DNA from: a virus
Taxonomy: Duplodnaviria > Heunggongvirae > Uroviricota > Caudoviricetes
Direction: 5' to 3' (one strand)
Length of the DNA stretch: 4,597 bases
Virus record (IMG/VR): IMGVR_UViG_2734482566_000007
Part shown: piece after piece, positions 1 through 4,597 of the stretch
Position numbering within the stretch: position 1 is the stretch's first letter
How the letters are laid out: each line of letters opens with the position of its first letter
The notes under the pieces: model-generated
The model's database searches: none
The model's input: only the letters and a program-made list of their open reading frames with translations
Told to the model about the DNA's origin: nothing
Made by a program: the position numbers and the translations under genes

Positions 1-60
1 CTCTCGTCTGGGGAATATCTCCCCGGCAGCCTTCAGGGAAAAATATCATCAGATGGCTGC

Positions 61-414
61 TTAAAAAAAGAACAAATGGTAGTGTCCGCTATTGCCAGTA
101 CACCTCAATTGCTCTGCGGCTTCGCTCAGAGCTGGCGTATGTTCCCGGCCTACTGATTCACACAGGTAATCAACGAAACCGGACACCAGTTTTCGTTCGC
201 GAGGCGTGATCGCCCCACCGACCGGAGTCCAGTAATCGAAACCCAGTTGCAGGAGTTTGAAAAAACGCTTGTGGAATGCGTAGTTACACACACGCTTAAA
301 GTCTGCGTGTATCCACTCACCTATTTTGATTTGATGCAGAAAATCGCAACTCTCCGGCGTCGCCGGGAGAAGTAATCCGGAAGAGGTTTGTTTGACCAGT
401 TGTATATGTGCCAT
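61..414 (-). CDS. Hypothetical phage protein, 117 aa from the ATG at 414 (the ORF track extends it to a TTG at 456); possibly a NinB/YbcN-like (DUF1367-type) protein
   Basis: Open frame ending at TAA 61-63. The codon at 456-454 is TTG, not ATG. The first ATG (414-412) has a GGAGA Shine-Dalgarno 7 nt upstream (minus-strand ccGGAGAaagccgATG). Family assignment is a weak recollection based on the motif ...RVCNYAFHKRFFKLLQLGFDYW... and the position downstream of the replication genes. Confidence 0.55.
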   Translation of the reverse strand: MAHIQLVKQTSSGLLLPATPESCDFLHQIKIGEWIHADFKRVCNYAFHKRFFKLLQLGFDYWTPVGGAITPRERKLVSGFVDYLCESVGREHTPALSEAAEQLRCTGNSGHYHLFFF

Positions 415-452
415 CGGCTTTCTCCGGTGGCACGGTGTTACACAGCAGGAGT

Positions 453-740
453 TCAATCCTGCTCAAGATTGTAGATGAGTTTATTCTTCAGCAAAAGCAG
501 AAAACCAGCCTTAAAACCAATCTCTTTCAAAACCCGTAATGATGTGACAAATTCGTCCTCACGCAAAATAAAACCGTCCGTCAGAAGTCCATTACAAAAA
601 TAAAATAACACAGCACCGCTCTTCCTTTGTTGAGATTGCAAACATCTAATGCGGCAATGGCTGACAATCGCTCCATTCTCAACGCGCACAGCATAGAGGC
701 CATTTTCACTAAAAATTTCACGCAATTCTTCGATTTTCAT
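453..740 (-). CDS. Hypothetical small phage protein, 95 aa, no recognisable domain
   Basis: ATG at 740-738 preceded by GGAAGGA 8 nt upstream; stop TGA 455-453. Sits directly downstream of a sigma70-like promoter at 822-849. No motif I can assign. Confidence 0.6.
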   Translation of the reverse strand: MKIEELREIFSENGLYAVRVENGAIVSHCRIRCLQSQQRKSGAVLFYFCNGLLTDGFILREDEFVTSLRVLKEIGFKAGFLLLLKNKLIYNLEQD

Positions 741-821
741 CTTCAGAATCCTTCCAGATAAATAGCTCTCCCCTGTTCGGGGTCCATCCCTCTTCTCCCT
801 GCGCGCTACTTAAGTGAGTCG

Positions 822-849
822 ATTCTATCTGCGAAGGTGCGCGAATCAA
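822..849 (-). promoter_or_regulatory. Candidate sigma70 promoter for the 453..740 gene: TTGATT (-35, plus 844-849), 16-bp spacer, TAGAAT (-10, plus 822-827)
   Basis: Hexamers read on the minus strand directly downstream of the hok terminator and about 80 nt upstream of the ATG at 740. The same two hexamers recur upstream of hok. Confidence 0.4.
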
Positions 850-867
850 ATTCACCGGAAATAAACA

Positions 868-913
868 ACAAAAAACCCGCCGAAACGCTGAGAGATCACA
901 GCGATGGGCGGGT
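868..913 (-). terminator. Rho-independent terminator ending the hok transcript
   Basis: On the minus strand, stem ACCCGCC (913-907) pairs with GGCGGGT (881-875), with an inner CGCUG/CAGCG helix, followed by a U6 tract (plus A-run 870-875) and more U-rich sequence. Not a terminator in the plus orientation. Confidence 0.7.
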
Positions 914-953
914 TAAGTGCGGGTGCGTTGAGGATGCCTGACACATCAGAGGT

Positions 954-981
954 GGGCGGGGATGGGATCAGCTCCCCGCCC
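954..981 (-). other. Perfect 9-bp GC-rich stem-loop (GGGCGGGGA / TCCCCGCCC, 10-nt loop) in the hok 3' UTR
   Basis: Plus 954-962 is the exact reverse complement of 973-981. It lies 9 nt after the hok stop and has no U-tract, so it is a structural or stability element, not a terminator. It shares the CCCGCC/GGCGGG motif with the downstream terminator, which would allow alternative long-range pairing as described for hok mRNAs. Confidence 0.5.
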
Positions 982-989
982 GGTCACTC

Positions 990-1145
990 TTACTTCCTGG
1001 ATTCGTAGTCTACGAAGACAGCGACCTCCGTCTGGCCGGTTCGGATTCGTACCTCACAGAGGTCTTTCCTCGTTACCAGTGCCGTCACTATGACGGTTAA
1101 ACAGATGACGATCAGGGCGATTAACATCGCCTTTTGCTGCTTCAT
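990..1145 (-). CDS. hok: Hok/Gef family type I toxin, 51 aa (MKQQKAMLIALIVICLTVIVTALVTRKDLCEVRIRTGQTEVAVFVDYESRK); closest in my recollection to HokD/RelF
   Basis: ATG at 1145-1143 with AGGAG 9 nt upstream; stop TAA 992-990. Single transmembrane helix followed by the conserved RK.LCE.R....EVA..Y Hok signature. The 70-aa ORF in the track is an in-frame upstream extension and is unlikely to be the real start. Confidence 0.85.
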   Translation of the reverse strand: MKQQKAMLIALIVICLTVIVTALVTRKDLCEVRIRTGQTEVAVFVDYESRK

Positions 1146-1321
1146 AGCCTGCTTCTCCTTGCCTTTCGGCATGTAAGAGGCTAACCTACATGTGCAAAGC
1201 ATGAAATTGGCCTCAGATTAATGTTAAGCGTCTTGCCGGACGCGTAATGTTAACTGGGGCTTTTCTCTATCTGCCTTTTGGTGTTCATGCCTGAAGCAGA
1301 TAGCCTCAAGCACCCGCAGTC

Positions 1322-1351
1322 ATTCTACTTACCTCGCCAATATGAAATCAA
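1322..1351 (-). promoter_or_regulatory. Candidate sigma70 promoter for hok: TTGATT (-35, plus 1346-1351), 18-bp spacer, TAGAAT (-10, plus 1322-1327)
   Basis: Read on the minus strand between the queH stop (1373) and the hok start. Would give a leader of roughly 170 nt, comparable to known hok mRNAs. Confidence 0.45.
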
Positions 1352-1372
1352 TCAGAAAGGTGCCCCATAAAA

Positions 1373-2059
1373 TCACTCCTTCTCTTCTTTACCGTAGTGG
1401 AGTTGACCAATTTTGATAAGAGGGCGTCCCTGAGATTTGCGGTGTAGATTGGTATCGCGCAGAGAATACACACAGCCACAATATTCCTGCTGATAGAATT
1501 TTTCGCGCTTGCTGATTTCAATCATACGGGACGAGCCGCCCTGCTTGCGCCAGTTATAATCCCAGTACACCATGCCCGGATAATGCGCGACGGCTCGCCG
1601 CCCACAGTCGTTAACCTGCTGCATATTTTTCCAGCGTGAAATGCCCAGTGAACTGCTGATCACACTGAAACCATTTTCAGCGGCGTACAGCGCTGTCCGC
1701 TCAAAACGCATGTCAAAACACATGGTGCAACGGATCCCTCGTTCGGGCTCCCATTCCATTCCTTTGGCTCGTTCAAACCAGTTGTCTGTGTCGTAATCAG
1801 CATCAATAAACGGCACGCCGTGTTGTTCAGCAAAGCGAATATTCTCATCCTTACGAATTAAATACTCTTTCTGAGGATGAATGTTCGGGTTGTAGAAAAA
1901 GATGGTGTAGTCGATTCCCGAGGCCTGAAGCGCCTCCATCACCTCACCGGAACATGGAGCACAGCAAGAGTGCAGTAGTAGTTTGTTTGCCCCGTTTGGG
2001 AGCTCCAATTTGGGCCGTTTGAAATCAGCAACTGTCATAAATATGTTTATTGGGGTCAT
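1373..2059 (-). CDS. queH: Epoxyqueuosine reductase QueH (DUF208 family), 228 aa (221 aa if translation starts at Met8)
   Basis: N-terminal [12 protein letters not shown] cysteine motif and C-terminal EYCGCVYS motif are characteristic of DUF208/QueH. ATG at 2059-2057, stop TGA 1375-1373. No clear Shine-Dalgarno before either candidate start. Confidence 0.75.
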
Positions 2060-2179
2060 AAAAATATCAAAGAGTGTAGCATTAGAACGGGGCTATCGGA
2101 AACAGATGTGTGACTGCTCCCCGCCCTTTCGGGTGGTCTCCTGATGATTTGAGGGTGCAGAAATCCCTCCGGTTAAGGA

Positions 2180-2206
2180 TTAAATTTTTAACAGTGCTAA
2201 ATTTAA
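2180..2206 (-). promoter_or_regulatory. AT-rich dyad TTAAATTT-N11-AAATTTAA immediately downstream of the 2207..2620 stop; candidate operator or promoter element in the 147-bp intergenic region upstream of queH
   Basis: Plus 2180-2187 is the reverse complement of 2199-2206. It is AT-only, so a weak hairpin. Function is inferred only. Confidence 0.25.
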
Positions 2207-2620
2207 TTATTCAGTTCTGGATTTTGTCGCCCTGCGTATCCGCGCTTTCGCGTTACGCTCAATCTGTATCAGCTTTTCTATATTTCTCCGCCTTTCCTGT
2301 TCCTCCTGGCGCAATAGCCTTACATCATCTGCCAGTCTGGTTTCTCTTTTTGCCACAGAGAGCATCCAGTCAAACGGCTCCACAACCGCACCGCAGATTT
2401 TACAGCGGACCTGACGCTCTTTTTCGTCAACCCGTACAGAGGCGTGATGGCAATATGGTCTTTCCGATGGCTCATAAAGAAAATTAACCTGATTACGAGG
2501 GTCATCCTCTTTTACCGGAAATAAAACGATATTGCTTAACTCATCTTCTGGTTTTATTTCCATGCTCCTCTCCTTTGATGCGAATGCCAGCGGTAATTGA
2601 AGCCTGATAGCTAATTTCAT
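2207..2620 (-). CDS. Hypothetical Zn-ribbon-like protein with a basic coiled-coil C-terminus, 137 aa (118 aa if translation starts at the internal ATG at 2563)
   Basis: ATG 2620-2618 directly abuts the TGA (2623-2621) of the upstream gene, suggesting translational coupling; AGGAGG lies 11 nt upstream. The internal ATG at 2563 has a stronger SD (aaAGGAGAGGAGcATG). Putative metal ligands in ...PYCHHASVRVDEKERQVRCKICG...; C-terminus is Arg/Glu-rich. Confidence 0.6.
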   Translation of the reverse strand: MKLAIRLQLPLAFASKERSMEIKPEDELSNIVLFPVKEDDPRNQVNFLYEPSERPYCHHASVRVDEKERQVRCKICGAVVEPFDWMLSVAKRETRLADDVRLLRQEEQERRRNIEKLIQIERNAKARIRRATKSRTE

Positions 2621-3043
2621 TCACAGTATCGCCTCCTGAAAATTACCCTGATAGAAAGCCAGTACACGCTGCATAGCTTCGCTCTTCCGGCACTCGCGAC
2701 AGATTATATTCAGGCGCCTGTCGTAGCGGCGTATTTCTCCGTCAGGTAATGACCAGATAAGGTCCGGATCAACAACAACCGGTTTCCTCACCTTTACTCT
2801 CGAGAGTTTTTTGCGGGCGCTTTGCCAGTCCTTGCGAGCCTGTTCAGACGGGAATAAGCCGTAGCCAGAATTATATACATCACCACTTGCGACCAGTTCT
2901 ATGCATAAGCGACCGACAGACGCACGACTGATACCTGTTTCATCTGACAACTGCCGAATCGTGACCCGACCGTCCTGATGCACGAGTTCCACAATTCGCG
3001 TCTTCAGTTCTTCCCGCTGTTCGGGAGTAAAAGGTTTCGCCAT
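2621..3043 (-). CDS. Ren-like winged-HTH protein, 140 aa (resembles lambda Ren in the HTH and C-terminal ...RECRKSEAMQRVLAFY... segments, with an internal insertion of about 45 aa)
   Basis: ATG 3043-3041 with AGGAGG about 6 nt upstream; stop TGA 2623-2621. Lies immediately downstream of the DnaC-like gene, the same position as ren after P in lambda. HTH segment VTIRQLSDETGISRASVGRL. The Ren assignment is from a recalled sequence and needs a search to confirm. Confidence 0.65.
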   Translation of the reverse strand: MAKPFTPEQREELKTRIVELVHQDGRVTIRQLSDETGISRASVGRLCIELVASGDVYNSGYGLFPSEQARKDWQSARKKLSRVKVRKPVVVDPDLIWSLPDGEIRRYDRRLNIICRECRKSEAMQRVLAFYQGNFQEAIL

Positions 3044-3057
3044 AAATCCTCCTGAAA

Positions 3058-3819
3058 CTACTTAACAACCCTCGAATGGCTAACATTCGGACGCCAGCTC
3101 TCCCAGTTAAAATTCACCCAGCGCCCGCCGTTCATGACCATGCGATCCATCACCCGCTCGCCGAGCAATGTTTTCATCACCTCATAGTTCAGGTGATGAA
3201 AACATTGCTCGGCGAGCGGGTGATGGATCGCATGGTCATGAACGGCGGGCGCTGGGTGAATTTTAACNNNNNNNNNNNNNNNNNNNNNNNNNNNNNNNNN
3301 NNNNNNNNNNNNNNNNNNNNNNNNNNNNNNNNNNNNNNNNNNNNNNNNNNNNNNNNNNNNNNNNNNNNNNNNNNNNNNNNNNNNNNNNNNNNNNNNNNNN
3401 NNNNNNNNNNNNNNNNNNNNNNNNNNNNNNNNNNNNNNNNNNNNNNNNNNNNNNNNGATAGCTGCCGCTAAGTGATTCTTCCCGGTACCAGGTTTTCCGC
3501 TGAACGCAAAATTTGTACACCCGGTCATCAGTTCATCGGCGATGGATTTCGCCTGGCTTAACGCGTATCGCTGGCCGTCGTTCTGCACCTGGTAATTCGC
3601 AAACGAGCATTTACGGTGCAACGGCTGGATGCCTGAGCGATTCAGAATTTTTTCCACCCGCAACTGGCGATTCAGGCGGTTGATCTCCTCGCTACGTTTC
3701 TGGCCTTCAGCAAGTTGCCACTCGCGCCACTCCGCTACCGTTCTGAATGGGGCGGTTACATGTGGCGGGGTCAGTCGGCGGATGCGTTCCAGAACGCCGC
3801 CTGTCGCAATATTTTTCAT
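3058..3819 (-). CDS. DnaC-like replicative helicase loader (AAA+ ATPase), coding sequence interrupted by an assembly gap and a fold-back artifact
   Basis: ATG 3819-3817. N-terminal part closely resembles E. coli DnaC / prophage YdaV-type proteins, including Walker A FSGKPGTGKNHLAAAI; genuine C-terminus ...NYEVMKTLLGERVMDRMVMNGGRWVNFNWESWRPNV... Residues between are N-masked (3268-3456) or come from an inverted duplicate (3191-3267). Confidence 0.85.
   Translation of the reverse strand: MKNIATGGVLERIRRLTPPHVTAPFRTVAEWREWQLAEGQKRSEEINRLNRQLRVEKILNRSGIQPLHRKCSFANYQVQNDGQRYALSQAKSIADELMTGCTNFAFSGKPGTGKNHLAAAIXXXXXXXXXXXXXXXXXXXXXXXXXXXXXXXXXXXXXXXXXXXXXXXXXXXXXXXXXXXXXXXVKIHPAPAVHDHAIHHPLAEQCFHHLNYEVMKTLLGERVMDRMVMNGGRWVNFNWESWRPNVSHSRVVK
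3106..3267. repeat. Perfect 77-bp inverted duplication (arms 3106-3182 and 3191-3267, 8-bp spacer) ending exactly at the N gap; probable fold-back assembly artifact
   Basis: The reverse complement of 3191-3267 is identical to 3106-3182. The left arm encodes the conserved DnaC C-terminus; the right arm gives non-homologous residues (VKIHPAPAVHDHAIHHPLAEQCFHHL) where the AAA+ core should be. Confidence 0.8.
3268..3456. other. Assembly or scaffold gap, 189 N
   Basis: Run of N. Gap plus artifact arm totals 266 nt, close to the roughly 260 nt expected for the missing DnaC-like core, so the reading frame is fortuitously preserved. Confidence 0.95.
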
Positions 3820-4174
3820 GGTCCGTTACCCCCTGAAGCCTGGCGGGATCGCACTGTCCGGCAACGAGACGGTGTTAACCTGTCGGAGCAACGTCTCAGG
3901 CCGAACACCTTTCGGCGCGAACAGGCCCTGGTATTCATTGGCGATGCTGTGTCGAATCACCTGCTCAGGTGTAAAACCCTGCTGACGGAATTTTTCCAGT
4001 TCCCGTATCGCCCCGTTAGCGCCCTGCTCCGTTCGAATCGGTTTTCGCAATGCCTGTCTGAACCGGACCCACTCATGCCAGAGTGTTTCCGGCAACCAAT
4101 CGGGCAGCTCAATAGCCTCCGGCTCGAATTTTTTAGACGCTCGTTTTTGGCGAGGGGGAGATCAGTATTTAGAT

Positions 4175-4194
4175 CTTCCTCTTCCTCTTCCTCT
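4175..4194. repeat. (CTTCCT)3 hexamer tandem repeat encoding the poly-Glu linker of the replication initiator
   Basis: Plus 4175-4192 is three exact CTTCCT units plus CT, translating on the minus strand as (GAG GAA)3. Confidence 0.8.
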
Positions 4195-4217
4195 GGTAAC
4201 GCTTTTTGATCCGTTTG

Positions 4218-4238
4218 TGTAACGCTGGCAGCGTTACC
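4218..4238. repeat. Dyad element A: TGTAACGC-TGGCA-GCGTTACC inside the initiator gene
   Basis: 8-bp arms are exact reverse complements. Near-identical to element C at 4425-4445. Confidence 0.6.
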
Positions 4239-4263
4239 TTTTCGTTTCAGTTCGCGTATTTTT

Positions 4264-4283
4264 GTTACTCGCTCGTTTGTAAC
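4264..4283. repeat. Dyad element B: GTTAC-N10-GTAAC inside the initiator gene, flanked by T-rich tracts
   Basis: Same GTAAC/GTTAC core as elements A and C, in the opposite arm order. Confidence 0.45.
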
Positions 4284-4424
4284 CGCCCGTTTTTTAGAGC
4301 TTTTTCCGTTATGACGTTCAAAGTTAGGTAGAGAAAGCCCTCCGTCATTTTCGACCAGCCATCCAACCTGAATTAACGCATCAGCAAAACCAGACATAAA
4401 AGTGATGCGATCTATTGCACTTTT

Positions 4425-4445
4425 TGTAACGCCGCGAGCGTTACA
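4425..4445. repeat. Dyad element C: TGTAACGC-CGCGA-GCGTTACA inside the initiator gene
   Basis: 8-bp arms are exact reverse complements. Shares the TGTAACGC...GCGTTAC consensus with element A about 207 bp away. Confidence 0.6.
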
Positions 4446-4597
4446 ATCTGCATTACCGTCTATCATTTGTTGATCCGCCCATGCCCAGAAGCGAATAACC
4501 TGAGGTAGCCTGAGTTTAACGGACACTCCTTCCTGAAATAGAATGGCATCAGAAGGAGCTAATAATGAGCAGAAAAACCCAACGTTACTCTAAAGAG

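Follow-up and report, generated by a model that had tools for sequence, protein, structure and literature searches.

Introduction

Among described type I toxin-antitoxin loci, the closest to the one considered here is hokW-mokW-sokW of the Shiga-toxin phages, for which it was demonstrated that HokW is toxic, that sokW RNA counteracts it, that the locus roughly doubles the release of phage Sp5 and that mitomycin C depletes sokW RNA (PMC8621323). The molecular logic of the family is described in most detail for plasmid R1, whose model supplies the names of leader elements used below. In this system the GC hairpin located after the stop codon acts as a terminal stem shielding the processed mRNA from 3′ exonucleases, mutations breaking the stem destabilise the truncated mRNA, and translation of mok is considered to matter, not its product (PMC9841398). 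As for chromosomal representatives, hokA, hokC, hokD and hokE of E. coli K-12 are considered to have lost their activity through IS elements or rearrangements (PMC12214031), and intact chromosomal hok loci tested earlier gave no post-segregational killing (preprint 10.1101/2025.08.07.668861), so that activity of the locus considered here in its native context is not guaranteed. A preprint of 2026 catalogued tens of thousands of Hok homologues and described their enrichment in prophages.

Here, we addressed a hok-like region found at positions 868-1351 of a 4,597-nt stretch of tailed-phage DNA (IMG/VR record IMGVR_UViG_2734482566_000007), the whole of which is referred to as the window. A preliminary description had presented this region as a self-contained toxin cassette. 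The parts of the locus were delineated by sequence, folding and comparison, and the dynamics of the system are extrapolated from plasmid R1 (PMC9841398) and from hokW. For comparative purposes one genome per species was scanned, yielding 47 loci, in most of which the leader search placed the 5′ end; the alignment comprised 40 distinct transcripts from Escherichia, Shigella, Kluyvera, Citrobacter, Photorhabdus, Pantoea, Erwinia and others.

Results

Identity and genomic surroundings of the locus

The region 868-1351 is with high confidence an intact type I toxin-antitoxin locus of the hok/mok/sok family and an allele of the hokW-mokW-sokW module of phages; in a lambdoid prophage of E. coli it is flanked by queH on one side and by ninB-like genes on the other. 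Positions 911-1335 share 92% of their DNA sequence with the hokW locus of 933W and VT2-Sakai (Sp5), and this near-identity to an already characterised system makes the locus an ordinary one: its kind is known and its toxin CDS is essentially annotated already. The proposal that hok here forms an independent unit, equipped with a promoter, a structured leader and a terminator of its own, is borne out by the Rfam RF01794 match to the leader, the Pfam HOK_GEF match to the toxin, the above-mentioned identity to 933W and the predicted pairing between 5′ and 3′ ends. The term "independent hok-type mRNA" was thus correct with regard to the transcription unit but incomplete, having missed the gene of Sok antisense RNA on the plus strand, the presence of which makes this a complete type I toxin-antitoxin system and not a toxin cassette alone.

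Every long ORF of the window is encoded on the minus strand, and together they represent the early-right region of a lambdoid prophage. They include a ydaU-like replication gene, a DnaC/YdaV-like ATPase gene interrupted by an N-run, a DUF977 gene (2621-3043), a zinc-ribbon ORF (2207-2620), queH (1373-2059), an ORF of 95 aa belonging to an unannotated family (453-740) and a DUF1367 gene. The neighbor directly upstream of hok, in the nin-like region, was correctly recognized before as queH; its product is a homologue of the epoxyqueuosine reductase QueH (DUF208; Pfam QueH, E = 1.9e-65). Also upheld is the statement that the arrangement differs from relBE-hokD: in the Qin prophage of K-12 hok comes right after relE and is devoid of its own leader, mok and sok, whereas in the window the upstream neighbor is queH and the leader is complete. 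A perfect 77-nt fold-back (3106-3182/3191-3267) abuts the N-run 3268-3456 in the ydaV/DnaC-like gene; since the complete genome of E. coli FDAARGOS_943 has ordinary sequence there, it is an assembly artefact, and Rfam microRNA hits at 3128-3245 produced by this error were discarded as spurious.

Positions 840-1372 recur without a single difference (100% identity) in the chromosomes of E. coli FDAARGOS_943 and FDAARGOS_944, where the copy belongs to a prophage and is placed between Cro/CI-type regulators and lysis genes. Among 5,426 complete genomes of E. coli, 4,713 contained part of a 533-nt query, the median number of copies per genome being two, and a query spanning the hok leader together with 330 nt of queH was covered by at least 80% in 797 of the 5,426. 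The junction being this common, the novelty of the queH context implied in the preliminary description does not hold, and the idea of a new queH-linked toxin arrangement was abandoned. The literature search on QueH in prophages gave nothing relevant.

Promoter and leader of the hok/mok mRNA

The putative promoter of the hok/mok mRNA occupies positions 1322-1351 of the minus strand and consists of −35 TTGATT (1351-1346), an 18-nt spacer and −10 TAGAAT (1327-1322). The consensus scan recovered this previously noticed site; taken alone, the scan is a weak indicator, because two such sites were registered in the 800-nt region against 0.8 ± 1.0 in shuffled sequences. The real support comes from the −10 hexamer, which is kept in 933W and in the O18 prophage, and from G1315, located 7 nt downstream of it and coinciding with position 1 of the RF01794 match. 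The −35 hexamer differs between alleles, being TTGGCG at a spacing of 17 nt in O18 and TTGATT at 18 nt in the window. Compared with the common queH-linked allele represented by O18, the window has lost 13 nt between the −35 and −10 regions, and TTGATT is thereby brought in register. The hexamers of this promoter reappear at a 16-nt spacing (TTGATT-N16-TAGAAT; 822-849, minus strand) in another promoter-like site, which closely follows the hok terminator and precedes the 95-aa ORF.

The RF01794 model aligned end to end with positions 1315..1140 (model positions 1-157, 117 bits against the gathering score of 59, E = 4e-27). Since this family, named "sok", matches the hok-coding strand, it in fact models the leader of hok mRNA. 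The leader extends over 1146-1315 of the minus strand and begins at the presumed transcription start G1315 with the tac element GGGUGCUUGAGG (1304-1315), which constitutes the 5′ end of the mRNA. Further elements of the R1 model (PMC9841398) follow on the same strand: ucb AAGCCCC (1262-1256), the Sok-target hairpin, the mok Shine-Dalgarno (SD) sequence GAGG (1214-1211), dcb AGCCUC (1182-1177) and the hok SD AAGGAG (1160-1155).

The toxin and mok reading frames

The hok gene (990-1145, minus strand) codes for a peptide of 51 aa, and its assignment to the Hok/Gef peptides is supported by the Pfam HOK_GEF model (PF01848), which matches with 79.9 bits (E = 9.8e-23) where 22 are required; the subfamily model for Hok in NCBIfam gave 55 bits, under its own cut-off of 73. 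The peptide is identical to HokW in 50 of 51 residues (98%) and to HokD of K-12 in 46 of 51. The RefSeq entry for identical DNA reads "type I toxin-antitoxin system toxin HokD" (WP_014532198.1), a name reflecting peptide similarity only. The Tyr47 codon UAC (1005-1007, minus strand) is embedded in CUACGAA, which resembles the tRNA-Arg anticodon loop recognised by TadA, and the hexamer UACGAA is invariant in all 40 homologues. As A-to-I editing recoding this Tyr to Cys was reported for hokC, hokD and hokE mRNAs (PMC12214031), by analogy the window's hok codon is likely to be edited as well.

No mok-like reading frame had been seen earlier in another frame, and the only upstream extension of hok was stated to be in-frame. 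The latter is right (990-1202, minus strand; 70 codons, sharing the stop codon with hok), but this extension is mok itself. In 933W mokW is an ORF of 213 nt ending at the hokW stop codon, that is, an in-frame 5′ extension, and mokC of K-12 is annotated in the same manner; the ORF 1202-990 is thus the mok equivalent and no sign of an absent mok. Its SD sequence GAGG is placed 9 nt upstream of the mok ATG. An ATG is found at the homologous position in each of the 40 loci, and the frame it opens is variable: in 29 it is the frame of hok, in 5 it is the +1 frame with an overlapping ORF of 55-68 codons, and in the other 6 it starts an ORF of 19 codons stopping at the hok start. Conservation of position accompanied by variability of frame is consistent with what was published on mok, namely that the act of translation is important and the product is not (PMC9841398). 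By analogy, hok translation in the window would be coupled through mok.

The Sok antisense RNA

The plus strand opposite to the leader carries a putative gene of Sok antisense RNA, the antitoxin, of about 71 nt (~1194-1264), with coordinates transferred from the sokW misc_RNA of 933W; no indels separate the window from 933W across this stretch. Its promoter (1159-1187, plus strand), with −35 TTGCCT (1159-1164), a 17-nt spacer and −10 TAACCT (1182-1187), was positioned by homology to the sokW start, since it was not reported by the consensus promoter scan and its −10 hexamer is weak. The spacer of 17 nt recurs in 40 of 40 homologues, where −35 is TTGCCT or TTGACC and −10 mostly TAAYCT. The predicted RNA is complementary to mRNA positions 52-122, covering ucb, the target hairpin, the mok SD and the mok AUG, and in its fold an unpaired 5′ tail is followed by a long hairpin and a terminal GGGGCUUUU tail (−30.2 kcal/mol, z = −4.9). 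As judged from sequence, the locus therefore has a candidate cis-encoded Sok with its own promoter over the mok initiation region.

Elements of the 3′ region

The stem-loop of 9 bp noticed earlier immediately after the hok stop was reproduced by folding (954-981, minus strand; 954-962 pairs with 973-981; −20.9 kcal/mol, z = −2.6), and G-C pairs of its core are kept in 35-38 of the 40 homologues. By its place in the R1 scheme this GC hairpin is expected to be the protective 3′ hairpin of the processed (truncated) mRNA. Further downstream, 56 nt after the hok stop codon, starts the duplex that the fbi element CCUCAACGCACCC (921-933, minus strand) may form with tac (−21.5 kcal/mol).

The intrinsic terminator (870-914, minus strand) proposed from its hairpin and U6 run was likewise substantiated. 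It is built of an 8-bp outer stem AACCCGCC/GGCGGGUU (914-907/881-874), an inner 5-bp stem CGCUG/CAGCG and U6 (875-870), with a predicted energy of −25.1 kcal/mol and z = −4.8. A simple terminator scan gave no hit at 868-913, because the loop exceeds its 8-nt limit, and the structure was found by folding. The outer stem (CCCGC/GCGGG) is common to the window, K-12 hokD and O18, and instead of a UUCG loop the window has about 27 nt with an inner stem of their own, an insertion lengthening the 3′ tail to be removed. The sequence downstream of the terminator is unrelated between alleles, so that the terminator marks a mosaic junction.

Folding of the full-length and truncated mRNA

The RNA of 454 nt corresponding to positions 1315-862 has a minimum free energy (MFE) fold of −191.5 kcal/mol (z = −7.3). 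The long-range 5′-3′ pairing, for which folding of the transcript had been proposed as a check, is predicted indeed: in the MFE fold the first 12 nt, i.e. tac (1315-1304), pair with fbi (933-921). In the same fold ucb is paired with the mok SD, and a conserved helix CUCUUAC/GUAAGAG across the stop codon closes the coding region.

The unconstrained fold of the 3′-truncated mRNA did not produce the open tac/ucb form, the mok SD still being paired, which means that the switch is permitted by the energy model and not predicted by it. A comparison of constrained folds, in which the tac/ucb stem was forced, was used in its place. The forced stem costs +12.8 kcal/mol in the full-length RNA versus +2.7 kcal/mol in RNA lacking the 3′ end, and in the forced form the mok SD is paired with dcb, as in the R1 model (PMC9841398). 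What these calculations suggest is only that the open form would become cheaper after truncation.

Conservation of the end pairing among homologous loci

In the per-sequence duplex search the complement of the first 12-14 nt was located 45-56 nt after the hok stop in almost all loci, exceptions including hokC of the K-12 type disrupted by IS186, a degenerate copy (L010) and locus L044. The hokC of K-12 itself was unusable for testing the tac-fbi pairing, as its 3′ region is removed by IS186. Compensatory changes are represented by GGGUGC/GCACCC versus GGGCGC/GCGCCC and by GAGGC/CCUC versus GAGAC/UCUC; at tac position 4, 24 sequences have a U-A pair and 12 a C-G pair. When the 40 transcripts were imposed on the window's fold, standard pairs made up 83.8% of cells, compared with about 41%, within 37-43%, when partners were slid. 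Double-sided changes were registered in 39 pairs, a level reached by none of 500 shuffles, with the reservation that these controls are not independent of sequence relatedness. The outer half of the tac-fbi helix scored poorly in the column-wise count, because a bulge shifts the alignment in Photorhabdus sequences, yet showed continuous pairing in the per-sequence duplex search. The predicted pairing of the mRNA ends is thus backed by covariation.

Several members of the collection deserve mention in their own right. Near-identical hok sequences were met on tiny contigs assigned to Xanthomonas pisi (L023, 431 nt), Acinetobacter idrijaensis (L018, 275 nt) and a 'Candidatus Scatousia' MAG (L052), which are most likely contamination by E. 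coli or phage DNA and not true hosts. Genomes of Photorhabdus contain many hok copies, and in Photorhabdus temperata (L033) two loci (556-925 and 1185-1543) stand in tandem at a spacing of about 630 nt; the Hok ORF of the second is shortened.

Discussion

Proposed mode of action

Projecting the R1 and hokW behavior on the elements described above, the following sequence of events may be envisaged. A weak constitutive promoter would give a transcript some 445 nt long (1315 to ~870), in which tac pairs with fbi and ucb sequesters the mok SD; owing to both interactions the full-length RNA should be stable, untranslated and not capable of binding Sok. Slow 3′ exonucleolytic trimming would then take off the terminator and fbi and halt at the GC hairpin 954-981, after which tac could pair with ucb, exposing the mok SD, the mok start codon and the Sok-target hairpin. 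As long as the short-lived Sok RNA is supplied, it would pair there, blocking mok translation and leading to RNase III cleavage. Once Sok is lost, mok would be translated, and either the hok start would be opened or, in this in-frame variant, ribosomes might read straight through hok. The Hok peptide is then expected to insert in the inner membrane, whereby the cell would be killed or lysed. For the prophage the probable benefits are its retention and help with lysis and release after induction, the latter by analogy with what was published for hokW of Sp5.

Possible operation within the early operon

The first alternative questions the autonomy of the cassette and supposes that it is mainly expressed within an early rightward (pR-type) operon, through the replication genes and queH, and that at induction the read-through interferes with the convergent Sok promoter and switches hok on. 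Everything from the replication module to the ninB-like gene is indeed on the hok strand, the stretch from the stop codon of queH (1373) to the hok promoter contained no terminator-like site in the scan, and in Sp5 sokW RNA disappears and HokW appears after RecA-dependent induction (PMC8621323). Against such dependence speak the homology to 933W, where the cassette has quite another genomic position and the shared sequence extends only from a few bases before −10 to just after fbi, as fits a self-sufficient module, and the R1 model, requiring tac near a free 5′ end. We regard this alternative as unlikely, and it complements the main explanation rather than opposing it. A related scenario, in which antiterminated read-through from the early operon at induction silences the convergent Sok promoter and thus releases Hok, is made conceivable by the co-directionality of hok with the early operon and the lack of a terminator separating it from queH. 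We would give this scenario a lower probability still; if true, hok/sok would be an induction-coupled helper of lysis timing and not an addiction module.

Possible decay versus retained integrity

That the locus is a decayed, non-functional hok remnant, weakly or not transcribed and playing no biological role, appears the least probable of all: the fate of most K-12 hok loci, the failure of intact chromosomal loci to support post-segregational killing (both cited in the Introduction) and the distance of both hok and Sok promoters from a strong consensus match speak for it, but the elements lost or disrupted in K-12, namely the promoter −10, tac, ucb, mok SD with its ATG, Sok promoter, fbi and terminator, are all intact in the window, the locus contains no IS element, and hokW-sokW, the closest characterised relative, related to it at the level of 92% for DNA and 98% for the toxin, is functional.

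Accepting the region as an intact hok/mok/sok locus, one has to admit that it is of little importance in itself, given that hok/sok is a textbook type I family, its enrichment in prophages is described and a phage allele of 92% identity was tested experimentally. It does illustrate that genome annotation keeps the toxin CDS only and leaves out mok, Sok and the RNA elements.

Comparison with known systems

Between the −10 region and a point just after fbi the locus matches hokW-mokW-sokW of 933W and Sp5 in 92% of its DNA, and the two share an in-frame mok of 70 codons, a matching position of Sok RNA and a lambdoid phage as a carrier. In 933W, however, the cassette is found close to the right end of the genome, with a ygiW-like gene behind it and no terminator adjacent to it, whereas that of the window follows queH in the nin-like region and possesses its own terminator. 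Since the cassette of 933W is found elsewhere and has no terminator next to fbi, the shared module can be delimited as the segment from just upstream of −10 to just past fbi. The two also differ in the −35 region, in the sequence of the GC hairpin and in one substitution of Hok, E50R.

The hok/mok/sok locus of plasmid R1 has the same order of elements, i.e. promoter, tac, ucb, Sok target, mok, hok, GC hairpin, fbi and terminator, and in both systems the Sok promoter is embedded in dcb. The two Hok peptides are only about 44% identical, mok of R1 is in a different frame from hok and that of the window is in frame, and the R1 locus is plasmid-borne and serves post-segregational killing. The hokC (gef)/mokC/sokC locus of E. 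coli resembles the window in the in-frame mok, the equivalent position of Sok and an identical tac, GGGUGCUUGAGG. It differs in that IS186 cuts off the 3′ part of K-12 hokC 20 nt after the stop codon, in a Sok-target hairpin shorter by about 20 nt and in its location in the core chromosome instead of a prophage.

Finally, hokD (relF) of the Qin prophage of K-12 has in common with the window the GC hairpin, fbi and the terminator stem, but on the 5′ side the homology does not reach beyond roughly 17 nt before the hok ATG: relBE stands where the window has the promoter, tac, ucb, the mok start and the Sok gene. In agreement with the literature (PMC12214031), this replacement identifies K-12 hokD as a 5′-truncated derivative, the intact form being that of the window, so that the locus described here may be used as a clear instance of the ancestral, complete version of K-12's truncated hokD.

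What the first reader, a model, noticed from the sequence alone, without database searches (positions are those of the whole stretch)
1146..1314. Structured hok leader with palindromes and direct repeats: candidate target and coding region for a Sok-like antisense RNA
The leader contains an 8-bp stem CTATCTGC/GCAGATAG (1267-1274 with 1296-1303), a palindrome GCGTC-TTGCCG-GACGC (1228-1243) and two direct copies of TAATGTTAA (1218-1226 and 1245-1253) flanking it. Hok-family loci are normally controlled by a small cis-encoded antisense RNA on the opposite strand of the leader; that would be a plus-strand RNA here. I could not place a convincing plus-strand promoter or terminator by eye, so this is an expectation, not an observation.
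Basis: inference. Interest (0 to 1): 0.45.

Follow-up and report, generated by a model that had tools for sequence, protein, structure and literature searches.

The report
Sok-type antisense antitoxin gene of prophage hok
The structured stretch is the leader of a prophage hok toxin gene and, on the opposite strand, almost certainly encodes the expected small Sok antisense antitoxin RNA (window 1194-1264). It is an ordinary allele of the characterised hokW/sokW system, and differs from it mainly in the short tail that recognises the toxin mRNA.

Summary
The expected plus-strand Sok-like RNA is well supported.

[quoted passage not shown] Rfam "sok" scores 117 bits against a cutoff of 59.
- **Closest relative:** It is 92% identical to hokW/sokW of phage 933W/Sp5. 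The annotated 71-nt sokW maps to window 1194-1264 (+).
- **Promoter:** TTGCCT (1159-1164), 17 nt, TAACCT (1182-1187). This is the same -10 hexamer whose mutation unleashed HokW toxicity in Takada 2021.
- **Terminator:** The "direct repeats" and the "palindrome" are the arms and tip of one long plus-strand hairpin (1209-1261) followed by a T-run. Across 57 homologues it is 96.6% paired with compensatory changes. It carries 174 G·U cells on the Sok strand against 6 on the hok strand.
- **The 8-bp stem:** It is a conserved hok-mRNA helix that competes with a second conserved 5' hairpin. tac/fbi end-pairing is also present.
- **What differs:** The Sok 5' tail, which faces the target loop, is hypervariable across alleles (7 of 16 nt differ from sokW).

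Verdict: a new allele of a known kind, of low interest.

The parts
1194..1264 (+). Predicted Sok-like antisense antitoxin RNA, about 71 nt and orthologous to sokW. It has a single-stranded 5' tail (about 1194-1208) and a terminator hairpin.
   Evidence: The 933W sokW misc_RNA (L001 1777-1847) maps here. Fold of 1194-1266: -30.2 kcal/mol, z = -4.7, with the first 9 nt unpaired.
1159..1187 (+). Sok promoter: -35 TTGCCT (1159-1164), 17-nt spacer, -10 TAACCT (1182-1187). G1194 corresponds to the annotated sokW start.
   Evidence: Both hexamers are nearly invariant in 60 distinct loci; only position 1185 varies (C/T), and G1194 is invariant. Takada's promoter-less mutant changes exactly this hexamer, TAACCT to GAGCCG, as derived from primers YO-421/422. 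The homologous R1-type plasmid hexamers are TTGCGC and TATCCT. The consensus scan does not call this promoter.
1209..1264 (+). Sok stem-loop and intrinsic terminator: stem 1209-1233 pairs with 1238-1261, with bulge A1217, mismatch A1227/G1244 and loop 1234-1237, followed by a T-run.
   Evidence: MFE; 22 pairs, 96.6% paired, 6 pairs changed on both sides, 0 of 500 shuffles as good; 174 G.U cells on this strand against 6 on the other; U1213.G1257 is a wobble in 57 of 57 sequences.
1228..1243 (.). Inner 16-nt palindrome (GCGTC TTGCCG GACGC) at the tip of the Sok hairpin. It is an insertion specific to the prophage hokW-type subfamily.
   Evidence: It appears as an insertion relative to the Rfam model. 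It is absent from the hokC-like and Photorhabdus loci. Its loop occurs in both orientations among alleles.
1194..1209 (.). Hypervariable recognition segment. It is the Sok 5' tail on the plus strand. On the minus strand it is the mok SD-AUG spacer, the mok AUG, and six of the seven bases of the sokT loop CUUUGCA (1199-1193); the last loop base, 1193, lies just outside the segment.
   Evidence: Entropy reaches 1.99 bits at 1196-1197. There are 22 loop alleles in 60 loci. Nucleotide diversity is 0.45-0.54 here, against 0.045 in the Sok hairpin.
1177..1214 (-). Sok target (sokT) hairpin of the refolded hok mRNA. The mok SD GAGGC (1214-1210) pairs with the dcb GCCUC (1181-1177). The mok AUG (1202-1200) sits in the stem next to the 7-nt loop.
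   Evidence: Rfam consensus structure and the family alignment. On its own the truncated piece 1216-1180 folds weakly, so the stem rests on homology rather than on energy.
1267..1303 (-).
   Evidence: helix 94.3% paired, 4 pairs changed on both sides (for example A1301-U1269 becomes G-C). It forms in the MFE fold of the full-length mRNA.
1287..1315 (-). hok mRNA 5' end and tac element (GGGUGCUUGAGG, 1315-1304), plus the alternative 5' hairpin (1313-1303 with 1297-1287).
   Evidence: The Rfam model starts at 1315. Entropy over the tac element is 0.08. The alternative hairpin is 97.8% paired with 3 pairs changed on both sides, and it is the MFE structure of the isolated leader.
1322..1351 (-). 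hok promoter: TTGATT, 18 nt, TAGAAT. The -10 ends 7 nt upstream of G1315.
990..1202 (-). mok (70 codons, AUG at 1202) read in frame into hok (51 codons, AUG at 1145, SD AAGGAG at 1160-1155); the two share one stop codon.
   Evidence: Pfam HOK_GEF scores 81 bits against a cutoff of 22. The 933W record annotates mokW and hokW with the same shared stop.
921..933 (-). fbi element (CCUCAACGCACCC), which pairs with the tac element at the mRNA 5' end.
   Evidence: The pairing appears in the MFE fold of the 448-nt mRNA. It sits at a constant position in 20 of the 21 related loci checked (195-212 nt after the hok AUG), with compensatory GGGUGC/GCACCC to GGGCGC/GCGCCC changes.
954..981 (-). G+C-rich 3'-UTR hairpin, a candidate road-block for 3' trimming.
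   Evidence: -20.9 kcal/mol, z = -2.7. The role is inferred from the R1 model (PMC1635323).
868..914 (-). Intrinsic terminator of the hok mRNA: CCCGCC...GGCGGG followed by UUUUUU.
   Evidence: Not conserved with 933W, where homology ends near 911.

Best explanation
Window 868-1351 is a complete hok/sok-type type I toxin-antitoxin cassette carried by an E. coli lambdoid prophage. It is an allele of hokW/sokW.

The minus strand gives a roughly 450-nt mok-hok mRNA starting at G1315. The plus strand of its leader carries a small gene for a roughly 71-nt Sok-like RNA (1194-1264). That gene has its own promoter (TTGCCT-17-TAACCT) and ends in a long hairpin plus T-run.

Inferred mechanism, by homology with R1 hok/sok and hokW/sokW:
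1. The full-length mRNA is locked by pairing of its 5' tac element (1315-1304) with the 3' fbi element (933-921). In this state it is neither translated nor bound by Sok.
2. Slow 3' trimming releases tac, and the leader refolds.
3. The mok ribosome-binding site now sits in a hairpin (1214-1177) whose loop CUUUGCA is exposed.
4. The single-stranded 5' tail of Sok (GCAAAGCAUGAAAUUG) pairs with that loop and with the mok start region. This blocks mok translation, and therefore the coupled hok translation.
5. The duplex is cut by RNase III.
6. When Sok synthesis stops (prophage induction or loss), the unstable Sok decays and Hok is made.

Shown here: the sequence elements, their conservation, covariation and strand bias, and identity with the tested sokW promoter and hairpin. 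Inferred: transcription of this allele, RNA half-lives, processing, RNase III cleavage and the biological role.
For: - Rfam RF01794 scores 117 bits (cutoff 59, E = 4e-27) over 1315-1140.
- Hok is a member of Pfam HOK_GEF.
- An identical locus in two complete E. coli genomes is annotated hokD, next to queH in a prophage.
- The locus is 92% identical to 933W/Sp5 hokW-sokW, and the annotated sokW maps to 1194-1264.
- sokW was shown to be expressed and to act as an antitoxin. Mutating the same -10 hexamer, TAACCT, releases toxicity (PMC8621323).
- Sok hairpin: z = -6.3; 96.6% paired with 6 pairs changed on both sides and 0 of 500 shuffles as good; 174 G.U cells on the Sok strand against 6 on the hok strand.
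- The promoter hexamers and the start base are nearly invariant in 60 loci.
- Two mutually exclusive leader helices are both conserved with covariation.
- tac/fbi pairing is present, at a constant position in 20 of 21 related loci, with compensatory changes.
- The architecture is collinear with the R1-type plasmid hok.
- The R1 mechanism is taken from PMC9841398 and PMC1635323.
Against: - There is no expression data for this allele. The start and end of the RNA come from a GenBank annotation and a figure legend for the 933W/Sp5 homologue, not from mapping here.
- The -10 hexamer TAACCT matches only 3 of 6 consensus positions, and the consensus scans call neither the promoter nor the terminator.
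- Conservation of the promoter hexamers is confounded. The same bases are the dcb box and the hok Shine-Dalgarno region on the other strand.
- The isolated target hairpin is thermodynamically weak.
- Several chromosomal hok loci are reported to be unable to mediate killing (bioRxiv 10.1101/2025.08.07.668861).
Confidence: 0.87

Rival explanations
1. The cassette is a decayed or silent chromosomal copy. All the elements are recognisable, but the system no longer kills or is no longer regulated, as reported for several chromosomal hok loci. Sok may be made but has no consequence.
For: Chromosomal hokA, hokB and hokC loci were reported to be unable to mediate post-segregational killing. One co-resident relative, L007, has a visibly damaged leader.
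Against: - The mok and hok reading frames, the SDs, both promoters, tac/fbi and the terminators are all intact.
- The promoter hexamers and the hairpin are identical to the functional hokW/sokW (PMC8621323).
- The same allele recurs unchanged in seven distinct loci.
Confidence: 0.09
2. The stems, the palindrome and the repeats serve only as cis-acting structures of the hok mRNA (translational locking and refolding). No antisense RNA is produced from this allele.
For: The Rfam hit is on the hok-sense strand. Two leader helices covary on the minus strand. The consensus scan calls no plus-strand promoter.
Against: - The long hairpin is much better on the plus strand: -28.6 against -17.8 kcal/mol; 96.6% against 80.1% paired; 174 against 6 G.U cells; one wobble is invariant in 57 of 57 sequences.
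- That bias is expected only if the plus-strand RNA is under selection.
- The homologous sokW RNA was detected.
Confidence: 0.03
3. The 1209-1261 hairpin is a protein-binding or recombination palindrome, or a terminator for unrelated plus-strand transcription, and not part of an antitoxin RNA.
For: The inner palindrome occurs in both orientations among alleles. That is how DNA palindromes can behave.
Against: - Every neighbouring gene is on the minus strand, so there is no plus-strand gene to terminate.
- The stem tolerates G.U pairs, not A.C pairs, so it works as RNA.
- It is collinear with the Sok hairpin of R1-type loci.
Confidence: 0.01

Closest known systems
hokW/sokW (with mokW) of Stx2 phage 933W and Sakai prophage 5 (AF125520; Takada et al. 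2021, PMC8621323)
   Same: - About 92% identical over window 911-1335.
- Same in-frame mok-hok arrangement.
- Identical Sok -35 and -10 hexamers.
- Identical 51-nt Sok hairpin, including the 16-nt tip insertion.
- Same tac and fbi elements.
   Different: - 7 of the first 16 Sok nucleotides differ (1195-1197, 1204, 1206, 1208-1209), so the target loop is CUUUGCA rather than CUGAACA.
- Predicted tail duplex energy is -22.3 kcal/mol for the cognate pair, against -8.8 and -11.0 for the two cross pairs.
- There is one change in the promoter spacer (1172), and the ucb is GCUUCA rather than GCCUCG.
- Homology stops at about 911 and about 1335, and the cassette sits in a different part of the phage genome. 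Here it lies between queH and the nin-type genes; in 933W it lies near the right end.
hok/sok (parB) of plasmid R1 and related IncF plasmids
   Same: - The order of elements is collinear: tac, leader helix, Sok hairpin, mok SD, target loop, dcb with the Sok -10, hok SD with the Sok -35.
- There is tac/fbi end-pairing.
- Sok is a 5' tail followed by one stem-loop (PMC1635323).
   Different: - Only the 47-nt stretch 1141-1187 is close enough for blastn, and that match (89% identity) is to related Hok-family plasmid loci, not specifically to R1.
- Hok is about 44% identical (figure quoted for HokW in PMC8621323).
- The Sok hexamers are TTGCGC and TATCCT.
- The Sok hairpin lacks the 16-nt tip, giving 64 nt rather than about 71 nt.
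- From my reading of the aligned R1-type sequence, mok is out of frame with hok there and in frame here.
Chromosomal hokC(gef)-like and Photorhabdus hok loci (L016-L023, L025-L040)
   Same: The leader architecture and Sok hairpin position are the same, with compensatory base changes.
   Different: They lack the 16-nt tip insertion and have different stem sequences. E. coli K-12 copies are reported as inactive.
Sib/Ibs type I systems of E. coli (analogy for target discrimination; PMC2943612)
   Same: Several paralogous cis-antisense pairs share one genome and repress only their cognate mRNA, according to the abstract listed.
   Different: The toxin and the RNA are unrelated. The paper was cited from its abstract only and was not tested here.

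Membership tests
[quoted passage not shown] | Small hydrophobic toxin of the Hok/Gef family | tested here: met
   Pfam PF01848 scores 81.1 bits against a cutoff of 22. PGAP names the identical protein HokD. The NCBIfam Hok subfamily model scores 55 bits, below its cutoff of 73.
[quoted passage not shown] | Leader RNA matching the family covariance model in sequence and structure | tested here: met
   RF01794 matches over its full length (1-157) at 117 bits against a gathering score of 59, E = 4e-27, on the minus strand, with a 16-nt insertion in hairpin 2.
[quoted passage not shown] | Upstream mok reading frame with its own SD, overlapping hok | tested here: met
   AUG at 1202, preceded by GAGG (1214-1211) with an 8-nt spacer, read in frame into hok. 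The 933W record annotates mokW the same way. Translational coupling itself was not tested.
[quoted passage not shown] | Cis-encoded antisense gene opposite the mok start region: promoter, single-stranded 5' tail, one stem-loop terminator | tested here: met
   Promoter hexamers are conserved and identical to the experimentally mutated sokW -10. The hairpin shows covariation and bias towards the plus strand. The 5' tail is unpaired in the fold.
[quoted passage not shown] | Long-range tac/fbi pairing of the mRNA ends | tested here: met
   The pairing is present in the MFE fold of the 448-nt mRNA. It is at a conserved position, with compensatory changes, in 20 of 21 loci. Duplex energy alone is only about 2.4 sd better than a shuffled 3' UTR.
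[quoted passage not shown] | Alternative, mutually exclusive leader foldings (ucb/dcb switching) | tested here: met
   Two overlapping helices both use 1296-1303, and each is conserved with covariation. The SD can pair with either GCUUCAG (ucb) or GCCUC (dcb), as read directly from the sequence.
[quoted passage not shown] | Unstable Sok and stable mRNA; 3' processing; RNase III cleavage of the duplex; killing on loss of Sok | not testable with these tools
   Shown only for R1 and, in part, for hokW/sokW.
hokW/sokW subfamily (lambdoid prophage cassette) | Extended Sok hairpin with the 16-nt tip insertion, and the TTGCCT/TAACCT promoter | tested here: met
   Identical to 933W across 1210-1281 and across 1143-1194, apart from one spacer base.
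hokW/sokW subfamily (lambdoid prophage cassette) | Same Sok recognition tail as sokW (same specificity) | tested here: not met
   7 of 16 tail nucleotides differ. The predicted cross-duplexes are far weaker than the cognate one. This is therefore a different allele, probably with a different specificity.

The most novel reading that the evidence does not exclude
The 16-nt Sok tail and target-loop segment may be a specificity cassette kept diverse by selection, so that the several hok/sok copies brought into one cell by different lambdoid prophages (or Photorhabdus islands) stay orthogonal. No resident Sok could then neutralise an incoming or competing element's Hok. On this reading the window carries one of at least 21 such specificities.

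Support:
- Nucleotide diversity is 0.45-0.54 in the tail, against 0.045 in the adjacent Sok hairpin and 0.085 at hok third-codon positions.
- All 21 co-resident pairs in 8 genomes differ by at least 4 of 16-18 tail nucleotides, while the hairpin and promoter are often identical.
- Only 6% of non-cognate tail pairs reach 70% of the cognate duplex energy.
- Mosaic alleles exist, such as L100, which has this window's spacer with the sokW loop.

Not excluded: relaxed constraint on a loop and spacer, hitch-hiking through recombination, and sampling bias. The loci were chosen by Hok similarity. With this many alleles, random draws would also usually differ.
Probability: 0.45. Interest if true: 0.4.

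Novelty: new member of a known kind. Interest (0 to 1): 0.2.

Why it matters
- **Annotation:** RefSeq records carrying this exact sequence list only 'hokD'; the Sok gene, mok and the RNA elements are not annotated. Placing Sok at 1194-1264 completes the annotation of a cassette related to sequences found in 4713 of 5426 complete E. coli genomes.
- **A caveat for users of Rfam:** the 'sok' model is written in the hok-mRNA sense. A hit gives the opposite strand to the antitoxin.
- **The only wider point:** the recognition tail is hypervariable. If that reflects selection for orthogonality, it would bear on prophage-prophage competition and on the choice of non-cross-reacting hok/sok modules for plasmid stabilisation.

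Tried and rejected
- **Consensus scans:** They found only the hok promoter (1351-1322) and another minus-strand site (849-822). They found no plus-strand promoter or terminator. This is a limit of the scan (the -10 matches 3 of 6; the stem is bulged), not evidence of absence.
- **Rfam hits to MIR2950, mir-3473 and Atu_L6 at 3111-3245:** All are below their gathering scores. They are caused by an artificial fold-back next to the N gap. Rejected.
- **Reading the Rfam 'sok' hit as the antitoxin strand:** Rejected. The model ends in the hok SD and AUG.
- **Direct repeats as iterons or binding sites:** Rejected. They are the two arms of the hairpin, and the repeat is specific to this subfamily's stem sequence.
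- **Folding the target hairpin alone (1216-1180):** No better than shuffles. I cut off its basal GCCUC partner, so the result is uninformative.
- **tac/fbi duplex energy against a shuffled 3' UTR:** Only z of about -2.4. The case rests on position and compensatory changes.
- **U-turn (YUNR) motif:** The window loop contains UUUG, but some alleles (CCAGACA) have no YUNR. I do not claim it as a family rule.
- **NCBIfam Hok models:** Below their cutoffs.
- **Literature:** I found no paper on Sok tail diversity or cross-talk among hok paralogues. The 2026 Hok survey analysed only the coding sequence.

Full report
**1. Observation**

- CTATCTGC (1267-1274) is complementary to GCAGATAG (1296-1303).
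- GCGTC-TTGCCG-GACGC lies at 1228-1243.
- TAATGTTAA occurs twice, at 1219-1227 and 1245-1253.

The region is more structured than chance on both strands.
- The minus-strand RNA 1315-1255 folds at -25.8 kcal/mol (z = -3.7).
- The plus-strand RNA 1205-1265 folds at -28.6 kcal/mol (z = -6.3).
- The same 61 nt read on the minus strand reach only -17.8 kcal/mol.

**2. Context**

The window is a piece of an E. coli lambdoid prophage.
- Bases 108-3194 are 99.8% identical to E. coli FDAARGOS_943.
- The tested stretch 860-1380 is 100% identical in two complete genomes.
- All genes run on the minus strand: queH (1373-2059), a DUF977 gene, a ydaV/dnaC-like gene, and others.
- The finding covers the leader of a 51-codon Hok/Gef gene. 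Its AUG is at 1145, and Pfam HOK_GEF scores 81 bits.
- A 19-codon in-frame extension, mok, starts at AUG 1202.
- Rfam RF01794 'sok' matches 1315-1140 over its full length at 117 bits, against a gathering score of 59.

That match is on the minus strand. The model begins with the hok mRNA 5' end and finishes with the hok Shine-Dalgarno and AUG. It therefore describes the hok leader in mRNA sense. It identifies the locus but does not itself show where Sok is.

**3. The antisense gene**

The closest characterised relative is hokW/sokW of Stx2 phage 933W and Sakai prophage 5, at 92% identity over window 911-1335. The 933W record annotates sokW as a 71-nt plus-strand RNA. Through the gap-free part of the alignment it maps to window 1194-1264.

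*Promoter.* Upstream lie TTGCCT (1159-1164) and TAACCT (1182-1187), separated by 17 nt. TAACCT ends 7 nt before G1194.
- Both hexamers are identical in 933W.
- Takada et al. detected sokW RNA by Northern blot.
- They showed that a promoter mutant became toxic, and that sokW supplied in trans partly rescued it (PMC8621323).
- Their mutagenic primers convert hok-sense TAGGTTAG to CCGGCTCG. On the Sok strand that is TAACCT to GAGCCG, exactly this hexamer.
- In the R1-type plasmid locus the homologous hexamers are TTGCGC and TATCCT.

*Terminator.* Downstream of a roughly 15-nt unpaired tail, the RNA forms one long hairpin.
- The stem pairs 1209-1233 with 1238-1261.
- It has bulge A1217, mismatch A1227/G1244 and loop UGCC.
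- It is followed by UUUU.

The arms resemble each other because the stem is made of U-A pairs plus adjacent U.G and G.U wobbles. The 'palindrome' is the tip of the stem.

The consensus scans missed both signals. The -10 matches only 3 of 6 consensus bases, and the stem is interrupted.

**4. Comparative test**

I collected 47 loci from genomes and 80 from viral contigs.

*Sok hairpin.* On 57 distinct Sok-sense sequences (alignment A2):
- The 22-pair hairpin is 96.6% paired.
- Six pairs show changes on both sides.
- None of 500 shuffles reaches the observed pairing, and versions slid by one to three columns fall to 34-45%.

*Strand bias.* The same cells are only 80.1% pairable on the hok strand.
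- There are 174 G.U cells on the Sok strand against 6 on the hok strand.
- U1213.G1257 is a wobble in all 57 sequences.
- That asymmetry is what selection on a plus-strand RNA predicts.

*Promoter conservation.* In 60 distinct full-length loci, the Sok -35, five of the six -10 positions and G1194 are invariant or nearly so. There is a caveat. The same bases are the hok SD region and the dcb box on the other strand, so this conservation is not independent evidence for the promoter.

**5. The rest of the leader**

- It is 94.3% paired across relatives, with four pairs changed on both sides.
- It forms in the MFE fold of the full-length mRNA.

It overlaps a second helix, 1313-1303 with 1297-1287.
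- This helix is 97.8% paired, with three pairs changed on both sides.
- It is the MFE structure of the isolated leader.

Two conserved, mutually exclusive foldings are the signature of the hok mRNA family.

The 5' tac sequence GGGUGCUUGAGG (1315-1304) pairs with CCUCAACGCACCC (933-921) in the global fold.
- The partner lies at a constant distance, 195-212 nt after the hok AUG, in 20 of the 21 related loci checked.
- It shows compensatory changes, GGGUGC/GCACCC to GGGCGC/GCGCCC.

Other elements:
- The hok promoter TTGATT-18-TAGAAT (1351-1322) sits 7 nt upstream of G1315.
- A G+C-rich 3'-UTR hairpin lies at 981-954.
- A terminator lies at 914-868.

**6. Mechanism**

This follows the R1 model as summarised in PMC9841398 and PMC1635323. 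For this allele it is inferred.
1. The full-length mRNA is closed by tac/fbi pairing. It is neither translated nor bound by Sok.
2. Slow 3' trimming frees tac and the leader refolds.
3. The mok SD GAGGC (1214-1210) pairs with GCCUC (1181-1177). This presents the mok AUG and the loop CUUUGCA (1199-1193).
4. The Sok 5' tail GCAAAGCAUGAAAUUG is complementary to exactly this loop and start region.
5. Pairing blocks mok and the coupled hok translation, and the duplex is cleaved by RNase III.
6. When Sok transcription stops, Sok decays and Hok is made. For sokW this happened on prophage induction.

**7. What differs from sokW**

Between 1143 and 1281, nearly all differences from 933W fall in the Sok tail: 1195-1197, 1204, 1206 and 1208-1209. 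That is 7 of 16 nt. The only other change in this stretch is one base in the promoter spacer, at 1172.

Across 60 loci this segment is the most variable part of the transcribed cassette.
- Entropy reaches 1.99 bits.
- There are 22 loop alleles.
- Nucleotide diversity is 0.45-0.54, against 0.045 in the adjacent hairpin and 0.085 at hok third-codon positions.

Other observations on the tail:
- Predicted tail duplexes are -22.3 kcal/mol for the cognate pair, and -8.8 and -11.0 for the two pairings with sokW/hokW.
- In eight genomes with several copies, all 21 co-resident pairs differ by at least 4 tail nucleotides, while their hairpins and promoters are often identical.

This fits diversification for non-cross-reacting specificities, but does not prove it. 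With this many alleles, random draws would also usually differ. The loci were also selected by Hok similarity.

**8. Comparison and membership**

Every sequence-level defining feature of hok/sok was tested and met:
- a Hok/Gef toxin;
- the covariance model;
- mok with its own SD;
- an antisense gene with a tail and one stem-loop;
- tac/fbi pairing;
- alternative leader foldings.

The kinetic and enzymatic features cannot be tested here.

Within the hokW/sokW subfamily the promoter and the extended hairpin are the same, but the recognition tail is not. So this is a distinct allele, not sokW itself.

Against R1 the architecture is collinear. The differences are:
- sequence similarity detectable by blastn is confined to about 47 nt, 1141-1187;
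- the Sok hairpin here is 16 nt longer;
- mok is in frame with hok.

**9. Verdict**

The object is an ordinary, already understood kind of system. It is very common: related sequence is present in 4713 of 5426 complete E. coli genomes. Public records with this exact sequence annotate only the toxin.

- Novelty: new member of a known kind.
- Interest: 0.2.
- The tail hypervariability is the only feature worth a follow-up.

Noticed in passing
window 3111-3456: Window 3191-3267 is the exact reverse complement of the preceding sequence (reference 6247-6323), forming a perfect fold-back. A run of 189 N follows (3268-3456), inside the ydaV/dnaC-like gene. The reference genome has ordinary sequence there. 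This looks like an assembly or scaffolding artefact. It is what produced the spurious Rfam microRNA hits.
   Followed up: yes
window 1231-1240; L082, L102, L104, L024, L026: The tip of the Sok hairpin occurs in two orientations among alleles: TCTTGCAGGA, and its reverse complement TCCTGCAAGA. The palindrome tip has therefore been flipped at least once, while the stem was kept.
   Followed up: partly
window 911-1335 compared with L001 (933W): Similarity to 933W starts and stops abruptly at about 911 and about 1335. In 933W the cassette sits near the right genome end, next to a ygiW-like gene. Here it lies between queH and the nin-region genes. The roughly 425-bp hok/sok unit behaves as a mobile cassette (moron). 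Its -35 hexamer and its terminator come from the local flank.
   Followed up: partly
L100, L050/L104, L007 against window 1194-1209: Mosaic tail alleles exist. L100 combines this window's SD-AUG spacer (CAATTTC) with the sokW loop (CTGAAC), which suggests recombination inside the 16-nt recognition segment.
   Followed up: no
window 1140-1315, minus strand: Rfam RF01794 is named 'sok antitoxin', but it is built in the hok-mRNA sense. It starts at the mRNA 5' end and ends at the hok AUG. Automated annotation from this model would put 'sok' on the wrong strand and make it about 2.5 times too long.
   Followed up: yes
window 822-849, minus strand: A second promoter-like site uses the same two hexamers as the hok promoter (TTGATT-16-TAGAAT). 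It lies just downstream of the hok terminator and upstream of the 95-codon ORF 740-453.
   Followed up: no
L015, L020, L049: Near-identical hok fragments turn up on very short contigs assigned to Acinetobacter idrijaensis, Xanthomonas pisi and a 'Candidatus Scatousia' MAG. Contamination of those assemblies with E. coli or phage DNA is more likely than real occurrence.
   Followed up: no

Follow-up and report, generated by a model that had tools for sequence, protein, structure and literature searches.

A predicted epoxyqueuosine reductase, QueH, encoded in a variable cargo slot of lambdoid prophages of Escherichia coli

The QueH family was reportedly defined by Zallot et al. in 2017, and Li et al. 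are said to have assigned, in 2021, the ligand residues of QueH to a [4Fe-4S] cluster and an adjacent Fe site. QueH is a non-orthologous, B12-independent replacement for QueG, and the full queuosine (Q) pathway, including tgt and queA, is established for E. coli (PMC5372724). QueG is cobalamin-dependent (PMC4646009) and is one of the four cobamide enzymes of E. coli (PMC11841063). In S. aureus, QueG and QueH are both kept and are expressed differently, an arrangement that the authors credit to cofactor availability (PMC13443448). On the side of phages, a recent preprint reports that Shewanella cells infected by a phage contain more Q and less epoxyqueuosine (oQ), owing to the induction of queG (bioRxiv 10.64898/2026.03.05.709803). 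Hutinet et al. surveyed deazaguanine-encoding viruses in 2019 and found that none of those analyzed had QueA, QueG or QueH (PMC6884629). We found no description of phage- or prophage-borne QueH in E. coli in the accessible literature, and queH as a common prophage cargo is apparently an undescribed context; the enzyme family, its function and the annotation of the exact protein studied here are already known.

We analyzed a window, i.e., a whole stretch of 4,597 nucleotides from the IMG/VR virus record IMGVR_UViG_2734482566_000007, which contains an uninterrupted open reading frame (ORF) on the minus strand at 1373..2059, with 228 codons and zero internal stops. An earlier note on this DNA had assigned the ORF to DUF208/QueH. 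The gene and the parts of it that are discussed below are the following, with residues numbered as in the 228-codon ORF:

1373..2038, minus strand: coding sequence of queH (221 aa and the stop codon), which begins at M8 of the 228-codon ORF
2039..2059, minus strand: stretch of seven codons in frame with the gene, counted from the upstream ATG; probably part of the 5' UTR and not coding
1952..1966, minus strand: CCAPC motif (Cys32, Cys33 and Cys36), aligned with C9, C10 and D13 of T. maritima QueH
1718..1729, minus strand: CxxC pair (Cys111 and Cys114), invariant in the alignment, including T. maritima
1472..1480, minus strand: CGC motif (Cys194 and Cys196, within YCGC), invariant in the alignment, including T. 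maritima

The ORF matched the Pfam family PF02677 (QueH, formerly DUF208) with 220.6 bits and an E-value of 1.9e-65, at a cutoff of 23.5, which is far beyond chance; the alignment was full-length, placing ORF residues 27-201 on model positions 1-174/175. T. maritima QueH (7lc5) was matched by phmmer across residues 27-203 with an E-value of 5e-22. The AlphaFold model of the prophage protein had a pLDDT of 76.3 and a pTM of 0.78 at an alignment depth of 27 sequences. When this model was compared to the PDB with Foldseek, the top five matches were all T. maritima QueH entries (target-normalized TM 0.82-0.86, rmsd 2.5-2.9 A), with 7lc5 and 7lc7 as the best ones (target-normalized TM 0.84-0.85, rmsd 2.5-2.7 A); the next matches, the PP-loop enzymes TtuA, LarE and TilS, reached a TM of only 0.3-0.4. 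The predicted fold is thus of the QueH type, with an adenine-nucleotide-alpha-hydrolase-like Rossmann core. The assignment made in the earlier note is borne out by the profile match, the T. maritima match, the fold and the retained ligand cysteines, and the check that it had proposed, a profile search together with an alignment to QueH, gave a significant DUF208 match with all Cys ligands present. We are nearly certain that the product of this gene is a QueH enzyme, i.e., an epoxyqueuosine reductase. RefSeq/PGAP names the exact protein (WP_012421537.1) "epoxyqueuosine reductase QueH". The NCBIfam search of the window proteins matched no QueH model, so the PGAP name must come from another type of evidence, and the missing match does not count against the identity of the protein.

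The Cys signatures were located where they had been expected, near the N-terminus (residues 27-37, which contain CCAPC) and in the CGC near the C-terminus (residues 194-196). Six residues (C32, C33, C111, C114, C194 and C196) are invariant in the homolog alignment that includes T. maritima, and the same six positions are near-invariant among 150 family representatives clustered at 50% identity. In the CCAPC columns of these representatives, the first two positions were C in 119 and 122 sequences; at the third, i.e., position 36, Cys was found in 115 of ~125 representatives and Asp in four. For the CxxC pair, C was present at the two positions in 138 and 135 of the diverse representatives; for the two Cys of the CGC motif, counted over the sequences that extend to these columns, the numbers were 92 and 89. 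The presence of Cys36 in place of the Asp13 of T. maritima is, as judged from these columns, no defect, Cys being the majority state of the QueH family. PDB entries exist for the C9S and D13N mutants of T. maritima QueH, which indicates that the depositors regard C9 and D13 as mechanistically important.

It should be noted that the ORF has two candidate starts. The functional one is most likely ATG 2038 (M8, giving 221 aa), because homologs of 14 genera have their N-termini at the M8 position in the alignment, the PGAP annotation uses ATG 2038, and nearly all differences between alleles in the seven codons that separate the two ATGs are non-synonymous (MTPINIF / MNLINTF / MTPIKIF), whereas dN/dS is 0.025-0.076 over the rest of the gene. 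In addition, one IMG/VR allele carries an extra C (+1) between the two ATGs that puts ATG 2059 out of frame. The start at 2059, which the earlier note had used, is disfavored by the homologs that are devoid of the extension, by the PGAP start and by this frameshifted allele. The same note had seen no clear Shine-Dalgarno sequence upstream of the gene, and indeed none was found before either ATG 2059 or ATG 2038. A different start is implied by phrog_3217, the PHROG family of queH ("unknown function"), which begins at residue 41, after CCAPC, so that the N-terminal 40 residues are missing. This late start is probably an artefact of gene calling in the underlying phage records, because the protein sequence is conserved over residues 8-40.

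Of 5426 complete E. coli genomes, 995 (18%) have a gene that RefSeq names QueH, with at least 80% gene coverage in 985 of the 995. In comparison, queG was found in all 5426 genomes; therefore every queH carrier also has queG, and queH is a second, accessory epoxyqueuosine reductase gene in 18% of these genomes. This agrees with the view, stated previously for this DNA, of QueG as the own enzyme of E. coli. The exact 221-aa protein and the commonest allele are each found on more than 1000 contigs, from E. coli, Shigella and "Enterobacteriaceae", where they are named QueH. In IMG/VR, 189 viral contigs encode the QueH protein. The tally of isolated phages consists of HannyBb alone, a complete lambdoid phage in which queH is annotated as "hypothetical protein". 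The other tblastn matches in the phage collection, namely short unannotated faecal contigs, records of 280-380 kb and short fragments, are likely to be bacterial DNA and were left out of the count.

The neighbors of queH in the window place it in a lambdoid setting. Three of them are of particular interest:

2207..2563, minus strand: upstream neighbor, small zinc-ribbon-like protein (phrog_1621, function unknown)
2621..3043, minus strand: DUF977/Ren-like gene, the usual upstream anchor of the slot (Pfam DUF977, E-value 1.1e-33; phrog_142)
990..1315, minus strand: hokD/mok toxin gene with sok region, the usual downstream anchor (HOK_GEF, E-value 9.8e-23; hokD in PGAP)

The co-oriented genes upstream of queH encode an O-like replication protein, a DnaC-like protein (ydaV), the DUF977/Ren-like protein and the zinc-ribbon protein; those downstream are hokD/mok with sok (Rfam match of 117 bits), a phrog_340 protein gene and NinB/DUF1367. 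In E. coli FDAARGOS_944, a region with 99.9% identity lies inside a prophage that looks complete and has integrase, excisionase, RecE/Gam, Cro/CI, lysis, terminase, head and tail genes. The neighbors and the FDAARGOS_944 prophage thus agree with the description of queH as prophage-borne, between replication and nin-like genes. The DUF977 gene was upstream of queH in five compared loci, and the commonest arrangement of the slot is DUF977-queH-hokD, with DUF977 directly before queH and no phrog_1621 zinc-ribbon gene. Some genomes without queH have DUF977-(DUF7167/DUF551/hypothetical genes)-hokD instead. In O157:H7 Z563, genes for an NgoMIV-type restriction enzyme and for a cytosine methyltransferase come after queH, and in strain B queH lies within a degraded, IS-flanked, truncated Qin-like element. 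We conclude that the queH cassette sits in a variable cargo slot of Rac/Qin-like lambdoid prophages. As expected for a moron, its presence is variable at a fixed position and its boundaries are sharp (2109 and about 1364-1367). The accessory, non-core status of the gene proposed earlier is supported by its presence in 995 of 5426 genomes and by the slot holding other cargo elsewhere.

The cassette itself can be delimited by comparing unrelated prophage contexts. The following features, together with one just outside the cassette, are relevant:

2039..2109, minus strand: AT-rich leader of 71 nt that travels with the gene (GC 0.352), its upstream end being the 5' edge of the cassette
1364..1372, minus strand: 3' edge of the cassette, ~9 nt past the stop codon (downstream boundary about 1364-1367)
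2073..2081, minus strand: TGCTACACT, extended -10-like, a candidate cassette promoter that is invariant in the leaders
2121..2136, minus strand: GC-rich GAAA-tetraloop hairpin (CCACCC-GAAA-GGGCGG) with no U-tail, just upstream of the cassette, as read from the sequence

Homology with unrelated prophage contexts ends at window position 2109 in 63 of 80 IMG/VR loci, and likewise in HannyBb, strain B, S1-CAM-02-A and O157:H7 Z563. At the other edge, the HannyBb and strain B alleles part from the window directly after TGATTTTAT. Because homology stops at 2109 and ~9 nt after the stop codon, the mobile unit would comprise ~745 bp (window ~1364-2109), i.e., the 71-nt leader and the ORF. The earlier note had also pointed to an AT-rich intergenic region of 147 bp as a sign of separate regulation. 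The length of this gap (2060-2206) is exactly 147 bp, and its AT-richness is only mild (GC 0.429, compared to 0.492 for the window). A 12-position consensus scan called no promoter and no terminator in 2060-2206; TGCTACACT was likewise not called, and it is kept in 13 of 13 distinct leader variants. The tetraloop hairpin, which has a perfect stem (CCGCCC) in sister loci, was not called as a terminator. The cassette may have a weak promoter of its own; since no promoter was called in the leader and a Shine-Dalgarno sequence is missing, expression in the lysogen is uncertain. A riboswitch or another RNA element upstream of queH was considered and rejected: the Rfam E-value scan of the window gave no such element near queH, with sok and artefactual miRNA matches as the only hits, and the leader is predicted to fold just slightly better than its shuffles (z of -2.0). 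The artefactual miRNA matches fall on an assembly palindrome.

The closest non-Escherichia proteins are 79-92% identical and include QueH of Enterobacter-like bacteria, Kluyvera, Scandinavium, Erwinia, Providencia and Photorhabdus, with Enterobacter-like, Kluyvera and Scandinavium proteins as the closest (89-92%); many further Proteobacteria are also among the relatives. In the five contexts examined, the neighborhoods of these relatives are ordinary chromosomal, non-phage ones, e.g., purL-queH-glrK, tmcA..queH..purC, BenE, and LysR/acetyltransferase genes. Homologs of the lambdoid neighbor genes of the window were detected in one of 80 species-representative loci (E. albertii). Because the relatives are chromosomal in five contexts and only E. 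albertii has lambdoid neighbors, the prophage gene appears to be a captured chromosomal, housekeeping-type Enterobacterales queH. A synteny comparison gave no single conserved chromosomal neighborhood of queH across Enterobacterales, and for this reason a specific donor lineage could not be named. The prophage alleles are under strong purifying selection, with dN/dS of 0.025-0.076, dS up to 0.29 and dN of at most 0.016. In all 86 loci inspected, the 221-codon ORF is intact and has all seven Cys. The low dN/dS, along with these intact ORFs, argues against a decaying passenger.

We propose that window 1373-2038 (minus strand) would encode a functional QueH, a cobalamin-independent iron/iron-sulfur epoxyqueuosine reductase that would be active in E. 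coli and convert oQ34 to Q34 on tRNA-Asp, tRNA-Asn, tRNA-His and tRNA-Tyr. The captured Enterobacterales gene would now move as the cassette of ~745 bp between the replication/DUF977 genes and the hokD/nin genes. In lytic growth, queH would be read through with the early-right genes, because it is on the same strand and no terminator is predicted between them. E. coli obtains its corrinoids by uptake only, through BtuB. The most likely benefit would be a second, B12-independent route to mature Q-tRNA, both for the lysogen and for the replicating phage, because all E. coli have QueG, which needs imported corrinoid. An argument from B12 scarcity is weakened by the usual presence of corrinoids in the gut. 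Taken as a whole, this explanation, i.e., a functional captured QueH cassette that gives a B12-independent route from oQ to Q, is in our opinion somewhat probable; on the physiological role alone, that of a corrinoid-independent route from oQ to Q, our judgment is evenly divided.

Several other explanations were weighed against these data. Participation of queH in a phage 7-deazaguanine DNA-modification or anti-restriction pathway, which the earlier note had raised, would draw on shared chemistry only, given that Q and the DNA modifications dPreQ0, dADG and dG+ all derive from the preQ0 pathway (PMC6884629). It appears extremely improbable: an annotation-level check of the FDAARGOS_944 prophage (PGAP) and of the complete HannyBb genome yielded no DpdA/TGT-like, FolE, QueC, QueD or QueE gene, Hutinet et al. 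found none of QueA, QueG and QueH in the viruses with deazaguanine genes that they analyzed (PMC6884629), and oQ, the substrate of QueH, is made by QueA on the tRNA, after base insertion. PADLOC gave no match for QueH or for the neighboring small proteins, with sub-threshold noise only for DUF977, so that membership of queH in a defence system was rejected as well. The latter result, along with the 80-90% identity to chromosomal QueH, the unchanged ligand and other invariant positions, and a cassette devoid of any partner gene, makes it very improbable that the protein has acquired another substrate or a function in defence or counter-defence (for example, by a change in the Q-tRNA anticodons on which colicin E5 and other anticodon nucleases act), as might be suggested by a location in a hotspot that adjoins hok/sok and, in O157:H7 Z563, a restriction-modification system. 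The possibility that queH is a neutral passenger, a chromosomal gene that was gained by illegitimate recombination and persists as the slot tolerates cargo, fits the many unrelated cargos of this slot (DUF7167, DUF551 and the NgoMIV-type restriction-modification system) and an activity that duplicates the universal QueG. Against such a passenger stand dN/dS of 0.025-0.076 at dS of up to 0.29 between alleles, zero of 86 loci disrupted, and a cassette that is spread over 18% of complete genomes and several different prophage backbones, and we consider it improbable.

Another explanation is a role confined to the lytic phase. Under this scenario, queH is silent in the lysogen and is transcribed from pR along with the delayed-early genes, raising the Q/oQ ratio for phage translation. 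The gene shares the orientation of the replication and nin genes, and no terminator is predicted to separate it from them, which is consistent with such a role, as are the lack of a promoter call in the consensus scan and the queG-dependent rise of Q and fall of oQ upon phage infection in Shewanella (bioRxiv 10.64898/2026.03.05.709803). Control of codon-biased translation had been suggested in the earlier note. NAU/(NAU+NAC) was 0.541 for the late as well as for the early genes of the prophage and 0.53-0.65 for the host genes sampled, with no significant difference (Fisher p of 0.26 and 0.36 in a small sample, a weak test); the suggestion of codon-biased translation thus found no support, and the missing skew speaks against the lytic scenario. 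This comparison is a weak test also because we know of no phenotypic or decoding difference between oQ and Q. In addition, degraded prophages, e.g., the Qin-like element of strain B, still have an intact queH that is subject to purifying selection, and this retention points to a benefit for the host; the invariant extended -10-like TGCTACACT, too, moves with the cassette. Overall, an exclusively lytic function is unlikely.

Returning to the B12-independent route, a stronger version of it can be formulated, in which the queH cassette is a lysogenic-conversion factor that frees queuosine maturation from the corrinoid supply, with phenotypic consequences. We put this forward only tentatively, as something rather doubtful. 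If it were true, carriers would make fully reduced Q-tRNA under B12 scarcity or upon the loss of BtuB, and this would have measurable effects on translation, on phenotypes related to stress or virulence, or on the yield of phage; loss of BtuB under colicin or phage selection is, speculatively, an occasion on which queH would be of benefit. The natural presence or absence of queH would then provide the first clean handle on the physiology of oQ compared to Q. The carriers, ~18% of complete E. coli genomes, include O157:H7 strains and strain B, and one isolated phage has the gene as well. If the enzyme is active, about one in five E. coli genomes would have a B12-independent means of completing queuosine, and this could bear on work dealing with Q-dependent translation, biofilm and virulence, as well as on the competition for corrinoids in the gut. 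A common prophage tRNA-modification gene has been effectively invisible to phage-centered annotation, as seen in PHROGs and in the HannyBb record.

Compared to the characterized QueH of T. maritima (PDB 7LC5, 7LC7 and 9DEU), the prophage protein shares the full-length HMM match, the predicted fold (TM 0.84-0.85), the six conserved Cys, the conserved His30 and the FFYNPNI and YCGC blocks. It differs in having Cys where T. maritima has Asp13 (CCAPC versus CCAPD) and in ~19 extra N-terminal and ~25 extra basic C-terminal residues, which are common to the aligned proteobacterial homologs; moreover, its gene is prophage-borne, and the host species has QueG as well. QueG (YjeS; cobalamin plus [4Fe-4S]) catalyzes the same last step, oQ34 to Q34 on tRNA (PMC4646009, PMC5372724), whereas its family and cofactor are unrelated to those of QueH, and queG is a core gene (5426/5426), whereas queH is an accessory one (995/5426). 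With the chromosomal queH genes of Enterobacterales, the prophage gene shares 79-92% protein identity and equal length and termini; the former reside in ordinary neighborhoods, whereas the copies of E. coli, E. albertii and Shigella are prophage cargo.

Among phage systems, the DpdA clusters with FolE, QueD, QueE and QueC (Hutinet et al. 2019) resemble the queH cassette in being phage-borne queuosine/preQ0-pathway genes. These clusters act on DNA, whereas the queH cassette would target tRNA, and none of their defining genes is annotated in the carrier prophage or in HannyBb. The likeness to the accessory cargo, or morons, of lambdoid phages (hok/sok, restriction-modification, DUF7167/DUF551) lies in the variable content of a fixed slot, in the sharp module boundaries and in a cargo gene that is dispensable for phage growth. 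A classic moron has its own promoter and terminator, whereas none was called by the consensus scan for the queH cassette, and the base composition of the cassette is not distinct. What sets the queH cassette apart from other lambdoid morons is the nature of the cargo, a housekeeping-type tRNA-modification enzyme.

The prophage queH gene matches the PHROG family phrog_3217, which carries the label "unknown function" and begins at the internal Met41 of the 228-aa ORF; because of this late start, the N-terminal cysteine motif CCAPC is missing from the family model. Given a family of this label that starts at Met41, PHROG-based annotation would call queH "hypothetical", and the "hypothetical" queH entry in the isolated lambdoid phage HannyBb may be explained by annotation of this kind. 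Met41, in the window 1937-1941 region, is preceded by an SD-like GGTGAGGTG.

The following element lies just beyond the edge of the queH cassette:

2121-2136, minus strand: GC-rich hairpin with a GAAA tetraloop, without a U-tail

In the window, the hairpin reads CCACCC-GAAA-GGGCGG, whereas the sister loci have a perfect CCGCCC stem. The homology boundary falls within this hairpin, at window position 2133, in three IMG/VR loci.

Several irregularities of the sequence itself were observed outside the cassette. The first 107 bases of the window have no homology to the prophage of E. coli FDAARGOS_944, to which the window is elsewhere 99.9% identical, and represent either a junction between mosaic segments or a contig whose end is chimeric. 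As a result of this unrelated stretch, the NinB/DUF1367 ORF ends early, at 131 aa, and covers only positions 1-102 of the 198 in the Pfam model. The O-like replication-initiation gene (3826-4526) is broken: one ORF spans 3957-4526, and a second, which overlaps it, spans 3826-4095. Comparison with the intact 262-aa gene of FDAARGOS_944 gives 10 gapped positions and thus indicates a frameshift in the window; the split gene could be either a genuine pseudogene or the product of a sequencing error. Within the DnaC-like ydaV gene, there is a perfect inverted duplication, in which the reverse complement of ~3107-3183 equals 3191-3267, followed directly by a run of 189 Ns (3268-3456). Together (3107-3456), these look like a scaffold-gap or assembly artefact, and the inverted duplication accounts for spurious Rfam miRNA matches on both strands.

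The Rfam "sok" match (117 bits, 1140-1315, minus strand) is on the same strand as hokD/mok. Published descriptions make Sok an antisense RNA to the hok mRNA; what the Rfam model spans is probably the leader region on the sense strand. In the prophage of E. coli O157:H7 Z563, hokD, the usual downstream occupant, is replaced by a type II restriction endonuclease of the NgoMIV family together with a DNA cytosine methyltransferase, located 3' of queH (L011, the Z563 queH locus, 1806-3816). The slot between DUF977 and hokD behaves like a small defence/accessory hotspot. Among the E. coli genome matches (hits H13 and H68), plasmid records of ~94-97 kb carry three queH copies and several matches to the flanking genes of the slot; these records may represent phage-plasmids with the same early region.

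Beyond Escherichia, the prophage QueH shares 76-82% protein identity with homologues in Sphingomonas, Pseudomonas, Stenotrophomonas, Paracoccus and Acetobacter genomes (loci L137, L135, L164 and others). A 78% match in a "Bacillus subtilis" contig is probably contamination. Conservation of QueH across classes is unusually high, and identity at this level suggests either very strong constraint or broad horizontal spread.

Follow-up and report, generated by a model that had tools for sequence, protein, structure and literature searches.

Lambda Ren is the closest described counterpart of the first of the two genes considered here. In lambda, ren comes after P, and it encodes a small protein of the rightward early operon right behind the helicase-loader gene. 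The protein combines an N-terminal winged helix-turn-helix (HTH) with a C-terminal motif, (I/V)xx(R/K)ECRxSxAMxRVLAxY, and protection against Rex is reportedly known for Ren only. Proteins of the DUF977 family, also named LygF, are encoded at the same position after the replication genes of Rac-type phages such as Rac-SA53. For the second gene, the nearest described protein is L0139 of the Shiga-toxin phage 933W, which has copies in VT2-Sakai and other Stx phages and belongs to PHROG 1621. Other small phage early proteins with a zinc site and a long helix are those of the DksA/TraR type (lambda Orf73, 933W L0141), which are also found in exo-xis-type regions. In the nin region of lambda, small DNA-binding proteins such as NinH occupy the slot between the junction resolvase and Q. 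Ea22, whose relatives recur beside the second gene, has been reported to favour lysogeny and to contain a tetrameric coiled coil (PMC7093339, PMC8614690).

Our literature search on DUF977, LygF, Ren-like proteins, the protein accessions, the PHROG identifiers and L0139 returned no functional study. The name LygF was met there only for fish lysozymes or as a Salmonella Sdf region name.

Here, we analysed a Ren-like gene and its downstream neighbour in a prophage. An earlier note on this DNA took them for a coupled pair, and as written this would mean that two proteins form a new anti-exclusion module. On the evidence, the idea comes down to a routine member of the Ren/DUF977 family and a large, uncharacterised, conserved phage family that includes L0139.

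The prophage locus

The window, that is, the whole 4,597-nt stretch analysed (IMGVR_UViG_2734482566_000007), comes from a defective, decaying Rac-type lambdoid prophage of Escherichia/Shigella. Its minus strand holds two ORFs, at 2621-3043 (140 aa) and 2207-2620 (137 aa), and both are real genes. PGAP/RefSeq annotation is carried by L001, a 99.7% identical genome, and the features of the region are collected in Table 1. The DnaC-like ydaV gene is broken in the window by a run of Ns and a fold-back artefact, with an inverted repeat (3106-3182/3191-3267) beside the Ns. It ends 14 nt before the DUF977 gene, which confirms the note's placement of the 140-aa protein at the position of ren after the helicase-loader gene. 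Pfam and Rfam likewise identified QueH and then hok/sok beyond the two genes, as the note had read them. QueH follows the second gene in only 14 of the 116 fetched copies, while hok/sok also lies downstream in 933W. A promoter and terminator scan of 1900-3150 found no minus-strand sites, the interval between the two genes included. Both genes would be separate delayed-early accessory genes on the rightward early transcript, downstream of the replication genes.

Table 1 Features of the window around the two genes
Feature	Position	Strand	Evidence or remark
hokD toxin gene	990-1145	-	Pfam HOK_GEF 9.8e-23; RefSeq hokD
sok antisense RNA region	1140-1315	within the hok/sok entry 990..1315 (-)	Rfam RF01794 sok, 117 bits
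QueH (epoxyqueuosine reductase) cargo gene	1373..2038	-	Pfam PF02677 1.9e-65; PGAP CDS in L001
Gene of the 118-aa zinc-ribbon and coiled-coil protein	2207..2563	-	PGAP CDS of 357 nt (99.7% identical genome); PHROG 1621 5.1e-56
Single long helix, residues 63-117	2213..2377	-	AF2 helix 63-117
Putative zinc-ribbon core, residues 36-62 of the 118-aa protein	2378..2458	-	conserved ligands, AF2 hairpins
Spacer from DUF977 stop to real start of next gene, 57 nt	2564..2620	-	carries ATG 2618-2620 and Shine-Dalgarno sequence
DUF977 ('LygF') gene, 140 aa	2621..3043	-	Pfam PF06163 1.1e-33, 1-134/134; PHROG 142
DnaC-like helicase-loader gene (ydaV)	3058..3819	-	RefSeq 'ydaV: ATP-binding protein' in L001 genome

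The 140-aa protein and lambda Ren

The 140-aa protein matches DUF977 over its full length (Pfam PF06163, profile positions 1-134/134, 116.5 bits vs a cut-off of 22.1) and, like lambda Ren, it falls into PHROG 142, 'Ren-like exclusion protein' (2.7e-44, with 1.6e-41 for Ren). A DUF977 HMM found Ren at E 3.7e-7, in an alignment spanning the winged HTH and the C-terminal motif, and BLASTP aligned the C-terminus of Ren at 60% identity over 20 aa (E 3e-7). A search of Ren against the Pfam DUF977 profile gave no match even at E 1. The resemblance to Ren in the HTH and C-terminal segment, proposed in the note, is thus real, and on these profile matches we regard the protein as an ordinary member of the Ren/DUF977 family, a distant yet detectable relative of lambda Ren.

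Three parts can be delineated: a winged helix at residues 7-82, a basic linker predicted with low confidence at 85-112, and the Ren-like motif at 112-131, NIICRECRKSEAMQRVLAFY. The AF2 model places helices at 7-24, 29-36 and 40-53 and the wing at 57-63, with pLDDT >90 for residues 11-70. Its best Foldseek matches are winged helices of the GntR, IclR, MarR, ArsR and CadC types, with probabilities of 0.99-1.0 and E-values of only about 5e-3 to 3e-2. Pfam HTH_24 and HTH_IclR both score above cut-off. Hence the modelled fold is a winged helix-turn-helix. Compared with the 96 aa of Ren, the protein has about 35 extra internal residues (helix 4 and the basic linker) and about 10 at the N-terminus; an insertion of about 45 aa had been described, which is correct as an excess of length but not as a single insertion. 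A CxxC within the C-terminal motif is present in the 140-aa protein only, not in Ren. From the LygF proteins of Rac-type phages there is no substantive difference.

DUF977 is widespread, being present in at least 3617 of the 5426 E. coli genomes (two thirds of the complete genomes). The gene has a dN/dS of 0.22. Its alleles differ in the segment of helices 2-3 (residues ~30-50), the remainder being nearly invariant, and most E. coli megablast matches take in only the 3' 280 nt. The window allele of HTH helices 2-3 is rarer: at least 80% of the gene is matched by megablast in only 87 of the 5426 genomes. Identity to LygF of isolated E. coli phages is 74-77%. Among the PADLOC-DB 2.0 defence models, DUF977 finds only weak HTH-level matches (E >=0.0017). 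By remote homology to Ren, one genetically defined protein, DUF977 would most likely serve phage escape from abortive infection or exclusion.

An identity of DUF977 with YdaW of K-12 was considered and rejected, as K-12 YdaW (b1361) consists of an HTH and DUF1627 (PF07789, 3.6e-34) and is unrelated beyond the HTH, to which its BLASTP match with the 140-aa protein is confined (E 0.054). K-12 YdaW is named in a preprint as blocking RcaT, the toxin of retron-Sen2; because K-12 YdaW is not a DUF977 homologue, that result is not transferable to DUF977.

Start codon of the second gene

The TGA stop of the DUF977 gene adjoins an ATG (TGAATG) that opens the 137-aa ORF. The abutment itself, taken in the note as translational coupling, is found as described, but the conserved product is 118 aa long, not 137. 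It starts at window position 2563, the Met20 codon of the longer ORF, a start common to the PGAP call, the PHROG 1621 profile and every distant homologue, including those of Enterobacterales. A strong Shine-Dalgarno (SD) sequence, AAGGAGAGGAG at 2565-2575, precedes it. The 19-codon extension is missing from all distant homologues, from the PGAP call and from the PHROG profile, and it is absent or different in all contexts other than DUF977 (P0009, P0023). In the fetched DUF977-adjacent loci, the abutting codon is ATG 21 times, GTG about 26 times and the non-start GTA 7 times; elsewhere it is absent. Because the upstream ATG is replaced by GTG or GTA in most related loci, conserved translational coupling is unsupported, and the spacer and separate SD of the second gene also speak against it.

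This SD lies within a block of about 30 nt, and the block GCTGGCATTCGCATCAAAGGAGAGGAGCATG accompanies the second gene whether the context is DUF977, Ea22-like or another. In phage ArgO145, the 3' end of an overlapping Ea22-like CDS consists of this block. The window allele has the upstream ATG with GGAGG 11 nt before it, so that the 137-aa form could be made here in addition.

Architecture and constraint of the 118-aa protein

The 118-aa protein (encoded by gene 2) matches PHROG 1621 at 5.1e-56, residues 20-136 of the long ORF aligning with profile positions 1-120/134. Its homologues form 148 clusters, a number that a profile search raises to 1625 (at 50% identity). With these homologues and a dN/dS of 0.038, which indicates strong purifying selection, the second ORF passed the conservation check proposed with the note. 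The gene is present in 1679 of the 5426 E. coli genomes (31% of the complete genomes). L0139 of 933W is a relative at 27% identity (E 1e-12) with the same architecture, and the two proteins have in common the motifs NI(I/V)xx, C-x-H, CxxC and (D/E)PF as well as a coiled coil ending in E(R/K)NxKAR(I/L)R. The position differs, L0139 being encoded early-left after an Ea22-like gene and the window gene early-right after DUF977. Judged by sequence, the 118-aa protein belongs to a phage family that is large, under strong constraint and uncharacterised.

A disordered N-terminus with the motif [N][VI][VI]xFP leads into a putative zinc ribbon. Its predicted ligands, Cys-x-His...Cys-x-x-Cys, are C38, H40, C54 and C57 (C57, H59, C73 and C76 in 137-aa numbering), flanked by VDExxR and (D/E)PFD motifs. 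C54 and C57 are invariant, and C38, H40 and R50 are kept in at least 90% of the 56 distant members. A metal site had been suggested as C-H-H...C-x-x-C; a zinc-ribbon-like site is present, with the predicted ligands given above, but H58 (137-aa numbering) is not conserved. In the AF2 model, this region forms two beta hairpins at 43-46/51-54. The C-terminal half is a single helix of about 55 residues with pLDDT 93-95 for residues 81-110 and a hydrophobic periodicity peak of 3.5 residues, which agrees with the highly charged coiled-coil tail of the note. Its heptad core comprises L77, V81, L84, (E88), R/L91, I95, L98, (E102), A105, I109 and A112. Among 50 Enterobacterales sequences, L84, E87, E88, R91, R92, K97, L98, E102, N104, R108, I109 and R110 are invariant. 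The helix closes with the signature of the family, L(K/I)(R/Q)xERNxKARIR, with the invariant basic stretch ERNAKARIR. Across the 56 distant members, the four ligands, R50, L98 and R108 are kept.

The note had placed this protein outside any named family, and our searches agree: PHROG 1621 has no function assigned, Pfam, NCBIfam and PADLOC hold no family for the 118-aa protein or its 56 distant relatives, and no PADLOC-DB 2.0 defence model matches the 118- or 137-aa form. A PDB sequence-profile search with the family returned keratin and G-beta coiled coils only, and Foldseek with the AF2 model against PDB and BFVD gave no match with E <0.2. Sub-threshold zinc-ribbon and generic coiled-coil matches (DivIC, ZapB) were the only others in the family searches.

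In sequence and fold, the 118-aa protein is matched best, if weakly, by the TFIIB zinc ribbon (PF08271), with two beta hairpins and four metal ligands that are predicted here too. The match scores 21.1 bits, below the cut-off of 29, with weak matches in 7 of the 56 relatives and a Foldseek match to 1pft at E 0.26. However, the first knuckle of the 118-aa protein is C-x-H instead of CxxC, and a long coiled coil follows, not cyclin folds. A DksA/TraR identity was rejected, since the order is reversed (zinc site before helix), the ligands are C-x-H...CxxC rather than C4, the DxxDxA tip is absent and the Pfam profile does not match. ERNAKARIR recalls bZIP proteins in its N..A spacing, but its basic part lies on the C-terminal side of the zipper and the bZIP signature is not matched, which leaves a loose analogy only. 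The beta-clamp consensus is QL[SD]LF and that of the SSB tail DDDIPF; the N-terminal NVVxFP matches neither convincingly, and these two readings were also set aside.

Gene neighbourhoods

Upstream neighbours were assigned for 118 copies of gene 2: DUF977 in 47, an Ea22-like gene in 34, NinG in 9, YbcO in 7, RusA in 4, others in 16 and a divergent Ea22-like singleton in the remaining one. In Escherichia-type loci, DUF977 is followed by 0-3 genes and then gene 2 in 72 of 83 copies, directly in 43. Many loci read DUF977, Ea22-like gene, gene 2, with gaps of ~730 nt. Outside this group, the fetched flanks of gene 2 hold no DUF977/Ren-like gene in Klebsiella, Serratia, Erwinia, Yersinia and other loci, nor do those in phages ArgO145 and 933W; in 933W, L0139 follows the Ea22-like L0140. 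The DUF977/Ren HMM matched no flank of the non-Escherichia loci except for one match in Salmonella (2.2 kb from gene 2) and one in a Phytobacter locus (~0.5 kb upstream, weakly at E 4.8e-4). Conversely, gene 2 is lacking in phages Rac-SA53 and HannyBb and, within E. coli, for at least half of the DUF977 copies. Only 4 phage records hold both genes, vs 25 with DUF977 and 22 with gene 2; vB_EcoS-640R1 (ON470612) is a phage in which the two lie side by side. Pairing is thus local to Escherichia/Shigella, where DUF977 is much the commoner gene, and the co-occurrence across related prophages, proposed in the note as a check, was not borne out.

In E. coli, gene 2 is 97-100% identical (aa) beside DUF977 alleles that are 55-100% identical. 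Because gene 2 is near-invariant while the adjacent DUF977 alleles vary, a recombination joint lies between the two genes. Natural 'fusions' with DUF977 (P0040, P0042, P0060) were discarded as interaction evidence, as they join a zinc-ribbon N-terminus to a DUF977 C-terminus, the reverse of the gene order; they are rare chimeric recombinants. The gene-2 family is also seen in early-left (exo-xis-like) regions. Contigs of very distant members are mostly too short for context; one such gene lies before the terminase large subunit and another among methyltransferase and glycosyltransferase genes.

Discussion

The two genes sit side by side as cassettes of a mosaic accessory region without amounting to a demonstrated module, and the locus is probably best explained by two independent genes, DUF977 and an autonomous 118-aa cassette. 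The note's own view, a coupled Ren-like and zinc-ribbon module acting jointly against Rex-type exclusion or another defence, draws on real Ren homology, on a shared strand with no terminator found between the genes, on the abutting stop and ATG of this allele and on the order kept in Escherichia-type loci. Since DUF977 precedes gene 2 in 72 of those 83 copies, 43 of them adjacent, a local functional linkage is conceivable. As a dedicated module, however, the pair is improbable: gene 2 stands without DUF977 in other genera, ArgO145 and 933W, the converse is true of Rac-SA53, HannyBb and half or more of the DUF977 copies in E. coli, no co-variation is seen even beside DUF977 alleles only 55% identical, the conserved start lies 57 nt downstream with its own SD and a GTG or GTA replaces the upstream start elsewhere, and PADLOC gives no match. 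It is also very unlikely that the true product of this allele is the 137-aa form, made by termination-reinitiation at TGAATG, with an N-terminal extension of 19 residues that matters. The ATG next to the stop with its GGAGG, the same sequence in 21 fetched loci and the frequent 132-137-aa versions among gene-caller outputs would fit, but the extension is not kept in other contexts or in any distant homologue, several DUF977-adjacent loci have GTA as the start, and the residue that follows the strong SD, Met20, is the first one in both the PHROG profile and PGAP.

Other readings look for a partner elsewhere. The zinc-ribbon protein might be tied to Ead/Ea22-like proteins, as a partner or a detachable C-terminal module joined through the coiled coils, with a role in lysis-lysogeny; its position beside DUF977 in the window would then be a remnant left by loss of an Ea22-like gene. 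An Ea22-like gene lies directly upstream, with a 23-nt overlap, in 34 of 118 copies, the neighbourhood recurs in L0140/L0139 despite 27% identity, in-frame Ea22-like fusions exist (P0002, P0242, P0043), an Ea22-like CDS supplies the conserved 30-nt leader with its 3' end, and many loci place an Ea22-like gene between DUF977 and gene 2; the lysogeny-favouring coiled coil reported for Ea22 also counts for such a tie. On the other hand, in Klebsiella, Serratia, Erwinia and others the gene lies in the nin region after NinG, RusA or YbcO without an Ea22-like neighbour, and the fusions are single-member clusters that may be frameshift errors. Moreover, adjacency to Ea22-like genes, which are recombination-prone mosaic modules in their own right, may be no more than the mark of a hotspot, and we hold this tie to be possible, if unlikely. 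A further reading makes the protein a small DNA-binding factor that assists the recombination or late-switch genes of the nin region and fills a NinH-like slot. It agrees with the invariant, basic helix end and with 20 non-Escherichia loci in which NinG, YbcO or RusA lies upstream (4-nt overlap) and YlcG and the Q antiterminator follow. This is nevertheless quite unlikely, given the early-left copies and the one before terminase in a distant phage, and given that Pfam on the relatives, Foldseek and the PDB profile detected no similarity to a DNA-binding family; position there says little, as the nin genes are of mixed kinds and overlap pervasively. There is a slim chance that the protein stands for a class, not described so far, of early regulators or counter-defence factors in temperate phages that work with modular upstream partners, DUF977 in Rac-type prophages and Ea22-like proteins in Stx phages. 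Such a zinc-ribbon-capped coiled-coil dimer, with the basic ERNxKARIR as a C-terminal 'reader' and an N-terminal docking peptide, may set lysis-lysogeny or neutralise abortive infection.

Under the two-gene explanation, gene 2 would be an autonomous cassette (~30-nt leader and ORF) recombining among accessory slots of temperate phages, namely after DUF977, after or overlapping Ead/Ea22-like genes, and after NinG/RusA/YbcO just before Q. Our best guess, which we infer from the architecture, is that the 118-aa protein would form a coiled-coil dimer and, during early development, would bind either nucleic acid or a conserved protein of host or phage via the zinc ribbon and the basic helix end, its N-terminal peptide acting as a docking motif; the AF2 model is a monomer and silent on oligomers. 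DUF977 would not be an obligate partner.

The corrected start codon and the separation of K-12 YdaW from DUF977 guard against false inference from the retron-blocker screen. The point about the 118-aa family is of modest value; with its clear architecture, extremely conserved helix and recurring position, the family lends itself to a functional study on a small scale. Its recurring positions are beside Ea22-like genes and, in Stx phages, just upstream of Q or hok/sok.

Genomic setting of the DUF977 gene and gene 2

Two adjacent ORFs of the window, encoding a DUF977 protein and a zinc-ribbon and coiled-coil protein (hereafter gene 2), had been proposed in the earlier note as a translationally coupled pair, a candidate for anti-exclusion or defence. 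We consider it probable that they are independent neighbouring cassettes, the first of the DUF977/Ren-like family and the second of an uncharacterised phage protein family. All genes of the window are on the minus strand, and their arrangement is that of a Rac-type lambdoid prophage in its early-right region. At 2100-3100 the window has 99.7% identity to two E. coli chromosomes. In one of them, L001, the RefSeq annotation has YdaT, Cro/CI-type regulators and lysis genes around the region, along with several IS elements.

Features of the window
Feature	Position	Strand	Remarks
Replication initiator (ydaU-like)	3826-4526	-	
DnaC-like ydaV	3058-3819	-	
140-aa ORF (DUF977)	2621-3043	-	
137-aa ORF (holds gene 2)	2207-2620	-	
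QueH, epoxyqueuosine reductase	1373-2038	-	Pfam 1.9e-65
hokD toxin gene and sok antisense RNA	990-1315	-	sok: Rfam RF01794, 117 bits
95-aa hypothetical protein, between hokD and the DUF1367 gene	453-740	-	PHROG 340 (unknown function); RefSeq: hypothetical; no Pfam match
DUF1367 gene, start only within the window		-	After the 95-aa hypothetical gene

The two genes are locally linked in Escherichia-type loci. The best 80 IMG/VR loci, all of this type, carry 83 copies of gene 2 (97-100% identical), with DUF977 directly upstream in 43, 0.6-3.2 kb further upstream in 29 and missing upstream in 11, within the sequence fetched. Adjacent DUF977 alleles are 55% to 100% identical beside an almost invariant gene 2, which places a recombination joint between the genes and indicates no co-variation. 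Of all 118 copies across the fetched loci, 47 have DUF977 as their upstream neighbour, 34 an Ead/Ea22-like gene (and one more a divergent Ea22-like gene), 9 NinG, 7 YbcO, 4 RusA and 16 another gene. In Klebsiella and Serratia prophages, gene 2 lies in the nin region just before YlcG and Q, overlapping the stop of a resolvase or nuclease gene, and a related subfamily sits between an MT-A70 methyltransferase gene and RusA. Such varied slots argue for an autonomous function of gene 2. Outside Escherichia and Salmonella, a DUF977/Ren HMM found nothing significant in the flanks of gene 2; the exceptions were a Salmonella copy 2.2 kb away and a weak Phytobacter match (E 4.8e-4) about 0.5 kb upstream. 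Phage collection records hold DUF977 in 25 cases, gene 2 in 22 and both in 4, and phages Rac-SA53 and HannyBb carry DUF977 without gene 2. DUF977 is also the commoner gene: of 5426 complete E. coli genomes, at least 3617 carry it, against 1679 with gene 2. Co-occurrence thus does not support the proposed two-gene module: adjacency is local to Escherichia-type loci.

The most persistent neighbour of gene 2 across divergence is an Ea22-like gene, with a 23-nt overlap between the two in ArgO145; in phage 933W, L0140 (Ead_Ea22 and DUF551) overlaps L0139, a gene 2 homologue. In-frame fusions of Ea22-like genes with the gene 2 family exist but are rare, and the conserved leader of gene 2 is the 3' end of the Ea22-like CDS. 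Given this persistence and the origin of the leader, the DUF977-gene 2 junction of the window may be what remained after loss of an intervening Ea22-like gene.

Three IMG/VR loci (L043, L054 and L088) contain the zinc-ribbon gene twice at a spacing of 1.3-1.7 kb, with the same 30-nt leader in front of both copies, consistent with cassette duplication via the Ea22-like region. In three E. coli proteins (P0040, P0042 and P0060), a C-terminal piece of DUF977 follows the first 72-85 residues of the zinc-ribbon protein, in the reverse of the gene order; these chimeras look like recombination products between prophage copies and are probably pseudogenes.

Start site of gene 2

Translational coupling had been suggested by an ATG abutting the DUF977 stop, which would give a 137-aa product. 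This codon is GTG in about 26 other DUF977-adjacent loci and a non-start GTA in 7. The PGAP call is a 357-nt CDS, and the PHROG 1621 profile alignment begins at residue 20 of the 137-aa ORF. The equivalent of Met20 is the start in every homologue from Kluyvera, Klebsiella, Salmonella, Serratia, Erwinia, Yersinia and others, while the N-terminal extensions given by gene callers in E. coli vary with context. A conserved block of about 30 nt, GCTGGCATTCGCATCAAAGGAGAGGAGCATG, with a strong SD, precedes Met20 whatever lies further upstream. Hence, conserved coupling is unsupported, and the predicted product is 118 aa, not 137; the longer form is a possible minor product of the window's allele.

Architecture and conservation of the gene 2 protein

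The AlphaFold2 model of the 118-aa protein (pLDDT 76) has a disordered N-terminus, two beta hairpins and a single helix (63-117; pLDDT 93-95 for residues 81-110). In 56 relatives (22-50% identity), C54 and C57 never vary, and C38, H40, R50, L98 and R108 are each kept in at least 90%. The putative metal site is therefore C-x-H...C-x-x-C; the second histidine of the C-H-H...C-x-x-C site first proposed is unconserved. Other common motifs are [N][VI][VI]xFP at the N-terminus, VDExxR, (D/E)PFD and a C-terminal L(K)(R)xERNxKARIR. Hydrophobic positions of the helix recur with a 3.5-residue period, in keeping with the proposed charged coiled-coil tail, and the helix end is a conserved polar and basic stretch (E102, N104, K106, R108, R110). 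Within Enterobacterales, LRxEExxRRxNIEKLIQIERNAKARIR is essentially invariant.

As the earlier note had supposed, the protein falls outside any named family, with no relative in Pfam, NCBIfam, PADLOC or PDB; fold searches returned only insignificant TFIIB-type zinc ribbons. The ORF is well conserved, with 1625 clusters at 50% identity (E up to 1e-3) and a dN/dS against 41 alleles of 0.038 at dS 0.16. Among the family members are 933W L0139 and the copies of this gene carried by VT2-Sakai and many Stx phages. L0139 matches phrog_1621 at 7.5e-60 and the 118-aa protein at 27% identity (E 1e-12), and no mention of it was found in the literature searched. Profile matches thus assign gene 2 to a catalogued but uncharacterised PHROG.

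The DUF977 protein and lambda Ren

The 140-aa protein, named LygF in isolated phages, gives a full-length match to Pfam DUF977 (116.5 bits, with the cut-off at 22.1) and one to PHROG 142 ('Ren-like exclusion protein') at 2.7e-44, together assigning it to an already catalogued family. Identical RefSeq entries are WP_001118169.1 for this protein and WP_001343130.1 for the gene 2 product. Its resemblance to Ren holds: lambda Ren does not reach the Pfam DUF977 profile, but it matches PHROG 142 at 1.6e-41 and is found at E 3.7e-7 by an HMM built from 44 distinct DUF977 sequences of the fetched loci. Ren 6-49 aligns with the winged helix and Ren 58-92 with the C-terminal segment, where BLASTP gives 60% identity over the last 20 residues. 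The DUF977 protein is indeed longer than Ren, not by a single insertion of about 45 aa but by about 35 internal residues (helix 4 and a basic linker) and about 10 at the N-terminus.

AlphaFold2 predicts a confident winged helix (7-82; pLDDT >90 for 11-70), a poorly defined segment (85-112) and small C-terminal helices, and Foldseek returned GntR/IclR/MarR/ArsR-type domains. Nearly all variation among 37 close relatives lies in residues ~30-50 (HTH helices 2-3), and megablast of the gene against E. coli mostly matched only the 3' 280 nt; the HTH therefore occurs as alleles on a constant scaffold. At least three distinct helix 2-3 alleles occur, e.g. SDETGISRASVGRLCIEL, EAKTGATRYLMSVLAREL and EVKTGATRYQISVLAREL, the remainder being almost invariant. 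This pattern suggests swapped binding specificities.

Possible functions

Our data show the order of the genes, the start site and the motifs, together with the predicted fold, selection and mobility. The role of Ren is known from genetics, ren mutants being Rex-sensitive, and remote homology to Ren is the sole basis of the presumed anti-exclusion role of DUF977. The protein would protect the phage from an exclusion or abortive-infection system through interaction of its winged helix, with specificity differing by allele. The 118-aa protein would form a coiled-coil dimer that binds nucleic acid or a conserved partner through its zinc ribbon and the invariant basic end of the helix, the N-terminal peptide serving as a docking motif. 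That the helix is nearly invariant across genera argues for a conserved target; the nucleic-acid or adaptor mechanism as such is a tentative and rather unlikely proposal. The interest of gene 2 lies in an uncharacterised, highly constrained family with a 933W member and a recurring tie to Ea22-like genes.

YdaW appears in a preprint's list of retron-Sen2 toxin blockers. DUF977 is not K-12 YdaW, which consists of an HTH and DUF1627 and is unrelated beyond the HTH, so that this result is irrelevant to the 140-aa protein. Inducible phage Rac-SA53 has ydaU, ydaV, 'ydaW' (DUF1627) and lygF (DUF977) in this order.

Cargo genes and state of the prophage

QueH, an enzyme of tRNA queuosine maturation, is encoded as prophage cargo between gene 2 and hokD; its gene follows gene 2 in only 14 of 116 fetched copies and is therefore a variable moron. 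A hok/sok locus is a recurrent neighbour of this accessory region, lying just downstream of L0139 in 933W (hokW/sokW) and downstream of DUF977 in HannyBb.

The prophage copy in the window is defective: its replication gene carries a frameshift with respect to L001, and the end of a multi-copy IS cuts it off at about 4500. Two overlapping ORFs (3957-4526 and 3826-4095) now make up this gene. Compared with L001, it lacks 10 nt (AGGGGGATTT, near 4159) and has an additional TCTTCC within a Glu-rich repeat (around 4170-4195), a net change of -4 nt that makes it probably a pseudogene. The final 101 bases (~4497-4597) diverge from the prophage and match a 'transposase' element of which an E. coli genome can hold as many as 43 copies. 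An ORF start (MSRKTQRYSKE, + strand) lies within these bases, which are presumably the left end of an IS3-family (IS600-like) element. The replication gene loses its 5' end to this element, which would be in keeping with a Shigella-like, IS-rich host. Inside ydaV, a perfect 77-nt inverted repeat (3106-3182 / 3191-3267) adjoins a 189-base N run (3268-3456); the gene is uninterrupted (747 nt) in a 99.7% identical genome, and the repeat and N run appear to have arisen in assembly, by fold-back or scaffolding, and to have no biological meaning.

Follow-up and report, generated by a model that had tools for sequence, protein, structure and literature searches.

The perfect inverted repeat that interrupts the ydaV gene in the stretch of DNA analysed here (4,597 nt in all, referred to below as the window) is almost certainly an assembly artefact, formed at the end of a contig, probably from a snap-back chimeric template, and no feature of the organism's DNA. 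The window is a short-read scaffold of a prophage remnant of the Shigella sonnei / E. coli type. An earlier note, written from the letters alone, had likewise taken the repeat for an assembly artefact, and this reading is supported by the absence of the repeat from finished relatives, by an exact break point and by its position at a contig end.

Comparison of the window with itself revealed two arms of 77 nt each (3106-3182 and 3191-3267) which are 100% complementary and are separated by a spacer of 8 nt, CATAGTTC, at 3183-3190. The junction reads ...CATAGTTCAGGTGATGAAAAC... The last base of the right arm, 3267, is followed directly by the first N (3268) of the sole N run in the window, which comprises 189 N. 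Recomputation thus bore out the earlier note, according to which the second stretch is the exact reverse complement of the first and stops where the Ns begin; the repeat and the gap do lie within a DnaC-like gene, namely ydaV on the minus strand. Because the right arm is cut by the N run and its partner positions are unreadable, 77 nt is a lower bound for the length of the arms. Perfect inverted pairs of this length are expected by chance about 4e-40 times in 4.4 kb of random sequence, and the repeat region folds as single-stranded DNA with -110 kcal/mol (z = -27 against shuffles), so the repeat did not arise by chance. For the true sequence of this site the fold had -18 kcal/mol (z = -0.5). 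In an Rfam scan of the window no RNA family was found at the repeat, the only hit being sok at 1140-1315.

The reference chromosomes were those of the closed E. coli genomes FDAARGOS_943 (L001) and FDAARGOS_944 (L002). Both were 99.8-99.9% identical to window positions 108-3194 and 98.4-99.0% identical to positions 3457-4501, and both carried the same segment of 247 nt between positions 3194 and 3457, which occupies 3212-3458 in L001. An ungapped alignment to the closed genomes was perfect from 3001 to 3194 and then showed 54 mismatches in 73 positions (3195-3267). Ten further finished chromosomes, one of them that of Shigella sonnei 53G (HE616528.1; L008), were gathered by looking up the DUF977 protein encoded next to ydaV. 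The true junction and an identical 247-nt segment were present in eight of them; the remaining two possessed a more divergent ydaV allele and were also without the fold-back. Five chromosomes (L006, L007, L008, L013 and L014) were, over the stretches covered, 100% identical to the window to the left and right of the gap and lacked the repeat, and L005, L010 and L012 were at least 99.6% identical to the window up to 3194. An uninterrupted ydaV of 747 nt was found in each of the ten finished chromosomes that match closely (the two E. coli references and the eight obtained via DUF977). In none of these ten did the fold-back occur; each has the 247-nt segment instead and rejoins the window at 3457. 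The comparison with closed genomes, which the earlier note had proposed as a check, therefore yielded an intact ydaV and no inverted repeat in all ten.

Searches with the repeat itself gave the same picture. In every genome compared, the sole BLAST match of window positions 3191-3267 was to the opposite strand, where the left arm lies. A junction probe of 134 nt with the turn at its centre found no place with at least 80% coverage in 5,426 complete E. coli genomes, a 36-nt junction pattern had no match in genome, viral or metagenome contig collections, and look-ups of the exact products of the two artefactual open reading frames returned no match.

The break point can be placed to the base. 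In the closed genomes the true sequence runs ...CATCACCT CATAGTTC AGGT TTGTCAGC..., while the window has ...CATCACCT CATAGTTC AGGT GATGAAAAC... The genome itself thus supplies the spacer and the opening 4 nt of the right arm (3183-3194), and what does not belong to the locus is confined to the 73 nt from 3195 to 3267. After AGGT the window continues with the reverse complement of the bases that precede ACCT. The switch of strands coincides with a natural ACCT/AGGT stem of 4 bp and its 8-nt loop; the true sequence contains this element too and is predicted to fold into a small stem-loop at this point. As read off the sequence, the loop lacks self-complementarity. The junction therefore needs either a physically chimeric template or an explicit mis-join by software; the strand symmetry of an assembly graph is unable to yield it. 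The coordinates of all features are collected in Table 1.

Table 1. Features of the window and their positions
Feature	Position	Strand	Remarks
ydaV, prophage DnaC-like AAA+ helicase-loader paralogue	3058..3819	-	762 nt in the window including artefact and Ns; real length 747 nt
ydaV, genuine 5' part (residues 1-121)	3457..3819	-	100% identical to L002 and to S. sonnei-type loci
Left arm	3106..3182	.	Genuine; codes for the YdaV C-terminal region; identical to closed genomes
Micro-hairpin ACCT-CATAGTTC-AGGT	3179..3194	.	Genuine; window equals references through 3194
Spurious fold-back, reverse complement of 3106-3178	3195..3267	.	Appended to contig end; mismatches start at 3195
Scaffold gap, 189 N	3268..3456	.	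Together with the 73 spurious bases replaces 247 real bases
ydaU-like replication gene, degraded	3826-4526	-	10-nt deletion (AGGGGGATTT) at ~4152 relative to an intact E. coli CDS of 260 aa
DUF977 gene		-	PF06163, 1e-33
QueH, epoxyqueuosine reductase	1373-2059	-	PF02677, 2e-65; same RefSeq annotation in closed genomes
hok/sok type I toxin-antitoxin module, complete	993-1315	-	hokD PF01848, 4e-23; sok RF01794, 117 bits

The favoured course of events starts from the left contig, which is correct up to 3194 and would then have taken in chimeric snap-back sequence. The 3' end of a fragment, ...AGGT (3191-3194), may have annealed to ACCT (3179-3182) on the same strand, and a polymerase extending the folded end would have copied its own strand backwards, probably during end repair or amplification in the preparation of the library. 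The contig stops 73 nt past the switch, where a scaffolder would have bridged it to the next contig with an estimated gap of 189 N. This model reproduces exactly the order observed, i.e. true sequence, 8-nt loop, AGGT and the reverse complement of the bases upstream of ACCT. We infer the snap-back chemistry and the acceptance of the chimera by the assembler; the exact break point, the presence of the micro-homology and the absence of the junction from finished relatives were observed directly. Fragmentation and end repair in library preparation are documented to give rise to chimeric reads in which a strand passes into its own reverse complement at a short natural inverted repeat (PMC10908179). 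A point against snap-back is that a stem of 4 bp makes a weak primer.

The same final sequence would result from software, if a gap filler or scaffolder had added a mis-oriented piece. In this purely computational explanation a scaffolder, gap filler or contig extender joined a read or mini-contig to the contig end in the wrong orientation, as the reverse complement of that end, before the Ns were inserted, and no chimeric molecules were involved. We consider it possible though rather unlikely. That the repeat stops exactly at the edge of the gap, where gap-closing tools write, is in its favour, and the gap size of 189, which is not a round number, suggests that a scaffolding step was run. However, the join lies precisely at an inverted micro-homology of 4 bp, which polymerase snap-back explains and for which a software mis-join has no need, and extension by overlaps or k-mers requires that the junction be present in the reads, since the 8-nt loop is not self-complementary. 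Because of the micro-homology at the switch, chimeric molecules are favoured over a gap-filling or scaffolding tool as the source of the fold-back. With a computational origin, too, the inverted repeat would still be no real feature.

It might also be thought that the duplication is genuine. During replication of the isolate's DNA, a template switch at the ACCT/AGGT micro-hairpin could have led to the backward copying of 73 nt or more of the nascent strand, thereby inactivating ydaV in a decaying prophage. Such a switch in vivo would use the same micro-homology, and the loss of ydaV might have come without cost, the replication module being already degraded (its ydaU-like gene is frameshifted and cut by an IS element). 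Nevertheless we regard this origin as very improbable. The repeat is absent from all finished relatives, including loci that are 100% identical on both flanks over the covered stretches; its arms are perfect and the right arm halts at the contig end; and a near-perfect palindrome of 162 bp would be unstable in enterobacteria, where such a structure, with its 8-nt spacer, is prone to cleavage by SbcCD and to replication slippage. Taken together, the flank-identical relatives without the repeat, the coincidence with a contig end and the instability of palindromes make an inverted duplication in vivo unlikely. The chance is equally slight that the isolate carries a near-perfect ydaV palindrome of at least 162 bp made in vivo, at which the assembly broke because palindromes resist sequencing and assembly. 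Scarcely credible is the idea that the N run is a deliberate mask over real assembled sequence, with a longer palindrome, real or assembled, continuing beneath it. The visible arm is indeed cut by the Ns, so that its full length is hidden, and some sequence collections do mask stretches with Ns. Against this, ydaV resumes to the right of the Ns on the correct strand and only 15 nt off the true spacing, which leaves little room for a long hidden arm, and a DnaC-like core would seem to give no cause for masking. The inverted repeat is thus not a real feature, and its origin in a snap-back template remains the preferred explanation.

The wider layout of the scaffold also speaks for an artefact. 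Artefact and Ns together amount to 262 nt (73 + 189) in place of 247 real nucleotides, an excess of 15 nt, and therefore the flanking contigs are in the correct order and orientation and at nearly correct spacing, as expected for a gap estimated from paired ends. The ends of the window (1-107 and approximately 4500-4597) are the two termini of one IS3-family element of about 1.26 kb with HTH_Tnp_1 and rve genes (3110-4373 in L010). The complete chromosomes L006 and L007 have the same IS junction at approximately 4501. From its first residues, MSRKTQRYSKE, and its length, the element may be IS600. Scaffolds made from short reads typically break at repeats, and across thousands of assemblies the DUF977 gene is found mostly on contigs of 2-5 kb. 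The IS termini at both ends and this distribution of the DUF977 gene suggest that the window represents an entire scaffold built from short reads, with a copy of the IS at either end.

Other causes of the gap and the repeat were considered and set aside. A collapse of repeated sequence was not demonstrated as the cause of the gap, the 247-nt segment being single-copy in most E. coli genomes that possess it (median 1 place, maximum 4), among them the two closest E. coli. The arm length of 77 nt might be taken for a de Bruijn k-mer signature, as 77 is a common assembler k value. With k = 77 and the branch at 3194, however, a self-conjugate hairpin edge would stop at 3255 or 3225 and not at 3267. 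The length of the arm is fixed only by the point where the contig stops, and nothing about the assembler is deduced from it. A megablast search detected the arm in no more than 7 of the 5,426 complete E. coli genomes, which at first suggested that the turn might mark the edge of a mosaic or a site of recombination. This was ruled out, since the common allele differs only by scattered SNPs and there is no structural boundary; megablast misses the common allele because these SNPs, the last of them at 3178-3179, break its 28-nt seed.

Some observations on the variation of this locus may be added. The 3' 120 nt of ydaV (window 3058-3180) showed about 15 scattered SNPs relative to the common E. coli allele, represented by L003 and L004. 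Over the 247-nt core the two alleles are identical, and further 5' there are few differences. The DUF977 gene was met in 6,560 blocks in the wider assembly collection, as against 7 of 5,426 complete E. coli genomes for the 3' end of this ydaV allele.

The genes of the window, all encoded on the minus strand, are those of a Rac-like lambdoid prophage remnant. Read from the right, their order is a ydaU-like gene, ydaV, the DUF977 gene, a gene for a small Zn-ribbon protein, queH, hokD with sok, and a gene of 95 aa; queH thus sits between the replication module and hok/sok. The sok antisense RNA is full-length, covering model positions 1-157 of 157 (RF01794). Decay of the replication module is evident in the ydaU-like gene, which the 10-nt deletion splits into the open reading frames 3826..4095 and 3957..4526 and which lacks its 5' end owing to the IS element at approximately 4501. 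S. sonnei 53G appears to share the deletion, as the alignment has no gap there. A (TCTTCC)n hexamer array at about 4173-4200 codes for a Glu-rich run; compared with this array, that of L006 has 12 nt more, that of L008 24 nt more and that of L001 6 nt less. The run of T at 4289 lacks 2-3 nt relative to L006 and L008. These differences in the array and the T run could be real copy-number variation or a collapse in the short-read assembly.

The gene affected by the artefact is well defined. In both E. coli references the RefSeq annotation at this locus is a 248-aa 'ydaV ATP-binding protein'. Intact YdaV matched PF01695 (IstB_IS21) with 1e-19 and 71.4 bits (cut-off 24.1) and, at 510 bits, the NCBIfam model PRK12377 (cut-off 389), and it aligned to E. 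coli DnaC (PDB 6QEL) over residues 2-242 with E = 8e-75. With 306.1 bits it remained below the cut-off of 357 of the DnaC equivalog NF005931. Because it falls below this cut-off and above that of PRK12377, YdaV is assigned by sequence as a prophage paralogue of DnaC and not as DnaC itself.

What the window retains of this protein are residues 1-121, ending just past Walker A (GKPGTGKNHLAAAI), and residues 205-248. Walker A (GKPGTGKN, residues 108-115) is therefore kept, whereas residues 122-204 are lost with Walker B (LLVLDEIG), sensor I and a ...MLTN motif; Walker B is found only in the reference segment under the gap. The N-terminal fragment of the window reached 16 bits against IstB_IS21, under the cut-off of 24.1, and in the profile search neither the C-terminal fragment nor the fold-back peptide matched any family. 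The earlier note had assigned the left arm to the conserved DnaC-like C-terminus and described the residues of the right arm as unrelated to the AAA+ core. Both statements hold: residues ~208-233, VMKTLLGERVMDRMVMNGGRWVNFN, align with DnaC (6QEL), and the reading of the right arm on the gene strand, VKIHPAPAVHDHAIHHPLAEQCFHH, displaces the true core and has no family match. Likewise the drop from 71 bits for the intact protein to 16 bits for the fragment (cut-off 24.1) justifies the warning that any annotation of the helicase-loader core from this assembly is unreliable.

Two open reading frames had been put down to the artefact. For the minus-strand frame 3263..3520 this is correct: it owes its existence solely to the lack of stop codons in the Ns, and the true sequence has no counterpart. 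The plus-strand frame 3076..3471 is such a product only in part. Its first portion is an antisense frame that is open in intact genomes too (90 aa, 3093..3365 in L001), which the artefact and the N run merely lengthen to 131 aa. Since the excess of 15 nt is a multiple of three, an open reading frame of 253 aa runs through the Ns on the strand of ydaV.

The importance of these results is one of data hygiene only, and they carry no biological consequence. The scaffold harbours 73 wrong bases, an in-frame run of X and two phantom open reading frames. From such a sequence gene callers will predict a "protein" of 253 aa, part of whose interior is false, and no annotation of the AAA+ core is possible. 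Artefacts of this kind can be screened for cheaply by looking for perfect inverted repeats that stop at a run of Ns and have a short micro-homology at the turn.

Among known systems, the true product of the locus is most like E. coli DnaC (6QEL/6QEM) and the Rac-prophage paralogue YdaV, with which it shares end-to-end homology, Walker A (GKPGTGKN) and Walker B (LLVLDEIG); DnaC proper differs, as the true YdaV scores 306 bits against the equivalog cut-off of 357 and 510 against the 389 of PRK12377. As for the repeat, long perfect inverted repeats within protein-coding genes are described in the mitochondrial genomes of Nematomorpha (PMC6649704). According to that account, the palindromes are embedded in the coding genes and both of their arms are protein-coding; the repeat in the window, in contrast, is restricted to a single scaffold edge, is found in none of the relatives and takes the place of essential AAA+ motifs. 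A closer likeness is found in the inverted chimeric reads of the PDSM model (PMC10908179), which also consist of an original strand joined to its own reverse complement, with the switch at a short natural inverted repeat. Those artefacts are described as low-frequency soft-clipped reads from human resequencing, whereas the fold-back described here is apparently fixed in the consensus of a contig end, and its stem is of only 4 bp.

Follow-up and report, generated by a model that had tools for sequence, protein, structure and literature searches.

Does a DnaT-like replication initiator gene that lies in two different reading frames of a draft phage contig reflect an error in the sequence, two genes that are normally separate, or a gene that has truly been inactivated? 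The stretch analysed here (the window; 4,597 nt) is the entire contig CWZE01000219.1 of assembly GCA_001252235.1. The ORF listing agreed with the first-pass annotation, which had been made from the letters of the window, in that the minus-strand ORF 3957..4526 ended at the stop at 3957, that frame B of the same strand was open from 4161, just past TGA 4162-4164, to 3826, and that the plus strand carried T6 (4129-4134), T5 (4144-4148) and G5 (4154-4158) runs. That annotation had attributed the split to a single-base indel in one of these runs, most likely a sequencing error, and had kept a true frameshift in a replication-defective, cryptic prophage as the lesser alternative.

Over 3,194 nt, the reverse complement of the window matched CP010829.1 with 100% identity, and one 2-nt gap was the sole difference in another 1,143 nt. 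CP010829.1 is the finished chromosome of Shigella sonnei FORC_011 (PMC5447701), and its copy of the locus is called L008 below. Judging from this identity and from the shared insertion sequence junctions described later, the contig almost certainly originated from S. sonnei or a very close relative. The minus strand of the window was a lambdoid or Rac-type early region with the following features.

3826-4526, minus strand: split replication initiator (ORFs and profiles)
3058..3819, minus strand: ydaV/dnaC-like helicase loader gene, the downstream partner of the initiator (PRK12377, E=1.9e-93)
2621-3043, minus strand: DUF977 gene
2207-2620, minus strand: gene for a 137-aa zinc-ribbon protein
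1373-2059, minus strand: queH (epoxyqueuosine reductase), apparently intact
990-1202, minus strand: hok-family toxin gene
also in the window, minus strand: rem, then a truncated DUF1367 gene
1-108: right end of a second IS600, in the same orientation as the IS600 at 4501..4597, cutting the DUF1367 gene

The ydaV-like gene began at 3819, directly after the initiator stop (last base 3826; the spacing is given as 4 bases). The initiator was thus found directly upstream of a DnaC-like loader gene, and the same order was seen in two E. coli genomes with an intact gene (L001 and L002). Within ydaV, a perfect 77-nt inverted repeat (3106-3182 and 3191-3267, with an 8-nt loop) abutted a 189-N gap at 3268-3456. 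Since the inverted copy is absent from the finished S. sonnei genome, where ydaV is an intact gene of 248 aa (as it is in L009 and others), 3191-3456 is a gap-closing or assembly artefact that puts 262 bases in place of 247 real ones. The ydaV of the window was disrupted only by the N run 3268-3456 and the artefactual inverted copy 3191-3267.

Both frames of the split gene proved to be parts of one initiator, as the first-pass annotation had proposed. In profile searches, the N-terminal frame matched positions 47-157 of PHROG 2509 'replication initiation protein' (E=1.6e-43) and the C-terminal frame matched positions 193-277 of the same profile (E=3.9e-08) as well as phrog_6451 'primosomal protein' (E=1.7e-29). 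An intact homolog covered positions 1-277 of 277 of PHROG 2509 (E=1.2e-89), which is a full-length family match. The DnaT-like label was supported by a PDB sequence search, in which residues 170-262 of the intact protein aligned to the DnaT C-terminal domain (2ru8, E=9.5e-05; 9zbt, E=3.2e-04), and the alignment to 2ru8 closed on the common tail NTVSxPDSxIPPGFRG. Neither the two fragments nor the intact protein matched any Pfam family, even at E<=10, and DUF1376 was likewise absent. The protein is not an ortholog of DnaT (primosomal protein I), an assignment ruled out by the NCBIfam DnaT equivalog NF002770, which scored 16-17 bits against a cut-off of 201 with a match confined to the last 19 residues. 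The features of the gene and its upstream flank are as follows.

3957..4500, minus strand: frame A, initiator coding sequence from codon 36 to a deletion junction near 4160
3826..4161, minus strand: frame B, C-terminal third of the initiator, with the DnaT-like domain at ~3829-4107 (residues 170-262 of the intact protein) and the stop at 3826-3828
4153..4159, minus strand: surviving copy of the direct repeat TCCCCCT at the deletion junction (alignments), including the G5 run 4154-4158
4176..4193, minus strand: poly-Glu linker repeat (GAGGAA)3, an in-frame hexanucleotide whose copy number differs between related loci (alignment)
4290..4295, minus strand: A6 tract on the gene strand, T6 on the plus strand (alignment)
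4498..4500, minus strand: 3-bp target-site duplication GGT (ACC on the plus strand) within initiator codons 35-36
4501..4597, plus strand: left end of IS600 (IS3 family), whose inverted repeat begins TGAGGTAGCC at 4501
ATG 4565 to the contig end, plus strand: first 11 codons of IS600 orfA, MSRKTQRYSKE (sequence)

Past the junction, frame A ran through ~64 out-of-frame codons to the stop 3957-3959. The ORF from GTG 4526 comprised 189 aa, and the version from ATG 4466 comprised 169 aa. A single uninterrupted frame for the full protein was absent from the window copy, which had lost 10 bp at codons 149-153 and carried IS600 at codons 35-36. The window locus is therefore a member of the YdaU-type (PHROG 2509) family by descent, yet a pseudogene.

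The lesion that separates the two frames was identified by comparison with complete E. coli genomes, 681 of which covered at least 80% of the query in a megablast search; in the best matches, 702 query bases paired with 712 subject bases. In the two genomes inspected (L001 and L002), the gene was one CDS of 789 nt encoding 262 aa, annotated as 'hypothetical protein' in one and as 'phage replication initiator YdaU family protein' in the other. The alignment showed GATC-TCCCCCT-AAA-TCCCCCT-CGCC in the intact genes versus GATC-TCCCCCT-CGCC in the window. The missing 10 bp, TCCCCCTAAA, consist of one copy of the 7-bp direct repeat TCCCCCT and the 3-bp spacer AAA; the intact form at window 4153-4163 would read GATCTCCCCCTAAATCCCCCTCGCC, and the junction of the deleted form reads GATCTCCCCCTCGCC, the additional TCCCCCTAAA being absent. 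Owing to the repeat, the position of the deletion is resolved to within 4152-4160, in the acidic linker that immediately precedes the DnaT-like domain. Loss of one repeat copy plus the spacer is the classic footprint of replication slippage, and the deletion probably arose by slippage between the two repeat copies.

Aligning both frames to intact homologs, a check suggested together with the first-pass annotation, thus placed the frame switch inside the overlap 4095-4161 where it had been expected, with the surviving repeat holding the G5 run. The lesion itself was of another kind than the proposed homopolymer indel: the T6, T5 and G5 runs had the same lengths in the window as in the intact homologs, and the sole gap relative to the intact homolog in the homologous part was the 10 bp. 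A single-base insertion would also restore the frame, as had been supposed, because -10 is equivalent to -1 modulo 3. When the 10 bp were put back, one frame resulted, in which 227 of the 227 residues downstream of the IS junction were identical to those of the intact homolog L001. This identity is far beyond chance. The predicted continuous protein of roughly 230 aa agrees with the length left after the IS600 cut, whereas the intact gene encodes 262 aa.

The 89-aa product of frame B had been called as a gene of its own on eight public contigs, and the seven loci returned were aligned with the window. The 10-bp deletion was present in 7 of these 8 loci (window included), and the remaining one, L007, had a +1 G insertion. 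The identical deletion was thus found in L006, L008, L009, L010, L011 and L012, six loci in six assemblies, whose accession prefixes suggest several submitters and one of which, L008, is a finished chromosome. This recurrence across different assemblies, a finished chromosome among them, shows that the deletion is not a read or assembly error. With an 80-mer across the junction, the deleted form was found in 0 of the 551 complete E. coli genomes that carry the segment; 549 of the genomes fell in the 80-90% identity band and the other two in the 90-95% band, the listed matches having 88.9% identity, which corresponds to the 10-bp gap, and all 549 full-length matches kept the 10 bp. An exact-match scan for the deletion junction in a genome-contig collection gave no match; in this collection, Shigella is presumably merged into the E. 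coli species representative. The gene was contiguous at 96% identity in phages recorded as isolates, for example vB_EcoS-673R7, where it is annotated as 'DNA replication protein O'. Because the intact homologs are contiguous and six further loci share the deletion, a single gene is the normal state of the two parts, and the deletion genuinely marks a lineage.

Upstream, a further interruption at codons 35-36, which the first-pass annotation had missed, was observed. Homology to the intact initiator gene ended at window 4500, and the remaining stretch, 4501-4597, had matches in more than 3,000 E. coli genomes, a single genome containing as many as 43, with the listed matches annotated as 'IS3-like element IS600 family transposase'. 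It was also 100% identical to three IS copies in L008. As 4501-4597 belongs to IS600, of which it forms the left end, the GTG at 4526 that looked like a start codon is part of the element. In L008, GGGAAGGT, IS600 and GGTTATTCGC follow one another; the element there is 1264 bp long with GGT on both sides, and beyond it the first 107-108 nt of the initiator gene are intact. This is a simple IS600 insertion with target duplication. Apparent IS600-plus-flank matches in E. coli (H31 and H34) were rejected, as they were unrelated insertion sites. The IS600 junction was common to the window, L008, L009 and L012, while the 5' end was uninterrupted in L006, L010 and L011 despite the deletion; the deletion therefore came first and IS600 second. 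The 4.6-kb contig is bounded by IS600 at both ends because short-read assemblers break at repeated IS copies.

In L008, the element around the gene comprised, in its first part, IS copies, DUF1391, a cI-like repressor, cro and a 101-aa ydaT; in its middle, IS600, the split initiator, ydaV, DUF977, the 137-aa protein, queH, hok and rem; and, at its end, the truncated DUF1367 gene, IS600 and a 160-aa integrase fragment, beyond which lay a gene with ABC-transporter domains that was taken as host. No lysis, packaging, head/capsid or tail genes were called in this list from the immunity region to the integrase fragment. The surrounding prophage in the finished genome is a ~9-kb remnant, and since no late or structural genes were called in it, the prophage is cryptic regardless of the state of the initiator. 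The evidence shows the true inactivating mutation in a cryptic prophage that the first-pass annotation had kept as its minority alternative.

These data bear on three other readings of the split. The preference for a sequencing or assembly error, that is, a single-base miscall in the T6, T5 or G5 run of the draft that splits an intact gene, could appeal to the fact that this contig has a real assembly artefact ~700 bp away (the N run and inverted duplicate at 3191-3456) and that the homopolymer 4290-4295 in the gene differs from that of the nearest relatives. However, the three runs equal those of the intact homologs in length, the sole length difference in the overlap being a 10-bp deletion that recurs in assemblies other than this one, and IS600 cuts the gene too, so that an error of this kind is extremely unlikely. 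A functional arrangement, with two genes that are ordinarily distinct or with programmed ribosomal frameshifting between the parts, is just as hard to credit. Although the 89-aa C-terminal ORF is called as its own gene in eight public contigs, every one of the eight loci aligned bears a disrupting lesion (the deletion in seven and +1 G in L007). The matches listed among the 551 E. coli genomes, none of which has the deleted form, are annotated as ordinary CDSs, and over 500 E. coli genomes, as well as phages, have a contiguous gene, contrary to the separate genes that would have spoken against the first-pass reading. Moreover, the full-length PHROG 2509 profile spans both parts, and TTG 4095 has no Shine-Dalgarno sequence at a usable distance, the nearest GGAGG lying ~22 nt upstream (by inspection). 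As for programmed frameshifting, which would entail a switch conserved among functional homologs, the homologs are contiguous and 0 of the 551 E. coli genomes carry the deletion.

A further reading accepts the deletion as real and holds that a new role, such as blocking the replication of incoming phages or the host primosome, has preserved either the truncated N-terminal product or the DnaT-like fragment. The neighbours ydaV, DUF977, queH and hok are intact in the remnant, and the DnaT-like frame has no further lesions in 7 of the 7 deleted loci, as such retention might predict; however, the sequences are so nearly identical that they give no signal of selection. Against a new role, the upstream part has gained further frameshifts in the A tract (A8 and A9, of which A9 is considered again below) and an IS insertion, as neutral decay predicts, and there is no plausible translation start ahead of the C-terminal fragment. 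We consider this reading very unlikely, if slightly less so than the two preceding ones.

Based on these results, the replication initiator gene of a lambdoid or Rac-type prophage has very probably become a true pseudogene here, inactivated more than once, first by the 10-bp deletion and then by the IS600 insertion. In the intact YdaU-type initiator, which is encoded immediately upstream of the DnaC-like loader, an N-terminal domain with a presumed role in origin binding is followed by an acidic linker rich in Glu and then by the DnaT-like domain. Removal of one TCCCCCT and AAA at codons 149-153 put the DnaT-like domain out of frame. IS600 subsequently entered codons 35-36, with duplication of GGT, in a sub-lineage that includes the window contig and S. 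sonnei FORC_011; this cut the rest of the gene off from its first 107 nt and probably also from the upstream promoter. Presumably, no functional initiator can be made from such a locus. Since the prophage is a short IS-riddled remnant in which no late genes were called, the loss of the initiator would have had no further consequence. One point that counts against this explanation is that at least one homopolymer call within the gene (A6 in the window versus A8 in the closest relatives) is uncertain.

IS600 is one of five IS elements that have expanded in all Shigella species (PMC7373316), and at least 199 pseudogenes, caused by IS insertions or by mutations of other kinds, are present in every Shigella reference genome (Hawkey et al. 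2020, PMC7373316). The window locus shows both kinds of lesion and is a typical instance of IS-driven pseudogene formation in Shigella, with nothing notably different about it; it is an ordinary pseudogene of an already known kind, a product of routine Shigella genome decay. Its significance beyond annotation is little. The locus should be annotated as a single pseudogene (phage replication initiator, frameshifted, IS600-interrupted) in place of two short ORFs, and any 'correction' of the split as an error in a homopolymer should be avoided. In this S. sonnei gene, two routes of decay can be followed neatly on a small scale, a short direct-repeat deletion and, after it, an IS600 insertion. The case also illustrates that comparison of independent assemblies and intact homologs can resolve such a split in a draft contig with no recourse to reads.

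The linker region was variable among the related loci. The A tract at 4290-4295 was A6 in the window and in the intact genes, A8 in L008, L009, L011 and L012, and A9 in L006; apart from the N gap, nothing else distinguished the window from CP010829.1, and in an 80-mer search all 40 listed E. coli matches were ungapped across it. Because all three loci that share the IS junction of the window have A8, the A6 of the window is either a true -2 change or a consensus error. It is the one homopolymer in doubt; the first-pass annotation had not named this run, and the main conclusion is unaffected by it. The loci L006, L010 and L011 figured in the copy-number variation of (GAGGAA)n, and L010 had a very long run adjoining Ns, probably another assembly artefact. 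In the 80-mer search with (GAGGAA)n, most of the listed matches were full length and a few ended early, near the end of the repeat in the query.

L007 (UARW01000010.1) kept the 10 bp and had its +1 G insertion (GCCGGGAGG) ~90 nt upstream of the 89-aa ORF, so that the same gene was split into ORFs of 170 aa and 89 aa; its ydaV was split as well. L007 is thus an independent case of inactivation and decay of the same replication module. The A6 tract, (GAGGAA)n and the 7-bp direct repeat place three slippage-prone elements within ~140 bp, and the frameshifting changes in the linker among the eight loci amount to at least three independent ones (the 10-bp deletion, A8 and the +1 G of L007), the A9 and (GAGGAA)n copy-number changes being in frame. 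The linker might accordingly be imagined as a mutational hotspot that recurrently switches off prophage replication, or the surviving DnaT-like fragment as exapted, and such a hotspot, if real, would help domesticate prophages. This seems very improbable to us; the idea of a contingency locus was rejected after the A-tract and (GAGGAA)n searches of E. coli, with the 40 listed A-tract matches ungapped, and in the junction search all 549 full-length matches kept the 10 bp.

The intact protein is predicted to be the initiator of a lambda O/P-like module, in which origin binding would fall to the N-terminal domain, and the DnaT-like C-terminal domain, along with the adjacent DnaC-like YdaV, would engage the machinery for helicase loading. 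The protein of L001 was 96% identical to YdaU of 'Escherichia phage Rac' (MN652886.1) and to 'DNA replication protein O' of vB_EcoS-673R7. YdaU-type initiator genes occupy the same position as the intact E. coli homologs, between cro/ydaT and the dnaC-like ydaV; compared with such intact initiators, the window copy is broken by the 10-bp deletion and IS600. As with lambda O and P (or a DnaC-like protein), the initiator gene lies directly upstream of the helicase-loader gene, which suggests a functional analogy, and phrog_678 'replication initiation O-like' matched residues 77-236 (E=7.3e-26). Unlike lambda O, the C-terminal domain is DnaT-like: the C-terminal domain of E. coli DnaT (residues 92-179) aligns with initiator residues 170-262, and the tail is nearly identical. 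Unlike E. coli DnaT, the N-terminal two-thirds of the initiator are unrelated.

Three exact 19-bp palindromes, GTAACGC-N5-GCGTTAC, were found at L001 1366-1384, just upstream of the intact start, and at window 4426-4444 and 4219-4237, within the gene, as against ~0.1 expected by chance. These palindromes are candidates for sites of initiator binding or for the origin. Lambda O contains iterons within its gene, and the dyad repeats in and upstream of the present gene are reminiscent of them; unlike those of lambda O, the three palindromes are ~200 bp apart and not clustered, and mark a candidate origin only. In S. sonnei, IS600 separates the upstream palindrome from the other two.

Regarding the other genes of the remnant, hok and queH were called in L008 too, and L006 had a shorter QueH call and no Hok call. 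A 4.4-kb segment of the remnant lies between directly oriented IS600 copies, and such bracketing could promote deletion of the segment.

Follow-up and report, generated by a model that had tools for sequence, protein, structure and literature searches.

The inverted repeats analysed here lie in a window of 4,597 nucleotides from a virus of the Caudoviricetes (IMG/VR record IMGVR_UViG_2734482566_000007; the window is the whole stretch of DNA studied). They are probably iterons bound by the N-terminal domain (N-domain) of the initiator protein that their own gene encodes and, together with an adjacent purine tract, they would constitute a phage replication origin on the plan of lambda. As far as can be judged from sequence, the element combines the lambda plan with an initiator of the predicted winged-helix/DnaT-like type, with short half-sites that are helically spaced, and with extra clusters of sites. 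A lambda-like origin inside the initiator gene had been proposed in an earlier note on this DNA, and the proposal gains support from position, layout and conservation at the level of DNA.

All the genes of interest in the window are on the minus strand and are transcribed in the order initiator, loader; nucleotides of the initiator gene (gene nt) are given as 4605 minus the window position. A search of the window with GTAACGCNNNNNGCGTTAC, permitting at most two mismatches, yielded two matches, both perfect (4219-4237 and 4426-4444), and with the same permitted mismatches no match to the dyad pattern was obtained in 200 dinucleotide-preserving shuffles. The two copies are perfect 19-bp dyads, GTAACGC-N5-GCGTTAC; when the flanking T/A is included, they read TGTAACGCTGGCAGCGTTAC (4218-4237) and TGTAACGCCGCGAGCGTTACA (4425-4445). 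The latter, named site 1, occupies gene nt 160-180 in the coding sequence of the N-domain; the former, with one more base (TGTAACGCTGGCAGCGTTAC(C), 4218-4238, gene nt 367-387), is the linker dyad. Both are read in the window in a common frame, encoding (C/G)NAxxVT. The earlier note had described them as two near-identical dyads of 21 bp, at 4218-4238 and 4425-4445, and both are indeed perfect. The heptamer GCGTTAC is present six times in the window, and five of the six copies fall within 4196-4444 (about 250 bp), against an expectation of 0.41.

The array is richer than the two dyads, with five half-sites in 4195-4283, apart from site 1 at 4425-4445. Two weak half-sites with GTTAC and GTAAC cores are found 15 bp apart, at 4264-4268 and 4279-4283 (gene nt 322-341), where the earlier note had placed a third dyad. 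The arrangement GTTAC-N10-GTAAC is present there, but it is weaker and is not a fixed dyad: one of its cores is polymorphic in orientation, E. coli COL60J and the window differing there by T/A. Because intact relatives often have GTTAC on the coding strand at both 5-mers, we regard it as two half-sites 15 bp apart. Moreover, the sites had been thought to extend over 4214-4448 and they do occur there, but the array runs beyond these limits on both sides. At one end, a terminal single half-site at 4195-4202 on the minus strand (gene nt 403-410; GCGTTACC on the coding strand, matched as GGTAACGC on the plus strand) adjoins the purine tract. At the other, a degenerate half-site, GCATTACC, is located at 4450-4457, 12 bp from site 1 and with one mismatch to GCGTTACC; at its position two relatives and many IMG/VR loci have GGTAACGC. 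Other family members lack the 12 bp (four codons) within which this degenerate half-site is located, and the 4-residue insertion of the Rac-like proteins corresponds to one additional 12-bp half-site unit. Site 1 encodes a loop of the putative winged-helix domain that has low pLDDT and variable length, and in one metagenomic phage the unit is present three times in tandem, encoding SNAESNAESNAD. In intact copies of the gene a third perfect dyad is found in non-coding DNA, 13 nt 5' of the ATG, and the perfect dyads, at gene positions of about -31, 161 and 368, are some 190-210 bp from each other. DnaA boxes are absent from the element.

We surveyed the family using the DNA loci of phage records and of IMG/VR, since the listing of protein homologues consists mostly of fragments. 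Twelve annotated phage loci and about 210 IMG/VR loci gave 79 genes, from phages of enterobacteria, Xanthomonas, Pseudomonas, Ralstonia and Vibrio, with pairwise nucleotide identity of at most 90%; these relatives are phylogenetically related and the counts that follow are not counts of independent events. Five half-site motifs were scored in the interval from -100 to +470, and 70 of the 79 genes have at least four half-sites of one class, which is CGTTAC in 36 genes, GCGGAC in 21, GTAGAC in six, GTGAC in five and CGTAAC in two. The density of half-sites is 12.0 per kb in this interval, against 0.53 per kb in the flanks of about 3 kb. A linker cluster (gene nt ~320-420) is present in all 70 of these genes, it is accompanied by a cluster in the N-domain coding region in 58, and 13 have at least two sites 5' of the ATG. 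Adjacent direct repeats are spaced by 11-12 bp in 101 cases and by 22-23 bp in 32, that is, by one or two helical turns. Eight of the remaining nine genes have a like grammar: four of them have motifs of their own (GTGGCGC/GCGCCAC, GTTGCGC/GCGCAAC and GCTAACGG/CCGTTAGC), and in the other four the arrays are weaker and belong to the known GCGGAC and GTAAC classes.

The constraint on the dyads appears to act on the DNA and not on the peptide. In a non-redundant set of 27 genes with sites of the GTAAC class, the Val of site 1 is encoded by GTT in 27 of 27 (34% elsewhere in these genes), the Asn by AAC in 27 of 27 (60% elsewhere), the Ala by GCT in 23 of 27 (24%) and the Ser by AGC in 22 of 22 (23%); the other conserved residues of the N-domain use two to six codons each, the commonest with a frequency of 0.3-0.7. 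Bases are also kept where the residue changes: the first codon of site 1 is xGT in all 27 genes, with the residue varying among G, C and S, and the variable codon that precedes the Val keeps GC in 25 of 27, encoding S, G, R, T or N. Similarly, 23 genes have Leu at the column of the terminal half-site, and all of them encode it by TTA. Two frames are used across the linker dyad, which gives xNAxxVT in 17 cases and, one base off, VTxxALQ in 10, and copies of the half-site are found in non-coding DNA 5' of the initiator ATG. Relatives whose proteins are as little as about 45% identical still keep site 1 as DNA, at an equal position in the gene. Conservation of the dyads independently of codon constraints, a comparison among relatives that the earlier note had suggested, is therefore clear from the fixed synonymous codons.

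A second line of evidence comes from covariation. At least seven classes of half-site exist, and all the sites of one genome change in step, in both arms; the covarying classes include GTAAC/GTTAC, GTCAC/GTGAC, GTAGAC/GTCTAC, GTCCGC/GCGGAC, GTGGCGC/GCGCCAC and others, and they coincide with clades. For example, a Vibrio phage has GTCAC-N9-GTGAC at site 1 and at the linker, with a synonymous change of the Val codon from GTT to GTG, a Ralstonia phage has GTAGAC-N8-GTCTAC at both places, and in epsilon15 there are two clusters, each with two GTCCGC and two GCGGAC. The genes that flank the initiator vary among the relatives (methylase, ydaT, DnaB, DnaC and others), and the N-domain of the initiator is the sole constant.

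The last half-site leads into a purine-rich, AT-enriched tract (4151-4194, minus strand), which encodes the 'acidic linker' and is a candidate DNA-unwinding element. On the coding strand the tract begins with AGAGGAAGAGGAAGAGGAAGA (4174-4194, gene nt 411-431, composed only of C and T on the plus strand) and continues with TCTAAATACTGATC. A purine run of at least 12 nt, starting no more than 40 nt past the last half-site, is found in 53 of the 70 genes, and 76 such purine runs are present in these genes versus a single pyrimidine run. The 45 nt past the last half-site are 77% purine, versus 55% elsewhere, with 61% AT versus 45% and 13% C versus 25%; in 69 of 70 cases this stretch is richer in purines than the remainder of the gene. 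Arg is encoded by AGA in 123 of its 131 codons in the tract, versus 11% elsewhere, and the same tract DNA, AGAGAAGAGAAGAGAAGAGAAGA, is translated to REEKRRED in some genes and, in a second frame, to PEKRREEK in others. The last half-site points into the tract and abuts it, and the junction '...ACC/AGAG...' (the slash marks the boundary) recurs across the specificity classes, as ...GCGTTACC/AGAG, ...CGTCTACC/AGAG, ...GCGCCACC/AGAG and ...GCGGACC/AGAG. The tract of the enterobacterial type, which is that of the window, is GA-rich, has about 48% GC and is not strongly AT-rich. The earlier note had composed the origin of repeats and an AT-rich region, pointing to T-rich tracts among the dyads and to an acidic linker beyond them. 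The repeats stand, the T-rich tracts are present (A-rich on the coding strand) and so is the acidic linker, at 4174-4194, but the unwinding element is likely to be the purine tract that encodes this linker rather than the T-rich spacers.

The rule in lambdoid phages is an origin in the middle of gene O composed of iterons and an AT-rich tract, and the O protein also binds AT-rich single strands (PMC7466680, on Stx phages). The annotation of the lambda record places four ori iterons in gene O at nt 349-433, coordinates nearly equal to those of the array described here (nt ~320-410); they are followed by CACAAAAGACACTATTACAAAAGAAAAAAGAAAAGATTATT, with a purine run of 18 nt, and AAAAGAAAAAAGAAAAGA stands past iteron 4. 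As in lambda, the putative origin is inside the initiator gene, at the linker between a type-specific DNA-binding N-domain and a C-domain that is the partner of the loader; repeats with dyad symmetry precede a purine-asymmetric, AT-enriched tract, in equal order and with equal strand asymmetry; and the loader gene is directly downstream, in the same early operon. The origin reading is supported because iterons and a purine AT tract hold the same place in lambda gene O. The parts, however, differ. A DnaT-like C-domain goes with a DnaC-like loader instead of P, the half-sites are of 7-8 bp, spaced by 11-12 bp and in mixed orientation, whereas lambda has four iterons of 18-19 bp, the extra clusters are found about 200 bp upstream, in the region coding for the DNA-binding domain and 5' of the gene, and the tract is GA-rich and not strongly AT-rich. 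Homology with lambda O was considered and rejected (BLASTP E=1.3), and the intact initiator has no match to the Pfam family Phage_rep_O.

The intact initiator, of 262 aa, aligns along its whole length with phrog_2509, 'replication initiation protein' (E=4e-89); the one O-related match is phrog_678, 'O-like', which overlaps residues 102-236. No Pfam family was matched by the intact protein even at E=1, and neither Pfam nor NCBIfam gave a match for the N-domain, truncated or intact, which is by modelling a candidate winged helix. This domain defines a large family, with 4,427 representatives of 50%-identity clusters at E<=1e-10 and 7,000 at E<=0.001, and its relatives are found in phages and prophages of Escherichia, Shigella, Enterobacter, Klebsiella, Salmonella (epsilon15), Xanthomonas, Pseudomonas, Ralstonia and Vibrio; in phage records some of them are annotated 'primosomal protein I'. 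The C-domain (residues 170-262) is DnaT-like, with weak matches that nevertheless align over the full-length domain (2ru8_A, E=9.3e-5; 9zbt_D, E=3.2e-4). DnaT of E. coli, the primosomal protein I, aligns through its residues 92-179 with the C-terminal 93 aa of the initiator, and the two share the tail ...VNTVSxPDSxIPPGFRG. DnaT, which acts in PriA-dependent restart, is without a sequence-specific origin-binding domain, whereas here the DnaT-like domain is fused to a putative winged-helix domain and is encoded together with the repeats.

In the window this initiator is a pseudogene (3826-4501, minus strand), made of a remnant of the N-domain and linker (about 4153-4501) and of the DnaT-like C-domain (3826-4095), which is now in a different frame from the N-terminal part; the open reading frame is split across the initiator into 3957-4526 and 3826-4095. 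Alignment with E. coli COL60J assigns the frameshift to a 10-bp deletion of AGGGGGATTT, in a short direct repeat, at 4152/4153. Homology to intact initiator genes ends at 4501, and positions 4502-4597 (plus strand, with the start of orfA at 4565) are an end of IS600, 100% identical to loci annotated 'IS3-like element IS600 family transposase'. The insertion is in codon 35 and took away codons 1-34 of the initiator and the upstream dyad. The earlier note had located the sites inside an initiator gene; they are indeed in initiator coding sequence, but of a gene broken by IS600 and by the 10-bp deletion. Directly 3' of the initiator there is a gene for a DnaC-like helicase loader of the ydaV type (3058-3819, minus strand), which is broken by a run of N; the N-terminal 116 aa of the loader match NCBIfam PRK12377 (E=9e-69) and DnaC (E=7e-33), and ydaV is annotated at the loader position in relatives.

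Many E. coli chromosomes match the segment 3820-4501 with an identity of 97.7-98.4%, and one of them annotates the gene as 'phage replication initiator YdaU family protein'. The Rac-like early operon of these chromosomes is composed of repressor, ydaS-like gene, ydaT, initiator and ydaV. Intact relatives have the early-right operon of lambdoid phages, with repressor, cro-like and cII-like genes, then the initiator and then the DnaC-like loader. The closest protein variants are, by the names of their clusters, partial proteins of Shigella flexneri and S. sonnei. The window thus probably comes from Shigella, as a decayed replicon of a prophage of that type. In a collection with one genome per species the exact IS600 junction has no match, and no record exists of the fused open reading frame. 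Since IS600 and the frameshift destroy the initiator and the upstream dyad is lost, the element in the window is a relic, in which the putative origin DNA is intact from site 1 to the purine tract and the initiator is not; such an origin would need a related initiator, provided in trans, in order to fire.

The Rac prophage of K-12, whose oriJ is genetically defined, has a like operon layout in its ydaU/ydaV region, with a loader of the ydaV type next to the initiator. Identity with K-12 ydaU/oriJ was nevertheless rejected, since only the C-domain is common: K-12 YdaU shares the C-terminal ~120 aa (85% identity over 119 aa), and its N-domain is DUF1376, which is unrelated to the N-domain of the window and absent from the window type. 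In the N-terminal half of K-12 ydaU there are no GTAAC/GTTAC (GTWAC) dyads; the gene has a repeat of its own, GTTCAAAC, in three copies at gene nt 394-457, an equivalent position, and these are the only copies in 8 kb. Because the K-12 N-domain is unrelated and such dyads are missing there, the origin specificity of the window would differ from that of oriJ. In addition, homology between the K-12 and window types of initiator begins directly after the purine tract, which suggests that the N-domain and the origin form one exchangeable module, and the C-domain and the loader another. Such module exchange is seen in the O genes of lambdoid phages.

The iteron origins of plasmids (pPS10, F, R6K, RK2) have a winged-helix initiator, as is predicted here, and likewise combine helically spaced repeats with an adjacent unwinding element, but their iterons, for the most part direct repeats of 17-22 bp, do not overlap the rep gene, unlike the sites described here. 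According to PMC10602881, Rep proteins also contact the single-stranded unwinding element.

The sequence architecture, the selection at the level of DNA, the covariation of the sites and the domain homologies are observed, and we infer from them how binding, unwinding and origin firing might proceed. An intact element would begin about 40 nt 5' of the ATG and end at gene nt ~431. It would comprise an optional upstream dyad, then a cluster in the coding region of the N-domain, then a core, the universal linker cluster, with a dyad and single half-sites at a helical spacing of 11-12 bp, and finally the last half-site, which would point into the purine tract and abut it. Initiator molecules would line one face of the duplex, covering the half-sites, and the purine/AT tract next to them would melt. 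The DnaT-like C-domain, possibly on the exposed single strand, would then recruit the DnaC-like loader and the DnaB of the host. Transcription of the early operon through the initiator gene may help, as in lambda.

A variant of the origin reading, which we advance only tentatively, is that the design is a distinct one and not lambda with other letters: multipartite, growing by 12-bp units and having a fixed core junction. The initiator would have sites 5' of its gene and within the stretch that codes for its own DNA-binding domain, each some 200 bp away from the core, and these outlying sites would loop or wrap with the linker cluster and control firing. The array would grow by units of 12 bp (four codons), adding residues to the protein; the core junction would be the last half-site ...ACC/AGAGAAGAG..., and the DnaT-like C-domain would capture the purine strand once the tract has melted. 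The arrangement of DnaA boxes and DnaA-trios at bacterial oriC is an analogue of such an association of half-sites with capture of a purine strand. If this variant were true, it would link a protein fold of primosome restart to origin opening.

The spacing of the perfect dyads, at about -31, 161 and 368 and unlike the tight array of lambda, also bears on a different reading, according to which the initiator does bind the sites, but as autoregulatory or copy-control operators (by roadblock, looping or handcuffing), and the true origin is elsewhere. The iterons of plasmids double as control elements, and in Rac-like phages one dyad is just 5' of the ribosome-binding site, as would suit an operator. 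We consider this reading unlikely in view of the linker cluster and its abutting purine/AT tract, a grammar that is origin-like and needless for an operator, and of the agreement with the lambda ori in position and order; moreover, a complete phage has no other cluster of the motif that could serve as origin. The outlying dyads, some 190-210 bp apart, may nevertheless serve autoregulation or copy control, and such a role may exist alongside that of origin.

Covariation of the two arms between classes would also be expected if the dyads worked as hairpins, in mRNA or in single-stranded DNA, as sites of processing, translation control or primosome assembly. They would make stems of 7-8 bp with loops of 3-5 nt, the region folds at z = -2.4 relative to shuffles, and a DnaT-like C-domain in the initiator would fit primosome assembly. 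We hold this to be quite improbable, however, because about 100 adjacent pairs of half-sites are direct repeats at 11-12 bp, unable to pair with each other, and the terminal half-site is single. Furthermore, what is kept at all the sites of a genome, and across distant hosts, is the sequence of the arm itself, beyond its complementarity, and Rfam has no family at the region.

That the sites are operators of a different regulator, the alternative given in the earlier note, is disfavoured and in our opinion very improbable. Dyad symmetry is typical of repressor operators and the element is within an early operon under repressor control, but in the Rac-like phage vB_EcoS-673R7 (ON470616), complete at 37.8 kb, the dyad (with at most two mismatches) is present three times, always at the initiator gene, where 8 of the 12 copies of GCGTTAC are also gathered within 441 bp, and neither the immunity region nor any other promoter region contains the dyad. 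The neighbouring regulators vary among relatives, and the sites accompany the N-domain and change class with it. Finally, the repeats could be taken for a by-product of a repeated peptide (xNAxSVT), given that both window dyads are in one frame and encode (C/G)NAxxVT, or for chance, without function at the level of DNA, but this was rejected and has a negligible probability, since no dyad arose in the shuffles, synonymous positions are fixed, bases are kept where residues vary, the linker dyad is in the other frame in 10 of 27 cases, and non-coding copies exist.

No published mapping of an origin for this type of initiator was found in the searchable literature, which does not cover the older oriJ papers; YdaU or oriJ is mentioned there only in passing with the Rac prophage, and searches for epsilon15 iterons, for DnaT with prophage iterons and for the dyad sequences returned nothing relevant. 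The N-domain is without a Pfam model and yet has about 4,400 relatives (representatives of 50%-identity clusters at E<=1e-10). If the origin grammar were assigned, thousands of phage genomes could receive an origin annotation, and there would be an explanation for the dense 'dual coding' of the initiator genes and for their rare AGA codons. The matched specificities of initiator and site, of which there are at least seven, would provide a natural series for the evolution of replication specificity and the recombination of modules, in which the N-domain would travel with the origin and the C-domain with the loader. For the window itself the practical message is modest, that of a decayed replicon.

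RNA folding of the dyad region is somewhat better than that of shuffles (z = -2.4), a value that does not discriminate among the readings. No Rfam family was matched over 4150-4500, and the sole match at gathering score is sok, at 1140-1315. Besides the replication genes, the window contains a DUF977 gene, a zinc-ribbon gene, a homologue of QueH, a hok/sok locus and a DUF1367 gene.

The half-site arrays within the initiator gene enlarge by units of 12 bp, that is 4 codons, and lengthen the initiator protein as they do so. Examples of this growth are found in L009 (Caudoviricetes MW202710; 2341-2385) and in another of the compared loci, L001 (5616-5660), and the added units encode either peptide repeats (SNAE SNAE SNAD) or four extra residues in a loop (DCNA). 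Initiator genes of the epsilon15 class have two half-site clusters (2055-2106 and 2334-2374 in epsilon15 itself, L014) that are near-duplicates of about 45 bp, read in the same frame and encoding similar peptides, VRMASALKADRLR and VRKASASEADKKR; one peptide is part of a helix within the folded domain, the other belongs to the linker.

The K-12 ydaU gene, which is of the DUF1376 type, carries GTTCAAAC three times within 64 bp, as two direct copies and one inverted copy (nt 394-457 of ydaU; 3513-3576 in L002, the E. coli K-12 MG1655 locus), and no further copies occur in 8 kb of K-12. The position of these repeats is equivalent to that of the linker cluster in initiators of the window type, and they are a candidate for the core of oriJ, the origin of the Rac prophage.

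The initiator N-domain (P0001; remnant in the window at 4153-4501) is a large unnamed winged-helix-like family: it has no Pfam or NCBIfam model, and 4,427 cluster representatives match it at E<=1e-10 in phmmer.

In the window the initiator gene is interrupted at codon 35 by the terminal part of an IS600 copy (4502-4597, plus strand), whose orfA starts at 4565 (MSRKTQRYSKE...); the 189-aa ORF at 3957-4526 begins within IS600 and is a spurious product of the insertion. Moreover, with respect to intact E. coli copies, 10 bp (AGGGGGATTT, flanked by two AGGGGGA repeats) are deleted at 4152/4153, which places the N-domain and origin part and the DnaT-like C-domain in different frames. A similar frameshift is present in P0003, a protein from another genome.

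The DnaC-like loader gene contains a perfect 77-nt inverted repeat (3106-3182 / 3191-3267) adjoining a run of 189 N (3268-3456); this arrangement seems to have arisen in assembly or masking and not to be a biological feature.

A full-length homologue of QueH, the epoxyqueuosine reductase (1373-2059, minus strand; Pfam E=2e-65), is prophage cargo located between the replication module and a hok/sok-type toxin-antitoxin locus (990-1315, minus strand). The latter comprises a Hok-like ORF (990-1202) and a sok RNA (1140-1315; Rfam RF01794, 117 bits); in E. coli COL60J the corresponding stretch has an annotated hokD at its far end.
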